This document shows positions 1 to 11,056 of a stretch of DNA of 11,056 nucleotides, in pieces. The notes below the pieces were generated by a model. That model was not told the DNA's origin, did not search any database, and saw nothing but the letters and a program-made list of their open reading frames with translations. The translations under genes were made by a program, and so were the position numbers. This DNA is from a virus. Lineage: Duplodnaviria; Heunggongvirae; Uroviricota; Caudoviricetes. The stretch lies in the IMG/VR virus record IMGVR_UViG_2663763028_000004, positions 1-11,056 of that record; one strand, written 5' to 3'. How positions within the stretch are numbered: position 1 is the stretch's first letter; each line of letters starts with the position of its first letter.

Positions 1-472
1 TAGTAAACATCCGTCGAGGACTGATGAACGGTCGCCAAATCAGCAGCATGGAGCCTTTGCTGTTTCCCTTCTTCTCCAGCCCCGTCGATGGTTCGATAAA
101 ATTAATCCGTCCATCAGTGATAATGCGAACTTCGTCGACACTCTCCAGAGCCTTGCTGAACCATCCGACTGACATATCCTCTGGCACAAGCATCACTACC
201 GTCTGTCGCTGTTGTATGCACTGCTCAGCGGCTTTTTCCACCCACGGCCTGATATTGCTGTACGGTGGGTTATTCCAGATTGCCCCGTGGCTTATCCACT
301 CAGAATTTAGCGCGTCGTCGGCCTCAGTTAGCCAGTGAGCACACAGAGCATTTTTGTCGCTCGCTGCCGAATCCAGCCAGAATCCAAACTCAATATCCAG
401 TGCATCAAAAAGCCAAAGCGGCGTTTGCCAGCAGTCCTTGTCGTGTGCTGGCGTATTTGATTTGATAGTCAT
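1..472 (-). CDS. Phage-type DNA N6-adenine methyltransferase (Dam family); C-terminal end lies beyond the window start
   Basis: Not in the ORF track (no stop in window). My own reverse-strand translation from ATG (complement of 470-472) gives MTIKSNTPAHDKDCWQTPLWLFDALDIEFGFWLDS...WNNPPYSNIRPW..., with the NPPY catalytic tetrapeptide of N6-adenine MTases. Start overlaps the ninB stop (ATGA). Confidence 0.75.
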   Translation of the reverse strand, partial: MTIKSNTPAHDKDCWQTPLWLFDALDIEFGFWLDSAASDKNALCAHWLTEADDALNSEWISHGAIWNNPPYSNIRPWVEKAAEQCIQQRQTVVMLVPEDMSVGWFSKALESVDEVRIITDGRINFIEPSTGLEKKGNSKGSMLLIWRPFISPRRMFT

Positions 473-909
473 GCTGCCCGATCTCCCCATCGCGCTTTCC
501 ATTCGAGAGCCAGTCGAGCTTCGTCTGACCACTTAACGCCACGCTCTGTACCGAATGCCTGTATAAGCTCTAATAGCTCCGCAAATTCGCTTACACGCAT
601 CCTGCTGGTTGACTGGCCTATTACCACAAAGCCATTCCCGGCAAGGTTAGGAACAACATCCTGCTGCTTTAATGCTGCGGTAAACACACACTTCCAGCTT
701 TCTGCATCCAGCCAGCGACCATGCCATTCAACCTGACGAGAGACGTCACCAAGGCAAGCCCAAAGCTTTCGATTCTGGTCTAAGCTGCGGTTGCGTTCCT
801 GAATGGTTACTACGATTGGTTTGGTTGGGTCTGGAAGAATTTGCTGTACTGCGTGAATAGCGTTTTGCTGATGTGCTGGAGATCGAATTTCAAAGGTTAG
901 TTTTTTCAT
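469..909 (-). CDS. ninB: NinB (Orf-family recombination mediator)
   Basis: Track ORF 469..927; translation from the internal Met (MKKLTFEIRSPAHQQNAIHAVQQILPDPTKP...) matches lambda NinB as I recall it. Start trimmed to 909 because a GGGAGAGAGGGAAG Shine-Dalgarno sits just upstream of that ATG. Confidence 0.88.
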   Translation of the reverse strand: MKKLTFEIRSPAHQQNAIHAVQQILPDPTKPIVVTIQERNRSLDQNRKLWACLGDVSRQVEWHGRWLDAESWKCVFTAALKQQDVVPNLAGNGFVVIGQSTSRMRVSEFAELLELIQAFGTERGVKWSDEARLALEWKARWGDRAA

Positions 910-924
910 GACTTCCCTCTCTCC

Positions 925-957
925 CAAATAAAAAGGCCTGCGATTATCAGCAGGCCT
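925..957 (-). terminator. Intrinsic terminator between helicase gene and ninB (tR2-like position)
   Basis: 8-bp perfect stem AGGCCTGC/GCAGGCCT (934-941 / 950-957) with 8-nt loop; on the minus strand it is followed by TTTTTATTT (complement of 925-933). Confidence 0.6.
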
Positions 958-982
958 GTTATTAACTCAGTGATGTAGATGG

Positions 983-2359
983 TCATACGTCAGCCCCTTG
1001 TGCATATCGTCTGCCACGCGCAGCAGGTGCATTTGATGCTGTGCAAATCTGTCTGGCTTCATCCTGGTCACACGCAACAAAGTGTCCGTTGCAGAACCGC
1101 TGGTAAACCGTACCAAGCGAGCCAAAACGGTTTTTCGTCACGATGATTTCAGCAAATGGCGCGGCGCTACTGTTCTCGTCATATACCGCTTCCCGATAGA
1201 GCATGATGATTGAGTCTGCGTCCTGCTCAATGCTTCCTGAATCACGCAAATCTGCGTTTGTCGGGCGTTTATTTGGTCGCTTCTCAACATCGCGCGAAAG
1301 CTGACTCAGGGAGATAACAGACGTTTTCAGGTCTTTCGCCATCGCCTTCAGGCTTCCGGAGATGTGAGCAATTGCAAGGTCGTTGCGGTCTGCTTTCGGC
1401 TTCTCAATCAGGCCAAGATAATCCGCCATGATGAGTGACAGGTTTGGATTTTCCTGTTTGTGCCGTTCTGCGATTGAGCGTATTTCTTCGACCGATAACC
1501 GCGATGCATCGACTACCCATACATCCAAATCTGCAAGCTGACTCATGCCGTTAGCAACACGCGCCCAGCCTTCGTCATCCATCGATGCAGGATTTCGCAG
1601 CACGCTAACCGACATCCTCCCGGCGTTGGCAATGCTCCGCTCTGCAATCTGCAATGCGCTCATTTCCATTGAGAAAATCAATACTCCGCGCCGGACGTCA
1701 GAACCAGGAATAACGCGGCTTGCAACACCTTCGGCAATCTTCAGCGCCAGTTCGGTTTTCCCCATACCAGGACGAGCGGCGATAATCACCAGGTCTTCCG
1801 CGTTCATCCCTCCGGTGATAGCGTCAAGTTCTTCGATTCCGGTCTTCAGGGTATCGGACTCTTCTCCGTTCCTCAGACGCCTGTCAAGCGTGTCAGTGTA
1901 GTCAGTGATGATTTCACCTAACCGTACAGGTTTAACCTCGTCACGGGGCTTTCTGATGGCTGAGAGACGCTTTACAAGCTCATCCATCGCCTGACTCGAT
2001 GCGTCGATGGTTCCGCTCTGAATTGGTTCACGCATTTCGTCCATGATTTCCAGCACCAGACGGCGGTGATAGTTATCCGCGACCATTCCGGCATATCCCT
2101 TCAGGTTTGCGGCACTCGGGCAGTTTTTGCTGGTCATCAGGATTGACGTGAAATGCTCCTCTCCGCACGCCTCGGCAACCATCAGCGCATCGATTAGGTT
2201 TCTGTTTCTCGCCTGCTTGCGGATAACCTCGAAGGCTTTCCGGTAGAGTGGAATTGAAAACGCTTCCGGATCCAGCGTTGCCAGAACGTCGCTGGCGGTT
2301 GGTGTTAATCCACCAATCAGCAGGCCACCGATAACGCTCGCTTCGATATCCTGTCTCAT
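983..2359 (-). CDS. Replicative DNA helicase, DnaB family (phage P22 gene 12-type), replacing lambda P
   Basis: 458-aa track ORF; Walker A ARPGMGKT, Walker B-like LIMADYLGL, DnaB-like N-terminal domain. AGGGGGA RBS upstream; start overlaps the stop of the upstream O-like gene (ATGA). Confidence 0.9.
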
Positions 2360-3186
2360 GCAATCCCCCTGTCTGCAAACTTCCCTTCCCGTACTCCCGT
2401 TAACGAATCTTCCCTCAGCAGGTAATCAAAATCGGCCGTCCAGCCCGTGTCGTTGTCTCCGAAGTAAAACGGCTTGGCCTGATGCACAAACGCCCTGACA
2501 TACGCTCTGAAACCGTCCACGTTTGGCGTTTTCAGTTGCGGGATGATTTTCTTCAGGCGGCGTTTGCGTTTCTCGTTGACCGCAACAGCATGTGGAAGTC
2601 TGTCACCGACTTCGGTGTTGTAGGCGTTCAGGAAGGATTCGTAGTCGATTCGTTCTGCCTTGCGACGTTCAGGTTTAACCTGCCCATCGCCGCCCCCGTT
2701 AGGGGGTAAGGGGGTATTTGTATTTATTGTCTTTTGTATATTGTCTTTTGTGTTTGACTGATTCGGTAAATTGCTTTTTACCGATTTGGTGAAGGTTTGT
2801 TTTACCGAATTGGTAAATGTTTTACCGAATCCGTTAACTTTCGTTTTCCACTCGGAAATGTTTGTATTCATACCAACTTGACGCCCCACCTGAATGAGAA
2901 CTCCCATTCTGATAAGCTCGTTTTTGGCGGTAGAGCATTTGGTTGGTGCCATGCCAGTGAGTTCAGCGAACTGTTCGTTTCCGATCCAATCTATTTTTTT
3001 GTTGTAACCGTATGTCTTGCGCCACACAGCCATAACAATCAGTAACTGATGTAGAGTAAGTCCAGAAAGCATGGCGGCTTCTAACAGTGTGTTTGCAGTC
3101 CGAGTGTAGCCATCTTCGAGTTCTGCCACGCGATGCTCCACGACCTCCAGTTGAGGCCTGTAATCAGCTAACTTAACGACGCCCAT
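2356..3186 (-). CDS. O: Replication initiator, lambda O family (replisome organiser)
   Basis: 276-aa track ORF; N-terminal domain ([32 protein letters not shown]) resembles lambda O as I recall it. Low-complexity central linker ([15 protein letters not shown]) is encoded by the iteron array. Confidence 0.85.
2715..2838. repeat. Probable replication origin inside the O-like gene: iterons plus AT-rich tract
   Basis: Three direct copies of GTTTTACCGA(A/T)T starting near 2774, 2799 and 2819, one inverted copy (ATTCGGTAAA, 2761-2770), and an adjacent T-rich tract with tandem ATTGTCTTTTGT (2726-2750). Relative to O transcription the order is iterons then AT-rich tract, as in ori-lambda. Confidence 0.7.
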
Positions 3187-3334
3187 GTTTCACTCCTGCT
3201 TTGGCTAGTCTGTAAACACCAACAAGGCGCTCTGCGAACGCCCTGTTATTTGCTGCGGCTACCACTAATCCCTCAGGTGAATCAGGGTGTCGAATCTCTT
3301 CTTTTTCCTGGTATTTCTTACGACGTTTTGTCAT
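3173..3334 (-). CDS. Hypothetical small basic protein (53 aa) between cII and O
   Basis: Not in track (<60 aa). My translation: [59 protein letters not shown] Shine-Dalgarno 5 nt upstream; 3' end overlaps the O start. Confidence 0.4.
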   Translation of the reverse strand: MTKRRKKYQEKEEIRHPDSPEGLVVAAANNRAFAERLVGVYRLAKAGVKHGRR

Positions 3335-3344
3335 AATTACTCCT

Positions 3345-3421
3345 GTGGATTGATCCAGTAATTCCCTCAGAATTGCATATCAATTTGCTTAAAATCCTCG
3401 GTGGCGGCCGGGGATTTTTTC
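3345..3421 (+). ncRNA. oop-like antisense RNA overlapping the 3' end of cII (coordinates estimated)
   Basis: Extended -10 promoter TG-T-CATAAT (3329-3337) on the plus strand; plus-strand terminator hairpin CCTCGG/CCGGGG (3396-3413) followed by TTTTTT, inside and antisense to the cII 3' end. Same arrangement as pO/oop in lambda. Confidence 0.4.
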
Positions 3422-3663
3422 TTTGTGATTTCATCAAGCGCATACTTAAAAGCCCTGCTAATCGGACTGATGTCTGATGCCATTCCGAAAGCACACAAGA
3501 CCGAAGCAATAAATCTCCAGTCCGTTCTGCTTATCTTCGATTCATGACAGCCAATCATCTTTGCCAGACCGCGCTGTGTAAGCGTTGACAGGTTGATGAG
3601 TAAATCTGTTTCTGCGCGATCAACGTCGCGCTGTGATAGTTTGCTGTAACTTGTTTGTTCCAT
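3367..3663 (-). CDS. cII: CII-family transcriptional activator
   Basis: 98-aa track ORF in the canonical position downstream of cro and nutR; helix-turn-helix-like segment (GLAKMIGCHESKISR). Its start codon abuts a TTGC-N6-TTGT element, as in lambda. Confidence 0.8.
   Translation of the reverse strand: MEQTSYSKLSQRDVDRAETDLLINLSTLTQRGLAKMIGCHESKISRTDWRFIASVLCAFGMASDISPISRAFKYALDEITKKKSPAATEDFKQIDMQF
3394..3421 (+). terminator. Intrinsic terminator of the antisense RNA (tO-like), with bidirectional character
   Basis: 6-bp stem with one G-U pair, 6-nt loop, then a T6 run (3415-3420); A-run on the 5' side. Confidence 0.55.
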
Positions 3664-3673
3664 TTCTTACTAT
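3641..3673 (+). promoter_or_regulatory. pRE-like CII-activated promoter
   Basis: TTGC-tgtaac-TTGT-ttgttc-CAT (3641-3663) has the same spacing as lambda pRE (TTGC-N6-TTGC-N6-CAT, where CAT is the reverse of the cII ATG); candidate -10 TACTAT at 3668-3673 points toward cro/cI on the plus strand. Confidence 0.55.
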
Positions 3674-3697
3674 TTCCATGGGTAAATAATCACTAAT

Positions 3698-3715
3698 ACT
3701 CATCTTTCGATGAGT
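3698..3715 (-). terminator. tR1-position hairpin (7-bp stem, GAAA loop); terminator function uncertain
   Basis: ACTCATC-GAAA-GATGAGT on the minus strand between nutR and the cII RBS; no strong U-tract follows, so Rho-dependent or merely structural. Confidence 0.3.
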
Positions 3716-3727
3716 GCTTAATTAGTT

Positions 3728-3762
3728 ACCGCGTTGTCGGCGGTGCAGATTGATAAAGAGCG
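3728..3762 (-). promoter_or_regulatory. nutR (boxA + boxB)
   Basis: Minus-strand boxA CGCTCTTTA (complement of 3754-3762) directly after the cro stop; boxB hairpin ACCGC-CGACAAC-GCGGT (complement of 3728-3744) with a GACAA-containing loop, as in P22-type boxB. Confidence 0.65.
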
Positions 3763-3769
3763 GTGTTAC

Positions 3770-3997
3770 TTATGCAGCCAGAAGGTTCTTTTTGCTTATT
3801 TCAAGCATTTCGCTTGCTTGATATTTGCCACCAGAAATCTCTTCGATTTTTGATGCGTATTTAGTTTTCCCAAAAAACTCAGTCTTAGGGAGGAAGCCGT
3901 TTTTGAGCCACTTATAGACAGCCCTTTCGCTAACTCCACAAGCCTTCGCAACTTCAGGGATGCCGACACCTTTAATCGGCTCATCAAGATTTTGCAT
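3770..3997 (-). CDS. cro: Cro-like repressor (HTH)
   Basis: 75-aa track ORF transcribed divergently from cI across the operator region; HTH-like segment GIPEVAKACGVSERAVYKWL; AAGGA RBS 7 nt upstream. Confidence 0.8.
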   Translation of the reverse strand: MQNLDEPIKGVGIPEVAKACGVSERAVYKWLKNGFLPKTEFFGKTKYASKIEEISGGKYQASEMLEISKKNLLAA

Positions 3998-4075
3998 AGG
4001 AATATCCTTTTTCGTACTTTCAGTACGTATTATGGTTGAACTGAAAGTTTTTGCAAGTGCTTTAGTATCGTACTC
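3998..4075. promoter_or_regulatory. OR operator region with divergent pR and pRM
   Basis: pR candidate on the minus strand: -35 TTGCAA (4051-4056), -10 CATAAT (complement of 4029-4034). pRM candidate -10 TAGTAT (4063-4068) ends 8 nt before the cI ATG. Dyad elements: CGTAC-N5-GTACG (4013-4027); 9-mer ACTTTCAGT (4016-4024) with inverted copy ACTGAAAGT (4040-4048) flanking the pR -10; CGTAC again at 4069-4073. Confidence 0.65.
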
Positions 4076-4783
4076 ATGGTTCAGAATGAAAAAGTGCGCA
4101 AAGAATTCGCCCAGCGGCTAGCGCAAGCCTGTAAAGAAGCTGGTCTTGATGAACATGGTAGGGGGATGGCCATAGCCCGTGCCCTTTCTCTTTCGTCCAA
4201 AGGCGTTAGCAAATGGTTTAATGCTGAGTCTTTACCGCGTCAGGAAAAAATGAATGCGCTTGCGAAATTTCTAAACGTTGATGTTGTTTGGCTTCAGCAC
4301 GGCACTTCGTTAAATGGAGCGAATGATGAAGATACTCTTTCATTTGTTGGCAAATTAAAAAAAGGGTTAGTGCGCGTGGTTGGTGAGGCAATTCTTGGTG
4401 TTGATGGTGCCATCGAGATGACCGAAGAGCGCGATGGGTGGCTCAAAATTTATAGCGATGATCCAGATGCCTTTGGTCTTCGTGTGAAAGGAGACAGCAT
4501 GTGGCCTAGAATAAAATCAGGAGAATATGTACTCATTGAGCCTAACACCAAAGTATTCCCGGGTGATGAGGTGTTTGTCAGAACTGTTGAAGGACACAAC
4601 ATGATCAAAGTTCTTGGCTATGACAGAGACGGAGAATACCAATTTACAAGCATCAACCAGGACCACAGGCCAATAACGTTGCCTTATCATCAAGTAGCAA
4701 AGGTGGAGTATGTGGCTGGTATTCTGAAGCAATCTCGCCATCTGGATGACATCGAGGCAAGGGAGTGGCTGAAAAGTTCGTGA
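4076..4783 (+). CDS. cI: CI repressor (N-terminal HTH, C-terminal LexA-like S24 autopeptidase domain)
   Basis: 235-aa track ORF; C-terminal GDSMWP motif and a Lys about 40 residues later (S24 Ser-Lys dyad pattern); no Shine-Dalgarno before the ATG. Confidence 0.9.
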   Translation: MVQNEKVRKEFAQRLAQACKEAGLDEHGRGMAIARALSLSSKGVSKWFNAESLPRQEKMNALAKFLNVDVVWLQHGTSLNGANDEDTLSFVGKLKKGLVRVVGEAILGVDGAIEMTEERDGWLKIYSDDPDAFGLRVKGDSMWPRIKSGEYVLIEPNTKVFPGDEVFVRTVEGHNMIKVLGYDRDGEYQFTSINQDHRPITLPYHQVAKVEYVAGILKQSRHLDDIEAREWLKSS

Positions 4784-4843
4784 CTTCATCGTCACATAGC
4801 TGGTAACCAGTGGCCTGAAGAGACGTTTGGGTAAAGAGGATAG

Positions 4844-5097
4844 ATGGAGTTTAATGGCCATGAGTATCAAGCGGTCAAAAAGAAGTTCATCTATTCATTG
4901 AAAGCATAAGGCCATCTGAGTATATCCGTAATGATCTGGATATTGTCTATAACATCAATGACCGGACGATAGATATCGGTGAGCAGCGTCCTGTATGGCA
5001 GGGTGAGGCAGGTGAAAAAACGTCCTGCCATCAACAAGAATCAAGTGCATCCGCTCTCTGGACAGATGGAAAATTTATTGGATGCAAAAAGATATGA
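4844..5097 (+). pseudogene. Frameshift-split reading frame (about 84 codons if joined) downstream of cI
   Basis: ATG at 4844 with AAGAGGA RBS opens a 21-codon ORF (MEFNGHEYQAVKKKFIYSLKA). The -1 frame is open for 78 codons (4864-5097) with no ATG/GTG/TTG in frame. The two overlap at an A5 run (4877-4881) in the context C-AAA-AAG. Confidence 0.3.
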
Positions 5098-5207
5098 AAT
5101 AACACCTGTATAGCACGGAGCTTTCTCTGACCGATGCACTTGAAGTTGTTAGGGCTGACCCAGCCTGCTGTTTCTTTAGGTAAGAGAAAAGAGATTTAGG
5201 AGATGAA

Positions 5208-5235
5208 AGGTCGCAGAGGTGCGGCCTTTTTTATT
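5208..5235 (+). terminator. Intrinsic terminator downstream of the cI transcription unit
   Basis: 8-bp stem AGGTCGCA/TGCGGCCT (one G-U pair) with GAGG loop, followed by T-rich tract (5228-5235). Confidence 0.6.
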
Positions 5236-5335
5236 GAGAGTGGATCTTGAACGGAAATTCTCAAGACTTGAGTCTTACATGCAAATCAATTCCTGGATAA
5301 ACTCGATCTGAGTCAATAACTTAGAGAGAGAGCAA

Positions 5336-5857
5336 ATGGCAAAGTCAAACGTTAGCGTGCAGGCATTCAAGGACTTCCTTGAAGAGCTTATGTCGCTGAA
5401 CATAATGAAGGAGGCCACCGCTCGAAATTTAAAAAACTCATCCGCTCGCCTCTTAACGGTAGTCCAAGAAGAGGAAATGGGTGATGTTACTCAGCTTGAT
5501 GTGAATGAGCTTGCCGAGCGATACATCAACGCAACTGAGCCGAAGCCTAGCGACAGCAGCATTACTGCATATAAAAGCCGCATGGAAAGTGCAATCAAAA
5601 AGTTTGTAGCTTTCCAGTCTGGTGAAGAAATCCCATACACTCCGATTGACAAAGAATCCAGTGAGGAAAAAGATTTGACTGGCGAACCAACAAAAGTCGA
5701 AGGCAAGGCTAATGCACTTCATACCTATGATCTTCCAGTAGTTCTTCGACCTGAATCAGGGGTTACAGTAACGATTAAAGGCATTCCTAACGATATCACA
5801 AACGAAGAAGCCGAACGCATCTCTTCAATTCTGAAGGTTTACGTTCGGCCTCAATAA
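5336..5857 (+). CDS. Hypothetical acidic protein (173 aa), moron in the cI-pL interval; family not recognised
   Basis: Track ORF with purine-rich RBS (AGAGAGAGAGCAA-ATG). Same strand as cI, but separated from it by a terminator and followed by one. No hydrophobic segment and no motif I can assign. Confidence 0.7.
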   Translation: MAKSNVSVQAFKDFLEELMSLNIMKEATARNLKNSSARLLTVVQEEEMGDVTQLDVNELAERYINATEPKPSDSSITAYKSRMESAIKKFVAFQSGEEIPYTPIDKESSEEKDLTGEPTKVEGKANALHTYDLPVVLRPESGVTVTIKGIPNDITNEEAERISSILKVYVRPQ

Positions 5858-6030
5858 TGCAAAAGCATTCAGCACAATGTCCAACTCCCCAGTCCGACAT
5901 TGATGCTGTTTAACCAGAGCCTCCAAAAGGAGCCCTTGTTAAGGTACACAATATTTGCGATGTAACCTTAGCGCGTCTGGTACATTTTTTCAAGCGGTTG
6001 TAGGGCTGCCGCCAATATGAGAAAACACAG

Positions 6031-6153
6031 ATGTCTACATACAATTTGAATGACCAATTCGATCGAGAAGTTCATGTGAATGCCTATGAACGGATAAGGT
6101 ATGGAAATCTTGAACATGTGTGTGAGCATTATCGCTCAAGGCCACACCGCTAA
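6031..6153 (+). CDS. Hypothetical 40-aa ORF ending 8 nt before a terminator
   Basis: My translation: MSTYNLNDQFDREVHVNAYERIRYGNLEHVCEHYRSRPHR. Weak Shine-Dalgarno (GAGAAAA); supported mainly by position. Confidence 0.25.
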   Translation: MSTYNLNDQFDREVHVNAYERIRYGNLEHVCEHYRSRPHR

Positions 6154-6160
6154 TCATCAA

Positions 6161-6186
6161 CCCGGCCTCAGCGCCGGGTTTTCTTT
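6161..6186 (+). terminator. Intrinsic terminator closing the moron unit upstream of pL
   Basis: Perfect 6-bp stem CCCGGC/GCCGGG with 6-nt loop, followed by TTTTCTTT. Confidence 0.6.
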
Positions 6187-6352
6187 GCCTCACGATCGCC
6201 CCCCATATTTAATAGCCGAAAATGTGGTAAACCGCGAACCAACTCACCAGCAATACCCCCTTCAACTACAGACCAATCTGCAGCATTTACAAAAATAAAT
6301 TTCCTTATATATCAAAATCATATCTCGAAGCATTAATAAACCACAAAATTTT

Positions 6353-6400
6353 CGTACCAATAGTTCTTGATAATATCGAACTATTGGTTCATTATTGTCA
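6353..6400 (+). promoter_or_regulatory. pL/OL candidate region
   Basis: Perfect 11-bp-arm inverted repeat ACCAATAGTTC-N11-GAACTATTGGT (6356-6388); candidate -35 TTGATA (6367-6372) and -10 CATTAT (6390-6395) with 17-bp spacing; CGTAC motif (6353-6357) shared with OR; sits about 40 nt upstream of nutL. Confidence 0.4.
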
Positions 6401-6441
6401 CGTCAGCAGGAAGCTGGAAGCCAAACGGAACAGATTGGCAG

Positions 6442-6475
6442 GCTCTTTAACTTCGATGGGGCGCTGACAAAGCGC
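6442..6475 (+). promoter_or_regulatory. nutL (boxA + boxB)
   Basis: boxA-like GCTCTTTAA (6442-6450) and boxB GCGCTGACAAAGCGC (6461-6475), which matches the P22 boxB sequence as I recall it; lies in the N leader. Confidence 0.7.
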
Positions 6476-6594
6476 AAACAGATACCAAACGAGATGGGTT
6501 TGTCGGTGATGTGAATTGCAGCTGCAACGACAGCAACCAGAAGATCAGCACCTGGCGCATCACCACCAAAGCCATTTCACATGAGGAAAACATC

Positions 6595-6930
6595 ATGACG
6601 GTAATCGTGTACGGGAAATCAACATTTGCAGGAAATGCCAAAACTCGCCGTCATGAGCGGCGCAGAAAGATGGCTATCGAGCGTGATGCCATCTGCAACA
6701 TCATTGATTCTATCTTCGGCACAGACAGTGAGGAACCTGTTCAGGAGGCCCCAAGAAAGCGTTTAAGCCTTTCTGAAAAAGCAATATCACTCGGAAGCCT
6801 TCGCTGCAAGAAGGCAGAAGAAGTCGAGCGTAAACAGAACCGTATTTACTACCGCAAGCCACGCAGTGAAATGGGTGTGACTTGTGTTGGTCGCCAGAAA
6901 ATGAAATTAGGCAGCAAACCACTTATTTGA
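6595..6930 (+). CDS. N: Antitermination protein N (P22 gene 24-like)
   Basis: Start chosen at the internal Met of track ORF 6511..6930 (GAGGAAAA RBS). N-terminus MTVIVYGKSTFAGNAKTRRHERRRKMAIERD contains the arginine-rich boxB-binding motif and is near-identical to the P22 N N-terminus as I recall it. Confidence 0.88.
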   Translation: MTVIVYGKSTFAGNAKTRRHERRRKMAIERDAICNIIDSIFGTDSEEPVQEAPRKRLSLSEKAISLGSLRCKKAEEVERKQNRIYYRKPRSEMGVTCVGRQKMKLGSKPLI

Positions 6931-6938
6931 GGTGATAT

Positions 6939-7409
6939 ATGACAATATCATGGAGCGTACCTTTTCCTGAATCAGAAACTGAACATGATGGAATGCCTGT
7001 TTTCTGGAGATTCCAGGCGACAGTTGAAGAAGATGGAATCAAAATATTCGCACTTCAATATATAGCTTTTCATCAGACAGAGCATTATGCATGGTTGGTT
7101 CCTGCGCATTGGATTGTTAATTTTAAACCAGCACCAAATCAGTGGTTACAGGAATGGAAACAAAAGAGAAATAGATATGCAATTAAGAAAGTAGCAAAAA
7201 ATGCAGAAAGATCTTTTGCATTCCCAACGAAGAAACTTGCCATTGAAAGTTTATTGCGCCGGAAGAAATACCATTTAATGAGAATCAAACAAGATTTGGC
7301 TGTTGTATCAACTCTTGTTGATGGGATGAAGAATATTGATACATCAACACCAGATATTGAATATAACTTTGGACACAACCAAGAAACAGAAAATTGGGTA
7401 TTTTATTAG
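6939..7409 (+). CDS. Hypothetical protein (156 aa), AT-rich, directly downstream of N
   Basis: Track ORF with GAGGTGA RBS, 8 nt after the N stop; visibly lower GC than flanking genes (roughly 35-40 percent by eye); no motif recognised. Confidence 0.7.
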   Translation: MTISWSVPFPESETEHDGMPVFWRFQATVEEDGIKIFALQYIAFHQTEHYAWLVPAHWIVNFKPAPNQWLQEWKQKRNRYAIKKVAKNAERSFAFPTKKLAIESLLRRKKYHLMRIKQDLAVVSTLVDGMKNIDTSTPDIEYNFGHNQETENWVFY

Positions 7410-7423
7410 TACAAATAAGCACT

Positions 7424-7451
7424 GTGTATTCATTCCAACGAGTGAATACAC
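7424..7451 (+). other. Perfect 9-bp-stem hairpin (GTGTATTCA / TGAATACAC, 10-nt loop) without U-tract
   Basis: Seen directly, 15 nt after the orf156 stop; function unknown. Confidence 0.5.
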
Positions 7452-7513
7452 GGAGCAATGTCGCTCGTAACTAAACAGGAGCCGACTTGTTCTGATTATT
7501 GGAAATCTTCTTT

Positions 7514-7540
7514 GCCCTCCAGTGCGTGAGGGCCTTTTTA
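7514..7540 (+). terminator. Intrinsic terminator (tL-like), first of a tandem pair
   Basis: Stem GCCCTC/GAGGGC with 8-nt loop, followed by CTTTTTA. Confidence 0.65.
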
Positions 7541-7553
7541 TATGCATACCAAT

Positions 7554-7576
7554 AACGCTTCACTCGAGGCGTTTTT
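7554..7576 (+). terminator. Intrinsic terminator, second of the tandem pair
   Basis: Stem CGCTTC/GAGGCG (one G-U pair) with ACTC loop, followed by TTTTT. Confidence 0.5.
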
Positions 7577-7602
7577 CGTTATGTATAAATAAGGAGCACA
7601 CC

Positions 7603-7743
7603 ATGCAATATGCCATTGCAGGGTGGCCTGTTGCTGGCTGCCCTTCCGAATCTTTACTTGAACGAATCACCCGTAAATTACGTGACGGATGGAAGCGACT
7701 CATCGACGTACTTAATCAGCCAGGAGTTCCCAAAAATGGATAA
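7603..7743 (+). CDS. cIII: CIII (FtsH inhibitor stabilising CII)
   Basis: 46 aa from the internal Met of track ORF 7522..7743, AAGGAG RBS at 7591-7596. MQYAIAGWPVAGCPSESLLERITRKLRDGWKRLIDVLNQPGVPKNG is near-identical to lambda CIII residues 1-46 as I recall them. Confidence 0.85.
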   Translation: MQYAIAGWPVAGCPSESLLERITRKLRDGWKRLIDVLNQPGVPKNG

Positions 7744-7849
7744 AACACTTATGGCTATCCAGACTAAATTCACTATCGCCACTTTTATTGGCGATGAAAA
7801 GATGTTTCGTGAGGCCGTCGAAGCCTACAGAAAATGGAGGTCAAAATGA
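7736..7849 (+). CDS. kil: Kil (host cell-division inhibitor)
   Basis: 37 aa from the internal Met of track ORF 7610..7849: MDKTLMAIQTKFTIATFIGDEKMFREAVEAYRKWRSK matches the lambda Kil N-terminal region as I recall it; overlaps the cIII 3' end as in lambda. Confidence 0.7.
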   Translation: MDKTLMAIQTKFTIATFIGDEKMFREAVEAYRKWRSK

Positions 7850-8034
7850 TCCCGGTAGAACTGGCGAAAACTCCAGAGTTAAGTCGATTAAAAAGAGAGT
7901 ATCACATTGCTGAGGCTCGTTACTGGCGTAAAGCGGGAGATAAATCAAAGAAACAACTTTGCTTATGGCTGGCACAAAGAGAGCGCATGAATGAGCGCGA
8001 ATTTCTTTCCTCCCCATCCGAATTACCATTCTGA
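7846..8034 (+). CDS. Hypothetical protein (62 aa)
   Basis: GGAGG RBS 5 nt upstream of the ATG at 7846; ATGA overlap with the kil stop; C-terminus ...SPSELPF. Confidence 0.5.
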   Translation: MIPVELAKTPELSRLKREYHIAEARYWRKAGDKSKKQLCLWLAQRERMNEREFLSSPSELPF

Positions 8035-8042
8035 GGTGAATT

Positions 8043-8723
8043 ATGGGAACTGCGATATTAATACTCGGTGAGTCTGGCACCGGAAAATCAACCAGCATGA
8101 GAAATATCAATCCAGAGGAAGCAATACTTATAAAACCAATAGGCAAGCCGCTACCATTTAAATCAAAAGACTGGCTTGCATGGGATGCCAGAGCAAAAAA
8201 AGGAACCGTAGTTACCACTGACAAATGGGGTGTAATAGTTGCCGTAATTAAGCGTGCTCACGAATACGGGAAAAGAATCGTTATTGTTGATGACTTCCAG
8301 TATGTGATGAGCAATGAGTTTATGCGCCGCTCAGAAGAAAAATCGTTTGATAAATTTACTGAGATAGGCCGCCACGCATGGGAGGTCATTAAGGCTGCAC
8401 AGGATGCGCCTGATGACCTGAGAGTCTATTTTCTTGCGCACACCGAAGAAACCCCTATGGGGCGCGTGAAAATGAAGACTATCGGCAAAATGCTGGACGA
8501 GAAAATCACTGTCGAAGGCATGTTTACTATAGTTCTTCGCACTCTTACCCGCGATGACCAGTTCTTTTTCACCACGAAAAACAACGGTGCAGACACTGTT
8601 AAATCCCCAATGGGAATGTTTGATTCCAATGAGATTGATAACGATCTCTCTTTCGTCGATGCCACTGTTTGTGATTACTACGGCATCAATAATGTTCATC
8701 AAATTAAGGAAAACGCCGCATGA
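8043..8723 (+). CDS. P-loop ATPase, Sak4-like (RecA-fold recombination ATPase) candidate
   Basis: 226-aa track ORF; N-terminal Walker A GESGTGKST, Walker B-like RIVIVDD; located where lambdoid phages carry their recombination module; GAGG RBS. Confidence 0.6.
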   Translation: MGTAILILGESGTGKSTSMRNINPEEAILIKPIGKPLPFKSKDWLAWDARAKKGTVVTTDKWGVIVAVIKRAHEYGKRIVIVDDFQYVMSNEFMRRSEEKSFDKFTEIGRHAWEVIKAAQDAPDDLRVYFLAHTEETPMGRVKMKTIGKMLDEKITVEGMFTIVLRTLTRDDQFFFTTKNNGADTVKSPMGMFDSNEIDNDLSFVDATVCDYYGINNVHQIKENAA

Positions 8724-9307
8724 GCAACGTAATTTTTACTTATAACGAAGAAGCAGCACTGACCGCAGGGCAAGGTGGTTTTATTAACGAAACTGGCGCT
8801 TACATAATTACCATTACTGAAGCAGAACTCAAGCAATCAGAAAAAGGAGCCAAATTTATTGAGTTTTCTGGAGAATCCGACGACGGACGTAAAATCCAGT
8901 ATCTTAGCGTCTGTGTTCAGAAAAATGACGGCACGGAAAACAAATTTGGCGCAAATGTCGTTCACGCCATGATGGGGTGTGCCGGGATTGGACAATTAAC
9001 GCAACATATGGTTTCCGCCAGTAAATTTGTTGCACCTGAATTTCATGGAAAGAAAATCGGGTTAGTGCTCCAGAAAGTATTAACCACAAACAAAAAGACT
9101 GGCGCAGACAGCTACCAGATGGAAATACGCATCCCGTTTATTGCACAAACAGGTCAAACCCTTAAAGAAAAGGCAGAAGGCAAGCAACCAGAAACTATCG
9201 CCAACATGGTTGCCAGCCTCAAAGATAAAGACAATCGCTCTAAAAACGTAAGCCATAATCATGCAGATGATTATGGTTACAGCCAGAACGATTACCCTCC
9301 TTTCTGA
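8720..9307 (+). CDS. Hypothetical protein (195 aa) with SSB-like acidic/aromatic C-terminal tail; putative ssDNA-binding partner of the ATPase
   Basis: ATGA overlap with the upstream ATPase gene; C-terminus DDYGYSQNDYPPF resembles the SSB C-terminal DDDIPF tip; the body does not look like a canonical OB-fold SSB to me. Confidence 0.55.
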   Translation: MSNVIFTYNEEAALTAGQGGFINETGAYIITITEAELKQSEKGAKFIEFSGESDDGRKIQYLSVCVQKNDGTENKFGANVVHAMMGCAGIGQLTQHMVSASKFVAPEFHGKKIGLVLQKVLTTNKKTGADSYQMEIRIPFIAQTGQTLKEKAEGKQPETIANMVASLKDKDNRSKNVSHNHADDYGYSQNDYPPF

Positions 9308-9330
9308 TTACTGAAAATAAGGCTCCCATT

Positions 9331-9627
9331 ATGCCAGCGCCTCTGTATGGTGCGGATGACCCGCGCAACTGCTCCGGTAGCTCCAAGGCGGAGGTGCTGG
9401 GAAATATCAAAAACAATTTCGACGCGTTTCTTGCTCTGACACCAGAAACAAAAGCAGAACGGATGTACCGACGCGATATACAACTCGCGCTAAAACAGGA
9501 GAAGGACCGAACAAACGAAACAGCAATGAGACCGTTGCGAAAAGCGACAATAGACAAATTCCCTGAATATATCGACCCGCGCCTGCGTAATTACCGCTCA
9601 CGCTATGGCGCTATCAGTAATGACTGA
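9331..9627 (+). CDS. Hypothetical protein (98 aa)
   Basis: Track ORF in operon orientation with a weak AAGG Shine-Dalgarno. Confidence 0.5.
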
Positions 9628-9637
9628 GGAATTTACC

Positions 9638-9805
9638 ATGAGAGGACTTGCATACAATCCCGGCATTCTTCCGGCAGAAATGATTATTCGCCAACGCGTA
9701 AAGCCAATGCCATCGAGAGAGGAATTGCTTAAGAGAAAGAGTTTCGGTTCTGTTAATGACAACAAATATCTGAATGCGATGTGGCGTAAAGGAGGCAGCC
9801 AGTGA
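9638..9805 (+). CDS. Hypothetical protein (55 aa)
   Basis: Internal Met of track ORF 9605..9805 with GAGGA RBS 7 nt upstream; its stop overlaps the next start (GTGA). Confidence 0.4.
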
Positions 9806-10446
9806 ATAACCGTTTTTACATGATGTGCTTGCGTGAAACTGTGGGTAATAACGCCTCATTCCATTGCCATAACGGCAATGGTTACAGTTCTGATATCGAT
9901 CGCGCTCATGTTTACACGCTGGAAGAAGCCCAAAAATCCTGGAATTGTGGTCGAGATATCGATCAGCCTGTTTGCGCTGATAGCGTGGATGCAATGGCTG
10001 TGTGGCACGTTGATTGCCAGTACATCCCTACAGAAAGCCTGATTGAGCCAGATTGTACTGCGTATGTGGCCTACAAAAAAGGTAGCTGGAACGGCAACGA
10101 TGTTTACTGGCTTCAACACGGTGGATTGCCAACAGATGACTTCAGTAAAGCGACCATCTTTAGCGTCGCCAACAAAAACGAACCAGGAATAGTTTGGTTG
10201 CCATTTTCCATTGCTGATGCAGCAAAGCACCGGACGTTCAATATCAATAACTTTAACCGCAGAACAATGGTTCAGGGCGCAGGTTTGGTCATGCCTGACT
10301 GGTTGAAAGAGCAGAACAGAAGAAAGAAGTCGCGAAGCGGGAAGGTGCGTTGGAATTGTCCGCATTGCGGAAAAATAACCTGGCAGTACAGCCCATATGA
10401 TTTTGAAGGCTGTCGTGATTACAACTGTGAAGGATGGCGAGAATGA
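9802..10446 (+). CDS. Hypothetical Cys-rich protein (214 aa) with C-terminal CPHCGK...C...C zinc-ribbon-like motif
   Basis: GTG start preceded by strong AAAGGAGG RBS; translationally coupled on both sides; multiple Cys/His clusters. Confidence 0.7.
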
Positions 10447-10958
10447 CAATTGACTATCAGGCACTGCGAGATGCGGCAGTTGCAGTAGAAACAGAACCTA
10501 TGCATCAAAATTTTGTGGCGTTTCGTATGGCGTTCACGCCATCGGTGGCACTGGCACTACTGGATGAAATTAAGCGGCTGGAAGACACAAATATTGATGC
10601 TATGTGCCGTATTGCAGAGCTTGAGACTAATCTCGCGGCGCTGGTGGCAGAGAACGCCGGACTGAAACACGCAATGGCCGTAACTCTTGAGCATGTGTCG
10701 GTCACGGATGCAGGGCAGGCTGGTGTTGCTGCAATGATTATCAACGATGCCCTGCACCACAGCGAAACCCCAGCCACCGATGCTTTCCTGGCTGAAGTAC
10801 GGGCGCAGGGGGTAGAGATGCTGGCAAAAAATCATCAGAGTATCGTCAATGCACTTAAGGGAGATTCTTTATTTTCTGATGGTGAATACCGACATGCAGC
10901 TATTGTTTCCGCAGCTGTATATTTCGCTGCAGAGCTTCGCAAAGGAGGCAACCAGTGA
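10443..10958 (+). CDS. Ea22-like family protein
   Basis: N-terminus [15 protein letters not shown]...FTPSVALALLDEIKRLED follows the pattern of lambda-region Ead/Ea22-like proteins and of the adjacent paralog. Start placed at 10443 (GAAGGA RBS, ATGA overlap) rather than the track's 10434. Confidence 0.65.
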   Translation: MTIDYQALRDAAVAVETEPMHQNFVAFRMAFTPSVALALLDEIKRLEDTNIDAMCRIAELETNLAALVAENAGLKHAMAVTLEHVSVTDAGQAGVAAMIINDALHHSETPATDAFLAEVRAQGVEMLAKNHQSIVNALKGDSLFSDGEYRHAAIVSAAVYFAAELRKGGNQ

Positions 10959-11056
10959 GCGAAATTAATTACCAGGCACTGCGTGAGGCGGCAGAACGTG
11001 CAACTCCAGCAATGGAACGCCTGTTAATGTTGCCAGTTGATGATGATTTGTTAAGT
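10955..11056 (+). CDS. Second Ea22-like paralog, 5' fragment (continues beyond window end)
   Basis: GTG start with AAGGAGG RBS 7 nt upstream, GTGA overlap; VSEINYQALREAAERATPAMERLL... parallels the N-terminus of the preceding gene. Confidence 0.55.
   Translation, partial: MSEINYQALREAAERATPAMERLLMLPVDDDLLS

Follow-up and report, generated by a model that had tools for sequence, protein, structure and literature searches.

Is the short open reading frame that lies between cII and the replication initiator gene in this DNA a real gene, and, if so, what might its product do? The window, i.e., the whole stretch of 11,056 nucleotides analyzed here (IMG/VR record IMGVR_UViG_2663763028_000004, Caudoviricetes), carries an ORF of 53 codons, termed ORF53 (positions 3173-3334 in the ORF listing, minus strand, ATG start). 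It is located between cII (3367-3663, minus strand; Pfam Phage_CII, E = 5e-32) and an O-like replication initiator gene (2356-3186, minus strand; Pfam Phage_rep_O, PHROG 345). Read on the minus strand, ORF53 begins with ATG at 3334-3332 and ends with TAA at 3175-3173. By direct reading, an AGGAGT Shine-Dalgarno sequence (3339-3344, minus strand) precedes the ATG by a 4-nt spacer (AATT), and in alignment it is homologous to the Shine-Dalgarno sequences of lambda O and P22 orf48. The product contains 14 Lys and Arg but 6 Asp and Glu among its 53 residues, with a pI of 10.7 and a charge of about +7.7. The original prediction had described a Lys/Arg-rich product encoded behind a well-spaced AGGAGT (3344-3339) and overlapping the O-like start by 14 nt; the spacer, the composition, and the distance from the initiator start at 3186 to the ORF53 stop agree with all three parts of it. 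As the window contains 127 ORFs of at least 30 amino acids, the length of ORF53 is unremarkable by itself; the ORF is judged real from comparison with relatives and not from its length.

The identity of the product is readily established. A check against protein databases matched ORF53 in full length to both PHROG 1331 (E = 1.4e-37, profile positions 1-53 of 53) and gp53 of phage HK97 (AAF31131), to which it is 100% identical, as it is to Sf6 gp42 (tblastn) and to many "hypothetical proteins". ORF53 is a member of the HK97 gp53/PHROG 1331 family. In public records the gene appears as HK97 gp53, Sf6 gp42, ES18 gp58, epsilon34 gp49, or a PGAP "hypothetical protein", and only a few records skip it; moreover, it corresponds to the element labeled "orf" in the cII–oop–orf–O–P arrangement described by Hayes et al. 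2012 (PMC3349717). Because ORF53 has already been annotated and discussed in the literature, it is no discovery, and the label "unannotated" in the original prediction was correct for the gene track that accompanied the sequence but not for public records. The family is narrow: when 1.84 billion proteins were searched exhaustively with a HMMER profile, 26 representatives at 50% identity emerged, all of approximately 50 amino acids and all from Enterobacterales phages or prophages. The same search matched only small members and did not connect ORF53 with any larger family; two long proteins that matched the profile through numerous short and weak segments (E = 3e-6 and 1e-4) look spurious. Searches of ORF53 against Pfam (E up to 0.1), NCBIfam, and PADLOC returned no matches, and the HK97 gp53 family has no Pfam model. 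In the literature searched, no function is reported for HK97 gp53, orf48, or DUF2740, the only mentions being the layout in PMC3349717 and a cloning step; the entry "orf48: gnarl1" in PMC12373910 is a library index and does not refer to P22 orf48. The gene is widespread, and it has stood in listings for 25 years without a function. Among 5426 complete E. coli genomes, 1843 match part of a 2.1-kb region around ORF53, and the gene is present in Stx-converting phages, Salmonella phages, and Shigella phages. In a search of plasmids, most matches were replicons of phage size (37-48 kb) or prophage regions inside larger records.

The possibility that the stretch is not a gene at all, being conserved only as DNA (the pO promoter plus a recombination "boundary sequence") with a fortuitous open frame, deserves attention because close relatives offer it some support. 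The same 162 nt as in the window recur in 69 of 95 other loci with no synonymous change although the surroundings are otherwise mosaic, the first ~26 nt of the ORF are promoter DNA, and TACCAGGAAAAAGA is conserved at third codon positions as well. More distant hosts, however, give a different picture. In 11-12 divergent relatives from other enterobacterial genera, with 69-91% amino-acid identity to the window, all indels in ORF53 are in frame, and third positions are near-saturated while the protein is kept. Variable alignment columns number 30, 17, and 50 of 56 at codon positions 1, 2, and 3, respectively, a pattern that uniform nucleotide constraint would not produce. The mean pS is 0.61 and the mean pN 0.16, with a median dN/dS of 0.13; other frames over ORF53 give a ratio above 1, except for the expected antisense mirror frame. 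In particular, the central 35 codons, which are free of other overlapping elements, have a pN/pS of 0.19, and pS falls to 0.37 in the part that holds the initiator Shine-Dalgarno, versus 0.67 in the center. Fourteen alignment columns are invariant across 25 family sequences, and the divergent relatives retain the start and the Shine-Dalgarno as well as the stop-start overlap. The codon-position pattern and the pN/pS values thus refute the reading as mere conserved DNA, which is left with a negligible probability. They uphold the frame put forward in the original prediction, which is conserved with in-frame indels only and is constrained at the level of the protein (dN/dS about 0.13), not of the nucleotides alone. 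Judged from these sequence comparisons, ORF53 is almost certainly a real coding gene under strong purifying selection.

The region upstream of ORF53 explains how the gene is placed relative to lambda. The spacer between the cII stop and the following ATG is 32 nt in both lambda and the window, and the sequence common to the two is ACTGGATC(T/A)ATC(A/C)ACAGGAGT(C/A)ATTATGACAAA. From this spacer and common sequence it follows that ORF53 uses the ribosome-binding site (RBS) and ATG that serve O in lambda, i.e., by alignment, the RBS and ATG of ORF53 are homologous to those of lambda O. The claim that ORF53 is an insertion relative to lambda therefore stands, and the common 32-nt distance makes it more precise. 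The junction itself (3335-3365, minus strand; 31 nt), known as "sequence 5" or the bsq5 boundary sequence, holds the 5' part of oop and the RBS; the Sf6 record annotates "bsq5; boundary sequence" at this site, and a 33-bp conserved region has been described there (PMC3349717). It forms the left edge of a DNA block shared almost unchanged by most of the other loci fetched, and in 82 of 95 of these the block extends about 30-31 nt upstream (ungapped extension).

The junction is also the site of an oop-like antisense RNA (3345-3421, plus strand; about 77 nt), whose +1 was placed by homology to lambda oop and which aligns with the oop strands of lambda, P22, and HK97. In its known role, oop lowers cII expression, and the oop-like RNA of the window covers the last ~55 nt of cII. 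Its fold comprises two hairpins (-30.4 kcal/mol, z = -4.56), with a terminator-like hairpin and T-run at 3391-3418, and 12 of the 13 relatives with ORF53 have an oop-like terminator. An Rfam scan of positions 2900-3800 gave nothing relevant; oop has no Rfam model. The predicted oop +1 (3345) directly adjoins the Shine-Dalgarno of ORF53 (3344-3339), and the RNA overlaps the 3' end of cII. Its putative promoter, pO (3309-3337, plus strand), was located by homology to lambda and to the annotated oop promoter of P22. Opposite the -10 hexamer CATAAT (3332-3337) lie the ORF53 ATG and three bases of the spacer, and the TG of the extended -10 (3329-3330) is the complement of CA in codon 2. The -35 element TGGTAT (3309-3314) is weak, which is why a sigma-70 consensus scan did not call pO; the promoter is accepted on homology only. 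In P22, the annotated oop promoter (32346-32374) likewise overlaps the start of orf48, and -10-like hexamers occur at the same position in all relatives. The first ~26 nt of ORF53 thus double as promoter DNA, comprising the -10, spacer, and -35 of pO, and its initiation site is physically interlocked with the promoter and the 5' end of oop.

At its other end, ORF53 is interlocked with the initiator gene. The 14-nt overlap ATGGGCGTCGTTAA (3173-3186, minus strand) reaches from the initiator start codon to the ORF53 stop and is a putative site of translational coupling. A second AGGAGT (3192-3197, minus strand), located within codons 46-48 of ORF53 and 5 nt before the initiator ATG, is the Shine-Dalgarno of the initiator. 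The 14-nt geometry is found in 11 of 11 divergent genome loci, with an identical sequence in six; in distant members of the family, the overlap with the initiator start measures 4 and 26 nt, and for P22 orf48 it measures 8 nt. An overlap is thus kept even when its sequence has changed. Moreover, all loci examined have the small ORF followed by an initiator whose start it overlaps, and in most of them, the most distant included, a cII/c1-type gene is located upstream. According to the coupling model, ribosomes ending ORF53 would feed the initiator start, and initiator synthesis would be held under the oop-adjacent initiation site that is used directly for O in lambda. This arrangement makes coupling between ORF53 and the initiator probable, with appreciable room for doubt; it may be dispensable, since the initiator has a strong Shine-Dalgarno of its own and the local mRNA fold is not significant for occlusion of the initiator RBS (z = -1.6), with no pseudoknot or occluding structure found. 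No slippery site that would indicate a programmed frameshift between ORF53 and the initiator was visible by eye. A 13-bp mRNA hairpin inside ORF53 (3247-3221) was considered as a conserved RNA element and rejected, as the alignment fold is weak (-3.6 kcal/mol, two covarying pairs).

If coupling operates, it might be the whole purpose of the ORF: ORF53 would then be a pure leader whose translation alone matters, delivering ribosomes to the initiator and making it sensitive to oop, and whose peptide is functionless. The architecture resembles that of known leaders in that a predicted antisense RNA of ~77 nt would end directly 5' of the leader Shine-Dalgarno and a short ORF overlaps the initiator start, and the unrelated orf48 occupies the same geometry in P22. 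However, the peptide is constrained where nothing overlaps it (pN/pS 0.19, with near-saturated synonymous sites and the 14 invariant columns), whereas leader peptides are expected to lack a conserved sequence; at 53 codons, ORF53 is two to three times as long as known leaders; and the initiator has a good Shine-Dalgarno of its own, with no significant occluding structure found. A function as a leader only is therefore improbable, and a coupled gene with a functional product is the preferred reading.

The setting in which ORF53 occurs offers a clue to the function of this product. In the window, the initiator gene contains origin-like iterons (2776-2847) and is accompanied by a phage-encoded DnaB-like replicative helicase (983-2359, minus strand; Pfam DnaB, DnaB_C). 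Of 76 distinct viral loci selected solely for the conserved oop/RBS junction, 45 carry ORF53 (26 loci) or orf48 (19 loci), and in 45 of 45 the small ORF is followed by an initiator and a helicase of the DnaB-like or Toprim-DnaB_C type; a small ORF of either kind is present in 0 of 29 loci with lambda O plus lambda P (27) or a DnaC/IstB-like module (two). Fisher's test of small ORF versus helicase gives p = 3e-21 when loci are counted and 0.028 when distinct combinations are (7 versus 2). A DnaB-like helicase is also found in all 11 divergent genomic loci and in loci L097-L099, and chimeric initiators that have the N-domain of lambda O are accompanied by ORF53 or orf48 if they are paired with a primase-helicase. 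The ten-residue N-terminus of the initiator is always inherited with ORF53, and in two unrelated initiator families located after ORF53, the N-terminal VVKLADYR is kept as a protein sequence while its codons show synonymous changes. On the other hand, the association may be one of simple linkage, given the few independent combinations. Homologous crossover sites lie upstream, at the 31-nt junction, and inside the initiator gene, 23-63 nt from its start, so the small ORF is carried along with whatever lies downstream. Furthermore, identical ORF53 is paired with at least three initiator families and at least three helicase families, which disfavors a specific contact with their variable parts.

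The mosaic nature of the slot suggests another explanation, namely that ORF53 encodes a "moron"-like accessory protein directed at a target other than the replication module and merely occupying a permissive slot at a mosaic junction, for example as a modulator of lysis-lysogeny (acting on CII stability or inhibiting FtsH/Hfl like CIII), a host-takeover factor, or an anti-defense factor. The slot after the conserved ATG can hold three unrelated occupants, namely PHROG 1331, DUF2740, and a 214-aa T5orf172/MUG113 protein, or, as in lambda, none, a pattern typical of accessory "moron" slots. Identical ORF53 DNA is found between different cII types (lambda-cII, P22-c1) and different initiators, as expected of a self-contained cassette directed at the host; in addition, the gene directly follows cII and its product is small, basic, and helical, like other host-directed phage peptides. 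Against this, ORF53 is perfectly associated with helicase-carrying modules and overlaps the initiator start even in its most distant members, the PADLOC and annotated-family searches did not connect it with any such factor, and the window already encodes a CIII homologue (about 7610-7743 in the ORF list). A target outside replication is thus possible, but it is not the reading to be expected.

An AlphaFold2 model built on a 25-sequence alignment, of modest confidence (pLDDT 68), consists of a disordered basic stretch of 20 N-terminal residues and one long helix. Foldseek found no structural neighbors of the model in the PDB, and a profile search of PDB sequences gave no matches at E values up to 10. 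The most conserved part is the HPDSPxGLV…FAER core, in which HPDSP(D/E)GLV is invariant, and the basic tail is the least conserved. The net charge of about +8, the first 20 residues, basic and disordered, ahead of a helix, and expression together with regulatory and replication genes could point to a general nucleic-acid-binding or regulatory protein, as the original prediction proposed, with an Arg/Lys-rich tail that might bind RNA (oop, nut) or origin DNA. This interpretation is drawn from composition alone, and Pfam searches revealed no similarity to DNA-binding families and no sequence match that would place ORF53 among the phage N-type arginine-rich motifs; moreover, it is the conserved core and not the tail that stands out, which looks more like a protein-contact motif. 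Nucleic-acid binding as the general function is therefore unlikely.

Taken together, the overall best explanation is that ORF53 is the PHROG 1331 "orf" gene, an initiator-coupled replication accessory, a reading that is preferred but held tentatively. As an early gene of the rightward (pR) operon in a lambdoid prophage, it would yield a 6-kDa product with a disordered Lys/Arg-rich tail, the invariant HPDSP(D/E)GLV core, and an amphipathic helix. This product would act as a small accessory factor for replication modules that bring their own helicase, and might work at the origin or on the co-inherited N-terminal peptide of the initiator; P22 orf48 would play the same role. Taken on its own, such an accessory role is a possibility suggested by genomic context, and it is less likely than not. 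No helicase loader is known for the replication of P22/HK97-type phages. A bolder and rather doubtful proposal is that ORF53 and DUF2740/orf48 are required cofactors of the helicase-encoding modules and that oop gates both their synthesis and that of the initiator. One form of this would be an adaptor that binds the N-terminal peptide of the initiator or origin DNA and helps to load the phage helicase without a loader of the P or DnaC type; oop could gate synthesis of ORF53 or orf48 and of the coupled initiator, as CopA gates tap and repA in R1. If the link to the helicase were functional, ORF53 would be a missing component of P22/HK97-type phage replication, and if oop gating were true, oop would have a second role, in replication control, besides that on cII. 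The useful yield of the analysis is a sharper, testable frame for an old gene, defined by selection on its product, by its use of the O initiation site, and by the restriction of ORF53 or its analogue orf48, in the junction-based sample, to modules with a helicase of their own.

Comparison with known systems helps to define what is shared and what is specific. With the HK97 gp53 family, ORF53 has in common the protein sequence, the position, the RBS, and the 14-nt overlap with the initiator, and no difference was found. The cII–oop–O junction of lambda shares with the window the 32-nt spacer, the Shine-Dalgarno, the ATG, and the first two codons (M-T), as well as the body and terminator of oop and the pO -10 together with the TG in front of it. 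In lambda, however, the ATG opens O itself, whose partner is the P loader, whereas in the window it opens ORF53, followed by an initiator whose N-terminus is new and by a DnaB-like helicase that the phage itself encodes. P22 orf48 (Pfam DUF2740; HK620 hkaW) occupies the same slot downstream of the conserved oop/RBS junction, and its ATG also lies inside the pO -10. It is similarly small (48 aa) and basic (pI 10.4 versus 10.7), the 8 nt at its end overlap the initiator start, and it is found with the same initiator classes and a phage-encoded helicase; the two differ in that orf48 is followed by initiators starting MSN… and ORF53 by initiators starting with the ten-residue peptide mentioned above. 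Homology between them was considered and rejected, as hhalign gave a probability of 0.1% and ORF53 has no match to the Pfam family (PF10872) that every listed orf48 homologue carries. Their relationship is thus one of analogy in position and possibly in function, not of membership in the same family.

The closest parallels in regulatory architecture are the antisense-controlled initiator systems of plasmids, of which those of R1 and IncI have been summarized (PMC8053102). In R1 (tap/repA/CopA), IncI/IncB (repY/repZ/Inc RNA), and IncI2 (repR/repA), an antisense RNA is complementary to the region just upstream of the RBS of a short ORF. The oop-like RNA would lie in the same place, just 5' of the ORF53 RBS, reaching from the predicted +1 at 3345, a 5' end taken from lambda, to the terminator at 3391-3418. 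As with ORF53, the short ORF of these plasmid systems extends into the beginning of the replication initiator gene. In contrast to leaders of the R1/IncI type, which comprise 19-29 codons, ORF53 comprises 53, and its peptide is under purifying selection.

The 53-codon ORF (ORF53; 3173-3334, minus strand; ATG 3334-3332, TAA 3175-3173) lies in a lambdoid immunity and replication region that, according to the ORF list and Pfam, is inverted in the window. The minus strand carries, in order, cro (3770-3997), cII (3367-3663; Pfam Phage_CII), ORF53, an O-like initiator gene (2356-3186; Phage_rep_O), a DnaB-like helicase gene (983-2359), and NinB; the cI repressor gene (4076-4783) is on the plus strand. 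Two genes of the leftward operon, also on the plus strand, were recognized by eye in the ORF translations: at about 7610-7743 a CIII homolog (MQYAIAGWPVAGCPSESLLERITRKLRDGWKRLIDVLNQPGVPKNG), and at about 6590-6930 an antiterminator of the N type whose arginine-rich motif (GNAKTRRHERRRK) resembles that of P22. ORF53 has an AGGAGT Shine-Dalgarno sequence at 3344-3339, 4 bases from the ATG; its product is basic (14 of 53 residues are Lys or Arg; pI 10.7, charge about +7.7), and its 3' end overlaps the initiator ATG (3186) by 14 nt. The reading frame, Shine-Dalgarno sequence, basic product, and overlap are as given in the original prediction. By itself, ORF53 is statistically unremarkable among the 127 window ORFs of at least 30 aa; therefore, the case for it rests wholly on comparison with relatives.

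ORF53 is an already known gene of the HK97 gp53 family, the function of which is unknown. First described as unannotated, it is publicly annotated as HK97 gp53, as Sf6 gp42 (the product is 100% identical to both), and, in E. coli prophages, as a PGAP hypothetical protein. Stx-converting, Salmonella, and Shigella phages also encode many 'hypothetical proteins' that are 100% identical, and the match to PHROG 1331 ('unknown function') is full-length (E=1.4e-37). Among 5426 complete E. coli genomes, 1843 match part of the surrounding 2.1 kb; the family is very small and restricted to Enterobacterales phages. Hayes et al. (PMC3349717) describe a 33-bp conserved oop/pO region, the 'sequence 5' known from the HK620 paper, and identify homologs of P22 orf48 and 'HK097 gp53' as the ORF that begins at the position of the lambda O start; according to them, lambda naturally lacks this ORF. 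Neither this nor other literature found gives a function. P22 orf48, which occupies the slot of ORF53, resembles it in size and charge despite an unrelated sequence (Pfam DUF2740), and homology between the two was tested and rejected. An AlphaFold2 model built with the family alignment (mean pLDDT 68) predicts a disordered tail (residues 1-20) and helices at residues 21-29 and 31-49; the C-terminal half is amphipathic (hydrophobic moment 0.4-0.5), and structure and sequence searches found no neighbors.

The exact 162 nt of the window recur in 69 of the 95 other loci fetched at that stage, and a further 15 differ solely by single synonymous changes; however, this sample was picked by protein identity and is thus unfit as a test of selection. 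The informative set comprises 11 genome loci from other genera (Edwardsiella, Trabulsiella, Yokenella, Enterobacter, Citrobacter, Chimaeribacter, Entomohabitans, and others) with 69-91% amino-acid identity to ORF53. Among these, the reading frame is kept, as length varies by whole codons only (52-55 aa). Compared with the window, variable columns per codon position number 30/17/50 of 56, mean pS is 0.61 versus a pN of 0.16, and median dN/dS is 0.13, so conservation is not confined to the nucleotide level. The remaining frames give ratios of 1.3-2.9, apart from the antisense frame with third positions in common, the low ratio of which is the usual mirror effect; this frame has no ORF of at least 30 aa in the window. 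In particular, the central 35 codons, which overlap no other element, have a pN/pS of 0.19 (pS 0.67), compared with 0.38 (pS 0.70) for the first 9 codons, overlapping the pO promoter, and 0.40 (pS 0.37) for the last ~10 codons, overlapping the initiator Shine-Dalgarno sequence and start; double coding would lower pS at the 3' end in this way. Invariant residues are grouped in …E-E-x-R-H-P-D-S-P-(D/E)-G-L-V-V-A-A…F-A-E-R…G. The codon-position pattern, in-frame indels, and low dN/dS exclude a non-coding reading, and ORF53 is, as originally proposed, a real small gene, kept under purifying selection in divergent genera. Neither of the original refuting conditions, a frame lost in relatives or conservation of the nucleotides alone, holds. 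The original interpretation is thereby supported in part: the small protein is real, whereas nucleic-acid binding is a putative activity.

In viral contig L195, loss of a single base from the A-run GGAAAAAGAAG (codons 10-11) shifts the frame past codon 11, and several database proteins (P0066, P0075) are similar frameshift products; these may reflect homopolymer sequencing errors or occasional pseudogenization. A strong 13-bp mRNA hairpin at 3221-3247 (minus strand; codons 30-38; AACAGGGCGUUC-GCA-GAGCGCCUUGUU) was rejected as a conserved element since it is not kept in divergent relatives; the invariant AFAER codons probably give rise to it incidentally.

ORF53 starts where O starts in lambda. 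The sequence ACTGGATC(T/A)ATC(A/C)ACAGGAGT(C/A)ATT-ATG is common to lambda, P22, and the window, and its ATG lies 32 nt from the cII stop in lambda as well as in the window; the shared ATG opens O in lambda, orf48 in P22, and ORF53 here. The view of ORF53 as an insertion relative to lambda, which has no such ORF (PMC3349717), holds. The initiation site is also interlocked with pO, the putative oop promoter, and the predicted 5' end of the antisense oop unit on the opposite strand. The oop-like RNA (3345-3421, plus strand, about 77 nt; start by homology to lambda) directly adjoins the ORF53 Shine-Dalgarno sequence, folds into two hairpins (-30.4 kcal/mol, z = -4.6), and ends in a terminator hairpin and T-run (3391-3418) within the cII 3' end; Rfam has no oop model. 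A consensus promoter scan did not call pO, so the putative promoter (3309-3337, plus strand) is placed by homology. Its -10 element, CATAAT (3332-3337), is the complement of ATTATG and contains the ORF53 start codon, and the extended -10 TG (3329-3330) is the complement of CA in codon 2, which may be why residue 2 is T, P, A, or S (all NCA codons) in much of the family. The P22 record likewise annotates the oop promoter across the orf48 start. A -10-like hexamer lies at the ATG in 13 of 13 ORF53-carrying relatives, and 12 of 13 have a terminator-like hairpin and T-run 57-77 nt beyond, the stems of which differ considerably in sequence; the antisense unit therefore accompanies ORF53. Positions 3307-3320 (complement of ORF53 TACCAGGAAAAAGA), which coincide with the presumed pO -35 region and hold a CCAGG (Dcm) site, are kept in most relatives, third codon positions included; P22 orf48 has ACCAGG at an equal distance from its ATG, although the two proteins are unrelated.

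ORF53 is the core of a mobile block. Most other loci are nearly identical to the window from ~31 nt upstream of the ATG to 23 or 63 nt beyond the stop, and diverge past these edges. The upstream neighbor is a lambda-type cII or P22-c1-type gene. The downstream initiator always opens with one 10-residue N-terminus (3156-3186, minus strand), inherited with ORF53, and then takes one of at least three forms: HK97/O-like, a 296-aa protein without a Pfam family, or a chimera with an N-domain almost that of lambda O. Within it, VVKLADYR is kept as protein despite synonymous changes, across distant genera and two unrelated initiator families (loci L004-L014); this N-terminus could be a docking peptide or else a recombination adaptor. 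The most distant family members, P0083 and P0076, differ in their C-termini; they precede an HTH_36/DnaD_N- or Phage_rep_O-type initiator (start overlap 4 or 26 nt) and, after it, a DnaB-like helicase, and two of three such loci have a Phage_CII gene upstream. The stop-start overlap with the initiator is conserved. Inside the O-like gene, origin-like iterons (2776-2847) comprise three direct copies of the TTTTACCGA(A/T)T…-type spaced by 20-24 nt; by eye, an inverted copy lies immediately upstream and an AT-rich stretch adjoins them. They look like the lambda arrangement, in which the origin lies inside the initiator gene.

Viral contigs were scanned for the conserved junction upstream of the ATG (CTGGATCNATCNACAGGAGTNATTATG), so that sampling did not depend on ORF53 itself, and 76 distinct loci were classed, with Pfam checks, according to the content of the slot after the ATG and the partner of the initiator. 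ORF53 follows in 26 loci with a DnaB-like helicase (458 or 483 aa) or a 626-aa Toprim+DnaB_C primase-helicase as partner, in one locus with no partner identified downstream, and, frameshifted, in one with a DnaB-like helicase. The partners in the 19 orf48 loci fall into several overlapping types, either DnaB-like helicases or the 626-aa primase-helicase; the 27 loci in which O follows directly, without a small ORF, all have the lambda P loader, and two loci with a 214-aa T5orf172/MUG113 gene have an IstB/DnaC-like loader. Apart from the locus without an identified partner, ORF53 co-occurs with helicase-carrying modules only. For small ORF versus helicase partner, Fisher's test gives 3e-21 on loci but only 0.028 when distinct combinations (7 versus 2) are counted. 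Crossovers between homologous sequences at the edges of the block move the small ORF together with downstream genes, which makes linkage a real confounder; however, initiators with a lambda-O N-domain have ORF53 or orf48 when both their C-domain and their partner belong to the primase-helicase type, which argues for more than linkage. In some phages, such as viral contig L139 (IMGVR_UViG_2651869781_000017), the T5orf172/MUG113 (GIY-YIG-like) gene is the first ORF after the junction ATG and is followed by an O-like initiator and then the loader. Contigs L173, L164, and L197 encode longer versions of the primase-helicase (968 versus 626 aa) and DnaB-like helicase (797 versus 458 aa); in the 968-aa protein, the extra stretch splits in two the GHGKTEVVGH motif of the 626-aa form and, by eye, looks like an intein with a homing-endonuclease domain.

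Tentatively, the most likely function of ORF53 is that of a small accessory factor of replication modules that do without a P- or DnaC-type loader; nearly as likely is an accessory protein in a permissive slot, directed at the host or at the lysis-lysogeny switch. A role as a mere leader is unlikely, the peptide being far too conserved. The interest of ORF53 lies mainly in its testable link to helicase-type replication modules and oop. Translational coupling from ORF53 to the initiator would tie initiator synthesis to the conserved oop-adjacent ribosome-binding site, and the predicted layout follows the antisense/leader/initiator scheme known from R1 (CopA–tap–repA) and the IncI plasmids (PMC8053102).

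Follow-up and report, generated by a model that had tools for sequence, protein, structure and literature searches.

The element at positions 2693-2837 is very probably a P22-type lambdoid replication origin that lies inside the gene of its own initiator. This assignment is based on the anatomy of the element, its near-identity to the annotated origin of phage P22, a geometry shared with phage lambda, purifying selection at the DNA level and the co-variation of its iterons with the N-terminal domain of the initiator, from which we infer that it is bound by the initiator and active in replication. The feature as such is already known, namely an ordinary origin of the P22/lambda phage family.

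Genetic context and initiator gene

The window, i.e. the whole stretch of 11,056 nucleotides analyzed here, corresponds to the early region of a phage or prophage of the lambdoid group and contains the following genes:

469-927, minus strand: ninB
983-2359, minus strand: DnaB-type replicative helicase gene, 458 aa (DnaB_C, E = 9e-77, and a DnaB N-domain)
2356-3186, minus strand: O/gp18-family initiator gene, 276 aa (PF04492, Phage_rep_O, aa 19-113, E = 4e-36)
3173-3334, minus strand: 53-aa ORF
3367-3663, minus strand: cII
3770-3997, minus strand: cro
4076-4783, plus strand: CI-type repressor gene
6511-6930, plus strand: N antiterminator, early-left operon (PF25694)
8043-8723, plus strand: AAA_24 ATPase, early-left operon (Pfam)
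9331-9627, plus strand: P22-type Abc2 anti-RecBCD protein, early-left operon (PF11043)
10434-10958, plus strand: Ead/Ea22-like protein, early-left operon (Pfam)

The ORFs at 5336-5857, 6939-7409, 8720-9307 and 9802-10446 have no Pfam match. The Rfam family Lambda_thermo, the thermoregulator element of cIII, matches 7590-7648 on the plus strand (88.5 bits, E = 5e-21), where a cIII-like ORF begins. A strong terminator-like hairpin at 3391-3428 on the plus strand, AAAATCCTCGGTGGCGGCCGGGGATTTT followed by a T run, is antisense to the 3' end of cII and corresponds in position and strand to the terminator of the oop-like antisense RNA annotated in P22 and lambda; Rfam gives no match at this hairpin.

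A first interpretation made from the letters of the DNA, in the following called the sequence-only reading, had placed an origin inside an O-like gene, and the Phage_rep_O match of the N-terminal domain bears this out. The initiator consists of this N-domain (aa 19-113), a segment encoded by the origin (approximately aa 114-172) and a C-domain (aa 173-276), with the iterons beginning at codon 117, after the N-terminal Pfam domain. Flanked by the Pfam domain on one side and the conserved C-domain on the other, the segment aa 114-172 is of low complexity and polar, with 81% polar or disorder-promoting residues as compared to 46-47% in both domains. From the domain boundaries, the composition and the substitution pattern it can reasonably be regarded as a flexible linker. 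An AlphaFold2 single-sequence model of the 276-aa initiator, calculated without an alignment, has a mean pLDDT of 40 and a pTM of 0.23, and a sequence search of the PDB with the initiator retrieved no solved relative, the best hits (E of about 0.3) being spurious GPCR matches.

The start of the helicase gene overlaps the stop codon of the initiator gene. The encoded helicase is a homologue of the P22 gene 12 product, with 90% identity to P22 gp12 and 91% to ST104 gp12.

Four dyad-symmetric iterons

On the direct reading of the strand, GTTTTACCGAAT is found at 2799-2810 and again at 2819-2830, while a third copy at 2775-2786, TTTTTACCGATT, carries T and not G as its first base. The start-to-start distances are 24 and 20 bp, in agreement with the spacing of about 20-25 bp given in the sequence-only reading. 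At 2761-2770 the repeat core TTTACCGAAT is present as its reverse complement, ATTCGGTAAA. The consensus TTTACCGAWT matches four times in the window, all within 2761-2830, with 0.04 matches expected, and none of 200 shuffles reaches four matches.

Every repeat is in itself an internal dyad, TTTACC-N5-GGTAAA, which had been overlooked. The repeats described earlier as three iterons and one inverted copy are real, but are better represented by four dyad-symmetric 17-bp iterons in a single register, and the supposed inverted copy at 2761-2770 is the better-conserved half of iteron 4:

2821-2837, minus strand: iteron 1, TTAACGGATTCGGTAAA on the coding strand, 2 mismatches, first in the direction of O transcription
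2801-2817, minus strand: iteron 2, TTTACCAATTCGGTAAA on the coding strand, 0 mismatches, perfect dyad
2777-2793, minus strand: iteron 3, TTCACCAAATCGGTAAA on the coding strand, 1 mismatch
2754-2770, minus strand: iteron 4, TTTACCGAATCAGTCAA on the coding strand, 2 mismatches

In coding direction the iterons are spaced by 20, 24 and 23 bp. Dyad symmetry is best in the two inner iterons, with 0 and 1 mismatches as opposed to 2 in each of the outer ones. The right half is better conserved in iterons 1 to 3 and the left half in iteron 4, the latter being almost invariant in relatives. Allowing up to two mismatches, the dyad has six matches in the window (0.41 expected), of which four are the iterons; the remaining two, at 668 and 4231, are isolated, carry two mismatches each and are attributed to chance. 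No extra iterons, such as those of the six-iteron Stx phages, are found near the array within two mismatches. A terminator-like call at 2777-2817 was rejected, as it merely reflects base pairing between iterons 3 and 2.

AT-rich tract and G/C-rich end

Downstream of iteron 4 in the direction of transcription the element continues with two further segments:

2715-2753: AT-rich tract, 8 G/C in 39 bp (20% GC), presumed DNA-unwinding element
2693-2714: G/C-rich end of the origin, within the P22 rep_origin feature, encoding PLPPNGG

The lambda-like order of iterons followed by an AT-rich region, as proposed in the sequence-only reading, holds along the direction of transcription, with the correction that the gene lies on the minus strand. 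The T-rich tract with a tandem motif is found as described, ATTGTCTTTTGT occurring at 2726-2737 and 2740-2751 with a period of 14 bp that is also detected by TRF. On the coding strand the tract is accordingly A-rich and carries the tandem motif ACAAAAGAC with the same 14-bp period. The GC content of 40-bp windows falls to 25% here, with flanks of about 50%, and when the 40-bp duplexes of the window are ranked by stability, 2715-2755 comes second from the bottom (z = 3.0). The least stable one, 6285-6325 (z = 3.8), is intergenic, between the ORF at 5336-5857 and the N gene; it probably represents the pL/oL-nutL control region and not a second origin, because no iterons are present there.

Originally the element had been delimited as 2715-2838. 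The site is correct, yet the left edge falls about 20 bp short, as the element extends to 2693. This G/C-rich end contains a dyad CCCCC-GTTA-GGGGG, CCCCCGTTAGGGGG, at 2693-2706, which is overlapped by two copies of the direct repeat AGGGGGTA (2701-2716). In relatives the stem of the dyad is kept and its loop varies. Folded as single-stranded DNA it yields -5.4 kcal/mol (z = -0.38), indistinguishable from shuffles. Its role in the origin is uncertain, and it is retained in the element because it is part of the homologous P22 feature.

Near-identity with the origin of phage P22

The original description of the P22 origin is reportedly that of Backhaus and Petri (Gene, 1984). In the RefSeq entry NC_002371 the rep_origin feature of P22 comprises 32840-32984 inside gene 18, carries the note 'similar to phage lambda' and corresponds in a gapless alignment exactly to window positions 2837-2693, opening with the first base of iteron 1 and closing with the final base of the G/C dyad. 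Over the 167 bp of window 2693-2859 both sequences are 95.8% identical. The origin segment of the window is found in identical form in 10 IMG/VR loci, and at least 80% of window 2300-3300 is present in 34 of 5426 complete E. coli genomes, with 99.3-99.6% identity among the best matches listed. The best matches to the whole window are Stx2a-converting phages.

P22 gene 18 was described by the Casjens laboratory as containing four repeats of about 20 bp unlike the iterons of lambda (PMC8022706). Furthermore, the hybrid lambda hy106, which carries P22 orf48-18-12 in place of O-P, is able to grow in E. coli (PMC3349717), and the P22 origin is thereby assigned to this interval. Neither a footprinting experiment nor a plasmid assay performed directly on the P22 origin was found in the literature, the annotation of this origin resting on the similarity to lambda and on these genetic substitution data.

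Since the start site is placed by inference here, and since plasmid iterons have regulatory ('handcuffing') roles, the iterons might bind the initiator mainly for autoregulation, titration or as a roadblock, with replication starting elsewhere. This is highly improbable. The iterons are directly adjacent to an AT tract that is conserved even more strongly than they are, the characteristic sign of an unwinding element; the array has exactly the geometry of ori-lambda, an element of established origin function; the hybrid of lambda and P22 restricts the position of the P22 origin to the three genes named above; and no other iteron copy exists in the window.

Constraint on the DNA of the origin

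The sequence-only reading had also suggested that the element is under both coding and cis-acting constraint. A codon alignment of 45 distinct genes with P22-type iterons, derived from 80 IMG/VR loci together with P22 and BTP1, gives the following diversities for third codon positions and for positions 1+2:

N-domain: third positions 0.225, positions 1+2 0.026
Iterons: third positions 0.060, positions 1+2 0.064
AT tract: third positions 0.022, positions 1+2 0.005
C-domain: third positions 0.318, positions 1+2 0.127

Left out of the diversity analysis were L048, L050, L018 and L065, in which the longest ATG-initiated frame across the origin comprises 198-255 aa versus 271-277 aa, suggesting frameshifted or decayed prophage copies or contig ends.

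In the iterons, positions 1+2 are as variable as third positions, and the constraint therefore acts on the DNA and not on the peptide. The double constraint is thus supported but has to be refined insofar as the DNA-level component dominates within the iterons, where the peptide is weakly constrained. Codons 117-162 have a mean third-position diversity of 0.050, as compared to 0.181 for the lowest other run of 46 codons, and none of 10000 permutations reaches the observed value. The same is evident from a single diverged relative (L041), in which third positions differ at 124 of 217 flank sites and at 2 of 42 origin sites (Fisher p = 3e-11), that is, at 54% in the N-domain and 60% in the C-domain as opposed to 1 of 28 in the iterons and 1 of 14 in the AT tract. 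Within the iteron array, substitutions are distributed according to the dyads: the diversity amounts to 0.017 in the arms, 0.106 in the 5-bp centers and 0.132 in the spacers, and the arms of 18 distinct related arrays are much less variable than their central 5 bp. This comparative evidence of purifying selection at the DNA level supports a cis-acting role of the element, although recombinational spread among mosaic phages could, besides selection, contribute to the low diversity.

Mosaic structure of the initiator

The initiator is a mosaic of three parts. Its first ~10 amino acids are of HK97/ST104 type, aa 10-145 together with the iterons are of P22 type and nearly identical to P22 gp18 apart from a handful of substitutions, and aa 146-276 are of HK97/ST104/BTP1 type, nearly identical to the ST104/HK97 form. 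The second junction falls exactly on the boundary between iteron 4 and the AT tract. Correspondingly, genes of the ST104/HK97 type are near-identical to the window from the AT tract onward and show many substitutions across aa 20-145. Three types of N-domain (P22-like, HK97-like and lambda) each possess their own dyad at the same positions. In this correlative comparison of sequences the iterons appear to travel with the N-domain, as would be expected if the N-domain reads them.

The chimeric nature of the gene, with its P22-like/HK97-like join at the iteron 4/AT-tract boundary, could also indicate that the conservation of 2693-2838 reflects a recombination junction for module exchange among mosaic lambdoid phages and not selection for an origin, and the AT tract is indeed common to genes with different iterons and different helicase partners. 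As the sole explanation this is very unlikely. It would account for the AT tract but not for the iterons, whose arms are kept within one lineage while centers and spacers drift. Relatives with 54-60% third-position divergence on both sides keep the tract as well; being retained amid diverged flanks, it must have persisted for long and is no recent arrival. A preferred junction is in any case compatible with the origin assignment, a conserved cis element being a good crossover point.

That the repeats are a mere by-product of a repetitive linker peptide (GFGKTFT/NSVKQTFT/KSVKSNL) with no role in cis is extremely unlikely: the peptide encoded by the iterons is indeed loosely repetitive and belongs to a low-complexity polar stretch, but a peptide repeat predicts conserved codon positions 1 and 2 and drifting third positions, the opposite of what is found (third positions at 0.060 versus 0.23-0.32 in the flanks, positions 1+2 at 0.064), and it explains neither the internal dyad symmetry, nor substitutions that shun the arms whatever their codon position, nor the pairing of a different N-domain with a different dyad at the same positions.

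Putative mechanism and significance

For the P22-type origin a mechanism can be outlined whose steps are taken from lambda (PMC7466680 and references therein). By homology with lambda, dimers of the initiator N-terminal domain would bind the four dyad iterons, which are spaced by about two helical turns, and the bound dimers would form an O-some by bending or wrapping the DNA. If the DNA is supercoiled, the O-some would destabilize the neighboring 39 bp of AT-rich sequence. Through its C-terminal domain the initiator would then bring in the phage DnaB-type helicase, the homologue of gene 12, and not a complex of lambda P with host DnaB; with the helicase being the phage's own, a loader of the lambda-P type would not be needed. 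Rightward early transcription (cro-cII-O) is expected to pass through the origin, and the origin DNA doubles as the code for the polar linker that joins both initiator domains.

The element would mark the start of theta replication and the P22-type initiator specificity of the phage or prophage, which bears on replication compatibility and interference among lambdoid prophages, Stx phages included, that share an E. coli host. It also provides a clean textbook example of a cis element that limits synonymous sites inside a gene, and an example of origin specificity exchanged as a cassette of N-domain plus iterons. Beyond correct annotation its importance is small.

The AT-tract core in the O family

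The first ~25-30 bp of the AT tract are also present in O genes of lambda, of HK97-type phages, of Klebsiella phages and others. A core of the form CACAAAAGACA-N5/6-ACAAAAGA is found in phages of E. coli, Salmonella and Klebsiella (the window and loci L084, L087 and L088). In Escherichia phage IdasGreatGrand the core is accompanied by five TTTACC-N6-GGTAA iterons, a partner of 233 aa, as large as lambda P, and, beyond the tract, a palindrome resembling that of lambda, and in Klebsiella phage ST11-VIM1phi8.2 by an AAA ATPase as partner. A coupling of the tract to the gp12-type helicase was considered and rejected, as the core occurs with a lambda-P-sized partner (L088) and with an AAA ATPase (L087). 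The core is almost invariant across P22, HK97, lambda and Klebsiella iteron types and across DnaB-like gp12, lambda-P-like and AAA ATPase partners, and it persists even with more than 50% divergence at the third positions of its flanks. Combined with such varied iterons and partners, it is therefore general to the O family and not a property of one helicase type. One might speculate, with considerable doubt, that the tandem ACAAAAGAC core is not just DNA that melts readily but a sequence-specific element of all lambdoid origins, serving for example as a grip of the initiator on the A-rich single strand; the chimera in the window would then reveal a preferred crossover point for swaps of specificity.

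Comparison with known origins

The closest known system is P22 itself, with which the window shares all four iterons, the AT tract in identical form, the G/C dyad, the site within the gene and a downstream DnaB helicase of the gene 12 type. Four substitutions distinguish the iteron array of the window from that of P22, all of them located in iteron centers or spacers. The first ~10 amino acids and the C-terminal domain of the window initiator differ in being of HK97/ST104/BTP1 type, the overall identity to P22 gp18 amounting to 80%.

In origins of the HK97/ST104/phage 2851 type the AT tract, the G/C dyad and the C-domain are nearly identical to those of the window, the helicase is a close relative, and the four iterons occupy the same positions. 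Their N-domain, in contrast, is divergent and their iterons read TTAGCC-N5-GGCTAA.

Iteron-containing theta plasmids (pSC101, R6K, RK2, P1, F) resemble the window in that repeated initiator sites lie beside an AT-rich unwinding element. In such plasmids the iterons are as a rule non-coding, are arranged as direct repeats outside the rep gene and occur together with DnaA boxes. The present element differs in being wholly intragenic and in its repeats being dyads, and the DnaA-box consensus TTWTNCACA has 0 matches in the whole window; an origin of the plasmid iteron type was rejected on these grounds.

The Stx phages 933W and P27 have a lambdoid intragenic origin with iterons followed by an AT tract (PMC7466680) and share the E. 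coli Stx-phage background with the closest whole-window relatives. They possess six lambda-type iterons, two of them extra, and a lambda-type O-P pair, as opposed to four P22-type iterons in the window.

In lambda, as in the window, the origin is intragenic and follows the N-terminal DNA-binding domain, with four dyad iterons of 6-5-6 geometry. The annotated lambda iterons start at 39034, 39054, 39078 and 39101, corresponding to spacings of 20, 24 and 23 bp, and those of the window start in coding direction at 2837, 2817, 2793 and 2770, with identical spacings. Footprints of lambda show that iterons 2 and 3 bind O best (PMC7466680), which is paralleled in the window by the inner iterons being the best dyads. 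In both cases the AT tract follows directly downstream, begins with CACAAAAGACA and repeats ACAAAAGA (start of the tract CACAAAAGACACTATTACAAAAGA in lambda versus CACAAAAGACAATATACAAAAGA in the window), and a palindrome is located after the tract. The iteron sequences differ, TCCCTC-N5-GAGGGA in lambda compared to TTTACC-N5-GGTAAA in the window. Identity of the initiator to lambda O is confined to aa 17-152, where it amounts to 41%, with no detectable similarity of the C-domains. Lambda O recruits lambda P together with host DnaB; in the window the partner is a phage-encoded DnaB-type helicase, and the unrelated C-domains fit these different partners.

Follow-up and report, generated by a model that had tools for sequence, protein, structure and literature searches.

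The window analysed here, an 11,056-nt stretch that covers positions 1 to 11,056 of the Caudoviricetes record IMGVR_UViG_2663763028_000004 in IMG/VR, corresponds, when read leftward, to the part of a lambdoid prophage that governs immunity and replication (Table 1). The gene order is cro, cII, oop, a small ORF, the gene for an O-like initiator and the gene for a DnaB-like helicase; it matches the annotated order of P22, whose record also includes a promoter and a terminator for oop. Over the stretch from cII to the O-like gene, the phage records most similar to the window are those of Stx1/Stx2 phages, Nil2, HK97, HK75 and HK106 (96-99% identity), and no phage record spanning the whole window was found. 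The CII protein encoded here is only 35% identical to lambda CII; the part of this protein best conserved between the two phages is its tail, with the pattern KK-PAATE--QI-M-F.

Table 1. Genes, signals and predicted RNA elements of the immunity and replication region in the window
Feature	Position (nt)	Strand	Description or evidence
cIII thermoregulator	7590-7648	+	Rfam Lambda_thermo, full-length, 88.5 bits; over the start of a cIII ORF
N-like antiterminator		+	
cI	4076-4783	+	
cro	3770-3997	-	
cII, target of the antisense RNA	3367-3663	-	98 aa; Pfam Phage_CII, 5.4e-32; PHROG 191
Sense/antisense overlap of oop and the cII 3' end	3367-3421		55 nt, includes the cII TGA stop codon
Predicted oop RNA	3345-3421	+	77 nt, G3345 to C3421; start and length from alignment to the lambda transcript
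Intrinsic terminator tO	3391-3424	+	12-bp G+C-rich stem (3391-3402/3407-3418), GGCG loop (4 nt), T-run
5' stem-loop of oop	3345-3388	+	Outer helix 3345-3354/3379-3388, inner hairpin 3358-3364/3370-3376; MFE and centroid folds
Shine-Dalgarno sequence (SD) of the 53-codon ORF, AGGAG	3340-3344	-	Adjoins the oop 5' end
pO, extended -10	3329-3337	+	TG-T-CATAAT (TGTCATAAT); read directly, identical to lambda pO
pO, -10 hexamer	3332-3337	+	
pO, would-be -35 position	3308-3314	+	Weak: CTGGTA, 3/6 at 18-nt spacer; TGGTAT, 2/6 at 17-nt spacer
53-codon ORF, HK97 gp53 family	3173-3334	-	PHROG 1331, 1.4e-37, full length
O-like replication initiator, P22 gene 18 type	2356-3186	-	Pfam Phage_rep_O, 4e-36; PHROG 345
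DnaB-like helicase	983-2359	-	
NinB		-	

Several other elements are discernible around these genes. The gap between cro and cII contains, on the minus strand and as read by eye, a boxA-like sequence, CGCTCTTTA (3754-3762), which is followed by a hairpin, ACCGC-N7-GCGGT (3728-3744), and then by a second hairpin, ACTCATC-GAAA-GATGAGT (3698-3715). Together, the elements at 3698-3762 presumably represent nutR and the structure preceding cII. Within the 5' end of cII, the plus strand carries TTGC-N6-TTGT (3641-3654) which, by coordinate transfer, occupies the position of the putative pRE CII binding site in the HK629 record and departs at its last base from the consensus of lambda, TTGC-N6-TTGC. 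The O-like gene contains, at 2753-2847, four iteron-like repeats, TTTTACCGAWTYGGT, with a spacing of 20-24 nt, in a place where the G+C content dips to 0.37; these are probably the replication origin, comparable with the one annotated within P22 gene 18. A 173-aa ORF of PHROG 2602 (5336-5857, plus strand) lies between cI and the gene for the N-like protein, a position where lambdoid phages often have accessory or exclusion genes.

The oop RNA is the textbook antisense regulator of the lysis-lysogeny decision in lambda. An earlier note on this DNA had proposed an oop-like RNA with an extended -10 promoter, TGtCATAAT, at 3329-3337 of the plus strand, and TGTCATAAT is indeed present there. The predicted +1 G is located 8 nt beyond the -10 hexamer, as in lambda. 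An extended -10 element can work without a -35 element. The hexamers at the would-be -35 position in the window match at only two or three of six positions, compared with four of six both in lambda (TTGAGT) and in P22 and BTP1 (TGGTCA), and pO was not called by a general promoter scan. Full activity of lambda pO reportedly requires sequence as far as 94 nt upstream of the initiation site (Hayes et al. 2018, PMC5869508); the corresponding stretch of the window is not homologous, the 53-codon ORF standing in place of O. Given the poor -35 and the replacement of the lambda upstream sequence, the strength of pO in this context is the least secure step of the reconstruction. A LexA box at pO was considered and dropped: the sequence upstream of the -10 shows no CTGT-N8-ACAG, and the term LexA is absent from PMC3349717.

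The 9-mer TGNYATAAT by itself is within chance expectation: the window contains two matches where 0.73 are expected, a number attained in 33 of 200 shuffles. Its conservation was traced with three pattern scans of IMG/VR; the matches listed for the second, which used pO as its anchor, were nearly identical to those of the first, and the third, from which the lambda/HK97 body was excluded, added P22-type loci. Among the matches listed, the scans yielded 245 places with a conserved pO/5'-oop block. The TG was not part of the search pattern, and TGNCATAAT is retained in 242 of these 245 loci, with N being T, G, C or A. In the same set of listed matches, the second codons behind the motif are ACA, CCA, GCA and TCA, and the motif is kept regardless of the gene that lies downstream, be it lambda O (299 aa), the 53-codon ORF, the P22-type orf48 or the gene for a 214-aa protein.

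This conservation is partly confounded with constraints on the downstream gene, which has its SD, start codon and second codon here. In the window, the start codon of the 53-codon ORF lies within the -10 hexamer, the CAT of CATAAT being the complement of ATG, and the second codon supplies the TG. From nucleotide 23 onwards, the oop sequence is cII coding sequence, and the oop body is confounded with the coding of the CII C-terminus. It could accordingly be argued that there is no RNA gene at all, the conserved positions reflecting the translation start of the downstream gene and the CII tail, which is the part of the protein best conserved with respect to lambda, and the hairpin being incidental; the chance-level frequency of the 9-mer on its own would fit this interpretation as well. 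Nevertheless, we consider it highly improbable. The TG persists across four different second codons and unrelated downstream proteins, and thus appears to be maintained independently of the protein. The other lines of evidence against a purely coding origin come from the terminator and from the transcripts of related phages, as described below.

Homologous in sequence to lambda oop, the element also shares its location and orientation, which agrees with the identity that had been suggested for it. Without gaps, 58 of the 77 positions (75%) match lambda oop; the -10 region is identical and nucleotides 1-28 of the transcript are nearly so. The alignment to lambda predicts a transcript of the length put forward in the earlier note (about 77 nt, antisense to the cII 3' end). 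The oop segment is predicted to fold into two hairpins (-30.4 kcal/mol, z = -4.2). The same note had proposed a covariance comparison with lambda oop, and such a comparison was made: a model built from ten lambda-type oop sequences only, with which the window was scanned with filters off, aligns end to end (model positions 1-79) to 3345-3423 of the plus strand, with 60.9 bits and E ~1.8e-11. This is the only significant match in the window; the next best is the terminator hairpin on the minus strand (3391-3418, E 0.41). A search of the window region against Rfam 15, with both gathering and E-value thresholds, produced only sub-threshold chance matches and no oop match. The oop region of lambda itself, used as a control, gave no match either; Rfam thus has no oop family, and the silence on the window is uninformative. 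Four sites resembling terminators are present in 2800-4300, where 1.5 are expected. It is the combination of the promoter motif and the terminator with homology, that is, sequence identity, fold and the covariance match, that places the feature above chance.

The terminator tO is located inside the 3' end of cII. The interval initially assigned to it, 3394-3421, was essentially right and corresponds to the G+C-rich core and T-run of the complete element. TTCTTTG follows directly 3' of the stem, with an uninterrupted T-run at 3415-3420 and more T's up to 3424. In lambda oop, the terminator hairpin occupies the same alignment columns, with two of the pairs swapped. Among the matches listed, the IMG/VR loci include 31 distinct sequences of the 77-nt class, and across these variants the tO helix is 98.7% paired. 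Two adjacent pairs are CG and GC in 17 of the sequences and UA and CG in the other 14, with zero broken intermediates. On the cII strand, these switches replace one Arg by Ser and another by Asp (KKRPAATERS vs KKSPAATEDF). Because each paired switch alters an amino acid, the stem has been upheld at the cost of change in CII, on both arms, which is not what would be expected if only the CII tail were under selection. As the two compensated pairs are linked and possibly go back to one evolutionary event, they are supporting rather than overwhelming evidence. Further tO alleles likewise end in a hairpin followed by a U-run, and so do the P22-type bodies, in which an unrelated cII tail bears the antisense hairpin. 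Together with the transcripts detected in lambda, P22 and BTP1, these observations argue for an RNA gene.

The stem is nearly palindromic, which raises the question of the strand on which it functions. It might serve the sense strand, either as a stabilising 3' structure or as a pause or termination signal of the pR transcript at the end of cII. On the minus strand, the stem is followed by TTTTAAGC, and the weak minus-strand covariance match mentioned above involves the stem alone. However, a long uninterrupted T-run (six T's, then CTTT) is found on the plus strand only, lambda-type alleles have no minus-strand T-run after the stem, and a terminator acting in this direction would cut off the replication genes. 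A role of the hairpin in the sense transcript therefore appears just as improbable as the absence of an RNA gene, and tO is best regarded as the terminator of the antisense RNA.

In the 5' stem-loop of the predicted RNA, the 5' arm of the outer helix, G-N-GAU-W-GAUCCAG, is nearly invariant, with two variable positions, and permits two pairing registers; the 3' arm carries AUCAAU in the window allele and CUGGAU in lambda. Lambda-type stems pair AGAUCCAG with CUGGAUUU, and window-type stems pair GGAUUGAU with AUCAAUUU in a shifted register. Of the 31 variants among the matches listed, 14 use the window register and 17 the lambda register. When the window sequence is threaded on the lambda structure, three of the eight 5'-stem pairs are non-standard because the window allele uses the shifted register. 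The 5' stem of the window allele also encloses an inner 7-bp hairpin, the loop of which is complementary to the cII stop codon in the predicted fold; lambda oop lacks this extra hairpin. Judging from the folds, this 5' stem, with its shifted register and inner hairpin, appears to be the only real structural difference from lambda.

With its sequence features, homology, structural conservation and genomic context all directly observed, the element is very probably the oop gene of a lambdoid prophage, in an allele common to HK97, HK022, Nil2 and many Stx phages. It shares with the pO-oop-tO unit of lambda the position, the orientation, the TGTCATAAT -10 element with the start codon of the downstream gene, the +1 context and the length of 77 nt. 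There is no substantive difference from HK97, HK022, HK75, Nil2 and Stx phages 1717 and 2851, to which the window is 96-99% identical in the stretch formed by cII, oop, gp53 and the first part of O; the oop sequences of HK97 and HK75 differ from that of the window in one loop base. At the homologous position, the HK629 record has a feature described as 'similar to lambda oop RNA'. The oop element, its conservation in these phages and the extra ORF are all already published: Hayes et al. 2012 (PMC3349717) described a conserved 33-bp pO/5'-oop block in lambda, 434, 21, Stx phages, 933W, HK022, HK97, Nil2, P22 and others, and also mentioned a 162-nt ORF for HK97, HK022, Nil2 and Stx phages.

The systems of P22 and BTP1 are more distant. 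They have the conserved pO/SD/5' block in common with the window (TGGCATAAT TAC[T/C]CCTG, then GATTGATCCAGT), followed by a small ORF, orf48, which starts in the promoter, and by a replication module of the gene 18/12 type; the RefSeq record of P22 places the oop promoter over the start of orf48, and the same arrangement is found in BTP1. In contrast, the oop body and terminator of these phages are unrelated in sequence to those of the window, the RNA is shorter (~63-67 nt), and the lambda-based covariance model gives only E 0.1-0.2. The P22 oop coordinates given in PMC13397905 do not fit the RefSeq record, and the region was located via the annotation. BTP1, for which the OOP transcript is mapped, was considered as a case of the 53-codon ORF context and rejected, since it carries orf48.

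The 53-codon ORF downstream of pO is the known gp53 of HK97 and HK022, and is annotated in HK97, HK75 and HK629. Its end overlaps the start of the O-like gene by 14 nt. At least 86 intact copies are present in the IMG/VR loci; they comprise 19 nucleotide variants with 6, 8 and 5 variable sites at the three codon positions, and are too similar to show coding bias. The product is very basic. The first ~11 codons resemble by eye the orf48 variant MTKQLSPYQDKI, with which the ORF shares a CCTGGT that falls in the -35 region of pO; BLASTP of the 53-codon ORF product against that of P22 orf48 produced no alignment. That the promoter overlaps the start of this ORF had been presented as a departure from lambda; the overlap is real, and the ORF is indeed missing at the lambda position. 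The overlap as such is not a departure, however, because the CATAAT of lambda holds the start codon of O. Lambda O also uses an SD identical to that of the 53-codon ORF, and the oop 5' end abuts it in the same manner. Across the 245 loci among the matches listed, the three types of oop body (lambda, HK97 and P22) combine freely with the four downstream genes. The pO/SD/5'-oop block of ~35 nt (3329-3366 in the window) thus appears, from these sequence comparisons, to be a mosaic joint, in agreement with the 33-bp region of Hayes et al. 2012, a paper that already contains this point as well as the retention of the TG irrespective of the protein.

By analogy with lambda, P22 and BTP1, the host sigma-70 RNA polymerase would initiate at the extended -10 of pO, at or near G3345, transcribe against the direction of the pR operon and halt at tO inside cII, which would yield a transcript of about 77 nt. 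The last 55 nt of the predicted RNA are a perfect complement of the cII mRNA's 3' end, and the overlap in lambda, where cII ends at 38653, is of equal length. This 3' part of the RNA would pair with the cII mRNA, and the duplex would be cut by RNase III, as in lambda, with less cII mRNA and CII and a shift to lytic growth as the expected outcome. That OOP controls cII in an RNase III-dependent manner in lambda is credited to Krinke and Wulff, as cited in PMC2327240 and PMC12197685. OOP had little effect on the loss of CII after SOS induction of lambda (PMC2327240), so the antisense effect appears to be physiologically modest even there. With its 5' end next to the AGGAG of the 53-codon ORF, oop may also have a small influence on the translation of the genes downstream. 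No transcript data were found for the allele of the window; transcripts are reported only for lambda, P22 (RNA-seq, PMC13397905) and BTP1 (RNA-seq, PMC7067206).

Firing of pO head-on against pR may, in addition, reduce the amount of transcription arriving at the replication genes and the origin, as in lambda. In the extreme version of this scenario, the promoter itself, through bound or firing RNA polymerase that collides with pR transcription, sets the level of transcription across the 53-codon ORF, the O-like gene, the helicase gene and the origin, and the RNA is largely a by-product. We regard this as a possible but rather unlikely primary role. In lambda, mutation of the pO -10 increases pR read-through and impairs replication, whereas the level of oop RNA has little effect on plasmid copy number (PMC3985674), and in the window pO similarly faces pR transcription upstream of a replication module with iterons. 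Yet a pure roadblock would have no need of a conserved, compensated RNA body and a terminator, and an antisense effect on cII has been documented for lambda. The replication result may also fail to transfer, because the module in the window is of the P22 type and the distance between pO and the iterons exceeds that in lambda by ~135 nt. Promoter interference and antisense action are non-exclusive, and the antisense RNA remains the preferred reading, to which interference may be added.

The weak -35, the foreign upstream sequence, the re-registered 5' stem and the extra hairpin over the cII stop codon are the reasons why the HK97-type allele could differ in function from lambda oop. It could be differently regulated, could be allele-specific among the cII mRNAs of co-resident prophages, or could tune the translation of the 53-codon ORF and, through coupling, of the initiator; the last possibility is conceivable because the SD of this ORF directly adjoins the oop 5' end. 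Taken together, such a functional divergence is improbable, appreciably more so than a primary role of promoter interference, though not to the extent of the interpretations that dispense with the antisense RNA.

The HK97-type allele is common in Escherichia coli. The 131-nt stretch at 3300-3430 is present with 100% identity in many complete genomes of this species, and 463 of 5,426 such genomes contain at least 80% of it. In the RefSeq annotation of E. coli, this stretch is covered only by a 'CII family transcriptional regulator' and a 'hypothetical protein', with no ncRNA (e.g., NZ_CP025913.1, 4578394-4578524). For Stx phages, oop is one input to the lytic switch that governs toxin release, a link that has already been discussed (PMC5488031). 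The identification of the element in the window has little importance beyond correct annotation, and what remains is the differences between the alleles and an annotation gap: thousands of prophages would receive an oop label from a curated covariance model that includes the lambda, HK97 and P22 types.

Follow-up and report, generated by a model that had tools for sequence, protein, structure and literature searches.

The immunity region and its surroundings

The window (the whole stretch of 11,056 nucleotides that was analysed) contains divergently oriented cro and cI genes, with a 78-bp intergenic gap (3998-4075) between the cro ATG (3997-3995, minus strand) and the cI ATG (4076-4078, plus strand). 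The right operator region (OR) with the promoters pR and pRM lies between them and a left operator region (OL) with pL lies beyond cI (Table 1). On the minus strand, cro is followed by cII (3663..3367) and, further down, by genes for an O-like initiator and a DnaB-like helicase, while a homolog of N is located at 6511-6930 on the plus strand. The neighbourhood is that of a typical lambdoid early region.

Table 1. Genes, operators, promoters and transcription starts of the immunity region (window coordinates).
Feature	Position	Strand	Details	Evidence
cro	3770..3997	−	75 aa	ORF list, HTH Pfam matches, 933W annotation
OR1	4013-4027		CGTACTTTCAGTACG; covers pR start	933W annotation, perfect core match
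pR transcription start	4021	−	G	Cappable-seq 1346320(+), 8/8 conditions (EDL933), mapped
pR promoter	4029..4056	−	−35 TTGCAA 4056..4051, 16-nt spacer, −10 CATAAT 4034..4029	Promoter scan, 933W annotation
OR2	4037-4051		TGAACTGAAAGTTTT; in pR spacer	933W annotation, one-mismatch core match
pRM promoter	4041..4068	+	Weak −35-like CTGAAA 4041-4046, 16-nt spacer, −10 TAGTAT 4063-4068	933W (as pM) and phi24B annotation
OR3	4069-4083		CGTACTCATGGTTCA; centred on A of cI ATG (pRM +1)	933W annotation, perfect core match
pRM transcription start	4076	+	A of cI AUG	Cappable-seq 1346265(−), mapped
cI repressor	4076..4783	+	235 aa	HTH and S24 peptidase domain
OL operator, promoter-distal (probably OL2)	6353-6367		CGTACCAATAGTTCT	Perfect core match, same 15-mer in 933W
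pL promoter	6367..6395	+	−35 TTGATA, 17-nt spacer, −10 CATTAT	Promoter scan
OL operator, promoter-proximal (probably OL1)	6377-6391		CGAACTATTGGTTCA; in pL spacer	Perfect core match, same 15-mer in 933W

Comparison of positions 3950-4130 with phage 933W (NC_000924) showed 100% nucleotide identity over the 181 bp. Matches to this segment were found in 112 phage records, approximately 90 of them at an identity of at least 99%, and the same 181 bp occur in 427 of 5426 complete E. coli genomes. The OR segment is likewise identical in phi24B, Min27, Stx2-86 and dozens of Stx2a and Stx1a phages. The identity to 933W extends to the whole of CI (235/235 residues) and Cro (75/75 residues) and to all five operators, three in OR and two in OL. 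In the GenBank records of 933W and phi24B, oR1, oR2, oR3, pR and pM are annotated at exactly the positions given here, the 933W annotation having been converted to window coordinates with a locus offset of +449.

Between the window and 933W, as well as phi24B, Min27 and Stx2-86, it is only the flanks that differ, with the OR nucleotides, CI, Cro, the OL operators and the operator spacing being the same. When positions 1-3300 and 5230-6300 were compared with the 933W locus (L001), the shared sequence was found to be limited to the cII-cro-OR-cI block (3327-5227, 91% identical) and a stretch around OL (6161-6414, 76%). The lambda-type O/P genes of 933W contrast with the initiator and helicase genes present here, and nutR also differs. 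The stk/resolvase block that lies between cI and OL in 933W is replaced by other genes, among them one for a 173-aa protein of unknown function (phrog_2602). In 933W, cI is followed by a DUF3024 gene; its counterpart here, at approximately 4840-5230, aligns with two single-base gaps, has no long ORF and is probably a frameshifted pseudogene.

Transcription starts and the 5′ end of the cI mRNA

The triphosphorylated 5′ ends of E. coli EDL933 have been mapped by Cappable-seq under eight conditions (Zehentner et al., 2023; PMC10469882). For gene 6730 of this strain (“phage repressor protein C,” 1345558..1346265, minus strand), Table S5 of that study lists a single gene-specific start, 1346265(−), which was detected in all eight conditions with read scores of about 57-252. 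Reading the strand of NZ_CP008957 1330000-1379999 against the window placed this nucleotide on the A of the cI ATG (window 4076), within sequence identical to that of the window. It should be noted that these starts were measured in the 933W prophage of EDL933 and not in the window's own host. The 933W pL start, 1343173(−), was also detected in eight of eight conditions and corresponds to position 6719 of the 933W locus; from an alignment of the two OL regions, the pL start of the window would lie at about 6402-6403. For pR, pRM and pL alike, the start lies 8 nt past the final base of the −10 hexamer.

The initial annotation had proposed a leaderless cI mRNA, based on a −10-like TAGTAT ending 8 nt upstream of the ATG and on the lack of a Shine-Dalgarno (SD) sequence. 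These observations hold. Seven nucleotides (CGTACTC) separate the TAGTAT hexamer from the ATG, and no SD was found in the 25 nt upstream of the cI ATG when these were paired with the 3′ tail of 16S rRNA. The best duplex had an energy of only −1.6 kcal/mol, weaker than the median of random 25-mers from the window (−2.9 kcal/mol), about 75% of which do at least as well. Seven of ten neighbouring ORF starts gave values of −5 to −10 kcal/mol (cro at −5.4, the six others at −5.3 to −9.9), with the remaining three at −2.9 to −3.8. The proposal itself is borne out by the measured start on the A of the ATG, together with the lack of an SD and a promoter spacing that is retained in relatives.

Since pRM starts on the A of the AUG, the lysogenic cI mRNA has neither a 5′ UTR nor an SD, and translation should begin at the 5′-terminal AUG. 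Ribosomes would load directly onto this codon, by analogy with lambda cI and with PaaR2 of the cryptic prophage CP-933P (PMC8630535). In lambda, the pRM transcript also starts at the A of the cI AUG without an SD, from a similarly weak −10 region (TAGATT in lambda, TAGTAT here). The PaaR2/YdaS system offers a comparable case, being a CI-like regulator of an E. coli O157 prophage for which 5′ RACE placed a pRM-like start at the start codon. Leaderless translation of PaaR2 was confirmed by N-terminal sequencing. It differs in that the regulator is unrelated and smaller, has other operators and controls a toxin-antitoxin operon (PMC8630535). The first 60 nt of the cI mRNA were found to be no more structured than shuffled controls (z-score +1.2).

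To place these features in a wider context, nine cI homologs with 45-98% protein identity were compared, from E. albertii, Pectobacterium, Photorhabdus (two), Cedecea, Dryocola, Serratia, Salmonella phage SI8 and a Salmonella enterica chromosome. A TAnnAT hexamer (TAGTAT, TAATAT, TATTAT or TACTAT) was present exactly 7 nt before the ATG in eight of them, with positions 1, 2, 5, and 6 (T, A, A, T) conserved and positions 3-4 variable, a pattern that is as would be expected for a working −10 element. In the ninth, from the Salmonella enterica prophage (55% identity), the hexamer reads TATAGT and its distance to the ATG is 8 nt. No SD preceded cI in any of the nine homologs. The start codon was ATG in the window and all nine, never GTG or TTG.

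The assignment of this start codon is consistent with a number of protein features. The N-terminus MVQ(N/T)EK is conserved in relatives with synonymous changes, the HTH Pfam match of CI begins at residue 10 and the numbering of the published CI mutants S41/K46 agrees with a start at 4076 (PMC3317979). An internal start at Met31 (ATG 4166, preceded by AGGGGG) was rejected, as the G-run lies at a spacing of 0-3 nt and helix 1 of the HTH would be deleted. Furthermore, the protein sequence of codons 1-30 is conserved in relatives and published residue numbering counts from 4076.

It is therefore considered very probable that the region represents a 933W-type OR within a mosaic, Stx-phage-like prophage, with a pRM start that coincides with the cI AUG and a leaderless cI mRNA. 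The literature holds an explicit statement to the contrary. Chakraborty et al. (2018; PMC5977221), citing Tyler 2004, described the 933W and 434 repressor mRNAs as possessing an SD and those of lambda and BAA2326 as lacking one, which would imply a pRM transcript with a 5′ leader and conventional translation of cI. The record of vB_EcoS_P27 also carries a “ribosome_binding_site” feature 9-15 nt before the ATG. However, the same record predicts “no RBS found” for CI, the sequence holds no SD-like match, and the Cappable-seq data contain one cI start only, in every condition. Any start further upstream would moreover place OR2 still closer to, or inside, the core promoter, and the distance from −10 to ATG is 7 nt throughout the nine diverged relatives, save for one in which it is 8 nt. 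A leader with an SD is thus highly unlikely, and from the sequence and the measured start the sentence on the 933W SD is judged to be mistaken. The phi24B record predicts a pRM start 1 nt before the ATG. Searching the literature on 933W for the terms leaderless and primer extension yielded no explicit pRM start, the primary papers of 2004 and 2011 lying outside the coverage of this search. It should also be noted that the Cappable-seq study makes no comment on cI and that its Table S5 conflicts with the SD statement of PMC5977221.

The cro transcript has a conventional 24-nt leader with an AAGGA SD (SD energy −5.4 kcal/mol). Aside from these promoters, a pRE-like element was detected at 3641-3673 (plus strand) inside the 5′ end of cII. 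An exact CII box (TTGC-N6-TTGC) was not found; this one-mismatch candidate has TTGC-N6-TTGT, then 13 nt and TACTAT, a spacing equal to that of lambda pRE. A transcript from this candidate pRE would have approximately 400 nt of leader ahead of the cI AUG, again without an SD. In EDL933, an antisense Cappable-seq start, NZ_CP008957 1347028(−), was present in two conditions just past the 3′ end of cII, the place at which lambda has its oop RNA promoter. A plus-strand −10 sequence, TATTAT (4028-4033), was rejected as a promoter, having no usable −35 and no reported start, and being the complement of the pR −10 region.

Operators of OR and OL

The specificity of the 933W repressor has been described in print through operator footprints, a SELEX consensus, dissociation constants and mutational analysis (PMC3317979, PMC5977221), the biochemistry of its operators coming from the Koudelka and Friedman laboratories. 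The five natural operators, the only ones given in the literature, are 15 bp in length and rotationally symmetric about the central base pair with positions 2-5 conserved (PMC3317979). Their half-site is xG(A/T)AC(T/C)x and the sites are partly palindromic. With 0.36 perfect matches expected in the 11-kb window, a search for the core GWAC-N5-GTWC returned four, a number that none of 200 shuffled sequences reached. All four fall within OR or OL, being OR1, OR3 and the two OL sites. The centre-to-centre spacing, 24 bp for OR1-OR2, 32 bp for OR2-OR3 and 24 bp in OL, is the same in 933W.

From the sequence of OR, the initial annotation had singled out a CGTAC-N5-GTACG palindrome and a 9-mer present in both orientations on either side of the pR −10. 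Both were recovered. The palindrome, at 4013-4027, is OR1 of 933W. The 9-mer ACTTTCAGT is located at 4016-4024 and its exact reverse complement ACTGAAAGT at 4040-4048, flanking the −10 at 4034..4029, and it represents the core that OR1 and OR2 share (AC-T-N3-A-GT) with the central triplet inverted. What had been overlooked is that the second copy thereby forms the core of OR2, and that OR3 straddles the cI ATG, so that OR reaches 5 nt past the point at which the initial annotation had ended it. The accompanying view of an unusual operator grammar, rather than three obvious 17-bp palindromes, stands in so far as the 15-bp sites differ from those of lambda, a difference that had already been documented, but three partial palindromes do exist.

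The right half-site of OR3 coincides with cI codons 1-3 (ATG GTT CAG, window 4076-4083). In all nine homologs, an OR3 with the core GWAC-N5-GTWC is centred on the A of the ATG. All relatives retain ATGGTWCA, and the Met-Val-Gln N-terminus is therefore constrained both as protein and as operator.

As regards binding, OR1 is the tightest of the 933W operators and CI binds without cooperativity (PMC3317979). In OR2, one half-site is described as lacking the G at position 2 and the site as containing a 4-bp A-tract (PMC3317979), which the OR2 sequence found here fits. On intact 933W OR, the relative dissociation constants of OR1, OR2, and OR3 are 1 : 13.6 : 26.4 (PMC5977221, Table 1). For the CI binding, the order of affinity (OR1 above OR2, OR2 at least equal to OR3), the non-cooperativity, and the activation and subsequent repression of pRM, the account given here relies on this literature on the identical sequence.

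The OL region had been guessed to lie at 6340-6400, and both OL sites (6353-6391) were indeed found inside this interval; their probable names in Table 1 follow the lambda convention. The two 15-mers are identical to those of 933W, though the wider region (6161-6414) is only 76% identical. No third site was detected near 6353-6391 in the core search, even with one mismatch allowed, and 933W is likewise reported to lack OL3 (PMC5977221). A sixth perfect core match, CGTACTAGATGTACT, is present outside the window at 6041-6055 of the 933W locus (L001), inside stk between cI and OL. This match may be due to chance, with approximately 0.2 expected in 7 kb.

The OR1 palindrome could also be read as an RNA element. 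A terminator scan flagged CGTACTTTCAGTACG together with the T-rich run TATTATGGTT, which on the plus strand would form a hairpin or intrinsic terminator that might, for example, attenuate pRE read-through into cI, so that the repeats would not be protein-binding sites only. However, the stem has just six pairs, three of them G-C, the tail is interrupted and one such match is not significantly above shuffle expectation (0.3 ± 0.6). OR1 also lies upstream of the pRM start and is missing from the lysogenic transcript. Such a pattern arises from any palindromic operator, and a characterized CI site has this very sequence; this reading is extremely improbable and the match was judged to be a by-product of the palindrome.

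The suggestion that the repressor specificity could not be assigned to a described immunity group, and would represent a new one with non-canonical operators, has in its favour that the operators are 15 bp and not 17 bp and that only OR1 is an obvious palindrome, but it can be given practically no credence in view of the full identity of the repressor, Cro and operators to 933W, the wide occurrence of this OR among phages and E. coli genomes and the prior dissection of the specificity (PMC3317979). The region therefore belongs to the 933W immunity group. As a repressor/operator switch it is already known and well studied, and the window reveals nothing new in this respect.

Promoter geometry and control of pRM

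Like lambda OR, the region comprises divergent pR and pRM with three CI operators, of which OR3 serves in auto-repression. The dimensions differ, however. Operators are 17 bp in lambda and 15 bp here, and the starts of pR and pRM are approximately 83 bp apart in lambda and 55 bp here. Relative to pRM +1, the centres of OR3, OR2, and OR1 lie at −19, −42, and −66 in the lambda record; with +1 at 4076 they lie here at +1, −32, and −56. OR2 is thus one helical turn closer to the start than lambda OR2 (−42). The lambda-type architecture, in which OR2 abuts the pRM −35 and OR3 covers the −10/−35, was not found here. Further differences are the reported lack of OR1-OR2 cooperativity in 933W and the presence of only two OL sites (PMC3317979, PMC5977221), where the lambda type has three that allow OL3-OR3 looping. 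The −35 of each promoter lies inside the spacer of the other, which makes the two RNA polymerase sites overlap completely.

In the lytic state, pR would fire from 4021 to give a conventional SD-bearing cro-cII message. In the lysogen, CI would fill OR1 and then OR2 and silence pR, which follows from the location of OR1 over the pR start and of OR2 in the pR spacer. Firing of pRM from 4076 would then give the mRNA beginning with AUG that supplies the repressor in the lysogen. At slightly higher concentrations, CI on OR3, being centred on +1, would block RNA polymerase and bring about auto-repression of pRM. The two OL operators (6353-6391) would control pL. OR3 auto-repression has been proposed by the Koudelka laboratory as a cause of the low repressor levels and “hair-trigger” induction of 933W lysogens (PMC5977221).

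OR2 is the activating site for pRM according to the literature on 933W, and −32 is an unusual position for such a site. It spans −39..−25 of pRM, with the contacted blocks GAAC at −38..−35 and GTTT at −29..−26, and so covers the −35 region. With OR2 lying across the −35, a lambda-style contact from a site adjoining the −35 appears geometrically impossible. A positional likeness exists to CII at lambda pRE, where TTGC-N6-TTGC spans the −35 with tetrads at −39..−36 and −29..−26, taking the pRE start to be at 38343, against the OR2 half-site cores at −38..−35 and −29..−26. The protein is a different one and the OR2 repeat is inverted, unlike the direct repeat of CII; the likeness is one of position and does not address the face of the DNA. 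It is conceivable, if rather doubtful, that CI stimulates pRM in a manner other than that of lambda, either, like CII, by binding the −35 on the face opposite sigma region 4 or by clearing RNA polymerase from the overlapping pR. If true, this would be a mechanistically distinct form of “positive control” by CI, which the primary papers of 2004 and 2011 may already address. The operator-promoter geometry defined by the measured starts is in any case unlike that of lambda and worth experiment.

The start sites that make the 933W cI mRNA leaderless have stood unremarked in a supplementary table, and they contradict a statement that has been used to reason on repressor levels per transcript. The 933W switch sets the ease with which Stx2 prophages are induced and, through this, the amount of Shiga toxin made, with this exact OR present in about 8% of complete E. 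coli genomes.

What the first reader, a model, noticed from the sequence alone, without database searches (positions are those of the whole stretch)
6353..6400. 11-bp perfect inverted repeat enclosing promoter-like hexamers at the presumed pL/OL
Seen: ACCAATAGTTC-(TTGATAATATC)-GAACTATTGGT at 6356-6388, whose spacer contains TTGATA and GATAAT/TAATAT; the shared CGTAC motif lies just upstream. Inference: an operator that occludes pL when bound. Arms this long and exact are unusual for CI operators and could instead be the site of a different regulator or a recombination or insertion scar.
Basis: partly seen in the sequence, partly recalled or inferred. Interest (0 to 1): 0.4.

Follow-up and report, generated by a model that had tools for sequence, protein, structure and literature searches.

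The report
Two 933W repressor operators at pL
The 11-bp inverted repeat is real, but it is not one unusually long operator: each arm is the core of one of the two adjacent 15-bp CI repressor binding sites (OL1 and OL2) of the already characterised Shiga-toxin phage 933W immunity system, placed over the leftward early promoter, so the finding is ordinary.

Summary
The repeat is confirmed: ACCAATAGTTC (6356-6366), an 11-nt spacer, then GAACTATTGGT (6378-6388). It is the only perfect 11-nt inverted repeat with a short spacer in the window.

The window is a mosaic lambdoid early region. Its CI and Cro proteins are 100% identical to those of phage 933W, and its three OR operators match the GenBank-annotated 933W oR1-3 base for base.

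933W repressor sites are 15 bp (7+1+7). A matrix built only from the three OR sites finds exactly two further top-scoring sites in 11 kb:
- 6353-6367, CGTACCA-A-TAGTTCT
- 6377-6391, CGAACTA-T-TGGTTCA

These lie 24 bp centre to centre, and each contains one arm of the repeat. They bracket a -35 TTGATA and overlap a -10 CATTAT that faces nutL and an N gene. 933W itself carries the identical arms. The literature reports exactly two repressor sites in 933W OL, with measured affinities.

In 76 related loci the repeat decays to 8-10/11 in 24. The contact positions, -35 and -10 stay almost fixed. The repeat lies inside the immunity module, not at a mosaic junction.

The parts
6353..6367 (.). Promoter-distal CI operator, here called OL2 by the lambda convention: CGTACCA-A-TAGTTCT. 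Half-sites are CGTACCA and AGAACTA. It contains the left arm of the repeat.
   Evidence: A matrix built from the three OR sites only scores it 11.6 bits, rank 5 in the window; the next non-operator site scores 9.9. It is identical in 933W. The 15-bp 7+1+7 site architecture is from PMC3317979.
6377..6391 (.). Promoter-proximal CI operator, here called OL1: CGAACTA-T-TGGTTCA. Half-sites are CGAACTA and TGAACCA. It contains the right arm of the repeat, lies between -35 and -10, and overlaps the -10 by 2 nt.
   Evidence: The OR-only matrix scores it 12.4 bits, rank 3 in the window. It is identical in 933W. It lies 24 bp centre to centre from OL2, the same spacing as OR1-OR2.
6356..6388 (.). The reported inverted repeat: arms 6356-6366 and 6378-6388 with an 11-nt spacer. 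It equals operator positions 4 to 2' of OL2 and 2 to 4' of OL1.
6367..6372 (+). Predicted pL -35 hexamer TTGATA. Its first base is the last base of OL2; the rest lies in the gap between the two operators.
   Evidence: Promoter scan: TTGATA, 17-nt spacer, CATTAT, 9 of 12 matches. The hexamer is changed in only 4 of 76 related loci.
6390..6395 (+). Predicted pL -10 hexamer CATTAT. The predicted start is about 6400-6405.
   Evidence: The hexamer is unchanged in 73 of 76 related loci, while the bases just downstream (6396-6400) vary freely.
6284..6350 (.). Conserved A+T-rich block upstream of OL2, part of the 933W-type OL module. It holds no CI-type site.
   Evidence: It is conserved between the window, a 933W-immunity Stx2a phage and phage 1H12 and aligns to 933W from 6284. 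The best operator score in 6192-6352 is 2.7 bits.
6442..6475 (+). nutL: boxA-like GCTCTTTAAC (6442-6451) and boxB hairpin GCGCTGACAAAGCGC (6461-6475).
   Evidence: Read from the sequence. 6403-6450 aligns to the stretch that contains the annotated 'putative N-utilization leftward' feature of VT2-Sakai. The same boxB sequence lies in the annotated nutL of 933W.
6595..6930 (+). N antiterminator gene (111 aa), the first gene of the pL operon.
   Evidence: Pfam PF25694 N_peptide, E = 1.8e-26.
4076..4783 (+). cI repressor (235 aa, HTH_3 plus Peptidase_S24). This is the protein that binds the two sites.
   Evidence: 100% identical to 933W CI. Pfam domains.
3770..3997 (-). cro (75 aa).
   Evidence: 100% identical to 933W Cro. 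HTH families.
4013..4083 (.). OR with three operators: OR1 4013-4027 CGTACTTTCAGTACG, OR2 4037-4051 TGAACTGAAAGTTTT, OR3 4069-4083 CGTACTCATGGTTCA.
   Evidence: Exact matches to the operators oR1, oR2 and oR3 annotated in NC_000924.
6159..6180 (+). Intrinsic terminator ending the cI (pRM) operon, upstream of OL.
   Evidence: Terminator scan. It is homologous to the stretch annotated in VT2-Sakai as the terminator for the pRM transcript.

Best explanation
The inverted repeat is the sequence signature of the left operator of a 933W-immunity lambdoid prophage. That operator consists of two adjacent 15-bp CI binding sites, OL2 at 6353-6367 and OL1 at 6377-6391, 24 bp centre to centre. The two sites are near-identical copies in opposite orientation.

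One dimer of the CI repressor encoded 2.3 kb upstream (4076-4783) binds each site. OL1 fills the spacer between the -35 TTGATA and the -10 CATTAT of pL. OL2 abuts the -35 on the upstream side. Bound repressor therefore excludes RNA polymerase and keeps N and the leftward early operon silent in the lysogen. RecA-stimulated autocleavage of CI frees the promoter. Cro presumably uses the same sites after induction.

Shown here: the identity of the repressor, Cro and OR with 933W; the match of both sites to the operator model; their position at the promoter; and their conservation pattern. Taken from the literature: 933W OL has exactly two repressor sites, which are bound with nanomolar affinity and repress pL. 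Inferred: which site is called OL1, the exact -35/-10 assignment and start site, and Cro binding.
For: - CI and Cro are 100% identical to 933W. The window's OR1-3 equal the annotated 933W oR1-3.
- A half-site matrix trained only on OR ranks 6377-6391 and 6353-6367 among the five best 15-mers of the window. The other three are the OR sites; the next best site scores 9.9 bits. There is no third site in 6192-6352.
- 933W itself has the identical arms, with a single spacer difference.
- PMC3317979: the site is 15 bp and rotationally symmetric about a central base pair. There are five natural sites with measured KD, including OL1 and OL2. Positions 4 and 5 are invariant, and position 2 is G except in one OR2 half-site. 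All of this fits the ten half-sites read here.
- PMC5977221 says 933W has no OL3. PMC8065619 and PMC10742460 say two sites in OL and five in all. PMC3064807 says the Phi24B/933W CI shifts the left operator region and pL is repressed.
- In 76 related loci, changes within the operators fall at positions 6, 7, centre, 7' and 6'. The repeat drops to 8-10/11 in 24 loci. Positions 1-5 change in only 2 loci, and -35 and -10 are nearly fixed.
- With +1 near 6402, OL1 and OL2 centre at about -18 and -42. From my own knowledge, this is the geometry of lambda pL (OL1 about -17, OL2 about -41).
Against: - No binding or transcription experiment was or could be done on this window.
- The two primary papers that map the 933W OL sites and the pL start (Koudelka 2004; Tyler 2004) are not in the held library. 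The published coordinates of OL1 and OL2 were therefore not checked base for base.
- The 933W GenBank record annotates no OL operators.
- A matrix built from six half-sites is weak: 0.35 sites of at least 11.6 bits are expected per shuffled window. The case rests on two such sites 24 bp apart at the promoter, not on the scores alone.
- A second promoter reading is possible: an extended -10, TGaTAATAT at 6368-6376, with a start near 6383. That would put OL1 over +1, as OR1 is at pR. It is disfavoured because its hexamer varies in 5 of its 6 columns among related loci, and most loci, 933W included, carry TAATGT.
Confidence: 0.93

Rival explanations
1. The 33-bp element is one long operator for a different regulator, not CI. 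Its two subunits would recognise the 11-bp arms, two helical turns apart.
For: The arms are perfect and 22 bp centre to centre. The hairpin z-score is -5.45.
Against: Each arm is fully accounted for as the core of a CI-type 15-mer predicted from OR alone. In 24 of 76 related loci with 98-100% identical CI, the arms lose 1-3 matches while the CI contact positions stay fixed. No extra DNA-binding gene is linked to the module: the cargo between cI and OL differs between this window, 933W and 1H12. The literature assigns two CI sites to this operator.
Confidence: 0.03
2. The repeat is a recombination or insertion scar, or marks a mosaic junction between phage modules.
For: Homology to VT2-Sakai stops at 6191 and resumes at 6403, only 15 bp after the right arm.
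Against: The breakpoints flank the whole immunity-specific OL module, 6192-6402 against Sakai and about 6284-6414 against 933W. The repeat lies inside it. The same arms are present in 933W, in Stx2a phages and in 52 of 76 related loci whatever their flanks. There are no target-site duplications or transposase remnants.
Confidence: 0.02
3. The repeat acts through nucleic-acid structure: a DNA cruciform, or an RNA hairpin such as a terminator or processing site in read-through transcripts from the cI operon.
For: The predicted DNA hairpin has -9 kcal/mol, better than all 200 shuffles.
Against: The stem is A+T-rich and has no following T run. The real terminator of the cI operon is upstream at 6159-6180. 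The element lies upstream of the predicted pL start, so it is not in the pL transcript. Arm changes in related loci are mostly uncompensated. No Rfam family matches here.
Confidence: 0.02

Closest known systems
Left operator/promoter (OL-pL) of Shiga-toxin phage 933W (and Phi24B), with sites OL1 and OL2
   Same: CI and Cro proteins are identical. The OR1-3 sequences are identical. The 11-bp arms and both 15-bp sites are identical. There are only two sites and no OL3. The position is the same: upstream of nutL and N, downstream of the cI-operon terminator.
   Different: One base differs in the inter-operator gap (TTGATAATATC here, TTGATAATGTC in 933W). The flanking modules differ. The cargo between cI and OL is VT2-Sakai-like instead of the 933W stk cluster. 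nutL and N diverge from 933W beyond about 6414, and N is only about 89% identical in DNA to that of phage 1H12. The replication and recombination genes are DnaB-helicase/Abc2 types.
Lambda OL-pL (OL1, OL2, OL3)
   Same: The logic is the same: CI dimers on dyad-symmetric sites overlap -35 and -10. The proximal pair has the same 24-bp centre-to-centre spacing and about the same positions relative to the start (about -18 and -42). This comparison rests on my own knowledge of lambda.
   Different: Lambda sites are 17 bp, three in number, and bound cooperatively. 933W sites are 15 bp, two in number, and reported to be bound non-cooperatively (PMC3317979). The lambda OL1 and OL2 sites are not mirror copies of each other.
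VT2-Sakai OL (three annotated 17-bp operators)
   Same: It occupies the homologous position between the same flanking sequences.
   Different: The operator sequences and the repressor are unrelated, that is, a different immunity. The 211-bp OL segment is simply swapped.

Membership tests
933W-type CI operator (OL1/OL2 of the imm933W group) | A 15-bp site made of two 7-bp half-sites around a central base pair, with positions 2-5 = G-(A/T)-A-C. | tested here: met
   6353-6367 has half-sites CGTACCA and AGAACTA. 6377-6391 has CGAACTA and TGAACCA. All four carry G2, W3, A4 and C5. The definition is from PMC3317979.
933W-type CI operator (OL1/OL2 of the imm933W group) | The cognate repressor is encoded in the same immunity region. 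| tested here: met
   The window's CI (235 aa) and Cro (75 aa) are 100% identical to those of 933W.
933W-type CI operator (OL1/OL2 of the imm933W group) | The sites resemble the independently defined OR operators more than background sequence does. | tested here: met
   With the OR-only matrix the two sites rank 3rd and 5th of 11,042 15-mers; the OR sites rank 1st, 2nd and 4th. As a caveat, 0.35 sites of that score are expected per shuffled window.
933W-type CI operator (OL1/OL2 of the imm933W group) | Sequence identity with the OL region of 933W itself. | tested here: met
   933W reads ...TTCGTACCAATAGTTCTTGATAATGTCGAACTATTGGTTCATTAT..., so both 15-mers are identical.
933W-type CI operator (OL1/OL2 of the imm933W group) | Exactly two sites in OL, with no OL3. 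| tested here: met
   The best score in 6192-6352 is 2.7 bits and in 6392-6600 is 3.7 bits. The literature agrees.
933W-type CI operator (OL1/OL2 of the imm933W group) | Purified repressor protects the sites and represses pL. | not testable with these tools
   This is reported for 933W and Phi24B in papers cited by PMC3317979, PMC5977221 and PMC3064807. The primary papers (PMC524892, PMC524894) are not held.
Sigma-70 early promoter pL | -35 and -10 hexamers with a 16-18 nt spacer, facing nutL and N. | tested here: inconclusive
   TTGATA, 17 nt, CATTAT gives 9 of 12 matches, but such matches are as common in shuffles: 8 found against 6.1 expected. Support comes from conservation of both hexamers against variable neighbouring bases. 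The start site is not mapped here.
Intrinsic terminator or structured RNA | A G+C-rich stem followed by a T run, or a match to an Rfam family. | tested here: not met
   No terminator call at 6356-6388. No Rfam hit there.

The most novel reading that the evidence does not exclude
The mirror arrangement might be functional rather than accidental. The weakly specified inner five positions (6, 7, centre, 7', 6') are 5/5 identical only for the two adjacent, 24-bp-spaced operator pairs taken in inverted orientation: OL2/OL1 and OR1/OR2. The other 18 operator comparisons give 3/5 or less. This could mean that each pair is read as one two-fold symmetric unit, for example by a CI or Cro dimer of dimers whose inner and outer subunits need equivalent half-sites. 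That would sit uneasily with the reported lack of pairwise cooperativity of 933W repressor. The more mundane reading is that each pair arose by inverted duplication and has since drifted. Natural variants with identical CI break the OL mirror in 24 of 76 loci.
Probability: 0.1. Interest if true: 0.35.

Novelty: already known. Interest (0 to 1): 0.08.

Why it matters
It matters little beyond correct annotation. The element is the CI-controlled switch point for leftward early transcription in a prophage with 933W immunity, the immunity type of a major Stx2 phage. Recognising the two 15-bp sites allows correct annotation of OL/pL, which is missing even from the 933W reference record. It also shows that this 933W immunity cassette (cro-OR-cI plus a separate roughly 130-200-bp OL module) moves between lambdoid backbones as two physically separated pieces. 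The one mildly interesting residue is the mirror-copy relation within each adjacent operator pair.

Tried and rejected
- **Primary papers.** I tried to read the papers that map 933W OL and pL (PMC524894, PMC524892, PMC3133280, PMC93574). None is held.
- **Full-text sequence search.** Searching for the operator sequences themselves found only unrelated primer strings.
- **Compensatory change between arms.** I looked for it in 76 related loci as a test of a structural or single-site role. C-to-T at OL2 position 6 and the matching change in OL1 co-occur in 5 of 8 haplotypes, but each also occurs alone. Both move toward the operator consensus, so this is not evidence for pairing.
- **OR variation.** I tested whether OR varies in the same loci. 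It is almost invariant, so it cannot test the mirror idea.
- **LexA-type box.** I inspected 6340-6400 by eye for CTGT-N8-ACAG and saw none.
- **Complete E. coli genomes.** None holds 80% or more of 5900-6700 in one piece, so the exact mosaic was not located there.
- **Extended -10 promoter.** TGaTAATAT was considered and judged less likely than TTGATA/CATTAT.

Full report
**Observation**

The window reads ...TTTTCGTACCAATAGTTCTTGATAATATCGAACTATTGGTTCATTATTGTC.... The repeat finder reports arms 6356-6366 and 6378-6388, 11 nt each, 100% complementary and 11 nt apart. It is the only perfect 11-nt inverted repeat with a spacer of 20 nt or less in the window. Such a repeat turns up somewhere in 50 of 1000 dinucleotide-preserving shuffles. 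Taken alone it is therefore only borderline unusual. As single-stranded DNA it would fold at -9 kcal/mol, z = -5.45.

**Context**

The window is a lambdoid early region drawn in the opposite sense to the usual lambda map:
- DnaB-type helicase, 983-2359 (-)
- O-type replication protein, 2356-3186 (-)
- cII, 3367-3663 (-)
- cro, 3770-3997 (-)
- an 78-bp intergenic OR
- cI, 4076-4783 (+; HTH_3 plus Peptidase_S24)
- two small cargo ORFs
- an intrinsic terminator at 6159-6180
- the repeat
- a nutL with boxA-like GCTCTTTAAC and boxB GCGCTGACAAAGCGC
- an N gene at 6595-6930 (PF25694)
- then kil/cIII and a P22-type Abc2

**Which immunity**

The cro-OR-cI segment is 98.8% identical to many Stx2a phages. 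The CI and Cro proteins are 100% identical to those of phage 933W. The three operators annotated in the 933W reference record are oR1 CGTACTTTCAGTACG, oR2 TGAACTGAAAGTTTT and oR3 CGTACTCATGGTTCA. They occur unchanged at 4013, 4037 and 4069.

The published description of 933W repressor sites is as follows (PMC3317979):
- The site is 15 bp and rotationally symmetric about a central base pair.
- There are five natural sites: OR1-3, OL1 and OL2.
- Position 3 is A or the preferred T.
- Positions 4 (A) and 5 (C) are invariant.

**What the repeat is**

Read with that architecture, the region contains two 15-mers:
- 6353-6367, CGTACCA-A-TAGTTCT, with half-sites CGTACCA and AGAACTA
- 6377-6391, CGAACTA-T-TGGTTCA, with half-sites CGAACTA and TGAACCA

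A half-site matrix built only from the three OR sites, and so blind to OL, ranks these two among the five best 15-mers of the whole window. The scores are OR1 16.7, OR3 12.7, 6377-6391 12.4, OR2 12.3 and 6353-6367 11.6; the next site scores 9.9. Neither flank contains a third site (best 2.7 and 3.7 bits). The matrix is weak, with 0.35 such sites expected per shuffled window. What carries the case is two such sites exactly 24 bp apart, the same spacing as OR1-OR2, sitting on the promoter.

The left arm of the repeat is positions 4 to 2' of the distal site. The right arm is positions 2 to 4' of the proximal site. The two operators are 12/15 identical when one is inverted. The 'long exact arms' are thus the cores of two separate, oppositely oriented, near-identical operators, and not half-sites of one operator.

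**Agreement with the literature and with 933W**

933W itself carries ...TTCGTACCAATAGTTCTTGATAATGTCGAACTATTGGTTCATTAT.... Both 15-mers and both arms are identical, with one base different in the gap.
- 933W is reported to have only two sites in its left operator and five sites in all (PMC8065619; PMC10742460).
- It is reported to have no OL3 (PMC5977221).
- KD values for OL1 and OL2 are similar to each other and tighter than for the consensus site (PMC3317979). This fits the two sites being near copies.
- CI of Phi24B, whose immunity region is stated to be identical to that of 933W, shifts the left operator region, and pL repression is not compromised (PMC3064807).
- The primary mapping papers are not in the held library. 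The published coordinates could therefore not be compared base for base.
- The 933W GenBank record annotates no OL sites.

**Promoter**

The scan finds TTGATA (6367-6372), a 17-nt spacer and CATTAT (6390-6395) on the + strand. Matches of this quality are no commoner than in shuffles, so the support comes from comparison.

I extracted the OL segment by flanking homology from IMG/VR and GenBank loci with 98-100% identical CI. Of the 77 extracted, 76 were informative. In these:
- The -35 changes in 4 loci.
- The -10 changes in 3 loci.
- The four bases between -35 and OL1, and the bases just after CATTAT, vary freely.

With a start near 6402, the operators centre at about -18 and -42. From my own knowledge, this is the geometry of lambda pL. 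An alternative extended -10 (TGaTAATAT, 6368-6376, start near 6383) would put OL1 over +1, as OR1 is at pR. Its hexamer varies in 5 of its 6 columns, and most loci, 933W included, read TAATGT, so I rank it second. Under either reading both bound dimers lie within the polymerase footprint.

**Conservation test of the rival readings**

The 76 loci split as follows for arm complementarity: 11/11 in 52, 10/11 in 6, 9/11 in 12 and 8/11 in 6.
- The substitutions sit at operator positions 6, 7, centre, 7' and 6'.
- Positions 1-5 of the four half-sites change in only two loci, at one position 2'.
- Arm changes are mostly uncompensated.
- Where C-to-T at position 6 occurs in both outer half-sites, both changes move toward the operator consensus.

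This is the pattern expected for two repressor sites. It is not the pattern expected for a hairpin or for a single 33-bp site.

**Mosaic question**

- Against VT2-Sakai, homology runs 4807-6191 (99.5%), breaks, and resumes at 6403-6450 and 6878 onward.
- Against 933W it runs 3751-5227 and 6284-6414.
- Against phage 1H12 it runs 6160-6822 at 89%.

The repeat therefore lies inside a 130-210-bp immunity-specific OL module, and the junctions flank that module. It is not itself a junction or scar. The window combines 933W immunity with Sakai-like cargo between cI and OL, a different N/nutL, and P22-like replication and recombination genes.

**Residual curiosity**

Among all 20 pairwise comparisons of the five operators (ten pairs, both orientations), the inner five positions are 5/5 identical only for inverted OL2/OL1 and inverted OR1/OR2. 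All other comparisons give 3/5 or less. The paper says the repressor specifies these positions poorly. Those two pairs are exactly the two adjacent pairs spaced 24 bp; the OR pair also appears as a 9-nt inverted repeat at 4016/4040.

A rough estimate from the observed column frequencies puts this below 1 in 1000. It rests on only five sites. It may simply record two inverted duplications. Natural variants with the same CI break the OL mirror, which argues against a strict functional need. I could not check whether the primary papers already remark on it.

**Verdict**

The element is the known OL1/OL2-pL of the 933W immunity group.

Noticed in passing
window 4013-4051 and 6353-6391: Each adjacent operator pair spaced 24 bp (OR1/OR2 and OL2/OL1) consists of mirror copies. 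The poorly specified inner five positions are 5/5 identical in inverted orientation for these two pairs only; the other 18 comparisons give 3/5 or less. OR1/OR2 also show up as a 9-nt perfect inverted repeat at 4016-4024 and 4040-4048.
   Followed up: partly
window 6284-6350: An A+T-rich block (TTTACAAAAATAAATTTCCTTATATATCAAAATCATATCTCG...) just upstream of OL2 is conserved in 933W, Stx2a phages and phage 1H12, yet holds no CI-type site. It could be an UP-like, bent-DNA or host-factor site for pL.
   Followed up: no
window 7590-7648 (+): A full-length match to the Rfam family Lambda_thermo (RF01804, the cIII thermoregulator): 88.5 bits, E = 5e-21.
   Followed up: no
window 3679-4806 and 6192-6402: The 933W immunity occurs here as two separate modules, cro-OR-cI and OL. 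Between them lies 1.4 kb of cargo that is 99.5% identical to VT2-Sakai (H0093/H0092 and the terminator), a phage of a different immunity. 933W carries stk and other genes at that place.
   Followed up: partly
window 6442-6475 and 6595-6930: nutL has boxB GCGCTGACAAAGCGC. The N protein begins MTVIVYGKSTFAGNAKTRRHERRRK, an arginine-rich motif that I recall as P22-type. The N gene is not the 933W or Sakai allele: homology to both is interrupted between about 6450 and 6877.
   Followed up: partly
window 9253-9276: A perfect 10-nt inverted repeat, CCATAATCAT-gcag-ATGATTATGG, lies inside the ORF 8720-9307, which has no Pfam match.
   Followed up: no
window 5900-6700: None of 5426 complete E. coli genomes holds 80% or more of this stretch in one piece, although 1693 hold parts of it. 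This particular mosaic is therefore not represented there.
   Followed up: no
NC_000924 (locus L006 3681-3915): The 933W reference record annotates oR1-3, pR, pM, nutL and tM, but no OL operators and no pL, although both are described in later literature.
   Followed up: no
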